Assembly (NCBI GenBank): GCA_010093605.1 | Contig: MU004191.1 | Location: 1,038,816-1,102,815, forward strand | Source of the DNA: Lophium mytilinum | Taxonomy: Eukaryota | Length of the DNA stretch: 64,000 nt | Direction: 5' to 3' | In this document: positions 1 through 64,000 of the stretch, piece by piece | Layout of the letters: each line of letters begins with the position of its first letter | How positions within the stretch are numbered: position 1 is the stretch's first letter | Translations under genes and position numbers: made by a program | The notes under the pieces: generated by a model | The model's input: only the letters and a program-made list of their open reading frames with translations | Database searches by the model: none | What the model was told of the DNA's origin: nothing

Positions 1-228
1 GGGTGGATCACCGAGAGTATGGGTCAGCAGCAGAAGCGTGTGGTGGTCGAAGACGGGGTCTTGATTCGCATGTACCGTTCGGTACATGGAGCAAGCATCG
101 GCACAGCAAGTTAGGCTCTCAGGGCCGTTATTTTGCGGCGATATAGGCCAGGTCTGCACCGATCAGCCAATATCATGTTTGATTGCGGTGGTGGCCACTG
201 TGGAAAACGGGGTGCAGATGTCAAAGGC

Positions 229-739
229 CTGGGGTGGAGGCAGCTGGCGATCCTGGAGTCGTCTGTGGCAGTCGTCGCTCGAGAAGACGGCTGACATCTC
301 GTTTAAACTAGCCTTGGAGTATCTGAGGCCTCTGACCAACGATGCAGCTAGGCCCGGAGTCGGGGTTTCTCTAGGATGTCGGCCGGTATTGGACACCAGC
401 TCCCGCTGCAGTCTCCACCGAAGCCTGCGCAGAAGCCCTGGAGCAGTGGAGACACTCATGGAGCTACCATACCCCGCGACTTCGCTAGACACGGCGGAGG
501 ACGCGCCGCAGGGAAGGTATATTGTACTCAGGCACACCGCAGCCGGCGGGCCAGCCAAGATATCCTACCCTTCACCTGCACACCATACTTTCTTACCGTC
601 GCCCGGTACTGCGTGCTCGTCCTCTACTCATCGTCTGACTTCCTGCCCCCCGCTTTCAAGTGCTCCTCCAGCTACCACTCCGTCTGTTCGTGATATCAAA
701 ACCATCTGTCGTCGACTAGCGTTGGTTGGAGAAGTGGAG
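229..739. promoter_or_regulatory. Cluster of CreA/Mig1-type SYGGRG motifs upstream of xlnR
   Basis: About 11 matches on both strands, e.g. CTGGGG 229, GTGGAG 234, CTGGAG 253, CCGGAG 354, CTCCAC 413, CTGGAG 438, GTGGAG 446, CCCCGC 472, GCGGAG 494, CTCCAG 666, GTGGAG 734. The motif is short and the region is GC-rich. Confidence 0.35.
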
Positions 740-777
740 CTCGTCGCTGTACGGCCGAGGTTGCGGCCGCTAACGCG

Positions 778-3700
778 ATGATTTCCACCAGTCTTCATCA
801 GTACACCCCGGCTTTCAACCACCTGCCCTCGCAGAATCTGGGCAACCACGACCAACACCAGCATCTTCACAGCCAGCATATGGGCCAGACGGGACTGGAT
901 GCCCTCGCCCACAACTCTCAGTACGCCCTCCACTACCAGCAGCCACACCACGTCCTGCCTACGGGCAAAGGCATCGTCAAACCACGCCATCACGGCTACA
1001 GTAATGGGCCCATTGCAGCAGCTCCCCGCAGCCAGCGCAACGCCATGCTCCATGACCGCTCGGGACGTTCTTCGGCATCAGGGCCGGTGCGCCGTCGCAT
1101 CAGCCGTGCATGCGACCAGTGCAATCAGTTGAGGACCAAGTGCGATGGAAAGACTCCTTGTGCGCATTGTATGGGTGTGTATGGGTGCGTGCTTGATTTC
1201 CTACCTGCTAGAAGCTAATACGACTCAGAATTTGGCCTGACGTGCGAGTACGTACGGGAACGCAAGAAGAGAGGGAAAGCGTCCAGAAAGGACATCGCCC
1301 AGCAAGCCGCAGCAGCGGCGGTGGCGGGCACCAATCCAGAGTCTTCCCCTGGCAGTCCAAGATCTCGCGACGGCTTTTCTTCCGGGGATCAAGGCCTCAC
1401 TGACTCCACCACAGGAGGCCATGAAAGGTTTGATCGGCCACGCTCAATTAGCGATCTTCCACCGCCGAATCTACCTCCTCCAAGGTCTTCCAGAATAGCT
1501 AGTAGCCACAATACTGACGGTAGTGCCATGTACGATGGAATCAACCCTTTGTCACGAAATATGAATCTGTCAGCCATCGACGGTATGTCTGAAAACGGAC
1601 TTCACCACCAGATGGCACCTTCCAACATCGTGGATCCCAGTATACAAGGCCCTCGAATGGACAACAGCGGTGTCCATGATCGCAATATCCCCATGGTCGG
1701 AATGTCTGACTATGGCTCCTTGGACAACTTCAACCGCAACATGATGCATCCTTCTGCCGCCGCACCTAGCCATTCGGCGATGCACAGTGGAGCCAACGTC
1801 CTCCCTCAGCCCATCGTCCCATCAAATAGCATGCCAGAGTACTCAGACGGCCCTTACTCTATGATGAGTCCCCAAAACCAGCAGGCTCCTCCAAACGCGT
1901 ACCGCATGCCCACTAGCGAGTCACCAATGCCAGGCTTCATGGGAAATTCTCCAGTGTCCGGCTCACCTGGGTGGCTGTCGTTGCCATCGCCATCAGCTAC
2001 AATGTACGCCGTGGCCCCATCTCTACGTTATCCAGTGCTGCAGCCCTTAGTGCCCCACATAACGAACATCATCCCCCTTTCGCTTGCATGCGATCTCCTA
2101 GACCTGTACTTTCAGAGCTCTTCCTCTGCCTTTATGCAGCCGTTATCACCCTACGTTCTTGGGTACGTCTTTCGCAAACGATCTTTCTTAAGGCACAACC
2201 ACCCAAGAGTATGCAGTCCAGCCCTACTTGCAAGCATGCTCTGGATAGGAGCACAGACTAGCGAGTCGTCTTACCTCACATCACCACCCTCGGCTCGAGG
2301 CAAGATTTGTGAGAAGCTCTTGGAACTTACTGTTGGACTGCTCAAACCGCTCATCCACTCCTCAGCGAGTAGCGAGGCTAGTCCAACATATACGAATGCT
2401 ATCATCAACGGCGTAGCGTTAGGAGGTTTTGGAGTAGGAGCACAAGAAACCGGGCGCCACAGCTCGCCTGGGGCAACCAGCGGGCTCGACGACGTTGCTA
2501 CGTATATGCACCTCGCGATTGTCGTCTCTGCTAGCGAGTACAAGGCTGCCAGTCTTCGGTGGTGGAACGCTGCGTGGTCTTTAGCGAGGGAGCTCAAATT
2601 AGGCAGGGAGGTTCCACCAGATCTGATGCCCCATGACCAAGCCGGGGACGAAGATTCAGATGCCCCTGGAGAGGTCGACATGGACATGAACCATAGTATA
2701 CCCGGTGGTCATTCTAATGGTGCGCGAAATAACCCTTCAATCACCACTGAGGAGCAAAGAGAGGAGCGAAGGCGGATTTGGTGGCTGTTATACACGATGG
2801 ATCGCCATTTGGCGCTCTGCTACAATAGGCCACTGTTTTTGCTGGATATTGAGTGTAATGGCCTACTTCAACCGGTAGATGACTCCCTCTGGCAGGCTGG
2901 CGAGTATTTCAATGGGGACTGCGCTCAATCGTTTTCAGATCCAACCACCCCATATTTACGACGACGAGGTCCCGCTTTCGAATGCACTGGACACAGCATA
3001 TTCGGATATTTCCTACCTTTGATGACGATCCTAGGCGAGATCGTCGACCTCAATCACGCCCGCAACCATCCGAGGTTCGGCCTGCGTTTTCGAAGCGGCT
3101 CTGACTGGGACGACCAAGCCGCAGAGATTGTTAAACAGCTGGAAGCATATGGGGAGAGCCTTCAAGAGTTCAAGGCCCGGAGCCTTTCTGAAGCGAATGT
3201 CGAAGCCGTAACACCAAATCAGCACGATCCTAGCACCCCTTCAGCACGATCCGTCAACTCATCAACCTCTCGGATCCACGAGTCGATTCTGCAAACCAAA
3301 ATCGCATTTGCGTATGGAACGCATCTAATGCACACTCTACACATCCTCCTGAATGGAAAATGGGATCCCATATCCCTTCTCGACGATAACGATCTCTGGA
3401 TATCCTCCGAATCCTTCATTACTGCGACTGGTCACGCAGTCTCAGCCGCGGAGGCTATCAGCGATATTCTCGAAAACGACCCCGACCTTAGCTTTATGCC
3501 GTTCTTTTTCGGCATATACTTGCTACAGGGAAGCTTCCTACTCCTTCTGATAGCCGACAAGCTCCAAGGCGAAGCCAGCCCCAGCGTTGTGAGAGCATGC
3601 GAAAGCATTGTTCGAGCGCACGAAGCTTGTGTGGTGACGCTCAATACAGAATATCAGGTGGGTTCGCTTTCCTGCTTCCTCACTTCACTGCGACTCTCCC

Positions 3701-3905
3701 CTTTCCCGCCTCCCTCATCCGAAATGAGTGGAATAATGCTTACAAAAATACCCTTCCACAGAGAAATTTCCGCAAAGTTATGCGATCGGCTCTCGCCCAG
3801 GTGCGCGGACGCCTGCTGGAAGATTTCGGTGAACAGCAACTCCGCCGGCGTGAGGTGCTCGGGCTGTACCGATGGACGGGGGACGGGACCGGCCTCGCTC
3901 TCTGA
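778..3905 (+). CDS. xlnR: Xylanolytic transcriptional activator XlnR/Xyr1 (Zn2Cys6 plus fungal TF middle-homology domain), ~989 aa, 3 exons
   Basis: Exons 778-1174, 1229-3657, 3762-3905 with GT-AG introns 1175-1228 and 3658-3761. Contains [59 protein letters not shown] and the XlnR-typical C-terminus [17 protein letters not shown]...[13 protein letters not shown]. Confidence 0.96.
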
Positions 3906-5126
3906 ATCTGAATCCAAGACCTACCGGCGATAGCACATGAATAGCGATTGAACGCGGTCCAGATATCCGATGGCATTATGGTCAAGGTGACCCGTAATCC
4001 GTACACTTCTTCTGTCCCTCCCTGGTGATTATTCCCACTTTGATCTCTCTTCTCACGAAAATCATCGCTTAGAGCGTCACCATCGCTCAACCCATGACAC
4101 TCCTCTACATCTCAAACAACTTCTCGATAGTTAAAACACTCACATTGACCCCAAATGGACTTCGCTGGGTATATGGTACATCGGGGAGTAAAAGAATACA
4201 TGTTTTGAAAGGTTTAAGGTTGGCGGTTGCCGGATCTCTTTTGATATACCCACATCGCGCAGCATGTTCACCCTGTCTTAGCAGCGGGCTCGTTTACGCC
4301 TCCAAATCGCCACTTGTATACATCCGAAGGCGATGCTCCCACACATATCATATTGTCTTCATATCTATAAAATAGACTCTCCCGCACTTTAGGCAACTAT
4401 TTGATGCTATGCTATACGTCTAGTGCCGCAAAGACATCCGTGCGTACATAGCCTTAGCCCCTCAAACACGCAATCACACTCTCACATGCGGCTCAACGTT
4501 GAACGCCTGATGGTGGCTGATATGGGGCAGAGCGCTGTAAAACCGTGGAAAGGGTCTCAGATTTATGGACTGGAATCGTTCTCCGCATAACACTTAAAGA
4601 AACAACTTGTACGAAACAATCAGGTTTCCGCTATACCGCCAGGCATAAACATACCCAACTTTCCACGTACTCCAAGCCTTCAGCGCCCTGCGTTCGCGGA
4701 CCTACACGCCTTGCGAATACCGCTTCGAGAACGTCAAGAGGTTCCACAGGCGCGTTCGCGATTGCGTAACCCAGCCACCGGCGAGAGGATTTGACCCGAG
4801 TTGCGGAACGCGCTACTCATTTTGTGTTAAAAAATTTGGTGTTTTGAAGTGAATGTGACGGGCGATGGAAGAAGTATCGGAAGCGGTATCCACGTCACTC
4901 TCATCGTCACTCTCATCTGACGAGAAATCGACACCAGCAGGGCACTTGGGTGGCGCTGTGTTTGCTGCTTTCATTGTTGCCAGGAGCACCTTATGATCGC
5001 GTGGTTTCTCACGATTCAAAGCAGTCAAAAACAACAGTACATCGCTCGCTTTACGCGGCAGACGAACAAATTACATTTGCGCTAAGGTCTAGCCCTGATC
5101 TATCTCATTGCCCCCAACACTCCTTT

Positions 5127-6681
5127 TTAAATCGCCAAATTCGCACAGCTAAACGCCGGCCGCGTGCTCCCCGAATAATCCGCAATAATAGCCTTAACCG
5201 CCGCATACAACCCCGGCCCTAGCAAAAACAGCCCACAAATCATCACAAACACATGCACGACCGTCATAACCGACCGCCCAGCTCCGTTGAACAGATTCCC
5301 CTTGTAGAGCTGCCAGTACGCGACAGCGAAGTAGATGAAGCCGAAGAAGGAGTCGAAGGTAGCGCCGAGCAGGGAGAGGAAATCGCCCATGCTGGGCACG
5401 ACCTCGGAGAAGATGAAGGCGATGGCCCAGATGCCCGCCATGACGGCGGCCCATACGCCCCACCCGATGACGGTGTTGCTGTGCGCGTGGCGCGATTTGC
5501 CCATGATGCGGAAGTAGAGGAACTTGGCGGAGACGTTGGCGTAGATGACGCCGATGACAAGGGTGGGCACGATGACGAAGGCGAAGGAGCCCTTCTTGTA
5601 GGAGGTCACGCCTAGGCTGCCGAAAGCCGGGGCCGTGGAGTACTGGCCCAGGTAGCGGAAGCCGATTGCTGGGGGCACGATGAAGAGGAAGACGGAGATG
5701 CCGGCCAAGACGGCGAGGGCCTTGGGGAAGTCTTGCGGCTTCTCCATCTCGGAGATGAAGGTGGGGAAGAGGATTTGGGGAACCCAGAGGAAAGTGATGT
5801 TGAGCACGGCGTTCATGCAGGCGACCCAGGTGGTGCCCTCGGGAGGGAACGCGTAGGTCTTGACCGGGCCAAGGGTAGGGTAGTCGCCGTTGTATCCATA
5901 TAGCGGAGCATCTTCGATACCGGCGAAGATGAGAAAGAGGAGAATGGCGAGCCCCATGCAGGCAGCTGGCCAAGAGTCAGTAAATGGGATTGGAGGGTGG
6001 TGGAGAGCGCTGAGTACGCACCTGAGAACATGGACATGAAAGAGACGTGGTTGAGTGTCCTTGGCATCGACATGACTATGCCCATGAGGGTCACAATGAC
6101 GGAAAACACGACTGTACATAGCGAGTGGTCCGATAAGGTGTTGATGACCTTGGCGCCAGTGAGGACGTGGAAGCCGATGAGCAAGATGTTGTTCGCGAGC
6201 AACATAAATCCTGTGAACTCATACGCGATCCGGCTCTTTCCAAAAACGTAGTATCCAAAGTCGCAAATATCCTTGATCTGGGGGTGCTTCATTATGAACT
6301 TGTGCATGGTGATGGAGGTGATCCAGAAAAGGATACCGGCGACGACCATGGTGATTATTCCGGGAACCCATCCTAGCACGGAGAGCGACCATGTCTGGGC
6401 CATGATGGCAAGACAGACCTGGTCTCCGCACAGCAGCCAGGCGGCCTTTTGCCATGACATGGTTCGGAGCTTGATATCATGACTGTGGTCTATACAGTAT
6501 CTTGTCAGCTATCCAATTCAGCATGTTATAGCATCCAGCGAGTCCTACCTTCCGCAACCAGTGCGGTAATGGAGACATGCTCGCCGTCAGAGTCGGTCGC
6601 ATCGCCATAGCTCAGTGCGGGCTCTTGCTTCTCATCAGGATAGAGTGTGGCGCCCTTGTCGTCGGGGTATATGGCAGACAT
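5127..6681 (-). CDS. Neutral amino-acid permease (Mtr-like, Aa_trans/AAAP family), ~479 aa, 3 exons
   Basis: Exons 6681-6549, 6489-6022, 5965-5127 join in frame: MSAIYPDDK...DIKLRTMSWQKAAWLLCGDQVCLAIMAQTWSLSVLGWVPG...FPTFISEMEKPQDFPKAL. About 11 hydrophobic segments. Confidence 0.92.
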
Positions 6682-8086
6682 GGTGGGTGGAGTCTAGACG
6701 AGAGCTGATTAGTTGCACGCTCAAATCGTGGTGAATCAGATTACCCAGAACGGTGGAAAACCAGTTGAAGGCAGTACGAAGAAACAGACCCTGCAACCCG
6801 GTCGCGTGTACTTATACAATCATTGTTTGCCTCTGATCCTTGCAAAGAATTCCTTCAGCTCGCGGGCTCGCTGCAGCCCTAGATTGCGAATGTACAGCGG
6901 TGAATGGCGTTATCAGTTGGAAGTGGATAAGGCATCCGTGGACCCCTTGTAATGCTCCGGGAATGGCTTAGCAGCACCGATAGCAGGCTGACTAGAACAA
7001 CCACAGAACTTACGTTTCTCACCAGAGCAGCCCCGCTAGCGCTCTAGAACACCGGGGAGCCCGTGTGTCCCAGTGCAAGAGAGGGCCGAAGCGCGGTTCG
7101 AGGAGTGTCGGAGCTGCGTTGACAACGTTTAGCGCGCAATGGTGAATGCTCCACTTCAACACCATTCGCTCCATTTCCAGCCTCAATACGCCCCCGTGGC
7201 ATTGGGAGAGCCCAGCGATCTGATATGGGCTGGCGGGGATCGACTCTGGGGTCGCGTGCTCGCCCCAGACGCGCTCCCTCTGCCGCCGGCCGACGTCTCT
7301 CCCACGGTGGTGGACAGCTAGGTGTCCGAGCGCCCGGGGAGATGCCAGCCACCTGCCAGCGCTACATCCTAAGGTGACAGAACAGTGCGGGAACAGCCGG
7401 TCACATCTACCCATGGCAATCCCGCGTGGGTTTTGTTTTACGTAGGTGAAAATTGCACTGGCATTGTGGAGTGGCCGAAGCGACTGCTTCCTCTCTTCAG
7501 TGCTTCGTTATTGACGTGACCCGTCATGAGACACCGCAGAGATGGGGAAGAAGGCGAGGCGAAGTGCGAAAAGACGCGTAGGAACCAAGTCATGGCGCAG
7601 GTACAGTCACCAGATATCTTCATGGCGGCGAGGTGCTTGAGGTCGTCAGGACCAAGACTTTGGTCCAAGAGAGCCATGTCGGCATCGAAGCGAACAAGAG
7701 ATTTCCCAAGAGCACGGCATTCTTGGCTCTGAGCGACTATTGGGATGATGTTGGAGCTATTGGAAGGGACTTTTACTAAGTGCGCAAACTGTTCTGCCGC
7801 CGTCTGACTTGCCTCAATACACTTCTAGAGGTTCCAAAGGATATGGTGCCGAAAAATCGTAAGCTTGTTGAGCCAACTCAGACAACCTTATGACGGTGTC
7901 TGAGTCTGTTTGCGGCTGCACAAACATACGAAGTGGAGATTAGGCTACCTTTTGATGAAGCTATTACCTGTTCTCTGGGGCACCCCTCACAGTGGTGTCA
8001 ATCGAGCAAGAATAGAGCCAACGCTGGAGATATGCAGTTGCGCGGTCACCCCGTCGGTCAATCGAGAGCCCTCGAAAGACAACTCA

Positions 8087-8429
8087 AATTCAAAAGCTTC
8101 GGATTTTACATGCTCTTCTAATTCCATAACGCCTATGAAGCCACTCCTAAAAGTGTCAAGCTGGTCGCAGAAGACTCGCGCCATCAGATAGATTCAAGAT
8201 ATGTTACAAACAACAGTACGGGAAAGTACACCAAAGCAATATATCAACACACTTCACTGATTCAGACGCTTCAGATGTACATGCTCTTCTGATTTCAGAA
8301 AGCCTATAGAGCCACCCCTGACCGTGTCAAGCCAGTCGCAAAACACTAGCGCCAGAATATACATTTAAGACATGTTACAAACACAGTACGGAAAAGTACC
8401 CACAAAGTAATATATCAACAGGCTTCACC
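8087..8429. repeat. Diverged direct duplication, two ~172-bp units
   Basis: GCTTC(G/A)GAT-TACATGCTCTTCT...GTGTCAAGC...ATGTTACAAAC...AATATATCAAC occurs starting at ~8096 and again at ~8268. Confidence 0.85.
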
Positions 8430-8465
8430 CCGACCCGCCAATCTTCAGAAGAAGCGAAAATACGT

Positions 8466-11400
8466 TCACTTCCTATTCTTGTCCTTGTTGTCCTTCTTCT
8501 TCTTCTTCGAAGGCCCAGCCTCACCACCATCATCAGCCTTCCGCTTCTTCGACCCCCATTTCTCGAAATCCACATTATTCTCCATATTCGCCACAAGCTC
8601 AACGCCGTTGTCAGCAAGGGACTGATCGAACACCCTCTGCGTCTCTATCCGTTCCGGATACCCATCGAGCTCCACGTCCCGGCCCCTAGTCGCACCCTGC
8701 CTCTGCGCGTGGTCGAACTGCCGATTGGCAGGGACACGGCTCGTCCTCACCACATAATCTTTACACGCAAGAAACGCGTAGATATCAGCCCAGCCAACAG
8801 CACCCGCCAGAGCCGCATTAACCAACCAGCGCGCGTCCTCTTGGTCACTGACGTCCCCACACTTCAACGCCTTCTTTGGGCTCGGGTTGATCTCCAGCCC
8901 CAGCGCCACCGCCCACGCGTTCAAGACAGAGTGAACGCCGCACGAATTGGTGCCCCCTGGCTGCTGTGGGACTGGGATGGGCGTTGCCTGTTTGTCTGGG
9001 TACTTGAGGCGGTCATTGCCCCACTGGTCCCACGTGACGAAGTCTCGGGCGTTGCGGAGCGCGTCTCTGTCGTGGCGTGGTCTGTTTTCTGGCCGAGTGG
9101 CCTTGTTGTTCGGATCCGAGTCCAGGCGGTAGAAGCCCACGCGCTCGCCTTCCTGCTGGAAGACGTAGAGGAGGATGTGTGCGCCAGCCCGCCCTCCTTT
9201 TGGTGGTTTTTCGGAGAAGATGTAGGGGTAGAGCCAGGGTTGTCGCGGCCGGCTTACTCTGTAGGCTGCGAGGTCCATTCCAGTGCCGCGTCCGATCTGC
9301 GCCATTTCGGACATTTGTTGAGTGGCGTGCGCGAACCCGGGAGGGGTAAGGTCGTTGGGGTTCTGAGCTTGTTGGTAGCTGGTGATGGCTTCTGTGACGG
9401 ACGCTATGCCGCCTATCACATCCTCTAACCCGAGAGCGCCATTGGTTATCTGATAGGTATGTTTCTTCTCGTTCTTCATGGCGCTTTGTATGTCGGCTCG
9501 AATCTGGTCCACCCTGCTTCTGTAGTAGCTGCACGGGTCCTGAAGCAAATCATCCCAGTACTTTCGTTTTACGTCATGCCCATCGTCGTTCGGGTCGTAG
9601 ATACCTAGGTCGATCAAGTGTTGCTTCATCCCCTCATCATGACTATCGTGTGGAAATCGCTCTGCGTGAGACAACCCTTCCGGAAAGTTTGTGTTGACGG
9701 TGCGGTCTAAAGAGGCGTACGTAACGTCCGAATCGTCCGAATCTGCAAGCATTTCCGCCACTACTCCGTCTAGCTCGTGCTCGGAAGCGATCGAAACGGT
9801 ATTTCCTTGAGTTTGACGGTTTATCGGGATATTTGAAGTTGCGATTACGAATTCGTGGCATCGCAGAAAGCCATAGATGAGCCGGTAGTTTGCATTGCCA
9901 CCAGTCGCGAGGATGAAGAGCTCCCGAGCATCTCTGTAAAAGTCTTCTGTTGCTTGGAAGGCTTCGTTGATCTCCAGTCCAAGGGCAATTGCCCAAGCAT
10001 TGCATACGGTGTGGTAGCCACAGCCCCAGCCGTTTGGTTGCTGGGCTGCTGGAGCCCAAAAGATCTCTCTCGGTAATTCGGGCGCTGGCTCAGAGCCAGT
10101 AGATGGAGCAATGTGCCACTTAGTCCATTGTATGAGATTGCAGACGCGGTTGTATATTGTCGTTCGCATGTTTGCGGTGTAGTGATGCCTCCTGGAGTCC
10201 AGAACATCGGCTGTTATTGATCTGTCTGCGCCCATCTGAATGACGACCAGAACGATATGCTGATCCAAAAAGATGGGTACCAGCATGGGTCTTCCGGGCC
10301 TTAGTGCTCGACGGAATTCGACTCCCTCCGGAGGGTCGCGAATCGCATCGATACTATTTAGAATGCTAGAGACGTGAGAACTAACGGCGTTGAATCCGGA
10401 TCGAATGTCCATATTTTGTGCCAGCAGCAGAAGTAATGAGGCAATCGAGAGTAGAATCTCATCGTCTCTCATAAAAGCTCCAGGCTTACTCCACCGAGGC
10501 TCTTTGCCGTCTTTGAAGATCTTCACAGATAGCCGAGTCTTAACCAAGCCGAGTTGAGACCGATAGAAGGCACAAGGAGATTCGTCTGGCGAGATTATAT
10601 CCGACGGTGGCGGCCGGCTCTTGGGAAGTTCTAGCTTTTGAGGTCGTTTTAGCGTCCCCGAAGGTTGTGCTGGTACAGCGTATTCTCCCAAAGTGATAGT
10701 AGTGTTGGTTACAGCGGTGTCTGACTGGTTTTGAGGTACCGCACTAAGAGTAGGATCTTGCGTACCCTTTTGAAAAGATTACAATGTTAGCAAAGCCTTC
10801 CGGATTTATGGGACCGAACTCACCCGTTTGTATTGATATTGTGCACCCTCTGAACCTCCCCAGAAGAACACGGCTTGGTCGGCAATCTCAATGTAGTTGA
10901 AAGAAAGCAACGGCCCGACGATTTCGACGTTGTCCGCCCGATCGTTGGTGTAGTCTACCCCGTTGATTCGAACAACATCTCCATGTGCGATTCGAAGGAA
11001 CCATCCGTAGTTTCTCCGATTCTGGTTCAACTCTCTGGTATTCAATCGGTACAAGACGACGGGCTCGGGCGCTGATGACGCCGAGGCATCCTCAGAGTTC
11101 GGTACATTGAAGTTTCTATAATTGAAGTTACTCAATATTGTGTGACTAGACTCGGGAAACTAGGAGCGGGAATCAACTTACACTCTGATCAACCTATGAC
11201 TTCGTACCACAACGGGTAGTCTGGTAGGCCCAGAAGCATCGGCGCTGTCTTGATTCTTGCTTGGCTCAGGTTCGTCCCGCCAATACACAGCAGCTTCGCC
11301 TTCCTGCATCCCCTGGATTCGACCGATAGCACTATCGCGTTCATTGCCAATGACCGAATCTGCCAAACGTGCCCAAAGCTGTTGTACGGCGTCGCTGGCC

Positions 11401-11675
11401 TGGCCTAGGATTCTTGGTCTGTAGTTTCGTTGCTTATATGCGAGAGGAGATGAGATTGGACAGCGGCTCGGTTGAAGGAGTCTGTATCCTTCCGGAAGCT
11501 CTGCTTCAGGAGTATCCTGCCCGGTTATGGGGGAATGGTCCACGGGATTGCCGTCTATCGTCAAGTCTCTCTCGTTTGGCGGCTCTTGTTGCTCTGGCTC
11601 TTGTTGCTCCGGCTCAGGAAGAGGTGCTTTCCCCTTCCCTTTCGTGCCTTTCTTGGGGGCTTTCTTCTTCGCCAT
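8466..11675 (-). CDS. Uncharacterised ~1028-aa protein with two tandem Ulp1/C48 (CE-clan)-like cysteine protease domains and basic NLS-like termini, 3 exons
   Basis: Exons 11675-11182, 11115-10824, 10766-8466 join in phase through introns GTAAGT..TAG (11181-11116) and GTGAGT..GCTAAC..AAG (10823-10767). Two repeats carry H..D..QQP..CG motifs (QHIVLV/VLDS/QQPNGWGCG and AHILLY/RLDS/QQPGGTNSCG). Confidence 0.8.
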
Positions 11676-12399
11676 CTTCGAACTTGGTATTTTGCTGGCG
11701 TAGATTCAGCTTCGATGAATCCGATCGTGTGCTATATCTGATGAAATGATGATTGTGAATTTCTTGACGGTCAAGCAAAGAAAGAGTGACTCGAGCTTCG
11801 TTGAAGGCGGATGTTCGCGTTCAAGTTGGCTTCGTAGTGAGGTGGGAACAATGAATAGCTATTGAAAACAATAGCACTAACCGCGAGCGGCGACATCTCG
11901 AACCACAAAGAAAAATCTTCACTGGGACTGAAGCGACAAGAATTGAATTGCTTTTGACAATTGAATTGCGATAAGTATAATACTACTCCCTAGCTATACG
12001 ACGGTAGATTCGTTGGTCTCGTTGACTTCCGTCCCACTTGGAATGCGATTAGCACTCTCCTTGCTTTTGTACAAGCTCTCAACGACCGGATTTCAGTTCG
12101 CCTTGTACGAGAATATACACAGTGATAGATACTGTTTTTGACTGAGACTCTTCTATCCCGTAGTGTTTTTAAAGCGGCTGGGCGTATTAGCCGAGTACTC
12201 TATTACTGAGATGAGCCCGTTTGGTGTTCCACTATGTGACTCGGCGCGAGTACTTGCACACATCGTAGCAATTCTGGGTCCGAGACCATCTGAGATGTCC
12301 ATCTCATAGAATACAGTCGGCGTGTGCGTGGGACGCGGCTGTTGACCTTTGTGCCACCTTGATTCGCCAAAGACATTTTGGAGAACCGAGGTCTTTATC

Positions 12400-13276
12400 T
12401 TATGCTCCGTGGCTGTGATCTGCGTATTTCTCTATCGCATTGAAGACGACTGAGTTGTCTACGGCGCAATCAGCACCCAGCTCGCGACATCCTAGATCAG
12501 CTTCCAACTCAGCTCCGACATTCGACCTCATGCTTCGGATGATATTCGCAGCATACACACACGAGGATGTGTTGTTATATAGTGATTGATCCGGCAGATA
12601 ATTCGTCTCCTCAGGATACATCCATTGTGCACTTGGTATCTCGTAGGCGTAGTTCAGCTGTCGGTAGGATTCGTCAGGCATCTCTGACTGCTGGGTGGCA
12701 GTCGGCATGTGCGTGAATGTTGGAGTCGGGATGCTAGTAGGTGTATCGATGCTACTCGAGCCGATTGAGTGTGGACTGGCAGACTCGTTCCCGGTTTCCA
12801 GGCCCTTGGAGCGCTGGTGGGACAGCGAAAGCGTGGGAGGAAGGGGCACGCTTGTTGCTCCCGACGGTACACATGGAACACGGCCACAGGATGTCTGCCC
12901 ATTGCATGCCCTCTTCTGTCCTAGTATCGAGTCCAGGACTGGCGCCGCAGAAGCATGCTCGGGGGTGGAGACATGCCTGCCCATGACGGCGACTATTTCA
13001 GACTCAGACACGCCCCGCTCTCGCAGCAGGGCGCGCAGGCGTTTGTTCTCCTCCAACACGCGTCGAGCGGCATTCTGTATCTCAGCGGACGCCTCGACGC
13101 CTGTCTGCTCGCAACTCCGCAGCTTCGTCTCCAGCTCGTGAAGGTACTCCTTGCGCCGCGCGCGCGATCGCCGCTGGTTGTCTCGGATGCGGGCCAGGTT
13201 GCTAGAACTCTGCTACTGTCAGTACTGTGCTTGGCTGCTGAAGGAGTAGAAGTACCGCGACAGGAGTCTCGCTCAT
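12400..13276 (-). CDS. bZIP transcription factor, 2 exons
   Basis: Basic region and zipper NLARIRDNQRRSRARRKEYLHELETKLRSCEQTGVEASAEIQNAARRVLEENKRLRALL, with a Cys-containing C-terminal region (TSSCVYAANII...LGCRELGADCAVDN). The short first exon 13276-13256 and intron 13255-13210 are less certain. Confidence 0.85.
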
Positions 13277-14049
13277 GGTAAAGGACGGTCACAGGAGAGT
13301 AGTGCTGACGATGCGTAGACTTAACAGGCAGAGTGTCTTGTGGTAGGCAGTTCTACGGCTATCGATCTAGCACTTCGTACTTCGGGCGACAGGCGCAATG
13401 CTACTTTTCAAGTGCTACGAGGACTCGGTCATTGTCTAATGCAGCAAACGCCACCAATGGCTAGAATGCTCCGTCGCCTTGCTGCGGGCCAAGGCGTGCA
13501 ACTCCAGGACCAGGACCAGGAAGAAGAAGCTCTTTGGTGTGCGTGGTCGGCGAGGTGGCAGCGATCCCAGCAAAACGGTCTATTTCCGAGGAGGTGAAGA
13601 AGAAAAAGAAGCCAAGGAAAAGAGGAATAAATAACTTATGTCAGGCGGTCTCGGGTATCGTTTCTAGCTGCCGGCGTCGTCCCTTGGTCCCAAGTTCGGC
13701 TTCCCTAGCGCGTGGTGCACTCCCGCTGGAACGCTTCCCCTTGTCCCCTGTATCAGATCGCGATACCGCTGGGTGTTGTATGGTTCGTCTATGACGACGG
13801 CCAGCAGCTGAACCCGAACTGACAGCAACCTTCCTGCTGCGGAACTGTGATTAATTACGACACCCACACACTGTCACACGATCGTCCATGATAAGACGGC
13901 TGGGGCGGTGCGCAGATTGCGATAGCCCGTCGTTGTTGTTGCACTTCTTTTCAGCTTTCAGCTGCACATGAAACTTCGTCTTCCACCCACGAACCCCGTC
14001 AACCTCGACGCCTACAACCCCGACTCTGCTGTCAGAGTCTGCCATCGCC

Positions 14050-14948
14050 ATGGTGTTCTGGAAGGGAAGCAGCCCTGCTTCCGAAACAGCATTTGACCCT
14101 ACACACCGCTTCGTCACCTCGTGGATCCTCCCGCCTGGAGGGCTGTTTGCTGTCCGAGCCCTGCTCTCTTTGTACGCCTTCACAACCATCTTCTTCATTT
14201 TCGGATGGTATGGCACCCATGGCCTCACCCAGGCGTCCGAGAGATCTTTCAGCTACTTCACAAACCTCACCTATTGGGGTCTGGCATTCTATTTTGCCTT
14301 TAGTGCTCTGCACACGGGAAGCTACTGGTTGACGGGCTTGCCCTTCCTCGCACGCTGGCCCCGATTCCTCCAAAATCTGCACAGCATATTCTATACCACT
14401 ATCGTCGTGTTCCCCTGGCTAGTCACTAGTAAGTTACCTTCTGCTGTACCACACTATGTCAGTGACCTGACTAACTCTGTCTAGTTGTCTTTTGGGCCCT
14501 GCTGTACTCGCGCTTCTATACCGAGTTCCAAACCTGGACAAACACCTCCCAGCACGCGCTCAACTCGGTCTTTGCTTTCATCGAGATCATCCTTCCGCGC
14601 ACGGCTCCGCTGCCCTTTCTCCACATCATACCCTTGATCATTCTGCTCGCACTATACCTGGGACTGGCCTACCTCACGCACGACACGCAACACTTCTTCG
14701 TGTACAGCTTCTTGGATAACAGGACACACTCTAAAGGCGTGGTTGCAGGCTACTGCATTGGTATTCTCGTCGCCGCTATTGTCATCTTCCTTCTCGTTCG
14801 GTACTTGATCTGGTCGAGGATCTGGATCTCCGAAAAACAGTTGGGCTTGCATGGGAAGTGGAGCAGCCGCGGTTCGAACCAGAGACTAACAAGCCCCGAA
14901 GAAGGAAAAGAGGTTGCTATGATAGATCTGCCTGTTAGGAAGGAGTGA
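14050..14948 (+). CDS. FAR-17a/AIG1-like integral membrane protein, 2 exons
   Basis: Exons 14050-14428 and 14485-14948 (intron GTAAGT..CTAAC..TAG). Motifs FSYFTNLTYWGL and WTNTSQHALNSVFAFIEI, plus about 6 TM segments. Confidence 0.8.
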
Positions 14949-17900
14949 GTGTTCAGACCACGAGTCGTCCCCAGTGGCGTTCATGTTTCAAACGGTATAC
15001 CCTTGTTTTAATTCTACTTCATATAATGCCGTACATTCACTGTTCGCGCGCTGCTAGGTGCATATGCCGTCTCCTCCATGACTCGTGCAAAGACCACCAC
15101 TTTCTAGAGGTTGGGGCTGAACATCGCATCTTGATGCCCGAGACCGATCTACTACTACCACTAATCATGTCCAGGTTTACGTATATTTTTTTTGGACGAG
15201 CTTCATTTCTACCCTATCACACACTCGGGTTTCATCGCAACATCCACCCTAATACCAACGCATATGACGGCTCACGTCCAGACCCTCGAGACGCCATAGT
15301 ATCACCACGTGTGATGCTCTAAGGCGGCATCATAGCCGCCTCTGCCGCTCGTCTAGAACGAAGATCAGCCTTACCAGACACCCTCTTAACGCAGCTCTGC
15401 GTCTCATACCACAAACGAAAACCATGCGCCATAGCCATACTGAAAGTCGTCAAAAGCCCTCCCCACCCCTCAGCGAGACATATTACCGTATTCCTCTACG
15501 CATCAGTGATTGGGGCCCGCAACTAGCCGCTGCTCAGTGCCAATACTGACGACTAAAGCCTCGCCCAACAAGGAAGGCGTATGACCGCTTCAATTACTGG
15601 GCATTAGCACGGGGTGAAGAACACAGCCAGGAGGTTCCAAGCGCCTTCGATGCGTCCCGCTGAAGCGGTCTCTGGAAGTTGGACATCTCATCCAATCAAC
15701 ACCCCGCGTGTGGACCATACCCCTTCGTCAACCCTGCGAGCACAGTACGGGAAAGGATTGGAAAAGCAACTCTTCCATGATTGGAAGGGGTCTGCAGTAC
15801 GATTGACCAGGATTCGAAGTATTCCATATGTGCTCATAGATACTTCGCCAGCAAGGCAGTATCTTGAAGGCGGAATCGAATTGCAAGCGATCACTACGAG
15901 TGTACGAGGGCAGCATCTTCAAGGTGACAGCAGCCTCGTAGAATGCGGCGGTTTATCCAGTTAATGTTACCCGTGAGTGTTATTCACTTCACACTCGCTT
16001 CTAAGTTTCCCAGCTCGTAAGACCTTTCCTTTACTCAGGTATAAGTATACTTCGAGACACCGTTTGATAGACTAAACAGATAAGCTATTTGCTGAAGACA
16101 AACCGGAGTCAGTCATTCTGCTAATCAGTCATCGACTTAGTCGTGTCCACGTTGCGGTATGTAATCCGTGGCATGTCTAAAGTGTGAAGTCTCTCGAAGT
16201 GAATGACTGTAAGCGAGTCTACTTCCACCGACTAGGTTAAGGCGTCGTTTTGATCGGTGAAATATCTTTATCGTGTCCCGGATGTTAGCATATTGTACTG
16301 AAAAGTGTAGAGCCCTCAGAGTGAAAGAAGGACGCTGCTAAGCGAGAAGAGGTGAATGTTTTCAACGTTTGGGACGGGACGAGGTTTTCACCTTCGATAA
16401 ATTTCTATGAGTTTTACTGAACCTTCGCTAAACTAGGTAACTTTTGGCAGATTGAAAGATGTAGGGTCTCGGAAGTGAATGGAACGGCACTGTTAAGGGA
16501 GCCTAGCGAGCATTCACCTTGGCTACATGACCAAAGTCAGTATTCAGCATCTGAACCACTAAACATAGTACGTCTTAGCAGGCTGAAAAGCGTTGAGTGC
16601 CTGAAGTGATTTTGGGGACGTAGGGTGCTTCAATCTTCGTGAAGGACATATATCTTCCCACCGCAAGGGCCGCACTGTGATATCCACGCTCGTTCTTAGG
16701 TAGGAAAGTCAGACATTGTAGCTTAGGCCTTTGAATATCATCTGGTTCTGTAGCCACAGGCAGGACTTCGTCCCAAACACTTTTCCATAGTTAGACGTGT
16801 TTGGAAGGCCTTCCGACTCTTGATAATCCTGAATTATCAAGACCTGATTCATTACCAGCCGCTTCCACCCCGTCCAGACAATCTCTAAAAGCCACATGCC
16901 CACAGTCTCACCTCCCTCCGTCCCCATCCCCACCCCCACCTTCACGCTTCTCCGCGCCACACACTCAAACCCGGAACCCGAGCGCGGCCTCTCAATCATC
17001 GTACTACCCGACCCGGCGACCCAGACCACAGGCGCTCCCCTTCCATATTTATTCCAGAAGCTTACACCGAGACCGTCTCACCAACCCGGCATGCTGAACG
17101 AGACACGTCCAACACCGAACGATTCCACGGACTACGACAGTGTCTAGGCCACGAAACCCGTCGACCAGGCCCGCGGGTGTGTCGCGTCTATTTCCAGCAT
17201 CGCCCTGGAAAAGCCGGTAAGGCTTCGGTGAGACATTAATGCTCGACGAAATTCGATAGCGCTGTTCCTACGCTCTGGTTGATTTTCATCTTGAATGCTC
17301 GACCTGCGTCATGCTCGCTCGCCTCAAGCTTTCGTTGTAGCCCTATTTAGTAGCATGCTGTACGCAATTAGTCGTTTGTTTGAAAAGGTAGTCAGACCTC
17401 AGCCCCGTCCAGACTCCAACCCACACCCCAGTACGCCACCAATCGCGAAAAAATCTCACCACATTCTCCGAACCGAGCCAGCTGGATTTAACCTCACATA
17501 CGACCCGGAGCATGCAGGCTCGGCCCGCGCCGGCGTGCGCTTAACTTCGTAAACATCCGGGCTCGTAAGCTTGTCTCATCAAACCCTGCTTCTAGGTAAA
17601 ACGAACCCCCTCGCTTCGGGAGGCCAGCTGTTCTCAGATCACACAAGCGTAATGCAGAATGTCGAAAAAGTCGGGGCTCCAGGTCCACGCGCGCGAGACC
17701 CGAGACCAGCTTCCACGTTTTCTACGACAGCGACGGGGGGTCTTTCCAATCGTAGATTTCTGCCCGCACACGGGCACACTCGCATGCGTCTGTGGGTTGA
17801 TGTTGAAACGGCGGAACGGATCGCGCCGCGGAGCGGCCGATGGAGCACATGTGGTGCACGGATGAGGAAGGTGGATGGTTGAGTAGGTAGGTAGGTGGGT

Positions 17901-18872
17901 AAAGGTGCCTTGTAGATCGCAGAAGACAGAAAAGTGTGTTTGCGTAGGAGCTTAATGAAGACGTTTGAGTGTGCGTGAAGAAATGGAAGGACTCTGTGTG
18001 GTCTGGGACGCCGTGTGGAGGATAGATAGTTGTATGGGTGAGTGGGTAGGTAGACTGTAGATGAAGGGTAGGAGAAGGGTAAGCGAGAAACGTCGGATTA
18101 GACTATATTTCTGTGTATATCTAGAGTGAAAGTAGACGAAACAGGCGGGTACTATGTTCGACGACGCTTGCTCTCATTGGACAACGGCGTCTGTTAATAC
18201 GATCAAAGAGGCGGTGACATGGCATCGAGCAGGGTTGGCAGATAAGGGTTCAGGTCGTGCGGTAGGCGCCGGAGCTAGTCAGATGGTCAGAGTCCTTGAA
18301 CCTTGGAAGAATTGGACCATCTTCTCATTGATGTTTACATACCTTTCGATGCTAGCGGATCCAGTAGTCAGGTCTGGCAGTCAATAGAAGGAGAACGGAA
18401 AATATCAGATCAGTCTTGATTGTACTAGGAGGCAGCTCGCTCTCTGTTAGACTAAGTCTGAGCAGCAGATTGCAGGAGAGCTTGTTACCAGATGCCATGA
18501 AAACACTAATCTAAAGGAGAAAGCGGCCGCGATACCCCGAGCCCCCATATCTGAGAAAGGCAGAGAGCATTGATTTCCGGACAAGAAAAGCTCTGAGTGC
18601 CTTGTGACAGGAGGAGCGCCCCGGAGAGTAGAAAAAGCCTTGATGAACACCGGGTCCCAACAAACGAAATAAAACTGTTAAAGCAGAAGAGAAAGCAGGC
18701 CGCGTGAAGGCCTGCAAAGAAAAGAGTTAAACTGACGGTAACGTGCTTCAAGATATGAACATTTTCCGGGAGCCCCCAACCTGGAAAAGTTCCGCATGCA
18801 TTCCAGCACCGAGCAATGACAGGTATTTCTCCCAAACAACAGCCACACGCATATTGGCCTTTGTGCTATCCC

Positions 18873-19669
18873 CTACATAACGGTGCACCCGCAGCAGCCC
18901 CGCTTCTTGTCGTGGCCGTCCATCTCCAGCTTGCTCATCTGGCCGTTCGCCCCTTGCTGGGGCGCTCCCGAGTACGATGACATCTCCTTGTTATATCTGC
19001 GAATCTCCCGGACAATGTCGTAGAAGGCGTTGTCGACGTTGATGCGTGATTTCGCCGAGGTCTCAATGAACTTGCAGCCAAATTGTCGGGCTAGGTTTTG
19101 GCCCTCTTTTACGGGGTTAGTGCCAAATATAGATGGACCGCCGAAAATGAAAGAAACTGACCTTGGGTTGAAACCTGCCTCTCGCCCTCGAGATCGCACT
19201 TGTTGCCGACGACAATCATCGGAAAGTAGTCCTTGTCCTTGACTCGTAGAATCTGCTGCTGGAAGGTCATGATCTCCTCGAAGGATTGCCGGTCTGTTAT
19301 CGAGTAGACGAGCAGGAAGCCCTCGCCGGTCCGCATGTACTGCTCCCGCATGGCCGAGTACTCCTCCTGGCCGGCCGTGTCGAGTACGTCGAGCAGGGCG
19401 ACCTCGTCGTCGATCACGCACTGCTTGCGGTACGAGTCTGCGGTCAGACATGTCAGCTCATCGAGGCGGCAGAAAGACATGCAGACAACTGACCTTCAAT
19501 GGTTGGATCATACTCGTCTACAAAGTGGCTTTGAATGAGTTGGATGGTTAAGCACGACTTTCCCACGCCACCTCCTCCTACCACGACCAACTTGTACTCC
19601 CGGAGGAACTAGCAGGCGGTCAGCGGTGCCCCTGAACGGCATCTGACGAAAACATACCTTTGAAGCCAT
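18873..19669 (-). CDS. ras1: Ras GTPase (Ras1/RasA), 211 aa, 4 exons
   Basis: Exons 19669-19658, 19608-19494, 19437-19162, 19105-18873. Contains [33 protein letters not shown] and a C-terminal CCGCTVM CAAX box. Confidence 0.98.
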
Positions 19670-20950
19670 TGTGTGTGAAGTGGACTAGAACGCTGCGGCG
19701 TCGGGGTCGACGGATGGAGGGCCGCAGTGGTCGGCGCTTGTTCGCTGGCGGAGTGTGCAGCGAGGAGGCGCGAAGATGGGCGGTCAGCGGGCGGCAGCGA
19801 GGGCGTGAGGACGAGCAGCTTGGGTGTCGAGCAGCGTCGGGGCACAGCAATTGACGTTGGGGTGCAGCTGGGGGATTGTGGTGATGGGATCGTGGTGTTG
19901 AACGGGGGAGGTTCTGGAGAAGAAAGCAGCTTCACGTTCGGTAAGGAAGCTTCGGGCGCTGATTCGCCGCATCCTCGCGCAGCGACCGCATTACTGCTAG
20001 CCCAAGACGGGCCTGTGTGCCTGTCTCTACTCCCCGACCTCCCCACCTGGCCTGCCTGGGGCACGATCAGGGTGCTGTCTTGCCGCCCTCAAGCCGCGAG
20101 CCGTTGCACCTAAGCACCTTTGCTCGCCGTGACCCCCATCCGCCAAAAGAAAGGCAGGCCGCCAGCACTGCTTCACCTCCCTGACCACCACGACACCCGC
20201 CGCGAACAGACCTAGCGGGCCCCTAGGCGAATCGGCCGCCGTCTGTTCCACGGTCCTGCTCCCACGACGGCGTTTAGGGCTCCTCTGCAGAGGGGAGGGC
20301 GGCCTGGCCAGGGGGTGGTCCGACAAGGCTCGGGAGTGAATGGCTTGCTAGAGACCGGGGGAGCTGGGCCACTCAACGCTCCGCGCACGTGAGTGAATCT
20401 CAATGTGCGCGAGCGGTCCTCAGAGTCAGGGAGCCCCTTGTTGCCGTCGGAAACATGCTTCTCTGAGCGATACCACGCGGGGTATATCAGCCCTGCGCCC
20501 TGCATTTTGTCGGCCAGCGGTCCAGCGCCAGTATCAGGACCTCGTCCATCCAGCAGGGCAAGTCTATCATGCCCAGCACGCAGCCAAGTTGCTGGCGGCC
20601 ACGAGGGCCGTTGGAGCAGGGCGCACGAGGCAGGGCAGGCAGAGCAGGCAGGGCAGGCCGTAGGCGTTGACAGAACTCTATTGAACGATAGCGCTATCAC
20701 CGCTGTATGCACCTTGTCGGGACACATGGCTTGGCGCAGCCCCCAGACCCTAGGCTAGCATGCTAGAGCTCAACGCGGCGGCGCTGGACGGCTTCTGGAT
20801 GTTTTCGAGAACATCTCTCGGAGTACGGGACGGCCTCCGTGGGACGGTCCGCGTCGAACTCTTGCCACTCACTGCGAACACTGCAACACCATCGTCACTA
20901 GCACTATGCCGCAACTTGCGTCTATTGCGTGGCCTTGTCACCTCTGTCCC

Positions 20951-22066
20951 TCACCCCGACGCCAGCTTGCCCGCCTCTGGGTCGGCCTTCTCTGAGTCGT
21001 CCTCCCCTTCGACCGCCACCCGCTTCCCTTGCACGGCCTGTTCCACCTCTGCCACCAGGCTCTCCAAGAACTCCAGGTCGCGTCCCACAAGCGTCACCGT
21101 GTTGTGCTCCTTGCCCCAGCGCGGATAGCTGCCCACCTTGACTCCCTTTGGCTCCACGCGGCCCGCCAGCTGTGTCAGATATTCCGCAATTGCGCTCTCG
21201 GCCATTGGCGTAGAAATCAATACCCGTTGTACGCCCTTGCCCTCAGGGTCTGTCAGCCGCGGCAGTATGCGCGGCTTCAGCCCATCCAGCATCTGCTGGA
21301 ACAGCCTGGGCACGCCGGGGAGAATGTGGATGTTGCCGTTTACTACGCTGACGGGTACCCAAAGAGTCTCGTCTACAAATACCACCTGGTCTTCGTACGG
21401 CTTTGAGTCGTCTAGCGGCAGCTCTATCATCCGCTTCTTCGCCGTCAACGACGCAGACGGTGTATCCCAGCTGAAGTTCGGTTGTGAAGGGTGCGGCTTC
21501 GATAGCCGCTTCATCCGTGCAAATGCATCCTCGTGTAGTTTCAAGGGCAGGTCAAAGGCTTTCGCAATCGATTGATATGTGATATCGTCATGTCTGCGGT
21601 GTGGGGTTGCATTAGCAGGCGTCTGTGAAGCCTGAGCGAGCACTCACGTAGGACCGATGCCTCCCGATGTCACTATGAAATCGTAGTTTTTAGACATACG
21701 TCGCGCAGCTTCCACGATCTCGTCTTCGTCATCGGCAATGACCTCTATCCGCTTCAGGTTGATTCCCAGCGAGAAACAGAACTTGGCGAGGTACGCCGAA
21801 TTGGTGTCAACGGTCTACACGGGCCCATTAGCAAGCAGACTCTCCTCTGATGGGCTATCGGTAGTGACCTTGCCGCCGAGCACCTCGTCCCCAATGATTA
21901 GACATGCCGCCGTGTGTATGAGGCTCTTCCCTTGGCTCTCGGTCGCCATGGCTGATGACGTTATAGATGTTCGGAAGGTTGACTGGGGACTCGCCGCAGA
22001 GCGATGCGCGTAATTCGGGAGCGGCCGAGAGAGGTGGCGGACGACCTGATTGAGTCTGCTGAACAT
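20951..22066 (-). CDS. Molybdopterin-binding (MoCF/CinA-like) domain protein, FAD pyrophosphatase Fpy1-like, with a probable mitochondrial presequence, 3 exons
   Basis: Exons 22066-21869, 21814-21648, 21593-20951. Motifs [36 protein letters not shown] and KVGSYP. The N-terminus is Arg/Ser-rich and acid-free. Confidence 0.9.
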
Positions 22067-22279
22067 GGGACGATTCTTGCGGATGAGTGTTCACGGCGCC
22101 GTGATTTGCTGGCGGTGCGACGTGAAAGACGACGGTGCATGATGTTTCTCGCGGAGGTTCATCCGCGAGTCAGCTTGCCCCGCATGCTCCACCCGTGGAC
22201 CTCATGCCACCGCGGCCATCTCAGCCCTATCTCTCAAGCAACACTGAAGTAATTGCCCTCCTAAGGCTCTGCTACCAGC

Positions 22280-22920
22280 ATGGCCTCCGAATCTCGCCTC
22301 TATACCTTCTCGACAGAGACAAAGGTACTGAACACCCCACCAATACTTCATTGATCGTCAGTTTAACAGGCATCTAGGACAAGCTACGCAAGTTCCGCCT
22401 GGGCACCTCACGGGCAAAGGACCCCCGGGCCGTCATCTGTATGCCTCTGCCACTCCCTATCACCCAGTAACCACGACACGAGTCCTCGTGGCGCCACTTT
22501 GTCGATCCCTCGCTCCACCGGTGCTGACTCGCCTTGCTCAAGCAAGACCAGATTGATAAGAAGACGCTGGAGATATCACAGGCAGAGGACGATGTCTTCA
22601 CCAACATGCAGGAGCTAGGCGAAGAGCTGCCAGATCATGCTCCGCGATTCATCCTCCTCAGCTACCCCCTCACCCTCGTATGTTCACGCAATCGAGCCAC
22701 CAGACACGCGCTTACAGTGCTCTTGCAGCCCTCCGGCCGGCTATCAGTGCCGTATGTCATGATATACTACCTTCCTGTCACATGCAATAGCGAAGTCAAG
22801 ATGCTGTATGCTGGTGCTAAGGAACTCATGCGTAACACCGCGGAGACGGGTAAGATAATTGAGATCGACTCAGCCGAGGACCTAGAGGACATTGAAGAGA
22901 AGCTCAAGGGGGAGTCATGA
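22280..22920 (+). CDS. AIM7: Glia maturation factor (ADF-H family, Arp2/3 debranching factor), 4 exons
   Basis: Spliced product MASESRLYTFSTETKDKLRKFRLGTSRAKDPRAVIYQIDKK...LPDHAPRFILLSYPLTLPSGRLSVPYVMIYYLPVTCNSEVKMLYAGAKE, with canonical GT-AG introns. Confidence 0.92.
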
Positions 22921-24239
22921 TATGGGAAGATCAATATCTAATGGATCCTTCTTCCTTGTCATTTTCATAAAGGGTGCACCGGTCCGTCAGCCGTCTCATG
23001 GGAGAGGTCAGTGCTGGCTATTACTTCCAGGTAAACGGACTATTCTAATGTACGCTTCCGGATTGTTGGTGCCTTGCCGTCTTTGGAGAGATCCACACTA
23101 TCAAACTCCATCAGAATTTTCTCATGCAGGCTAGTATCATAGTCCATACATCCTGTTGTCTCGCCAACACCTTTCCCATGTACTCCGCACAGACTTCAGA
23201 GGCGACGAACATCTGTAAGCCAAGTCATGTACTAATCAGACAAGTTCGACTACCTAGTCGCTAAAATCTCGTTGCCATGCTTCCGGCCTGTCCACTCCCT
23301 CGGGAATCCAATAGTTTGGCATCTTCCGCCACCCCTGCGTCTTGCATCACTTATCACAAGCAAATCCACCTCAAATCCAATCACACATCTCAAGATAGCA
23401 GAATCTTCTAGTTTCCAATGATCACTCTCAGGGTTCTCCGCACTTGCGACCAATCCATCACCTGCTATACTCTAGGGTTTTCCAAAGTGCATCCTTCGCG
23501 ACCGAGGGAACTCGCCTCAATTTTCCTATTTCTCCCGATTGCATGTTCTAGAGGTGCAGCATACTATTTGCCCCAACAAGCCCGCACACACAGCTCCACT
23601 TCCTATTGAAAAAACCCTGTCACGATTTGACGGCTTCAGCGATTGCGAGTACTGTTAGTTCGCCTCTCGCTTGTAAGCAATGGTGATACGACCACGTGGT
23701 CGGCTTCGTGCAGACTTCACATGAACTGCTGTATACGACCTCTCAATACGACTGCAATATAGGAATTCAACCCGCTTCGTTGTCTCTTGCTACCCTGCAA
23801 AATAACTCACACAAAAGCTCGCTGTCTTCACGGGACCAACACCCCAATAATGATGACCAGCAATGCTAACTCAAATGCTCTATGGGTTGAGAGAAGTTCG
23901 GATGTCCACCCCGAGCGGTACATTTATTCCCATCAAGCCTTCCTGCCTTAGTTGCAGTCACCGTAGACTCCTGCGGGTAGTCTCCTGCTACCAGGAAACG
24001 AAGACAGAAGCACGGTCAATGTATAAAGAACCAGTGTTTCCAGCCCTTCCATTGCTAGCTCAGTTCCTCAATCTGCCTCCAATTGTTCTCTAAGTCTTGA
24101 GATAATTGACCCATGCGGGTGCTCTCTTCCACAAGGCGTTATCGAGGGTGGTGGCGCACGACGGCCAACTACCAGCCCATCCGCCATATCTATTCCCATC
24201 CCTTATCCGTTCTCACTTCTCTTCATATAGGGGCCACTG

Positions 24240-25025
24240 TGCCTCCCTGGTCACAAAATCTCACAGAATCAGCCGCGAAAGTCAAAGTTTTATACACCCG
24301 GCGTCCGATCTGCGCGGTTGCATCTCACCCCAAAAACACAGGTCCTAGATCAGGGCAACGCCATTAGCATGATGCGAACCTAGCGAAGCGCTTCCGTAGA
24401 AAGATGACCTGTTCTGGTTACGAGTTGTTACAGATTCAACCGCATAACACAAAATCTAATAGACGCAGCGTACACTCTACGTGGTTGCTTTTTACTCCAG
24501 AACCACAAGTTTTAAATCAGCACGATGCTTTAGCTTTTTGCAAACCTAGCGAGGCGCCCCCGAGGCAAGATTGTCCCGTTTAGTCACAAGTTGTTACATA
24601 TTCAACCGCATAATACTAAGTCTAACAGACGCAGCGTATACTCTGTGTGGTTACTTTTTACTTCAAAACCACAGGCCCTAAATCAGCACGAAGCTTCTAG
24701 CGTTTTGCAAACTTAGCGAGGCGCCCCTGGGGCAGGATTGGCCCTTTTAATTACAAGTTGTTACATATCTAACCGCATAATGAAGACGCAATTTTCACCC
24801 TACAACACAGGTCGAACATCAGCACAATGTTTTGAGCGTCTTACAAACCTAGCGAGGCGCCCCTAAGGCAAGATCATCCATTTCAGTTACAAGTTGTCAC
24901 ATATTCAACCGCACGGAAAAAACTCAAATTTCACCCCGGAGCCACAGGCCCTAGATCAGGCCCACGCCGTTAGCATAACGTAGACCCGTTGAAGCGCCCC
25001 TGGAGCAAAATCACCTTTTGAGTAT
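24240..25025. repeat. Degenerate tandem array, ~5.5 units of 136-167 bp
   Basis: CACA(G/A)G anchors at 24337, 24504, 24670, 24806, 24943. Recurring cores AACCTAGCGAGGCGCCCC and ACAAGTTGTTACATATTCAACCGCA. A partial, older unit starts near 24240. Confidence 0.9.
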
Positions 25026-25503
25026 TAAACAGGACGGGCCAGATAAGCATACGCATCTCTTCAACTTGTGTCCTCAAGATTTGTTTCCCCTTATTGCCGT
25101 TTTGCCATGCGTCTGTGATGGTAGATACTACTAAGGCTATAGTCAAGGCTTGTATAGGAAAGGCAGCATGAATGAGTGTGGAACGCTCTCTGTGTGTCTG
25201 TTTACGAAGAGAAGCAGGTTGGTGTACTCTCGCGCTTAAATACATGCGGGGTCAATGAAGGCCAGGCAGAATCTTTTGTTTTGCATATATGGTTGTACAC
25301 GAAGTTAAAGGTATAAGACGACTACAAAATCCGCCGTCATACTGGAAGCTTCTGAACCTTCCGTTGACCCCTTGAAGAATAGGGGATCGGCTGAGTCAAC
25401 GCCGGCCTTACTCCATGTAAGTACAATAAAAGTACATATGATACGCTGCATATCGACCAAACAGTCTGTCAGCCCTGACGCCCCGACATAACCCAGAAAA
25501 CCT

Positions 25504-28497
25504 CTACTGTGACTGCATATTGCCATTCGGCCCTATTCCAAATATCATCATTGGCCACGACGAAGTTTGCGCAGCTACTGACGATCCCTCTGCTGATGCT
25601 ACGCCTTCTTGACCTGAGGTCGGTGTCACCCCGTCGCGCCCTCCCAAGGCCATCAGCGTATTCGCAGTGTTGAGGTACTCCTGCGGTCGGCTGTAGTCGT
25701 GCGGCTCGATTGGAGTGACATTAGCACGTGTCCATTGCTGCCAAGCATCGTTGTGCGATGGGTAATGCTGTGGTGCAGTATTCGGTGTCGTGTTGTTTCC
25801 ATATATGAAGTTCTCCGGAGTTGGTGGCGGGTTCCCAGAAGCAGCCGACTGGATCGCAGCGACATGAGCTGCACTCATTCCAGGATCCGTAACACCGGCA
25901 TAGTTCGGTTGGTCGAACGAGTTGTTGTTGCCTTGATACGGTGCTAGCGTTGTTGCCGTTCCGTTGCTGTAGGGAAATACGGCCGATGCTCCTGGGTATA
26001 TATTCGTCGCAGAACCCATTGAGGGGTCCACCGAAGGCAGATAATTAGGGGTAGGCTTGGAGTCAGCGTCCCCAGGCGGAGCATTAGTGTATTGAGAATG
26101 GAAGTGTGCGGAGTTCTCGTATGCGTTGGGACCTGGGTTTGCCTGCTGCTGGGGGGTCTGACTGAGAGCTGCGCGTGCTACAGCTTCTGTGGTCCTCTTG
26201 GCCAGGTGTCCGTTGATATTCGCTAACGAATGCTCTACGATCTTAGAGATCGCGTTTCGAAGCTTTAGACCCGATCCTGGTGGAATTAGCGAATTGCCCG
26301 GTTATCAAAGGGTAAAGCCTTACCTAAAAGTTCACCACATTCGCCCATGGCGTCTAGCCAAAGGTCCATATCTTTCCTCAGCTCGTGCATATCAGCAGAG
26401 GTCATACTGTCCTTTCTCTGAGAATGAATGAATAATGTGGTGAATATTGCAGCAATATAAGTCGTGCAATTTATCCACACGATGTCCAAGCTCTTGAACC
26501 TCCGAAGCTCGTTGACATTGTGAAGCATTTTTTGAGATGCGTCCAAGCAGATGTCAAGGTTAGATTTCATGAACTCTGGACTAGATGAACGGCAAACGGC
26601 TGGATGATGGAGGAGAAGCGTGAACTCGAGTTCCCAGAATTCGAGATATCTTGAAAAGATGTAACTTTCCTGGTTAGCCTGTCGATCAGATAATTCAAGA
26701 GGTATTCCCTCTCGCCATCTGCGCAACGAAGCCTCCAGTGCTCGGACCGTCTCCTCGTACGAGTTCGGTGACGGTCTGACGGTGTACAACGTGCTGTACA
26801 TCTTGCTGTACATCGGTACCGTCTTGGCCGTTTGTACACCAACTTGGAAGGAGCACTTGTGGAAGTCGGTTTTCTGCTCTCCTTGAATACAGTCATCCAT
26901 GATCTCGGGAAATTCGACATCAATATCTTCCATCCTAATTGGCATAGGCCGGCCGAGCTTCCCGCTTAGACTGACATTTAGCGCATATAGGGTCCAGAAC
27001 ACACGCTTCCGCATTTCGACCTCAAGAATATCTTTCTTGGCGGCTGTGTCCGCCCATGCTTTGATTGATCGATGGAAACCAAGTTCGACGGCAACTGCGA
27101 AGGTCATCCAACACATTAGCCAAGCAGCACCCGGTTTGGGAAAGTTTCGAAGGTGTATGCAGATCAAGAGCATGGCCTGGACGTCCGGAAGAGAATGGTT
27201 CCGTAGGAGCGCACCAAAGAAGCTGAGGGAGTATCGGTAATGCTTATTGGACTCTGCAAACATGACTTCGTCGTGGTTACGTTTCGCTATTTGGTATTTG
27301 AGGATCGCGAGCATCATGTGGACCATGACAGTCTCTGCTGGAGAAGGAGTGAAGCCGGGCTCATGATATATGCGCCATATCTAATTCACGTGTGTTAGAT
27401 CGAGTGTGCATAACCGACCGGCATAGCTTACCAGCTGTGTAAAGGATGCCCTGTCCAGGGCCATCGTGTACGGGTTAAGTGATCTGAGGTACCAGGTCGC
27501 GTATTCATTTAGTTTATGATACTCGGGGAATTGGAGTGGCTCTACGTTTTGGTCATGTCCGAGAACAACACTCAGGAAATGCCCATAAGACTGGGGGGAG
27601 CTCTCGTAATCGGTCTCTCCGTCAACGAAATCGGTGATGTCGATTTCCGTGCCAAAGACGGAGAGCGAGGTTCCTTTGATGGGTGAAAGGAGCGAGTCTG
27701 CGGACGATATCCCGAGATAGTTGTCTCCAATAGCGGCAGACTTGAAGGCCGGGAGCATGGCTAGTATCTTGCTCTCCACCCCCTCAGAGGTCAGAGGTGC
27801 GTCTCCAGATGGCCTGTACGGGGCAAGAGGAGGCACACTTGCACTGGCCGGTGCTTGTTCCGTGGACCACATCTGGTCATTGTTCCCCGACGAGCTGGCC
27901 TCCGCCCATTGCAGCGTCTGTGACTGCATCGCCGCTGGCGTGTAACTATTATAGCCACTAAATGGCTTCGGCTCGACTCCCAGCTCCTTCAGTTGCGCTT
28001 GCAGCTCTGCGACATGGTTCCGGAGGCTGTTGACTTGGCTCTCGAGAGCTTCTGTATGACCTCGTGTTGTAGCTCGGCCCGTGATACGGTCAGTCGTCTT
28101 GCATGGCGTATTATTCTGCAAACATGGCGAGCAGCCTCCTGCTCGGCCGTCGCATCTGATCTTGCGGATCTGCACAACGGTTAGCACTGCTGCGGTGTTG
28201 ATCATATGTAGGCGATCCAGAGTGTCTGGGTCTATTCCTTGACGCTCCTTGCGTTTGCTTCATCGTTTGCGCAGAAACAAACATAAGGATAGTCGTGGGG
28301 AGAGGTTGTCTTCGTACCTTGCATCTGTCGCAAGCCTGGCCGGTGCGCGACGACGCGCTCAGCTTCTTCTTGACAGAATTGGAGAAGTCGGCAGACTCGG
28401 CGCGCGATTGTGTGAGTGGGCTGCCTGGCGATTGCTCGAGTTTGGGCAGCTTGTTGTCATGGAGGGCGTCGTGATCTAAGGCACGTTTTGGTGCCAT
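25504..28497 (-). CDS. Zn2Cys6 transcription factor with fungal-specific TF domain, ~915 aa, 4 exons
   Basis: Exons 28497-28318, 28169-27432, 27380-26324, 26276-25504. Contains ACDRCKIRKIRCDGRAGGCSPCLQNNTPC and EMRKRVFWTLYALNVSLSGKLGRP. Confidence 0.92.
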
Positions 28498-29180
28498 CCT
28501 CGAGGGTCAGCAACAGGTATCCTACAGGTGGAGATACCCGCGGGAAGTCCCTTGGAGGTGGATCTTGTGCTGCCAGAGGGAGCCGGGTCGCCAAAAGCCG
28601 CCGCACGGTCCGAGCTCGCTGAGACAAAACGCAGTCCTAGAGAAACACAGAGAGCACGACAGTCAAAAGAGTAGACGAGTTGCTAGGCCTGTGATTGTCT
28701 CGTATGGCGTAAGAAGAGCCTGTTTGGATCGCTGTCACGGGATTTCTGCGCTTCAGCGGCGCCGCCTTCTTTTCAGCCAATATTCCAAGGTTTGCGACTT
28801 GCCGAGAGCGGTAGCAATACTTTTGAGGCTGGAACTCCTTTTCGAGCACTGCTCGATGAATGCCAGATCACCACCCGCTAGTCTCAATACGAGCGTGCTT
28901 TTACACACTTCGGGGCTGATAAGACTGTTCGAGCCCGATTTCAGAGCTGGATCGAAAGTTGGTACACCTCACCAAGACGAGAGACGATATCGATTCGCTG
29001 CTGCGTCCTCAAACCTCTACCTAATCACGAGGTGCGTCAGGAACACCTGCAATGATCTAGCGAGCATGTGATCTGGCTAGGCACGGCCTAGAATACTATG
29101 AATCTGACGTCTTTCACTAGTTGCACAATAGCGAGATACGGGGCATTTCAATTCACTAAGCATTTATTCAAGCCATTAGA

Positions 29181-29957
29181 ATGGCGACCGTCGAAACACT
29201 CTACCTCCCCCATTACCCCTCCTATCCCATCTACATCTCACTCTTCAAGAACGTCTCAAACGCCAAGTTTCTTCGGCAACAACTCCTTGAAGCAAATGCC
29301 GCCTTCGAATATGCATTCCTCGACGGCACAATGGTAAGACTAGCTTTTAATCCTCTACATCTCCTGTCACGTGCTACAACTTCTCTCTATACTTCTCCTC
29401 TTCCACTTTCTAGTCTACGCCGTAAAGACTTGCAAAATATGATGAGCGAACCGTCCCCGCTCATATCCCCCTAGATCCTCTCCCCTCGCCACCTCCACGC
29501 CGCCACCTTCCGCGCTCTCAACGACTCCGTGTATAACCGCCTTAAGTCCCGCAATATCCACTCAGAGCTTGTTTTTTCTCTCTCCCCGAACAACAACATC
29601 GCAGACGCATACCGCCGCTTTGGGATTCAAGACAGCACCACCTCCCTGCTAGCGATTAAAATCCCGTTATCGAACCCCGAGATCACGGCCGAGAGCGTGT
29701 CGAAGCATCTGGGCGATGCGGTTGAGGGGGAGTCGGTGGCGTTTGGCGAGGAAGCGTTGAAGGGCGTGACGGATGTGAAGGCGTTGCGGAAGGTGTACAA
29801 GTTGGATAGTGGAGTTGGGGGCGGGGGCAGTGGGAAGAAGGGGAATAAGGCCAAGGAAGAGGTGGTGGTGAATGGGAATGGTGTTGGGAGTGGGAAGGAT
29901 GAGAGGGCTCAGATGGAGGGTGTGATTTTAGGAATGATGGCTTTGAAGGGTACGTAA
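29181..29957 (+). CDS. CGI121: KEOPS/EKC complex subunit Cgi121, 2 exons
   Basis: Exons 29181-29333 and 29475-29957. Motifs LFKNVSNAKFLRQQLL and RLKSRNIHSELVFSLSPNNNIADAYRRFGI, ending GMMALKGT. Confidence 0.92.
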
Positions 29958-30295
29958 AGAGGAGAGATATAGGCAGTATTTGATGTCTGGGGTGGGCGGT
30001 AGTAGATGATGTTGCAGGTGCCTTCCATGAATAGGACTACGAGGCTAGAAAATCTTTTGATACGAGAAGATGTGGAGCCCTTGAATATGGAATACCCGCT
30101 GGGTATCAATCCTGCGTAGTAGGGGCGACTGACGTCTGTATGGAGAGGCAAGCATACGATGCATCATGGTCAAGTTGATAGATAACTTCCATATTCCACT
30201 ATGCTACAATCTCACCCCCGCTTCAAAAACCAGATGCAAAGGCTTAAAGAAAATGTACAGTTTGCATCTCGAACCCCACTCTTCCAAATTCCCAA

Positions 30296-31196
30296 TCATA
30301 GAGTTCGGTATTCGGGTTTCACGAAGTCGGCAAAGGTCTTGGGTTCACCCTCGTAGTTGTGTGAGCCATCATCGTCTGCCACGTCGTGAGCAAAAATCAT
30401 ATTGGTACATCACGGAGGGGTTGCATACGGTGGTGTTCATGGTGTCCATCATCTTGAGGGCCCACGTAATCCATCTTGTAGACACCGCCGCACTCAGGGC
30501 AGCGTTCAACCGGTCGGTCGCGGGACATCTGACCGAGTTAGTGTTGCTTCCAACTAGCCTGCACTCCAAAAGTCATACCGTAAGCCATTGGACGACATGC
30601 GAGTCGGCCGGGTAGCCGGTGCAGCCGGCGTATTGCTCGTCACCGAACGACCTGACGACAATCGGGTTGTCAAGCGTGCCTTGATATTTTCCACAGTCAG
30701 CTGCCAGGTCTCATGCAGTGAGGAACCTAGGCCCTAGTAGCTAGTATATTTCGCACCTTTTCTCGACGAATCCAGCGGCTTCATGTCAAAGACATCGACA
30801 CCCTCCATCTTTCCCAGAATTTCGAATCGCTCGAGACCAGTAGCTTGCTCCAAATCCGTGGGGACGGTTCCAGGGGCAGCACCAGTCTTCGGGAGCAGGT
30901 CCTCCATGGTCTTAACATCTGCAAAGCCGGAAATGTCAGCCGTTCCAGCTCGGCCGCAATCATGCCCGGAATAGCATTATCAAGCCCCAATTGACGCACC
31001 CTCAAACTTCTTCGTGGTTGTGTTCACGCCGGTAGCGGGCTTGGAGTCGCCTATTGAAGAACGGGTAAGCGGGTGCAGTGGTTCGATCCTCCTGGAACTA
31101 CTCACGAACAACGAAAGAGCTGGTAAATGTGCGCTTGGCCAGGGCACCAGTGGCGGCGCGCCGGGCGACGGTGAAGGCGGAGCGTTGGAGGAACAT
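30296..31196 (-). CDS. COX4: Cytochrome c oxidase subunit 4 (fungal COX4, zinc-binding COX5B family), 6 exons
   Basis: Mitochondrial presequence MFLQRSAFTVARRAA, then PGTVPTDLEQATGLERFEILGKMEGVDVFDM, GCTGYPADSH and ERCPECG, joined by five GT-AG introns. Confidence 0.95.
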
Positions 31197-32003
31197 TGTA
31201 GACGCAATTGGGGTAGAGGGGAGAGTGGGCGTAACTAGAGTGGTAGCTGTGAGGTCTTGTTCTGAGGTTAACTGCGAATCGCATGATCCGAGATTGCGGC
31301 ATTTGCCGGGGGCTTGGCAGGGACTCTCCACCTGAACCAATCTCAGGCACCCTTTACAAACCGTCCATCTACACTATTTTGTTGCATCTACTATGTATGT
31401 ATCGATTAGGAATCATCGTATAACCGTTGCACGATCGGCTGCAAGTCCGTTTTGTCCCGCCATATAGTTAAGTCGACGACGCGCTGATTTCTCCGAACAT
31501 GTACCACGAAACTCATCATTATCTCTACACATGCGTTCAGCTATACATTTATCTCACTAGTGATTCAGAGCCCTTTGCCATTTCCTATTGAAGTTTTAAC
31601 TCATCGTGCTCTCCGTCCAACATACAGAAATCTACTCCTCCGGTCCACAGAACAATACATCCCGGCCCGATATTCAAATATCGAGTAGAATAGAAAAGGT
31701 CCAACCTGCACAAAAGCTCTGTGCTATCTTTCGATTGATCTTTCGTCACTGTTTTATAATTTGGGTAGGGACTAGACACGAAAGCTACAGTCCAGCCCCT
31801 ACGCTTCGTTTCGATAGCACAGCAACGAGAACAGGATCACTAACCATCCATTCTGAAGCGATCTCAAGCATGCGACCACTCGACTGGCCGTTGTAGCTGT
31901 AGCCATAGTAAAGGGTTCTCTGATGCCTCCTTTCAGCATGTGCCGTTACCCTACATCGCTGCATTGCATTAAACCCAACACAAGTCTCAAAAAACCAACC
32001 AAT

Positions 32004-34126
32004 CTACGTCACCGGTGTATCTGGCAAAGATTGGTAGCCCACCACAACACCTCTCTTCAACTGTATGTTGCTCTCCGTCGCAGTCGTCGTCGACGATCTG
32101 AAAAGATCACCATCTCCCACAAGTACTGGCACGTCGCCGTCCTTCCCCTCCCATGGCCCAATGCCCCTCGCCTCCAGCGCCTGCCTCTGCACCTGTAATA
32201 GCCCCTGCTGGACCCACTCGTCCTGCATGCTCGCAAACCTCCCCCATCCAATCCACAGCACTATCCTCGCAACGAACAAATCTAGCAAAATCAATAGGGA
32301 GCCCACTGCCAAGATGATCGCTAGTCCTACGACGCTAAAGCCGGCATGGTCTTTACTGATGACCTTTTGGTTCTGGCATAGGGCCCTCATGCCGTCGTCA
32401 GCAGGCGGCTCCATCTGGGAGGGACTCCGCAAGCCCGGCCGGATTTGAATGTCCGGCGGCGAGGCGTACTCGACAACGCTTCTTTGCAGCATCGCAAGCG
32501 AGATATTATGCATATTCGCGGCCTCGACCTCCCACTGATTGTCAGGGAGACTGGACGAATACGACGTAGCTCCCCAAAGATAGTCGTTGGCGAGCAGCAT
32601 ATTGCTCCCGAGCAACACCGTTGTCAATTGGAGTGTCATACTCCATGCAGATTTCCAAAGAAGGGTGAAAGTCGAGGCTTGGATTGGAGTTAGGTTGAGC
32701 GTTTTGGCCGCTTCAATGCGGACATCGTAAAGGCCCGTGAGAGGTGTGCATGTGGTGCGACGAGAGCAGAACTGGTATTGCTGCGTACAGCCTAAAAATG
32801 AGGCGACCTGGCTGGCAGTCTTGAATCCGGGTAGGTAGCTGTCGTTGGTGGCGCGAAAGAGCGGATCCGTAACATTGCCGAGGTAGACGGCCCTGTTGAT
32901 TATGGAAAGTATGGATACATCTGAGTCCGTGGAGTTGAGGTCCGAAATGGGAATGTAGTCGCTCGAGGAGGCGTTGCGCAAGTAGGAGTTGAACGAGCTA
33001 GGGGACGGTTAGAATCAGTGCTCTAATAGAGGAATAAAGGGTGGCTATATCAGTAGCTTGAAGACTTACCCTGTCGTGTAAGGCGGGGCAGCTAGATATT
33101 GCGAGTAGTTACTCACGGCCATTGTTACATTTTCGGGAAGGAACTGAGGTACATCTGGTCCGAAACGGTATGCCTTGTAGGTATCGCCAGGCAGGGTACC
33201 GTTAAACTCTGTCCAGCCTGACGAATAGCGTTGTTCAATCAGGATGGGCGCACAAGTGGTGACTCGGCGGATCTGGATAGAGTCTTCTTTACGAGCATTT
33301 AAGCCCATGTCGTCGTTCGAATCGACGAGCCCGGAGTCAAACTTCAGCGCAGGCATTTCACAAACGTCGGCCGCAAAAGGACAGGGAGCCCCTCGGGTGA
33401 TGGTGGAATTCAGGCGTGGTCGGACCATTGTTGAGCACAGAGACGCAAATCTTCCCGTTTGTTCATCGTAGCAGGTCCTGGCATAACTAGCGCTCTGAGT
33501 GTAGCTCCACCGACCAAGCACAGCTTGGGAATTCAACGTGGCTAGCTGAGACTCCGTGAACGAATCTTCGGGAGTGCTGATGGGATTGGGAACTGACTTC
33601 GGCCATCCGCAAACGTCACTGCGCACGAGAGCTTCATTGCCAGTAGTGACCACGCGAGACGAGAACAACCCAGCGAGGCCGAAGATGGCTAAGTGGACTA
33701 GGCAGACCAGAACAAGAGGTATTGACCGGGAAAATGTGTTGCGAGCATGCTTCCTCCATTGCCAGGCGGTCTTGGTAACCTCCCAGACGGCATTTGAGCT
33801 GCTAGCCGCGTTTCTCAGGAGAGCTTGTTGCTGGTGGTGGAGTCCGTCCTTCGCACGCGAACTTGATCGAAATTGATGTAAAGCGAAGCAGACTACTCGC
33901 CAGAAGAAGCCACCGGAAGCTTGCACGAATAGGGCAAGAAATGCAACGAGAATGAGGCCCTGTGTTGCGGGAAGTGTAATGGTCGCGCCGAGGTATTTGC
34001 CATTGCCTGGAAATTTCTTAGTAGCTGTGTGATGAAAGTGTATGCTTATCGGGCGCAGGGCGTGTAATCCAAATTCGACATACTCCAGTTAGTCCAAAAA
34101 CCGTTATGGATACCGCTGTCTACCAT
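32004..34126 (-). CDS. Uncharacterised fungal membrane protein, ~657 aa, 3 exons
   Basis: Exons 34126-34084, 34006-33070, 32997-32004 join in phase. N-terminal TM segments (LILVAFLALFV; LVLVCLVHLAIFGLAGLF), a Cys-containing N-glycosylatable loop (CPFAADVC, LGCTQQYQFC) and a C-terminal TM segment. Confidence 0.8.
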
Positions 34127-35318
34127 AGCTAGGAACGAGTCGAGTTTATTGGTAAAAGAAATCAAAGTTTAAATGGCAAGACCGTGGGGGATTTAAGGTT
34201 CCAAGGAGATCGGCAAGTGACTTCAGCCACATGAACAAAGTAGACCATTTTCAGCTCTTAGCTTTCAGCTTCTGTAGCTTGGCCAATCCCGCCTTCAATC
34301 AGCTACAAGCGTCGGGCTCTTGCCCGCGTAGGTATAGCTCTTTTATACATGCTGTAGTTAGTGTGCCGGGAGCCGCAAGGATAATGCGGTCCTGAATAGC
34401 TTTTTGCAAGGTTTGAGATCCTGTTACGCAAGTTTCTTTACAATCCCTTGGCAGACATGGTAAGGCAAATGAAAATCGCAGGGTATAGGGACAGGAAGTC
34501 AGTAAAGTACCCGGCGCTTGAGAGTGCACGGGTATTCTAATTCAATTAATGTTTTTTCCGGGACCAGCTGAGTCGTGGATTTTGGTGTGGACGGTGTTTA
34601 GTGCTAGCTCTAGGCATTGTAGCGCAGAAACCTTAACGGTGCACCGAAACCGGCCTTACGATAGGGATAGGGACCATAGCGTGCACAAAGGGGCTCTGCG
34701 TAAATCAGCTATGGCCTGATGTGCGTAGCACCAAGCCTCTCGGCTTCCTAACGTCAAAACTACTGTAAAATCACCGATCACCGATCGCTGATCGTAAAGC
34801 TATGCTTACAACATTGCGAACTTCCACAAGTAATATTGACTTTGACTTTTATAAGATTTAAGGGCGAAGGAGGCGCAACTGAGAAGGAGATACTAGCGTT
34901 TTCTTTTTCGCATGCCGCTGTATAGCTTCAAGAACGAAGATGCAACTTTTCGTTGTCTTGCGGTGTGCGTAATTGTGCATTCAACGTCGGCCCGTTTGAG
35001 GCTTTAGATTAATTACATAGTAGGGGCCCTGCTGAACGGAGACGCCGGCTCCGCGCTAATGCACCAACTTTCTTAGGTAAGTCCACTACAACACATGGGG
35101 CCAGTTTTGGGGCCGTGGACAGGAGACTCACCCAACTACAAGTTTTTCCAGAGCCAAGTCGCGGTTTTGGAGCCAATGTGAGGCCGTCATTGCTAGCGCG
35201 CCACACCTTAAATTGCACCAAAACTAACCTACAGGGACATATATATATAGTAACTCGGTATACATAGCGATCGAGCTTGGGATCGGGGACATGGGTATTA
35301 TCACCCAGAAATTCCCGC

Positions 35319-36415
35319 TCACAGCCCTATAGGTTTGGTCTCTGACTTAAGAAGTAGTCCATCAAGGAACAACATATTGTAGCTTCCTGCACTGTCGTCA
35401 GAAATTGGAGTAGACGGGGCTGCATTAGCAAGCCGCTTTGTGAACCCTCGGGAGAGTAGTAGACCCATAACTCTAGATGTCTCAATGGCCTTTTTGGTCT
35501 CTTGAGTCAAACTTTTGCCAATCTCATTGCTAAGGGGTCCCAGAAGCTCACTTGCAAGTCCTCGTAATCGTCGTAGCGTTTCCATCCTTGCTGGAGGTGG
35601 AGGGAGCCAGTAAATACCTCAAGGGAATGAAGATTTTGACCAAGTGGGCAAGTCTCTGCTTCGGCCTAGTCAATGACGTCGGTGAGGTGGCAAGTCTATC
35701 ATTGACGAGAATGTTTGACGTGCCGAAGTCACGATGAAGCAGGACCATAGGAAGAGAGAGAAGTGAGTCCAAGTGCTCAAGCACAGTCCGGATGATAACA
35801 TGGAATCGTTCTGGTAGCGCGGTGAGCAGGAGCTGTCGGTCGCTATTGTACTTTTGGGCCAGCATTCCGCGGTACTCCGACGAGACTTCCTGCGGGGCGT
35901 TCCATGAGCGGACCATGAATCTATCAGCAAACGGTTAGCAGGCTCCTGGCTTGCAATGAGCACATACCGAGCGATGTCCGTCGTGAGGTTCTTCCGTGCA
36001 ACGAGACTTGATTCTGAATTTTGCGGATAGCCATATTCGAGAATGAAGTCTAGATGCCTAAGACCTCTCGTCCGATCTATGACATAGACTAGCAGCGATC
36101 CCTTTCCTGTCTCGTCTCCTTCTGATCCAAGTTCGCCATAGGATTTGACAATTGGCGACAGAGACCGTATACTTCCGTGGCCAAAGTCGCCGTCTTGGTA
36201 TCTAGCTTCAGAGAATTAAGCCGGAATTGAACAACGTACTTGAGTTGAGGCCCAGCGTAGACCGTATAGCTACAGACTCCCTGCACTTCAACGGGCACGA
36301 CTTTTCCACCTACGAGTTTCAGTGCTTTGTTATCGCAGGAAGCGCGGGTTGCACATGTCTGGTTGAAGAACTCCGCAATGGCAGCATCTCGGGAGTATTC
36401 CTCGAAATCAGACAT
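35319..36415 (-). pseudogene. Aminoglycoside-phosphotransferase/choline-kinase-like (APH family) pseudogene
   Basis: Collinear fragments QGVCSYTVYAG, VVQFRL, LPMVLLHRDFGTSNILV and VID*AEAE lie in different frames. TAG replaces the expected Trp at 35666-35668. Frameshifts near 36150, 35695 and 35570. A residual intron remains at 35967-35921. Confidence 0.8.
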
Positions 36416-36722
36416 GTGGGTAGAAGGGACAAGGCTAGACTTGAGTCGATGAGAAATCGATGTTAGCGTGGTGAGGTCGTAGTGATCGCCGTAGATTAGC
36501 CTATGTTTACTATCAGGATTGAGGTACTTATAATCTGGAAAGTAGCGTTCCTGTGTACCCTTGTGATGTGTAGGTGTTTTGGACGATGTTGTGCATAAAC
36601 GCGGTCTTAGTCACCAATGCGTGCACAACTCTCCGAACCTCGGCCTAGGTCAATATCAGAAGGCAAAGCATCTCCATCCACGACATCAGCAATGCGCGAC
36701 TGCGACCGACGTAAACGCCAGT

Positions 36723-38209
36723 ATGGAGTTCATGTCGAGTCTGCAGAATGGCCTCGACGAGCTGAAGCCATCCTTGTTTGGTGAGCAGCCCCTCTACTCC
36801 TAACAGCTCGTTGATATCCCCAACGCCCCTCTCTCTTCAATATCTAACATTGCATCTTTCTAGAACTTCTATCCGAACAACAACTATCCTCCCTCTTACC
36901 TCCCTCTCTGCGATACCTACTGACCGTCGCCACTCTCCAGTATCCCCGGTACCTCCTCCGCGTCGCGAACTCCTTCGATGAGGTATACGCGGTGCTCATG
37001 CTCCTGGTGGAGCGACACTTCCTCCGAACATATGGTGGCGGATTCACCGAGAACTTCTACGGATTAAAACGCGAACGTGTGCTACGGACCAAAGGTGGGG
37101 AGGTCCCACGAGCACAACTCGGCGCCCCGAGCGATGTGCGCGAGACACTGAAGCTCCGCGACAGCGATGTCTGGCGGAACCTGGCCGTGATGGTGGGCCT
37201 ACCGTATCTAAAACGAAAGCTGGACGAAAGCTACGACGTCCATGCCGCGCATGCGAACGTGTTAGGCCCAACTTTCAACCGCGATCGCGACACATTACCG
37301 CCTGGGGCCAGCATAAAGCAACGGCTGATATTCTACTATAAGTGGTTCCTACGGCACATCTACCCGAGCGTGAATGCGGCGTACTACTTCTCGATGTTGG
37401 CATTTAATCTGGCGTATTTGTTCGACGGGTCGAAATACCATTCACCATTCATGTGGTTGATCGGGACTCGCGTACGGAGACTGGGAGCAGCAGACTACCA
37501 CGCCATTGAACTGGCTACAACTCCAAAACCACCGCCAACCCGGCCCGGCCGGATACCAGGCGAGGGATCATCGATATTCAATCCTCGAACACTTGGTCGG
37601 ACCGTATACCCACGCCTCCTCTCATCCCTACGCATCCTCCTTCCCACATCCATCTTCGCGCTTAAGTTCCTAGAGTGGTGGCACGCGTCAGACTTTGCGC
37701 GGCAGCTTTCCCAGAAAGCAGCTGAGAGCCTAGATTTACCGCCGCCAGTCATATCAGGCCTTACATCTACCACTTTCTCGAAGAAGAAACAGCAAAAGCC
37801 GCAATCACGGCCGGCGTCAGACAACGAGAAAGCCTCCACGCAAAAAAACAAACCTTCCCCCCCTATTGCCGCATCTTCCCTTCTTCCAATCCTTACCGTT
37901 CCGACACCACCATCCTCATCTCTGTGCCCGATTTGTGTGGGTCCTATTGTTACTCCTACTGCCGCGCCGACCGGCTACGTCTACTGCTACACCTGTATTC
38001 ATCGCTGGGTAGAAGGGACTCACGAGCGCCAAACAGCTTTCATGGAGGGTTCGAAGTTCGAAGGGGTCGACAGCAGTATGGAGGAAGAGGGCTGGGCAGC
38101 TGAGGAGGGCAGTCGAGAAGGGAGGTGGGAGAGCGGAAAGGGAAGGTGTGCGGTGTCGGGGAGAGTAGTCCTCGGAGGGACGGAAAGTTTAAGGCGAGTG
38201 ATCATTTGA
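36723..38209 (+). CDS. PEX12: Peroxin-12 (RING-finger peroxisomal ubiquitin ligase subunit), 2 exons
   Basis: Exons 36723-36780 and 36864-38209. Motifs [36 protein letters not shown] and [24 protein letters not shown]. Confidence 0.95.
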
Positions 38210-39030
38210 GCGGATAGATGGGCGCGAAGAGCCGTTGGAAAGCGTTTGAGCATTAGTCGCGAGTGTTGTATGATGTATGATAGGCTTGCTGTTTCTAAAT
38301 GATATCCAGAGAAAACTCTCTTAGACTCTCTCAGACTTAATGTGCATATTCGCAGGGGCCCTGAACCATTCAGTGTAGGCGTAACACAGTGGACCTCAAG
38401 AGACTTTGGCGCCATTAAGATCAGCTTATGTGTATTGCAAAGCACAGCCGTTGCTGATTTTAGGCAATTAGGCGCGTTAATGTGATATTCCAGTATGCCC
38501 TTGTATCGTTTGCTTATCGTCCTCGAGAAGGATTAAATAGTGAGTGGATTGAGCAAAAACTACAATCAGAGGCGTAACCAAATACAGTTAGACTGCCTCT
38601 TTACGCGTGAAAGCTACCCTTCCTGCATGATGCGAGTGGGGACAAGTGCAAAAGAAACGAAAATAGGCCAGACCCTCTCCCCACAGCTGTCAGACCCGTC
38701 AACCACACTCGTGTATCCCGCGCCGTCAGTGGCCGGAGATTGTAACCACGCTGCTAATTCGCCGTGACCCGTGGATGACGGTACAACTTTGGCGACCTCG
38801 GGTCCTAAGCCCCGCCTCGCGGGCTGAGTGCCTTGATGGCTTTCTTTATCATAAGATATTCGTCACCCCGTCACTATTGTCCTCATATATCCTCACAACC
38901 TCCATTGCGCCTGGCCATACGCAAATCGGTGTCAAAGCAATGCTCCATTTTGTCTACTTCATCCTCGTCGACTCCAACTCTATCATTCTAAACGACAAGT
39001 GAAAGCCGGCCACCATACTCCAGTTTCTGG

Positions 39031-39846
39031 ATGAGCATATATATCAACCCAAACATGAACAGCCGAACCCTCGAATCTCTAGGTCCAACCGACCTCCCAA
39101 CGGATGACCATGAGCACGATCACGAAGAGCTTCCCCACTACGAACCGCATTCGCCACCCGTCTACGAGCGCCGCGATTCCAGCATGTCCTCGGTCCCCAA
39201 GATATCCTACCACCTGCGCCAAATCAGCAAGAAGGTGCAAATCCTCGTCCCCTTCGGCCCCACCCACGCTCCCTTATACAAGATCGTGTCGCGCGGCGCG
39301 CCCAGCTTCCTGTCGAAGAAGTCGGAGATGACGCTGCGGCGCGTGCAGCGGGGCTCGGTGGAAGCGTTAGAGGGCGACGAGGTGGCGAACATCGATTTCG
39401 ATAACAACGGCCCGCTGCCGTGGTGTCCGCGGGCGAAGATTGCGTGCGGGTCGACGCGGTATAGCATGGAGGCGAGGAATTTTGCGGATTGGAAGATCCC
39501 GATGGGGGAAGGGCGATCGGCGTTTTACTGGCGGCTAGATGACCGACCTGTTTCTTTGGCATTTGTGGAGGGGTCGTCGGGGGTGGTGTTTGCGCGCTTT
39601 ACATATAGCGAATGTGGGACTGTTGCGGCGAATGGCGCGGAGGTGGGCGAGTTGGTGATCTTTCGGGATGGGTTTCTGGGAGATGGGAGCGAGGTGGAGA
39701 TGATTGCAAGTAGCTGTGTGATTGCGATCACGCATTTTAAGAAGATGGGGAGGCATTATCGGAATGAGAAGGGGGGGCTTGGGTTGTTGATGGGGAGAGC
39801 GCAATTACCTCTGGATGCGACGCCGTTTGGGAATATCAATTACTAG
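39031..39846 (+). CDS. Hypothetical protein, 271 aa (may start at 39055)
   Basis: Uninterrupted ORF with coding-like composition. Has N-terminal LPHY/PPVY motifs followed by a globular beta-rich-looking region. Confidence 0.65.
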   Translation: MSIYINPNMNSRTLESLGPTDLPTDDHEHDHEELPHYEPHSPPVYERRDSSMSSVPKISYHLRQISKKVQILVPFGPTHAPLYKIVSRGAPSFLSKKSEMTLRRVQRGSVEALEGDEVANIDFDNNGPLPWCPRAKIACGSTRYSMEARNFADWKIPMGEGRSAFYWRLDDRPVSLAFVEGSSGVVFARFTYSECGTVAANGAEVGELVIFRDGFLGDGSEVEMIASSCVIAITHFKKMGRHYRNEKGGLGLLMGRAQLPLDATPFGNINY

Positions 39847-41402
39847 GGGTGTGATGGTAGCATAACGTGACTGGGGAGAGAGGGCCTCGAGTAGTACCAA
39901 GAGGAGGCATATTCCAGATGTTGGATTGTTGTATTGAGCTCGAAGCGGACATATTTTCACCTTCTATTATTTGCTGTCGGGTGGTTGGCCCCTTGGACTG
40001 TTTTTACCAGCATGCATACCTCCAACCTAGAGCAGCACTCGTTAAAACAAGCATCTATCCATCGAGTTCTTGCCGAGTTCATCCAAGACATTCCCTATTC
40101 TGCGTTTTTGACAGCGATCAAAGGATTGCTCGTGTTTCTCCTACATGTCTCGGGGCCCGCTCTATCATTAACCGGGAGCGGATCGGTCCGCAGACGAGGA
40201 ATGAGTTCATATGCGAAGGCGTGAGCCTAGCACACAGTGGCCGTCGTCGAGAAGGGAGTGTGTTGTGTTGAGCTTGTTCATCGTCGAAACTTTAGTATGT
40301 TGTGCTGAGCTTGCTGGTCGCGATACTTTGATATGAACCTCTCGCGAGTCCAAGGTACTATGTAGAGGCCGCACCTCGGCGTGCGCATTGCGTGAGCTGA
40401 TCACGGCCCGCTTTTCGACGAGGATAAAGTTCGAGACCGCTCAGCGTCCAGGGTATCGTGTTCCAGACGAGCCGCGATGATCGCAGCGACTCGTTTCGCC
40501 CATCCATCGGCACGCGTGGGGCCTCTCCCACACTCCCGTCCCCAGAGACGCCCGAGACAGGCAGTCGGCATGCTGGGCGTGCAACACAGCCGGCTAAGTA
40601 TTACTGCTTGAAAGCGTCGCGGAACAGGGCCCTGGAGAACTTGAAAGGCTCGTTGCTCGGCCGGGTTGCGCGCAATGCATGCGACTGCACCCCAGTACGG
40701 GCCGATGCAGCATCGTGAAGAATGCCATGGCAGGCGAGCATCGAAGATGGCGTGGATGGCTATCTCCACGCCCGGATCTCGGGGTGCTCAGGGTGCTCAG
40801 GGTCGACAGGCAATGCCAGTGGAGAAGGCTGCAGCGCCTCTGCTAGGGGCCGGCGCAGAGGAAATTAACGGCCGCCAGATGTCAAGCTTCATGTTCAACT
40901 GGCTATAACGCCCGTCACGTTAGAGGCCGCTGTCTGACAGCTGCATCGCGACTCCACAGCTCGTACTGCCTGGCCCTTCACCGATTATCCTTCAGACCTT
41001 TGCAGGCGGCGACGGGCTCCTCGTCACTGTGACAAGCTCAAAGTCTGTCTTTCACGCGTCCCCGGCCTGTTTCTGCTTTCTCAGCCCTCGCCTGACGCTT
41101 CTGGCCTAGCCAAACGCCACCCCGAGTCGGCATATTGCCTCCCAGCCAGCAGACAGCCGTGTCTTGGAGGAGTCCTCTGAACCATCCCATCGTGAACAAG
41201 CCGTGACCTGTACTGAGACCCGCCCTCACCACTCGAGAGGAATGGGAAGTGCGACGGTCTCCGCTCCTCGACCACCCCATCTCGCCTCCATCTCGACGCC
41301 CCGAAGAGACCGACCACAGAGGCCGTCGCCGCGACCATCCGCGCCGCTGGCTCCGCTGGCTGCCTTTCTCTCGGCCCCCTCGAGGTCGCCCGAATGGTCA
41401 AG

Positions 41403-44400
41403 ATGCGGATTCCTATCCGGGAGCAATTGGGATGCTTGGTGTTGCTAGCCTCGCTGATCGGCCTTGCAGTCATTGCCATTGCGACTTGGGTAACTTTTCC
41501 TTGCGCTCTACGTAGAGCCTCCGAACACAGTAGTCTTTCACTAACGTGATATCTCAAAGGTCACGAATCACAGTTTCGTTCTAGACATACGGTCAGTACA
41601 CTCGCCCAGTCCAGTGGCCTCGCTCTAACACTGTCCTAGGGCATCCCGTCTCGCGCTGACTGCGTCCTTGAAGGCTGCCCAGCTGTCCTCGAATTTCCTT
41701 CTTATGCAGTCGAGCGTTAAATCTACAGCGACCCGAGTCCTGATCCAAAGCGCACTCTTGCGATACAACGATGGCAACACATCGGATTCGAACTGGGTGC
41801 GCTCCACCGCCGATCTCCAGGCTGTCTTCCAAGGCGACCAGCAGGCCGCGCTGCTCCTGCAAGCGCAGATTTTCCCAATAAACTCGTCGAAATCTGTAAT
41901 GAATGCAACGGCGCCTTCCGTATTCAGTCTTCCATTACCGTACAAGGCACCCAACGGTACGACTGCTGTCTTAGGGGACATATACGGCTTCGTACCAGAA
42001 CTATATCCGACCTTTGACTTCACCGAACAACGAATCAATTCGAGCTACAACCAGACGACTGCCTCATTTGGCGGCCGAGTTGTCAATGCAGACAATTACT
42101 TGCTCCTAGGCCCGTACAGTATCAACGAAACATTTTCCCTGGTGTCCATTACAATGCCCATCATAAACAACACTTCTGCCATTGACATTTTGGGTTGGCT
42201 TACGGTTGTCATGGACGGCAGGCTTATCAGAGGCGTTGTGACTGCTATGGAGGGTCTGGACGACACCGGAGTCACAATGCTGATTGGGCCTAATAACGTG
42301 ACGAACAAATTCCCGGACGGAGTCCTATACACTTCTAACGATGGCCACCCACCCGCAGATGAACAAGTCAATTTCGTATTACCGCCTACCAACCGAACTG
42401 AGATGACGAATAGGCATCCAGATCACTCATTTGGGTCGCCAAACAAGCCTTTTGATTACACCCAGTATCAAGCCGTGCATCGGGCAATTACCAAAAGCTC
42501 GGGGGCTACCAACAACGCTGGTAGCATGATATCAACCAAGAACGAAGAAGGCGACAACGTTGCAGCTGGCTACGCTATTGTCAATACAAGTCTCGTGGAT
42601 TGGGTTGTCATCGTAGAGCAGTCTCATGCTGAGGTATGGGAGCCAATCGTCCACCTTCGCAAGGTTATCATAGCTTGCGTGTTTGGGACAATGGGCGGTA
42701 TGATTCTCCTCGCATTCCCCGTCGCTCACATGTCCAGCCGTCCCATCAGACGGCTGCGGGACGCAACGAAGAAGTCAGTTGCACCTCCAGGGTTTTCCGA
42801 CACTGGAAGTCTCAACACACACGACGGTACCGACGATGACCACGATGAAGCGCTAGCACGAAAAGAAGGGTTCTTTGGCCGAGTCAAGACTTACACACGC
42901 GGTGGAAGGAAGACGAAAGCGGAGCGCAAGGAGGAAGAACGGCGACGCCAATTCCGGATTCCTGGGAAAGTCAAGGATCGCAAACACTTCATCCATGATG
43001 AATTGACCGACTTGACTCAAACGTTCAACGAAATGTCCGATGAGCTCATGATGCAGTATGAGAAACTAGAAGAGAGAGTGCAGCAGCGTACGGCCGAGTT
43101 GGAGCTCAGTAAAAAGGCTGCGGAGGCTGCGAATGAGAGCAAGACTCTGTTCATTGCAAACATATCGCATGAGCTGAAAACACCACTCAACGGCATTCTA
43201 GGCATGTGCGCCGTGTGCATGTCCGAAGACGACCCGGTAAAATTGAAGCGTTCATTGGGGATTATTTACAAAAGTGGAGACTTGTTACTTAATCTGCTGA
43301 CTGATCTATTGACGTTCAGGTAAGTACATTGAGCTGAAAGAAGTGGTAAGTCTGCACTTTGGCTAATCATTCTTAGTAAAAACCAAGTCGGGCAGCAGCT
43401 TTCTCTCGACGAAAAAGAGTTCCGCTTGCGGGACATCAGTTCCCAAGTTCTCGCCATCTTCGACAAGCAAGCCAAGGAGGGTGGTATCACATTCCGGGTG
43501 AAGTTTGAGGGTCCGATCGACGCCAACCTCGACGATCAAAATAAACCGTCCGAAACGACCGATCTCGCACCGTACGGTCTTGGGCGCATAAAAGATATGA
43601 TTTTGTGGGGCGATCAGCACAGGATCCTCCAGGTGGTGATCAATTTGGTATCCAACAGTCTCAAATTCACGCCACCGGGTGGATCTGTGACAATGAGGAT
43701 ACGATGCACTGGCGAGGCTACCGTGTCTGACGGCAGCCGGAAGGGGTCCATGCAGTCCAGACAGAGTTCTATGCGGCAATCAAGAACACGAATGCGAGGC
43801 TCCTCCGAAAATTCAGTTTCGATAAAGACGCCCAACAACATGGACACGGCTAACACCATCAATGCTTACGACAAGCCGAGTGTATACGCTTCGATCATGG
43901 CGCAGGAAAGGGCCGCGACACCGCCTCCAGGTCGCTGGCTTCAATTTGAGTTCGAGGTTCAGGATAGTGGGCCAGGTATTCCGGAACATCTTCAAGACAA
44001 GATCTTCGAGCCATTCGTCCAAGGAGATTTGGGACTCTCTAAGAAATTTGGTGGGACAGGGCTTGGATTGAGCATCTGCTCCCAACTGGCCGGCCTCATG
44101 AAAGGATCCGTAGGCGTCAAGAGCGAGGTCGGGACTGGGAGCATTTTTACCATGCAAATCCCGTTAAGACATCTCAACAGCCGGGCTGACAGCACGGCAA
44201 GCTCGACCAATGTAAACTTTGCCGAAGGCATCTTAACAAGAGCGTCGTCACTAGAAGAGGGAAGGAGTCGAGCCGACGCCATTGTGGATGATGCAAGGTC
44301 TGGTCGCTCTGTTCAATCGGCAGTCAGTACTCCTGGAGCACCCGCTGTGTTTGAAACAGATTCCAAACCACGGCTAGTCGGTCTCAGTCATCCGTTCTTC

Positions 44401-45215
44401 GCATCGAACCCGCCATTAGAATCCCCAAATTCCCAAATTGCCGCTATGGAACGGATAGCCGCTGACGCGTCTAAAAGGGGTGACAAGGTCAGGGTGCTCG
44501 TCGCTGAGGACAACAAAACGAACCAAGAAGTCGTGCTGCGGATGCTGAAGTTAGAGGACATCTATGACGTTACTGTTGCCAAAGGTATGTTCACGATCAT
44601 GCGTCTCATGGTGAGCTCCAATTCTGACCTGGTACAGATGGGCAAGAGGCTCTCGACAGAGTTAAGGAGAGCATGGAAAATTCCAATCCGTACAACTTGA
44701 TCTTCATGGATGTTCAGGTAAGCTCCGCAGGCTGATTGTACGATGTGATTCCAACTAACCTTTGACTAGATGCCTAACCTCGACGGTCTTCAGTCCACTC
44801 GATTGATACGGCAATCCGGCTTCTCAGCGCCTATAGTTGCTCTCACAGCGTACGCAGAGGAGAGCAATGTGAAGGTAAGCTACCACAACCTATTGGTGAG
44901 ATATCATTTAACAAGCGACAGGAATGTCTTGACTCCGGCATGGACTTCTTCCTCGCCAAACCCATCCGACGGCCAGCTCTAAAACATGTGCTAAAGACAT
45001 ACTGTCCTCCTATACCGGAAGAAGAAGGCGAAATCATTACACCATCAGTGAAGGAGTCTTCATCCAAGGCTAACGACAAAAGGCCTTGGTCCCAGTCAAA
45101 AGTGTCAGCTAGCACGACAGCGACCAATGCTACTACTTCTGCCACTGTCTCCTCCAGCGCGGAAGAGTCGCCTGCTGTGTCGCCTATGACAAATCCAGGA
45201 CGACCGATGGGGTAG
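41403..45215 (+). CDS. SLN1: Transmembrane hybrid histidine kinase, Sln1/TcsB type (group VI), 7 exons
   Basis: Exons 41403-41489, 41560-41591, 41640-43319, 43377-44584, 44638-44717, 44770-44874, 44922-45215. N-terminal TM, extracellular region and second TM, then H-box [16 protein letters not shown]-box [23 protein letters not shown] and receiver VAEDN..FMDVQMP. Confidence 0.92.
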
Positions 45216-46202
45216 ATCAACGATAGACTGCAGCACGTTTTTTCTTCGCACGCCACCCAACCCACACTCACCTATACATGCATACCCCCCCGGTGGTACA
45301 TTCCAGCCAGAATACGGCCCTCGGGTACCACTGCATCACCCTCTACTATTGTAATTGCGTTCAGAGCGACCTATCTCTCTCTCTCTCATACCCACACTAC
45401 TGGGCTGCTCCTCTCCAAATTCCCTTTCAGTCGAAAACTTTCTTTGCTGTCAAATGTTCCTTGAACTGTACTTTGTTCGCCCCACGCGGCATCTGGGGTC
45501 TTTGGGGGTGGAAATAACGGAAAGCATGGCGCTGACGGGGCGCATTGGACTGGGCGCTCTTGGCGGAGTATTTATTTTCTTTGTTCTCACGGAAACTCTC
45601 GAAGAAGGGGGATTCCCTCCTTTGAAAATAAAACGGGTGTTGAGGCGTTTGTGTTTCAGAGATGCTAAGCGATTTGCAATTTTTGGCTCTGGCTTTGGCC
45701 GCGGCTTTTTGGGGGGGGCATTGATTCATAAACGCATACGATGGGTGATCTTTTCTTTTGGGTGTTTACATAGTCGGGACAAGAGAGCGGAGGCGGGCGG
45801 GACGAGATGGCATGGTCTATCTCGTCGCATGATCTTTCTATCCTCTTGTCCTTAATGCGGTGGACGGCTCGATGGGGCCGGACGTGGGGGAACTAGGTTG
45901 AGGGATCTAGACAAAGACAACAATGATGGCTGGAGACAGGGTGCTGTCTTCGCTGTTTTCGAGAGATATCGGCTCTGCGAAGTGATTCTGGAGTCCCTCG
46001 ACTGCTGGCTTAGCGACATGAAAGTCCGCGCTCTTGCTTATCTATCTTGTCTCTCTCTCTCTGATTTTCGAGGCCGTGACGAGAGCATCACCGCCGCCGT
46101 TGGGCCAACCCAAAGAGAATACTCCACCAGCATTCTCTCCGACCACAATCTACGCCCCCGATTTGAAACTACACGTACCATATACACGCTCCCCACTCTC
46201 TT

Positions 46203-46814
46203 CTACCTCCCAAACAACCCCCCAAGCAAACTCCCTCCCGCACCACCTTTTCCCCCTCTCCTCGCCTCACCCTCCAACCACTCCCTCAACCTCTCCCGAT
46301 CCTTCATCTCCTCCGGCCGCGTCAGCTTCGTCTCCACCTGCGCCTCCCCCCGACTAAACGCCAGCAGCGTCGGCATCGAATTAATCTACCCCCAAAAACG
46401 CAATTAGCCCTCCTCGCAACCCCCCAAAAAACCAACCCCTATATGACTAAACAAGCCACTCACCATATAATCAACGCCTAATGTCCCAATCTCAACGCTA
46501 TCCAACTCCACCTCCGCAAACCCCAGCCCGCCCTGCGCCTCCCCCACCCCCTCGGTTTCTAGCAATTCTTTGAGCACGGGGCGCACGGCCGCGCACGCGC
46601 TGCACCATGACGCGCTCCATAGCGTGATTAGCGGCACGTTGCTGGAGGCGGAGAGGAGGAGGAGGGTGTGCAGTTCGTCGGGGCGGCGGATGTTGGCGTA
46701 GAGGCGGTTTTTCGCGAGAGCGGCGGGGGAGGTGGTGAAGGCGCGGTGGCGTTGGGCGAGAGGGCGGCGGTAGGAGAGGGAGAGGGAGAGGGAGAGAGGG
46801 CGGGGGGAGCGCAT
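46203..46814 (-). CDS. Thioredoxin-fold protein with probable mitochondrial presequence, 2 exons
   Basis: Exons 46814-46464 and 46385-46203. WSASWCSAC CXXC motif, cis-Pro motif INSMPTLLAF, and an Arg-rich acid-free N-terminus ending RHRAFTTS. Confidence 0.85.
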
Positions 46815-47663
46815 TGAGGCGGCGGGTTGGGGGGGTTTGGAGAGGGAGTTGTGGGTTGAGGGATGGTGGATGCGGGGCGAAGGTATGCGATAGTCTTGTC
46901 TTCGAAGAATTGAAGCGGGAGCAAGGCGATGCTGGGTGGAGATTCGAGCAGTGTGGGATTGTGGGGAGAGAAGAGGAGAATTGGTTGTGGTGTTGTTTGA
47001 GCTATGAAAGTGCGCTTGGGTTCGTGATCGAACGACGTCAGAGCTTCGGGAGCTTGAGATCTGCGGCAGGGTGGTTGCAGTTAATCTTCTTCATACGATT
47101 CGTTTGCGTACCTTTTACCACCTGTGCGCCCTAGGAAGCCAGTTTCAACTCCGAACAAATGTCAGTAGGATTTACTGCGTAGTTGACGTCGTGTTGTCTA
47201 CTGATTCACTTCATTCATACTTCGTCTCTAGCGGTAGATAGTCCTCAAGAAGAAGGCCCACAATGCTTTGATATCTAAAGCATAGCACCCGGAGCTTACT
47301 AGCTTCAAACTCTATGATCTAGGAAAATATTAGTCACTGATGTTTCAGATGTCCAGGATCAAGCTATATGTGTCACGTGATCTTCACCTAGTTGTACATG
47401 AGTAGTGGCTTTCCTACCGACCTCAGAAGTTAGTTCCGTGCATAGTTAGTTACACTGCTAGAGAATTAAGCCAGCACGACCGTAAGACGACAGGAATGAT
47501 TGAGGCTGTTAAGTAGATTGAGTTCGCAATGCTATAATGAAAACTAGACGACTTTTATCAACCACCCTCTAAAAGCCACCACTGCCTGCCCATGTACGCC
47601 AGAATGCTCTTAAATATTTACAGAAACGACCGAAGAGTATGCACAAACCCCCTATAAGCCCTC

Positions 47664-50600
47664 TCACTCCTCATCGCTCTCCACCTCCGCCGTATCATCA
47701 TGGAACGTCTTGCCCTCAGTAGTAGGCTTAATCATCCCAACCCTGATGCAGAAGTCGCCGAACCGCTCTCCCTCATTCCGCTCGATCGCGTACCGCTTCA
47801 GCAGCGGCTTCATGATGTCCAGAATCTCTTCTTCTTTGATGGAGCTCCGGTAAAGCTTGTTTAGGCGGTGCCCGTGGTAGCCACCGCCGAGGTACATGTT
47901 GTACGCACCAAACGCCTTGCCGACGAAAGCGACTTCTGCGAGCCATGGGCGAGCACAGCCGTTCGGACAACCCGTCATGCGCATGACAATACTGTCCTGG
48001 CGCAGGCCAGTTTCTTCTACCACGCCTTCGAGCTTGGTGATGAGTTCGGGTAGATAGCGCTCGCTCTCGGCCATGGCGAGACCGCAGGTGGGGAAGGCAA
48101 CGCAGGCGGAGGAGGAGAGGCGTAAGGCGGAGAAGTTTGTGTTGTCCAGCTTGTACTTGGCCATTAGATCCTTCATAGCGGGAAGGTCTGCGTCGGCGAC
48201 GTTTGAGAGTATGAGATGCTGGTTGCCTGTAAGACGGAACTCGCCCTTGTGCACCTTTGCGATCTCGATGAGGCCGGTCTTCATGGGGAAGTCGGCAGTG
48301 TCTTCAATGCGGCCGTTCTCAATGAAGAAGGTGAAATGGTTAAGACCGTGCTCGTCCTTTTGCCAGCCGAAGGTGTCGATGTTGCTGTCGAACTTGAAGG
48401 GCCGGGGTTCTTGGAACTTGTCGCCCCATAGTTCTTCGACCTTGCCCTTGAAGACATCGACGCCCATGTCGTCCATAGTGTACTTTAGACGGGCATGCTT
48501 ACGGTTCTTGCGGTCACCATGATCGCGCTGGACAAGCATGACCTTTTCGCATGCGATGTGTACGGTCTCCTTGGGCACGTAGCCAAGCATGCTGCCAGTA
48601 CGAGGATAAGTCTTCTTGTTATTATGGGTAACACCCATACCACCTCCAGCTAAGAGGTTGAATCCAACGAGGTGGCCGTCCGAGCCTTTAATGGCAATAA
48701 GGCCAATGTCGTGGGCATACACGTCGGTGTCGTTGTGTGGGGGGATCGCAATCGTGATCTTGAACTTTCGAGGGAGATACGTAGGGCCATAAAGCGGTTC
48801 GTGGTCAACAATAGCATTGCCAGCCACCTGTGTCTTCTCTTTCGTGTCTTCGTCCTTCAACCAGATCTCGTGATAGGCAGTTGTAGATGGTAGAAGGTGA
48901 TCACTGATCTTCTGCGAAACAGTATGGACTTCGGAGTGATACACAGACTGCTGTGGTAGGCTACTGCACATGACATTACGGTTAACGTCACCGCAGGCTG
49001 CGATGGTGGTCATCAGGGCTCTGTTGATAGCTTGCATGGCCGGTCGGAGCTTTCCTTTAACGACACCATGGAACTGGAATGTCTGCCGGGTGGTCAATTT
49101 CATTGTCTCGTTGCCCAGCTTTGTGCTGATCTCGTCCATTTGCAGCCATTGTTTGGGAGTAGCAACACCACCCGCAAGTCGGCATCGAATCATGAAAGAG
49201 TAGGCTGGCTCCAGTCCTTGTGCTTTCCTTTCGTCCCGAAGATCGCGGTCGTCTTGCATGTAGGTTCCGTGAAACTTAGTGAGCTGCTGATCAGGTGCTG
49301 AGATTGCGCCAGTAGATGTATCCTTGAGGCCCTCAGCGATAGTCCCTCGAAGGAAGTTCGACTCGATCTTGATGTCTTCGTTGGTAATTGGCGGTGGTTC
49401 ATCCGGAAGTCCCTCAACCTTGTCTACGCCCAACGCTTGCCATAATTTAGGTTCCCAGTCAGCGTATCCAGTTTGGTAGGCATCCGGATCTTGATCGTCT
49501 CCGAGACCGCACTCAGTCAACGGGGTTGCTCCCAGAGTTACGAATCTTGTATGGAGGTCTTTGCCAGGCTTGTTGTAGTAAATCTTGTCTTCCTTTCTTG
49601 GCCAGTAATGGCTGTCGCCGAGCGCGAAAATTGAGAAGTTCACAGTGCCTAAGTCGATATCCGTAGAGTCTCGGACGGTTTCCCAGAAAGTTCTTCCGTT
49701 TTGTGGAAATTCGCCCTGGCCTGCCGTGCTGGTGAGTATAACGACGTTCTGCTCGCTGGAAAGGTCCTCCAATGGATAGTCGTCCATTGCCATGGCTAGA
49801 GTCTTCAGGCCTCGCGCTTTACCGCGTCGGGCTAACCTCTTAGCAAGATTCTCAGCATTGCCGTTATCAGACGCAAACAGAACAGTCATTGGGTCCCCGG
49901 CAAGACCATCCAACAACTTGCTGTACGCGTCCTTTGCCTTCCTCTTCTGCAATTGTCGTACTTCGGAGCCGTACGATCCCGACAAGTTGGCGGAAAAGTC
50001 TGGATGGCGTTTCATGAGTTGAGAAAGGTAGTTGTCTCGTTTTAGGAACTCTTCCAATTCCTTCTTGATCCTCTCGGAATCAAGCTGGAAGTTTGGCTCG
50101 CCCTTCTCATCCCCTCGAGGGTTCCATCGGTAGAGTGGCCAGTAGCCAGAATCGATCGCCTTCTTCGTTTCTTGTAGCACTGTTATTGCGGAATGGTTTT
50201 CTTTCTCATATGGGAGGTAGGCGACAACCACCGAAGGCCCGTCAAATTTGTCGGCTTCAATCATGGCTTCCAGGACCTGGGTGTAGGAACCATAGACAGC
50301 AACAGACGCAACATATGCGTTTCCAAAGTTCATAGCGTATAGGCCAATATCCTTCTTTCTTCGTGCTGCATCCGCTGCCGCTCGTTCGGAATACGGCTGT
50401 GAATCGATGATGAGCATGTTGACATTCTCACCAGAAGCCAACACATGGTGAACACCGGAGTTGCCAAGGTCGTATGCCCAGGCATCGGATCCAATCAACC
50501 AAGGCGACTCTTTGTAGAATAGCCCCTTAGATGACAGTAGCTGGGAAGCGACTGGTGATCCATCGTTGCTGAGCCTAGAGATGACTTCTGTAGCCAACGC

Positions 50601-52434
50601 ACCCGCTTTCTCTTCATCGTCAGCAACAAGAGCCCATCGTGAAAGCCATTGCTGCGGAGCGTCTGTGATAAAGTCACGCGACTTGGCAGCAGCTTGGACT
50701 TCTTCAATGAATCGTTTCCGGTGCTCCTTTCTCGCTAGTAGCGACCCAAAGCCGTATTCAGGGCTCGAAGAAATCTCCGGTGAGATGCCGGCATGGGCTT
50801 TCCCCAACTGATTTGCAATAAGGAGTCGTTGGTCAAAAACCTGTTGAAGCATCTTCACATACGGGTTTTCGATTATAGGTTGCTCCAGCTTGGCTGGTCT
50901 TGGCCTGCCCTGGGGCCCATCAAGCTTTCCGATTTGAAGATTCTGAATGGGGGAGTCTGACAAGAGGTTTTGGAACACACCGCGCAGCGCCTGGCCTACA
51001 GTGCTTTGGTTGATATAACCCAATTGATGGCCTACAACAGTGGTTTGGTGAGGTCCTGTCGTCTTGAGCGACATCAGCAGATCTAAGAGAAGCGGGCCCC
51101 ATTTGGTGGTCTTGCGGCGGACTTGTTCCAACACGGCAATCTTCTTGAGTGATTTTGGGAGCGATTCAACCATGGCACGACCAAGCCATGGCCGATATAG
51201 CCTGACGGTGATGATGCCAGCACTTGCATATTGCTCTGTGGAAGGGGCCGAGTCGATCTCTTGAGCAAAGAGCGCAGTGTCGGCACCAAACAGAAGAAGA
51301 GCAGCCTCAGCCGTCGCCGGTCCTGTGTACTCAAAGGGAGTATATAGGCGGCTCGTGCTAGTGGATATGATACTCCAGATCGCGGTGGCAAATTGGAAAA
51401 TCTCGTCAGACGAGATTTGCTTGTGTTCCAGAGATTCAACAGATGTACCGGCTGATGAGGATTTGGCACTGGTAATGCTGCTCTCGCGTCTCGAAGAACC
51501 CTCAGAGGACTCTCGCGCGCTGGAACGATCAGGCAGAGTCAAAGTCTTGCCATCTGTTGCAGGGCTCACACGACCAGTAGGTTGGCCGATCGTTGTAGTG
51601 TTGGCTTGACTCCGAGGTAGTGACAGATGTGCCACTCGGCCGTCATCTGCGTACAGGCTCGATTCCCCAGATGGGGTGCTTTGGAATGCTTTGATAGCAC
51701 CCAAATCCAGCACCGAGTGTAACAGTTCTTCGCTTTCAACTGGTATGACTTTGCTCATAGCAATGCTCTCCGTGTCAAAGAAGTGTATGACACCCTTGCC
51801 GGATTTGATGGCAAGGGCTTGGGCAGTAATGGCAAGATCCTGCGCCTCCTGGAGGGTTTCAGACTGAATGAAGGTGAAGCCGGACTGTCTAATGGAAGTG
51901 ATGTCGGAATAGTCCGGGAAGCCCGAGGGCTGTACGGATACATGGATGACGACCGGGTATTGCGCCAGTTTGTAGAGGTGGGGTATAGACTTGACGAGGA
52001 TCGAGGAGGTGGAAGTGACTGAGACGAGTTTGCCCGACCGAATTGGTTGGAACACGGAGAGCAATGGGTCGGCATTGTACCGCACTGGGAGAATCTTGTA
52101 CGGTCAGTACATGGTAGTTTTAATTGGGACAGTAATCATGTACCTCTGGCTGCTTTGCTACCACGCCCGCCTTTTTGCTCGAGCTCAATGAACGTAGGAA
52201 GGGTGAAAATTCCGAGTCGGTAGCAAGAGAAGGCTGTACAGAAATAACTACGTCGCTCGCAGCATATGCAATTCGCGCCACTGGGTTGAGGATAAATTGT
52301 CAGTGAAATTCGTCGAAGTGATGGGCAGCATACCCGCGTCGCATCGCGGGTCAAGGGTAGTAACTGCGGGGCAACCAGAATCACTTACCAGCTTCGCCAG
52401 CAGAGGCAATGCTAGGAGCGGAAGTCCCCTCCAT
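47664..52434 (-). CDS. MET5: Assimilatory sulfite reductase beta subunit (hemoprotein with flavodoxin and PFOR-like N-terminal domains), ~1537 aa, 3 exons
   Basis: Exons 52434-52389, 52280-52144, 52094-47664. Contains GSDAWAYDLG, flavodoxin TVLFASDNGNAE and STAGQGEFP, LPRKFK, and siroheme/4Fe-4S ligands CVAFPTC and TGCPNGC. Confidence 0.96.
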
Positions 52435-52663
52435 GATGGCAATGGTGGGAGAAGAGTGATATGGGGAGAGAAGGAGGAGGAGGCGGCGGAGAGGAACAAT
52501 TGAAGACAAAGCAGTCAATGACACTTGTAACAAAATATTTTGCCCACCTGAGCGCGGTGTTCACGCCGATAAAGCTCCGAGGCGTGGAGACGAAGCCTTC
52601 CCGAGCACGCCATTTCGAAAGCACGGGGCCAGACCTCCAACGAGGTGAATGCAGTTGGTCAGC

Positions 52664-52704
52664 CTGTTGCGCATGGAAATAAGTGGCCTTTTTATGGCAC
52701 GGGC
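52664..52704 (+). repeat. Left terminal inverted repeat of the Tc1-like element
   Basis: CTGTTGCGCATGGAAATAAGTGGCCTTTTTATGGCACGGGC is the reverse complement of 54098-54138 with two transition mismatches. Confidence 0.93.
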
Positions 52705-54097
52705 CCGAACACCAACACCAACGCCGCAAATAAAGCAATTAATACTTTATTATTTAGCCTATAGCCTTAAGAACAGCTTCTAGCCTATCTATATACTTCT
52801 TATACATGCCCTTAATTATCTTTTATTTAATTTCCCGGGTAAAAACCCGGATAAAGCGCCTTAGAGCGCCGGCCTTAGTACTTTCTCTCTTAGTATAGAA
52901 TCTTCTCTTAACTAGAGCAGCAAGAGATTCTATAATAGATATATCTAGTAAATAGCCTAGCATCTATATTAAGTTTAGACTATTCTTCTCTACCTACTTC
53001 TTTATAGCTATTACTTTATAACCTAAATCTCTATCTTAGTAAAGCTTAAGGCCTTATTTATACTATTCTAGATTACTTAAAAGAATAGGGAGAATCTACT
53101 TAGTATAGCACTTTAAGCTTATCTTTCTATTCTTATTTTCTATATTATAGAGAATATAACGCCGGTAGTTCTATCTAATAACTATAAAAATACTAAATAT
53201 TTTAAATAGTTCTTTATCTCTCTATACCCGGGTCTTTTAGTTCTTTATAATATGCTTCTTCCTATAAATATTTATAGAAAGATAGCAATACTTATTACTA
53301 ATTCTTCTTTTAATTCTTCTAGTATTTTAGGGCCCTAAGCTAAAGTAGAATTTATCTAAAAAGTAGATATTATACTAGTTAATTACTTTTAGCCGAATAA
53401 ATAGCTAATTCTATACCTAATTAACCCTTCTTTCTACTATCTATTAAGTAAGTAATTATTCTTCTTCTATTACTACTATTATAAGGTTTTTATCTCTTTT
53501 ATAAGTAATTTAAATGGCTAGATTATTTAAGGGATATATTTCTAGTAGTTTAAAATGCTTTATTAAAGGTAATTAAATAGCAACCTCTTTTACTATATTC
53601 TGCTAGAATTGCTGCTTATTCTCTTAATCTATTATTAGATTATTAATTAGATTACTAATAGCTCTAGTATTATCTTAAGTTAGGCTATAAGGACGTCCTC
53701 TTAGATTAGGTTCTTTCTATTTATTAATGGTAAGGTATTCTCCTAATTTAATAATAGAAGTTTATTATTTAAATAAATAGCTAGATATCTTTTAGACAAC
53801 CTCTTATAATATTTAGAAGCCTATCTTCTAGCTATATAATCTACTAGCCTATATAAGCGCTCGAGCGGCCGTTAAAGGGTAAGAATTAGGGGGGGAATAG
53901 CGCAGGCTAGAAGGTGTAGAAATAATCTTTCTACGCTATAGTTAGTCTCTATATACTTCTATAATCTTAGGTATAATAAAAAAGGGAATTAATAGCTTTA
54001 ATTTAATCCAGAAATAAGTTAAATTAGTTAAGAATTGGTGGTGCAAGAGCATGGGGGAATCTTGTTGTTTGTTGTGATCGCCCAAGTGCACGGGCTA

Positions 54098-54138
54098 GCC
54101 CATGCCACAAAAAGGCCACTTATTTCCATGCGCAACAG
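54098..54138 (-). repeat. Right terminal inverted repeat of the Tc1-like element
   Basis: GCCCATGCCACAAAAAGGCCACTTATTTCCATGCGCAACAG. Confidence 0.93.
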
Positions 54139-54587
54139 TCAGCGTTGTCAAAACTAGCAAACGGCGACTGCAACGACCTCGGGATTCTTTACTGCATTTG
54201 CCTCCGGCCTTTGCATAACGCGCTCTCTCACACTCTCGCTTCTCTAAAGGCAAGCCGCGTCCACCAGCACTTCCGCCGCCTGTTGAAGCTTGATTACCTC
54301 TTGACGGCTCTGCGGAGCAGCCTCGGGAGCAGCACCGGGAGCAGCATCGGGCCCCAAAACAATGCTGCATCGCTCACGTCACGGTCCGCCGGTTGATGCA
54401 GGGCCGTTTGCCTCGTGGGTGGCCCGTGGCGCTGCTTGATAGCCGAAATTCCGCTAACTGCGGGCAGCTCGGTGCCTCAACGTCGTCGACCACTATTTCG
54501 CATGGCTTCCACGTAGTTCCAACCACCACACCATCCGCCCCCTTTACTGCATGCAGCCCATGTCGTGTTCGCAGCCGCAGAACAGCA

Positions 54588-55576
54588 ATGCCTGCGCCTT
54601 TGCTCGGAGAGAGTGAGAGCTGCAATGCCGCCCCGCAGCCCGTCTCGCCCCTCGTAGCTGACACCCCTCCACCTCTGCCGGACGTCTGCGCCAAGATATA
54701 CAACCGCATCAATGCCTTCCTAGACGAAAAGACCGATTCCCAGCGCCTGAAGAACCTCCAGGAGCAGACGCGAATCTCCTTGGACGTCATTTCCCAAGCG
54801 CTGGATCGCTATAGGTATACCTCGGCCACGCCTCAACCCCAGGGGGGAGCTTGTTTGTTGACATAAAACCAGCCTCTCAGAGCTGTCGCTATCCTACAAT
54901 GGCGGCAAGGATTGCCTGGTACTCCTCATCCTGTACCTATACGGCCTGCACGCGAAAGGCCTGACGCGCCCGACGCCCAACAACGTCCACAGCTCCCACC
55001 ACGAGCCCATCCAATGCGTCTACATCCAATCGCAGCACCCGTTCCAAGAAGTCGAGGACTTCGTCGCCTCCAGCGCGTCCATCTACTCGCTGTCGCTGGA
55101 CCACTACGCCAAGCCTATGAAGGCGGCCTTTGCAGACTACCTGCACGACAAGCCGAGCGTGAAAGCCATCTTCGTCGGCACGCGTCGGACGGACCCCCAT
55201 GGCGCGGCGCTCACGCATTTCGACCCCACCGACCATGGATGGCCGAAGTTCATGCGCATACATCCCGTGATTGACTGGCACTATGTAGAGATATGGACGG
55301 TGAGTTCCAATTTTGGGGCGTTTTGTGCTCCCCGAACACAGGCTGACTGCTCTTGTCCCGTAGTTCATCCGGCACCTGCAAATACCGTACTGCGTGCTCT
55401 ACGACCACGGCTACACTTCTTTAGGTGGCACCACAGACACGTTGCCCAACCCCGCCCTACTGCGCGACCCGACACTGGCCCAGAACGGCGACCGGAACGG
55501 CGCCGGCACGCTGAAATACCGCCCAGCGTACGAGCTTGTTGAGGACGAGGAGGAGCGCCTCGGAAGGGATAGATAG
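54588..55576 (+). CDS. FAD1: FAD synthase (FMN adenylyltransferase, PAPS-reductase-like fold), 3 exons
   Basis: Exons 54588-54814, 54873-55299, 55364-55576. Motifs LSYNGGKDC, IFVGTRRTDPHG, GWPKFMRIHPVIDW, LYDHGYTSLGG and EEERLGR. An upstream in-frame ATG exists at 54396. Confidence 0.92.
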
Positions 55577-56405
55577 ATGATGTATGTACATCTCATGATC
55601 CGCGGTTAGAAGCGTGAAAATGATCGACGAGACCCTGCATCGGGTACTGAAGCTACCTACCCATAGCATCTGCGGCGTCTTTTCGGCGGCATTGAATCCC
55701 TTGAGGTCTCAGTCATGTACAGGATATTTTAACAATCAAGCCATTTCAACTCATGCTCTGTCACTGTCTCCATATGGATCACGCACAAGAGCCACACGCA
55801 CCACAAATACCCGATACTATTCCGCATTCCATTGCTATACCTAGTGTTATGGCACTCAGCCTCCCTGCATGATCACAACCATGCCCTCATCATTATGTGC
55901 CCATAATAAACGCCAGTCCCGTGCCGGACATCCCATAGTCATCCCCACTTATGTAAGTAACGGTCTTCCGGAAACCGCCCAGCCAGCCCAGGGTATCATA
56001 TTTCTCAGTCCATTCCCGTTATTACCATGATGCCTATGTTCCCTAATAAAGAAAGAAGTGCCGAAATTATGCACGCTGTCGATGATGACGGGTTCAAGTC
56101 TTGCAGTATGTTTGAAGAAAGAAAGAAAGAAAGAGAAGAAAGGAAATGTTTGTCGTTGGCTGGATACCCCATGCTTCCTGGTTCTTCGCAGCGGAAGAAG
56201 CTATGCGAAACTTAAGAGGGTTGGCTGGAAGGCAAGATGCTGCTCATGCTTATGTAGGGCAACTGCGGGCCAGTGAATAAGAAACCTGAAAATAGCAACA
56301 CATCTAAGAAAAGAAAGTTTGGGATCGTGACCACGACCGCAATGTTCGTAATCCGCGAAGAGACGAGATTTTAGCACAATCGTGAGAACATGCCGAAGAG
56401 ATGGT

Positions 56406-59400
56406 TTAGTCCAGAGCATTGACACCCTTTCCACAAAGTTAGCTAAAGTATGCTTTCAAAGTCACGATGATGACACTTACAAATAAGAATCCCAGCTCCC
56501 GACGACCCAACCGCGCAATGCCTTTGGCGGCAGTCTCGTCCAGCGCCATCGAGATCATCTCCCTCTTGCGCTCCTGCAGCTCAAGGATGCGGTCCTCGAC
56601 CGTGCCAGGCACCAGCAAGCGATGAACATGCACTTCGCGCTTCTGCATCATGCGATGCGCGCGGTCAACAGCCTGCTCTTCGATATAAGGGTTCCAGAAG
56701 GGATCGAGGATGATGACGTGAGAAGCTTTGTTCAAATTCAAGCCGGCGTTACCGGCCTTCAGCGAGATTAGCATCAGTTTGCACGTCGACGTCTCCATGA
56801 ATTTGTTGACGGCATCAACGCGATCACTGGCCTTCATGCTGCCGTCGTAGCGCTCATACCGGAGGCCTTTTTCGGAGAGGGGAACCTCCAAAAGATCCAG
56901 CAGCGAAGTGAACTGGCTAAAGACAATCGTCTTCTCGGATGGATCGTTATCCTCAATTCCTTGAAGGACCTCGACCGTCTTTTCGATCTTTGCGCTTGTT
57001 TCCCAGTCGGCCTTCAGGCGGCGGATGTACTTGGCTTTAGCGGCCTTGTTGCGCATAGATTCTTTCTTGAGCTGGGCGAGTGTTTTCTTGAACTTCATAG
57101 GCTTGTCTGGATTGGCTTTCTTGGCTTTTCCCTTTCCTTTAGACTTGGAACGCTTGCTTTTGGGCTTCTGCATCTTCGATTCGTCGGCGTCACCGTCGTC
57201 GTTATCGGTGACTCCCTCATCTTCATCATCAACAATGAAACCACCTAGCGTCTTATCTCCATCATCTTCACTCTCATCTGAATCAGAACTTGAGTCTCCA
57301 TCCTCGTCGTCATCCTCGTTCGCGTCGCCGCTTTCACGCAGCTTCTCTGGCATGTGAACTTTCACGAAGTGCTGGAAATCAGTTATCCTGTCATGCCGGA
57401 TGTCATTGCGACACTCGGGGCACCTGGGTTGCGCACGTTCGTCGCCAGCTTGGATCGCTCGTTGTGGATCGACAAGCTTGGTGAAGCAGTCCGAACAAGT
57501 GTTGTGACCGCAGGGAATGAAGATGGTCGGATTCGTGACACCGTCGTAGCAGACCGGGCATTCGAATCCTTCACCCTCGTGGCCCTTCAGTCGCGTAACG
57601 ACATCTTTGCCAAGCTGGGCTGCCATTGCTTTTAGGTCGTTCTCCGGGATGTCCTTGACCGAAGTGTTGATACTTAAGTCGTTAATGAGATGAGGATGGC
57701 AGCACATTTGCCTGAGACGAAGTAGAAGAACCAGGATGTTGGCGTAGTTATTCTGTACAGAGTTCTGCCTGAGATATTTGTTGAAGGTAAGCTGCGTTTT
57801 GCTTTCCAGCGCCTTGTAGAGCTCGAGCTCCTCCGGACTGAATGTGACTTGTACCTGGTGGACGTGTTTCGGTGGGATTGTAATGATGGGTTTGCCATCA
57901 ATGAGCGAGCTTTTGGTTCGACGAAGAAGAATGGCTTTCAGTAAAGCCTGAAGCTTTTTCATTGCGTTCTGTTTATTGCGCTCGCTATTGTTGGTGCTCT
58001 TTATAGGTCTAGCAAAGTGCTGGAAGGGAGTTAGCATTCTAAACAGCAAGGGTTTATGAAATAAAAGGAGGAAGGAGACATACAAGGTTGAACTCGGACC
58101 ATACGTCGTACGGTCTGATACGTAGGAATCTGATCAGCGAGTACAACTCGTCGACACTGTTCATCATTGGGGTACCCGTCATGCAAAGACGATGAATTGA
58201 CTGCAGTTCCATAGCAGCCTGAGCATTGAGAGTTGACTTGTTTTTGATACACTGGGCTTCGTCGATAATAACCCTAAAACGACGTTAGATCACGGTTCCT
58301 GAACTCATAAAGCGGTAGAATTAGTTGAGAAGCAGACTCACCGATACCACTTGCACTTCTCCCCAACGAGGGGCAACTCTTCCAAGGCAGCAAGGTTCTC
58401 GGCCTGTTGACCGGCCATTCTGTTCACCAATTCTTTCTTCTTCTTGAACTCGGCTCCTAGGGTACCGAAAGTAGTCAGCACCACATCGTTTTGCCTCAGT
58501 CTGTTGAAGTTGCATCTCTTGCCCGCGCCGTGGTAGACGTGGACTTTCAACTGATGCTGAACCTTGACCTTGGTCTTGATCTCTTTCTCCCATTGTCTCA
58601 TCAGTGCCACCGGTGCAATGATGAGAGTAGTTTTGCGAAGAGGATCATCAGATGGCCGCGCAAGAATCAAGGACAGGGCTTGTACTGTCTTTCCAAGCCC
58701 CATGTCGTCGGCTAGAATTCCCCCCTTGTTGGAGCCTTCCTCCATTTTTCTCAGCCAGGTCAATCCTAGCTTTTGATGCTCCATCAATGTCGCATCCATC
58801 TGTATTGGAGTTTGTTCACGTAGCTCCGGGGGAAGATCCTCATCCGGTCGAATGTTTTCGAGAAGCTTTTTCAGCTCCTCTGGCGACCTCACAGCGTACT
58901 CGTCCTCCAGATTTCCCAGTCCCATCCTCGTCAGAAGGCCATGGTGCGGAGGCTGCGGATGGTCATACTCAGGGCCAGAGGTGAGACCTGTCAGGGACGT
59001 AGACTCTGGAAGCGGCCCAACACCTAAAAGCCTCGCAAAATGGTCATTTGTCATCCAATCGGTCGTCTCAAAAGCACCAATTTGAAGATCCGAGTTCATC
59101 AATTGACTGCCTTGGTTGCTGTATGCAGGCGCTGGGGTGTATTGCCCCCGCAACGGGCCATTGTTAGTCTGCTGTCCTGTGTATGCTGAGTCGAGGTCGA
59201 TGAAAGGGTCATTGGGAAAAGCGCCAGGCATTGCACCATATGCCGAAAACCCGTTGGACGGGGCGAGACTGTTGAGGTGATTGACATCTCCCAGGTTGGC
59301 GTCGTTGCGGAGGTTGTTATCGTTACCCTCAACCCATGACATGAATGGATCATCCTGGGTAAGGTCGGTGGGAGAGTCACCCGTCAGGTCTACTATGTCG

Positions 59401-60434
59401 CCTTGTTGGTAAGAGCCTGAGGCGCCACTGTTATATCCATGAGAATTGACATTGCGGTTAGACGGACCGAGTGAGCTGCTATGGCCAAACCGAACGGAGT
59501 CGTTGTTCTGAGTACGGAACCCATTCGAAGCACTGCGGTGAGGTTGCACGGGTGGGGCAGGCGGAAAGCCATCCGGGTCGTCTAAGTCCCAAGGACTCTG
59601 TGAAGTCCCAGTGTCGTATTTGATAGCCGATAATCTGTTGACATTCGAAGAAGACGAAGGTGTAGCAATAGAGCCGAAGTTGGAAGGTTTGCGCTGCTGC
59701 AGGTGTGGTCGCGTAGGAAGTTGGGTAGGACGTCCTAGCGAGTGTCTATTCTCAGCTTTGATAGAGCTTGCAGACCAGGGAAGTTTGCGTGACCCCAAGC
59801 CGACACCAGCTTGTCGACCATTTGTATTATAAGAGCCCGCAAGGCTAGCCTCGCCCCTTGTTGGCCTCGAAGCGGCACCTCCAAATTCGAAATCGGTCTG
59901 GTCGTCGTCGTCGTCGATAGAGTAGGGGCTCTGAGAGCTAGTTGTAGAGGGGCTTGGGTTGGAGCTGTGGCGTTTACTGGTCAAATGACTCGGGCCGTAC
60001 GTCGAGTGTGTGCGGGACCGCTTCAGGGAGATTCCAGGCAATTCGAAGGGTGTCGAGATACTAGCTCCAGGTGTCTCAAAATGTGACGATGAGGCTGAGC
60101 CGGCGAAAGACTCGCCAGCAGGAGTCAGAGGGCTGACAAGGTCACCACCGAGATCTGCTTGAGGCATGAAACCGTTTTGATATCCATGTCCACCCCATTG
60201 CCCTTCCTGCCAGTTCGAAGGCACGGCAGGCTGCTGTGCGGTTTCGTTGGCTTCTTCGAAGCGTTGTTTGAGGTCTGCCTGGACTTCATCTAGGTGGGCA
60301 ACGTATGCTGCTGTGTCATCGTTGGGTTGCTCAAGGGCAGACGTCTTCAGGATGTCGACGAAGTTGATCTCGGCGACTATTTGGTCGGTAGTGGCGTTGT
60401 CGGGGAGGTCGGGCTCGTAGGTGGAGGTCGCCAT
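56406..60434 (-). CDS. SNF2-family ATPase with inserted RING finger (Uls1/Ris1-like, Rad5/16 group), ~1280 aa, 4 exons
   Basis: Exons 60434-58342, 58273-58084, 58019-56481, 56426-56406. Contains GGILADDMGLGKT, IIDEAQ, LTGTPMMN, RING CPVC..CGHNTCSDC..CPEC, SLKAGNAGLNL and EEQAVDRAHR. The long disordered N-terminus has SIM-like IVDLT and FIDLD. Confidence 0.92.
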
Positions 60435-62408
60435 CGCGGAAGATCTTGGCCTGTGTAGACCGGCGTCCACGACTTATAACATAGATCGAAGGGTTGAAGG
60501 AGGTGAAATGAAGGTTAGAAAGATGAGAGAGTGGACGAGGCTGAGGACGTGGCGTGGCAGCGTGTCCTGCGAACCTCCAGGGCTCCCGAGTTGTGGTTGT
60601 CTCCGGTGAAGTCGTCGAAAGCTCAGGCCGCAGGTCGCGTCGCGCCGCACTAGCAGCCCCACACTATCGGAGCTCGTTGCACGAAAAGTGGCAGTCTGTT
60701 CTGACGTTATCTGAGGTGGCCCAGCGAGCTGTCGGGTGTGTCAGAATCGTCGTTCTCAAGATTTCATTACCGCATCAACGGACCTCAAGCGGTGCTAAGC
60801 AAGTGTACACGAGCACAGAACTAGGGCGTACCTCAAGGAAAGAAAGTTTGAATTCAGAACCGCACAATCGTGGACTGCCACTTCTTGTTCTAGGAAGCCT
60901 GACTATCGATCAGTCGATCGACTTCACTGTCAACTAATCCTTGCACCGATCGCTAGGACAGCAAACACTCACCACTTGATAGTTACAGCCTTGGTCTTCC
61001 AGTATATTCGAACAGGCTACAGCGCCCCAAGTGAAGAAGGCAAGAGCAGCCGATAGTAACCTAGAACTGCGGCAAGGCTGCTTCGAAGCTTCTACCATCC
61101 GTGAGTGATGGTTATAACCAGGACAAGGTGGAAGGTGCAGGAGCCGCTAATGCAGACATGGAAGTAATCGCGTAGCCGAAGATCGATGCCTCGTCATGAA
61201 TGTTGGCCGACTCTAATTAATGATTCCTCATCAGTTTCGTTTAATTTAGTATTGCCATGAAGCCGGCCGAGCGGCGAGCATAATTTTGAGTGTGAAAATT
61301 TGAAGCCGAGGTGTGGTATTTGCAGGATGGAGTAGGATGTTCTTGAATAACAAAGACATTAAAACGCACGATTATTCTATTGGACGAAGAAGGATTTTAG
61401 GATGTAGCGTTGCATATGAAGGCTGGAGGTAGGATTCGAAATATAGATCGGGGATCGGGGAACAGCCTCTTATTATAGAACGATATTCCTGTGTACCATG
61501 GCCGACCGATAGCTAGGTCCCCAGTGACGAATGCTAGAAACCTGGTTCATGTGCGTATCATCCTCCCTACCATGGTCGGAGCAAACAGCCTCTTTCACGT
61601 CTTGAACTGGCCTGGTTCCGTCTGAGGCCTGAATAGAGCTCGGAAGGACGTAGCTCTGAGAACGGCAACCGCAAATATGAGCACATTCAGCCTTGGGGTC
61701 TGAGCAGGTGCCTATTTTGAAAGACCACATCGCGTAGAAGTTGAGACTTGCAAAATTCAATCTGGATATAATTTGTCTCTACTTCACCCAGTCCAGCCAC
61801 TAGCCACCGCCATGAATCACCATCAAGAGATCCCCCTCACACATCCCCTCAAAAATGCTGATTCCTTAACACAAGTCACGGGCCATGTAAGCCACAGGGG
61901 GCAAAAAGCAGGCAATGGAGTCGAATCGAATCGAATGGTAAGAAAACATACAATAGGAAAGGCCATCCTAGAAAATGCTGCACAAAAACAAACAATGATA
62001 CCCAATGCCCGCCCGCGTGTCTGCAATGAAAAACACACATCCTCCGCACGCCGCGCCGTCCCGTCGAGAGGGCCTTGAAACCCTCCACCAAAACACCAAA
62101 GCCCATCCTTCCCACTCCACTCCACAAAAACAAGCAAGGTAAGAAAATGTGACAATGTTTCTCTCGGGTTTCCGTCGCCAAAATCTCGGGATCCCGACAT
62201 GGCCCCCGAACGATGCCCCGGTTTGATGTCAGTATGCCAGGCATTGCAATTTCGGTCTGTGGGGTATCTGCGCGACTGAAAACAGTAACATCTTGCGAAC
62301 GTTTCTCTCGTGGGTTCTCGCTCTCTCTTCACCGCTTGCGGCCCCATTCGCTAGAAACTTTGACACGATTAGTATCGAGCTTCATCTACTGTCTTTTGCA
62401 AACCTGGA

Positions 62409-64000
62409 CTAACTGCTATGGGAGCGCAATAACAGCTAAATTATCTGTTAGCAGCCGTGTTGCAAAGAGCTACTCTGCTGTGTCACTCACTCTGTCAACA
62501 GGATCCTGCTGGTCCGCTGCCAGTAAAGACGGGCTCTCTGCCGGAGCACCTCGCTCCGTATATCCCCTCGGTTCGATCTGCGGCCGGCGCGGGGTGTTCC
62601 CGGTCGACGGCGTGCTTGGATTTATATTGACCTCTGGGCCCATGTGGTCAATCGCATTTCTATTCTGGATGGCGTTGTGTTGTTGCTCTAGGAGAGCACC
62701 GCCAAGGGTCGCACATCGAAGGATGGTCTGAATGAGTTGATTTTGTTTCAGTGGTTTGGAAAGATAGTCCTGAGCTTGATTAGTATCGATGTTGTCCCTT
62801 AACCAAGATGGGTATAACTTACATCCATCTGTGCCGCAAGACATTTCTCACGATCACCAACCATGGCGTGTGCAGTCAATGCTATGACTGGAGTTGGGGA
62901 TAGACCGCTCTCACGTTCCCATTCTCTGATCTTGGCTGTTGCTTCAAAGCCGCCCATGACAGGCATCTGCACGTCCATCAGAACGACGTCATATCGTTTC
63001 CTTTGAATATGCTGGAACGCTTCCAAGCCGTTGTTTGCCACAGTCACCGTGTGGTGGTACTTCTCTAAAATCTTCACAGCCAAGCGCTGATTGACCGCAT
63101 TGTCTTCCGCCAGCAGGATGTTGAATGACTTCGAGTGGTCGGATATAGATGGTGCAGCGCGGCCGTCAAGTGCTGGAATAAGCGCATTGCCTAGATCGAT
63201 TGGTAGACAAGGGGTAGTCATGTAGCTGGAAATGCCGTCCTCCAATGCAGATTTAAGACTGATCGATACGCGAGGCGTCACCATGACTAGAGGGATATAC
63301 TTAAATCTTTCAGCCGCACGTAGCTGTCTGGCAGTGATGTCGCAGTCAACAATAACGCAGTCATAAGCGACACCGGATGGCGTCTTCATGTCCATCATAG
63401 GAACATCTTCGGCCCTGTTGACGACATGCGGGATAAGATTCAAGGCTTTGAGGTGACTGACTACCTCGTCTCCACATCCAGTGTTGCCTTGGTCAACGAA
63501 AAGGACAGTGTGCTTGCTGTAGGGATTGAGCTGAGGTTGTATGGCAATCAGATCTGAGCTTCCAAGGCGGACCTTGCAGGTGAAATAGAACGTGCTGCCC
63601 CTGCCATAGTCGGAGGTAACCCACATATCACCACCCATGAGGGTCACCAGGCGTCTAGAAATGGATAGTCCAAGACCGGTTCCACCGAACTTTCGAGTGG
63701 TCGATCCATCGGCTTGCTGGAATGTGTCGAAGATAAGATTGAGCTTATCTCCTCGGATGCCAATACCTGTATCAGATACGGCAAACATGAACATATACTG
63801 ATCGGCGCCGCATGCAACCTGTGATGCCATAGAGATAGCAACCTTGACTTCGCCAGTCTCGGTGAATTTGATTGCGTTTCCAACGAGATTCAGAATAATC
63901 TGTCTCAACCTAAACGAGTCTCCCACGACGTAGTCAGGAACAGTGCTGTCAACTTCGTAGGCGAGGTTAAGTTTCCGCTCGTTCGCTCTTGAAGCCAAAG
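62409..64000 (-). CDS. NIK1: Group III hybrid histidine kinase (Nik1/Os-1/Drk1/NikA type), 3' part only; 5' end lies beyond the window
   Basis: [46 protein letters not shown], receiver LLAEDNAVNQ..MDVQMP, and the group III-typical tail YLSKPLKQNQLIQTILRCATLGG...LLLRSHSS. Introns at 62822-62770 and 62490-62436. The HAMP repeats are not in the window. Confidence 0.88.

Follow-up and report, generated by a model that had tools for sequence, protein, structure and literature searches.

Tandem Ulp1-like heads with retained catalytic residues in a predicted protein of Lophium mytilinum

Results

Gene structure and predicted product

At positions 8466-11675 of the 64,000-nucleotide stretch of Lophium mytilinum (Dothideomycete) DNA that was analyzed as a whole (called the window), the minus strand holds a gene of three exons that encodes a 1028-aa protein. 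Table 1 lists its features. The three minus-strand open frames of the gene (8466-10778, 10806-11159 and 11178-11705) had earlier been combined into one spliced protein of ~1028 aa by a reading of the letters alone (the sequence-only reading), and this was confirmed in two ways. The spliced model, which comprises 1028 codons from the start ATG at 11675, matches the deposited L. mytilinum protein P0002 letter for letter. Also, a 9110-nt contig of the public run X1, whose RNA nature is only guessed, joins across both introns at their GT..AG borders and has no differing letters. The contig omits exactly 11116-11181 for intron 1, with CT..AC ends on the plus strand, while at intron 2 it omits 57 nt, either 10766-10822 or one base further, with an equal fit. 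No in-frame ATG lies 5' of 11675 inside the same open frame.

Two details of the sequence-only reading had to be corrected. The true C-terminus (...KKKKKDNKDKNRK) lies eight residues beyond the protein end that it quoted, and the protein, which it took as unnamed, is a hypothetical protein in its GenBank entry but has a UniRef name that begins 'Ubiquitin-like protease family'. The full name on relatives is 'Ubiquitin-like protease family profile domain-containing protein', so an Ulp-type domain had already been flagged by automatic annotation.

Table 1. Positions of the gene features in the window, numbered from its first letter.
Feature	Position	Strand	Remarks
Exon 1	11182..11675	-	ATG 11675-11673; encodes the basic N-terminus and the first part of the N-terminal module
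Basic N-terminus MAKKKAPKKGTKGKGK	11628-11675	-	within exon 1
Intron 1	11116..11181	-	66 nt, GTAAGT...TAG; predicted, then skipped by the run X1 contig
Exon 2	10824..11115	-	292 nt; core of the N-terminal module (GWFLRIAHGDVVRINGVDY...IVGPLLSFNYIEIADQAVFFW)
Intron 2	10767..10823	-	57 nt, GTGAGT...AAG; predicted, then skipped by the run X1 contig
Exon 3	8466..10766	-	stop codon 8466-8468; both heads in a single unbroken open frame
Family-specific N-terminal module	10608..11468	-	residues about 70-315, across both introns
Head 1, Ulp1-like, 'penultimate' type	9813..10577	-	residues 326-580
Head 1 catalytic codons	His 10257-10259, Asp 10197-10199, Gln 10038-10040, Cys 10020-10022	-	
Linker between heads	9537..9812	-	92 residues, acidic, Ser-rich
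Head 2, Ulp1-like, 'last' type	8718..9536	-	residues 673-945
Head 2 catalytic codons	His 9177-9179, Asp 9120-9122, Gln 8961-8963, Cys 8940-8942	-	
C-terminal basic tail KKRKADDGGEAGPSKKKKKDNKDKNRK	8469..8549	-	

Nearby genes include one for a transcription factor and one for an amino-acid transporter; the rest, too, are ordinary single-copy or housekeeping genes. Neither terminal inverted repeats around the gene nor a transposase in its neighbourhood within the window was found, and a transposon-borne C48 domain was rejected on these grounds. No signature of repeat-induced point mutation (RIP) was seen at the locus.

The N-terminal module recurs, by jackhmmer, in 55 of 157 family proteins, close to their N-terminus. 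It has no Pfam match and no usable Atlas match, and its profile (A2) found nothing among solved structures, the best entry being a cupin at E 1. Two proposals for its nature were dropped: hhalign against the head profile gave a probability of 0.07% for a degenerate head, and an FHA-like nature, an idea formed by eye, found no support. Basic clusters are present at both ends of the Lophium protein. The C-terminal tail resembles a bipartite nuclear localisation signal by its consensus; it is missing from the closest full-length relative, and a basic cluster inside the first 60 residues occurs in 15 of 63 relatives.

The two heads and their relation to Peptidase_C48

Two homologous units had been proposed for the last exon, and the alignment of head 1 with head 2 bears this out, with 28% identity over 286 columns (E 2e-22), which is far past chance. 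The H-D-Q-C order with a QQxxxxxCG motif is the signature of the CE clan (Ulp1/SENP/NEDP1). Both heads are complete in His, Asp, Gln and Cys in the Ulp1 order. All the positions given earlier for the His and Cys codons are correct, and those of Asp and Gln were located too. In both heads Ile follows the catalytic His, as the earlier claim of His-Ile in place of His-Trp had stated, and across the family this position is mostly I/F/T/H. In the alignment of the two heads, head 2 has an insert between the strand preceding His and His itself. The AlphaFold2 model built for head 1 from its sequence alone has a mean pLDDT of 38, too low for use. Two candidates were put aside at this level: the levansucrase matches to the linker (E about 0.004) were taken as chance and are absent from the profile searches, and a pseudo-protease identity does not suit the Lophium heads, both of which have the full His-Asp-Gln-Cys set.

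Head 1 reaches a significant match to Pfam Peptidase_C48 only just. The cut-off is 20.7 bits, and head 1 scores 21.1 (E 3e-4) and 21.8 bits within a longer stretch but falls below the cut-off when alone (19.2 bits) or in the whole protein (20.0 bits). Head 2 has no direct Pfam match, and only one of 13 isolated last-type heads has one to C48. Elsewhere in the family, a C48 match at E <= 0.01 was obtained for 15 of the 39 members of alignment A1 and for 6 of 17 large relatives, the best of these having E 6.7e-10 and 39.6 bits.

The link from head 1 to solved enzymes depends on the family profile A1. Its match to 6dg4, the SUMO protease of Chaetomium thermophilum, has E 5e-5 and aligns all four catalytic residues (His, Asp, Gln and Cys). 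The yeast Ulp1 structure 1EUV is matched by profile at E 0.58. For the other head type, a profile of 13 last-type heads (A3) was searched against solved structures and matched 6dg4 (E 2.6e-7), Ulp2 5lnb (E 0.015) and ChlaDUB2 (E 0.024), as well as SENP7 (E 0.28-0.33) and Ulp1; seven of its eight matches at E <= 1 carry the names of CE-clan enzymes. We place head 2 in C48 on account of its homology to head 1 (E 2e-22) and these profile matches. In addition, 16 of 30 Atlas feature matches of head 2 fall in clusters with Peptidase_C48, which serves as a lead only.

The profile matches are confined to the catalytic half of the domain, namely Pfam model positions 87-189 of 217 and residues 127-221 of 6dg4. 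For the initial ~100 residues of either unit no known counterpart emerged, and no match covers the region of Ulp1 W448, which is the second tunnel Trp and lies in the N-terminal half of the domain. Both unit types are homologous to Ulp1/SENP-type catalytic domains, to which the profiles tie them only weakly. From sequence and profiles, the C48 homology and the retained His-Asp-Gln-Cys residues of the sequence-only reading, a divergent Ulp1/CE-clan protease, stand; what we infer beyond this is the fold, the activity and its substrate, the nuclear location and any cooperation between the heads.

A family of tandem copies

A full HMMER scan gave 295 relatives, where a word-indexed protein search had given only 1, 9 and 2 matches. 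Architectures were taken from the best 150 of the 295. These proteins have from one to seven tandem heads each, all are unnamed or "hypothetical", and most come from Dothideomycetes; the relatives with a named source are Dothideomycetes plus one Lecanoromycete, with lineages checked for six. Judged against this set, the Lophium protein is the smallest, minimal member of this family and not a lone oddity. A search of open-access papers and bioRxiv, which is not proof, returned nothing on Ulp1/C48 domains that stand in tandem within a single protein, and none of the papers there named any of six family locus tags.

The catalytic residues are unevenly distributed along the arrays. Among the closer relatives (P0002-P0064), the full His-Asp-Gln-Cys set survives in 49 of 57 last copies and 43 of 57 penultimate ones, together 92 of 114, but in only 2 of the 72 copies upstream (Fisher p 9e-29). 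The upstream copies of these proteins thus appear to decay into pseudo-protease domains while the two C-terminal copies stay intact. The pattern is looser in the best 150 of 295 relatives, where 39 of 87 proteins have both C-terminal copies intact and P0065, a protein of six copies, is an exception to the rule. Of 84 upstream copies in relatives, 78 lack the residues. Mean between-species identity is 0.37 for last, 0.35 for penultimate and 0.25-0.26 for upstream copies. The unit edges are sharply conserved, with a Pro-Cys start in 95-100% of copies and an Arg-Arg/Gln end, and the linker consensus shows neither a conserved Gly-Gly nor any other motif that could be a candidate for cleavage.

Some members deserve separate mention. 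A C-terminal UBA-type match was found in 5 of 18 scanned distant members, above the Pfam cut-off in two of them; UBA domains are limited to distant members and are absent from the Lophium protein. A Byssothecium circinans member of 3133 aa is present under two accessions, on two contigs. The nearest relative, a Mytilinidion resinicola model, is truncated at 299 aa, and its last 30 residues correspond to the Lophium gene read out of frame, just before the Gln..Cys motif of head 1; the gene may be dispensable in that species, or the model may be wrong. A search of metagenome contigs with P0011 and P0030 found no related loci.

The two head types were also compared on a tree. Head 2 falls within a set of 25 last copies (SH-aLRT 99), and the tree accommodates the penultimate and last labels with 2 changes, where shuffled labels need 17.5 and none of 500 shuffles is as low. 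For the penultimate copies, a single clade is not rejected by the AU test (p 0.126), and in 53 of 58 closer relatives it is the penultimate copy that BLASTP gives as the best match of head 1. By this phylogenetic evidence the heads are paralogues of long standing, and other species have a separate counterpart for each. For this reason, and in view of the 28% identity of the heads, a recent duplication was rejected.

Discussion

Comparison with known enzymes

Ulp/SENP-type proteases are known as single-domain enzymes whose specificity comes from one active site together with flanking targeting regions. Ulp1 and SENP1-2 (6DG4, 1EUV) are the best solved profile relatives of the family. They have the order of His, Asp, Gln and Cys in common with the Lophium heads, as well as a Q-x5/6-C-G motif that leads into a helix-like N-A-W stretch. 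On the other hand, they possess one catalytic domain per protein instead of two, and no likeness to them is detectable in the N-terminal half of the Lophium units. The heads also differ from Ulp1 in having His-Ile where Ulp1 has H514-W515, and according to PMC9603560, W515, next to H514, belongs to the residues from which the tight Gly-Gly tunnel is formed. Since this tryptophan is replaced in the heads, the substrate may be something other than a Gly-Gly-ended modifier. An orthologue of canonical fungal Ulp1, Ulp2 or Den1 was rejected as an identity for the protein, due to its two heads, its named relatives in Dothideomycetes and one Lecanoromycete, and a best solved Ulp1 match that was reached by profile only, at E 1e-5 to 1e-7.

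Ulp2 and SENP6-7 are long nuclear proteins that edit poly-SUMO chains and have loop insertions in the catalytic domain. These insertions resemble the head 2 insert before His, and the profile matches to these enzymes are weak and extend over the Gln..Cys region; unlike the Lophium protein, they have a single catalytic domain. Among bacterial enzymes, ChlaDUB2 (6mrn/6oam) aligns with the last-type profile over a stretch that begins at the strand preceding His and includes Cys, a marginal likeness at E 0.024, and a cluster of ElaD is among the Atlas feature matches (ElaD and SseL are bacterial clan-CE enzymes). According to the PDB names of the ChlaDUB2 matches, ubiquitin or NEDD8 can be the target of clan-CE domains. 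All of these enzymes differ from the Lophium protein in being single-domain secreted effectors.

Other likenesses concern architecture or genomic setting. The pairs of MPN+ and MPN- proteins and the pseudo-DUBs covered by the excerpted text of PMC10919355 combine intact with degenerate members, as the larger relatives do; however, the MPN partners are separate subunits of another fold, whereas the family copies are fused and the Lophium protein has no degenerate copy. HDAC6, as outlined in partial text, has two tandem homologous catalytic domains and a ubiquitin reader. It is an analogy of architecture only, being unrelated to the C48 heads in fold and chemistry, and it illustrates that two active domains in tandem can divide the work between them. 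The Ulp1-like genes of fungi and plants that are accessory or borne by transposons are single-domain and lie in repeat-rich or accessory DNA, in contrast to the housekeeping neighbourhood of the Lophium gene. Like the Lophium gene, they are non-canonical, lineage-specific and outside the core SUMO pathway; the paralogues on Colletotrichum minichromosomes are an example (PMC10779208).

Proposed function and alternative explanations

The best explanation, which we rate as somewhat better than even, is that the Lophium protein is a minimal member of the tandem-C48 family that would work as a nuclear isopeptidase/peptidase with two non-redundant active sites. Its layout, in order, is a basic N-terminus, the family-specific module, two divergent C48 heads and a bipartite basic tail. 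The enzyme would remove or trim a ubiquitin-like modifier (SUMO, ubiquitin or NEDD8/Rub1), and with one active site per head it could address different modifiers, linkages or chain positions. On this view, degenerate heads in larger relatives and UBA domains in distant ones would serve as readers that bind the modifier. A bolder form of this proposal, to which we give a low probability, makes the family a multi-head machine for ubiquitin-like chains: two different active CE-clan sites, joined in a single polypeptide, would cut different modifiers or linkages (for example, SUMO and ubiquitin in mixed chains), with the decayed heads and UBA domains of larger or distant relatives holding the chain in register and the Lophium protein as the bare two-blade core.

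Clan-CE proteases of viruses are processing proteases. Both heads might likewise be active cysteine proteases with targets that are not ubiquitin-like, either other proteins or the protein itself, for instance in releasing the units of an array. The Ulp1 tunnel Trp is Ile in both heads and variable across the family, the N-terminal half of the units lacks a C48 profile match, and the units start and end sharply, as repeated cleavable modules might. Nevertheless, we regard such a protease as unlikely: no Gly-Gly or other cleavage motif appears in the linker consensus, the nearest solved profile relatives are SUMO proteases and deubiquitinases, distant members have UBA domains, and the decay of upstream copies suits readers better than released enzymes. 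The missing tunnel Trp would also suit a non-catalytic scaffold, in which the heads, like pseudo-deubiquitinases, bind ubiquitin-like modifiers or other proteins but leave them uncut. Pseudo-DUBs are well known as partner activators or scaffolds in the excerpted PMC10919355, and the 78 of 84 upstream copies noted in relatives are clearly pseudo-proteases. The Lophium heads, however, have all four catalytic residues, and it is exactly these two array positions that keep them in the closer relatives (92/114 versus 2/72). Catalysis is favoured over a scaffold because this retention at the last two positions is hard to explain otherwise, and we consider a scaffold very unlikely.

A different kind of explanation is that the gene is a fast-evolving, dispensable and lineage-specific one, possibly derived from an Ulp1-like domain borne by a mobile element, and that its array expands and decays with no conserved role in the cell, the intact residues reflecting youth or weak selection and not an important function. 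C48 domains are carried by several transposon families. Within the family, the copy number varies from one to seven with decayed upstream copies, the 3133-aa B. circinans member occurs under two accessions on two contigs, and the Mytilinidion model is truncated and frame-shifted. The Ulp1-like extras on Colletotrichum minichromosomes are also reported as dispensable in the part of PMC10779208 concerned. Against this, the gene lies among housekeeping neighbours without transposase, terminal inverted repeats or RIP signature, and it is spliced in run X1 (RNA by guess). Furthermore, the head types are old, the catalytic residues of each are kept across many genera, and the N-terminal module is conserved too. 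We consequently see a dispensable gene as rather improbable.

Conclusion

What matters is that, in many genera, the family has retained next to each other two active sites that are old, distinct and intact, with further copies decaying alongside. If the heads were inactive or the gene dispensable, the finding would shrink to a lineage-specific curiosity; if the heads cooperate, this would be, to our knowledge and by the literature covered here, the first CE-clan enzyme whose single polypeptide holds two cooperating active sites. The family may serve as a natural experiment in the division of labour between tandem catalytic domains, in the origin of pseudo-protease domains, and in recognition by a CE-clan site that lacks one tunnel tryptophan. 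The 1028-aa Lophium protein would be its most tractable member to express and assay.

Gene model and splicing

Features of the locus and its surroundings (window positions)
Feature	Position	Strand	Remark
Open frame	8466-10778	minus	770 codons
Open frame	10806-11159	minus
Open frame	11178-11705	minus
Intron	11116-11181	minus	GTAAGT...TAG, 66 nt
Intron	10767-10823	minus	GTGAGT...AAG, 57 nt
Head 1	9813-10577	minus	penultimate type
Head 2	8718-9536	minus	last type
Tandem repeat	8088-8428		171-nt unit, two copies, 80% matches; directly 3' of the stop codon
Antisense open frame	8322-9428	plus	368 codons, antisense to head 2
Upstream neighbour	12400-13212	minus	same strand as the gene
Fungal transcription factor	1219-3933
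Amino-acid transporter	5127-6218
Sulfite reductase	47664-52103	minus	one side of the AT-rich block, divergent
AT-rich block	52600-54000		GC 0.24-0.43
PAPS reductase	54862-55542	plus	other side of the AT-rich block, divergent

When the three minus-strand open frames are spliced from the start ATG at 11675, 1028 codons result, and the product is identical in every letter to a 1028-aa database protein of Lophium mytilinum (Dothideomycetes, order Mytilinidiales). The sequence-only reading had placed the His and Cys codons of both heads correctly, and the Asp and Gln codons have now been placed too; the C-terminus lies eight residues farther on than the end it quoted. The protein is not unannotated: the GenBank entry is hypothetical protein BU16DRAFT_540549 and the UniRef name starts with 'Ubiquitin-like protease family'.

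Of the words sampled from the locus, 94% are present in the public sequencing run X1, whose RNA nature is only a guess. A 9110-nt contig of this run shows zero letter differences from the window, is unbroken over 8000-12200 and extends past both ends of this compared stretch, and it omits exactly the 66 nt of the first intron and 57 nt at the second, both with CT..AC ends on the plus strand. X1 therefore contains a molecule that lacks both introns, and the simple reading is that it is spliced mRNA. The tandem repeat lies within the span of this contig. The antisense frame has a low-complexity translation and probably arises only because the sense gene has a biased codon usage.

Kinship of the two heads

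An alignment of the two units spans 286 columns with 28% identity (E 2e-22) and bears out their homology, proposed from the sequence at first reading; they are a true duplication, but an old one. Pfam Peptidase_C48, the Ulp1/SENP catalytic domain, scores 21.1-21.8 bits on head 1 within a longer stretch (cut-off 20.7), and slightly under the cut-off on head 1 alone (19.2 bits) and on the whole protein (20.0 bits), while a direct Pfam scan gave zero Peptidase_C48 matches for head 2. When the two-head region was aligned with 38 relatives, the resulting profile A1 matched, among solved structures, the SUMO protease 6dg4 (E 5e-5), with the His, Asp, Gln and Cys of the family on the catalytic residues of the enzyme itself. 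According to PMC13440354, 6dg4 is from Chaetomium thermophilum. Profile A3, built from 13 last-type heads with head 2 included, matched 6dg4 (E 2.6e-7), Ulp2 (0.015) and ChlaDUB2 (0.024), over a region that begins at the strand ahead of His and includes Cys. SENP7 and yeast Ulp1 were matched as well. Of the eight matches of A3 at E <= 1, seven are named as CE-clan enzymes and one is an unnamed 'conserved membrane protein'. An Atlas (language-model) search with head 2 put 16 of 30 matches in clusters with Peptidase_C48, which we treat as a lead only. Head 1 and head 2 are thus each homologous to the Ulp1/SENP catalytic domain, and the CE-clan kinship suggested earlier is upheld by A1 and A3 at the level of sequence homology.

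All C48 matches are confined to the catalytic half (Pfam positions 87-189 of 217), and the first ~100 residues of a unit are unlike anything known. The single-sequence model of head 1 has a pLDDT of 38, too low for use. The unit opens with Pro-Cys (columns 1-2; 95-100% in the last and penultimate positions), and a second conserved Cys stands toward its end (column 233, 68-90%); both are distinct from the catalytic Cys.

Copy number and catalytic residues in the family

A full HMMER scan with the two-head region against 1.84 billion representatives returned 295 proteins at E <= 0.001; for 57 of them E was <= 1e-30. Each match stands for a 50%-identity cluster, and gene models of uncertain quality are included. 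In the best 150 of the 295 plus the Lophium protein (151 proteins), the unit profile found 345 copies: 46 proteins have one copy, 53 two, 27 three, 18 four, four have five, one has six and two have seven. For several arrays the gene caller used uninterrupted frames only, and both Lophium heads lie in one exon, so the fusion is real.

Copies with His-Asp-Gln-Cys intact, counting only copies that span those columns
Copy	Closer relatives (P0002-P0064)	All proteins with at least 2 copies
Last	49/57	74/96
Penultimate	43/57	49/91
Upstream	2/72	6/84

Position and intactness are associated in the closer relatives (Fisher's test, p 9e-29). Among proteins with at least 2 copies in the same best-150 set, 39 of 87 have the last and the penultimate copy both intact, and one 6-copy Macrophomina protein is an exception to the positional rule. 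Conservation between species is also higher for last and penultimate copies (mean identity 0.37 and 0.35) than for upstream copies (0.25-0.26). By these counts, the Lophium protein is the bare conserved core, with two intact heads and zero decayed copies.

The two head types are also of old origin. An IQ-TREE tree of 52 copies places head 2 within a set of 25 rows, all last copies (SH-aLRT 99), and the rows nearest head 1 are all penultimate copies. The penultimate and last labels need 2 changes on this tree versus 17.5 when shuffled, and none of 500 shuffles was as low; a single clade of penultimate copies was not rejected by the AU test (p 0.126). A FastTree tree of 174 copies concurs for head 2 (support 0.991), the placement of head 1 being less sure. 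With BLASTP against 58 closer relatives, the best match of head 1 is a penultimate copy in 53, and that of head 2 is a last copy in 27 and a penultimate copy in 25.

Distribution and other domains

Organism names were obtained for 13 of 30 looked-up clusters and for four more through another protein search. The genera are Byssothecium, Amniculicola, Melanomma, Aaosphaeria, Polyplosphaeria, Clohesyomyces, Plenodomus, Ascochyta, Paraphaeosphaeria, Massariosphaeria, Setomelanomma, Macrophomina, Phyllosticta, Coniosporium, Mytilinidion, Lepidopterella and the lichen fungus Mycoblastus. Of six lineages checked, five fall in the Dothideomycetes and the sixth, Mycoblastus, in the Lecanoromycetes; the remaining genera are Dothideomycetes as well. 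The annotation is without exception 'hypothetical' or the automatic 'Ubiquitin-like protease family profile domain-containing protein'.

Among full-length relatives the closest is a 1208-aa protein from Lepidopterella palustris of the same order, whose alignment takes in the N-terminal region as well as both heads. The nearest relative overall is a 299-aa truncated model from Mytilinidion resinicola (P0008, 73% identity), whose last 30 residues match an out-of-frame reading of the Lophium gene just before the Gln..Cys motif of head 1 (compared with 9848-10213, minus strand); this may be a real frame shift or pseudogene, or a faulty gene model. In Byssothecium circinans, the same 3133-aa, 7-copy sequence (P0003) has two GenBank accessions on two contigs, as if a stretch of >9 kb had been duplicated very recently.

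An N-terminal module (residues about 70-315) lies near the N-terminus in 55 of 157 family proteins and has no match in Pfam, solved structures or Atlas; that it is a decayed head was ruled out (hhalign probability 0.07%). The Lophium protein has basic clusters at both start and end, and we take its C-terminal tail, by consensus, to have the shape of a bipartite nuclear signal. Among relatives, such clusters occur in the first 60 residues of 15/63 and the last 80 residues of 20/63, and the Lepidopterella tail has none. A UBA-type match ends 5 of 18 scanned, more distant two-head members (2 over the Pfam cut-off). A thioredoxin domain stands at the end of two large relatives, P0157 (Massariosphaeria phaeospora) and P0158 (Setomelanomma holmii), either by a real fusion or by merging of a neighbouring gene.

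Genomic setting

The neighbours of the Lophium gene are ordinary genes, with a Pex2/12 protein, histidine kinases, a SNF2-RING helicase and the two reductases of the table farther away. The upstream neighbour has by eye a basic-region/leucine-zipper look (RRSRARRKEYLHELE...) and no Pfam match at E <= 0.01. The AT-rich block has a signature like that of repeat-induced point mutation (TpA/ApT 1.3-1.6; (CpA+TpG)/(ApC+GpT) 0.09-0.37).

Proposed function

The Lophium protein is related to the Ulp1/SENP enzymes and is proposed to work alike, whereas the canonical enzymes have one domain per protein and a His-Trp motif, and the Lophium protein has two domains without this motif. In the open-access literature, we found no paper on tandem Ulp1/C48 domains in one protein and none that names any of six family locus tags. 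The sole 'tandem Ulp1' match, PMC10779208, concerns two adjacent genes on a Colletotrichum minichromosome.

As described in PMC9603560, H514 of Ulp1 is followed by W515, which forms a tight Gly-Gly tunnel with W448 and S513. In place of W515, both heads have Ile and the family has I/F/T/H, and no W448 counterpart was placed, the profile matches being confined to the catalytic half of the units. That the heads cut other substrates, or the protein itself, is an unlikely reading beside the match to a SUMO protease. We hold it similarly improbable that the gene is fast-evolving and dispensable, perhaps of mobile-element origin: no inverted terminal repeats or transposase were found flanking the gene. 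That the heads serve as a non-catalytic scaffold seems very unlikely, given their full catalytic sets.

Homology and architecture are much surer than activity. The gene is spliced, its two old paralogous C48-type domains both have the full catalytic set, and it is exactly these two array positions that are guarded against loss in many genera, a pattern which argues for catalysis at both heads and for non-redundancy. Relatedness to SUMO proteases and deubiquitinases, together with the basic termini and the UBA domains that distant members have, suggests a nuclear protease acting on a ubiquitin-like modifier, and we lean with modest confidence toward the reading in which the Lophium protein would be such an enzyme, with catalysis at both heads and a non-redundant role for each.
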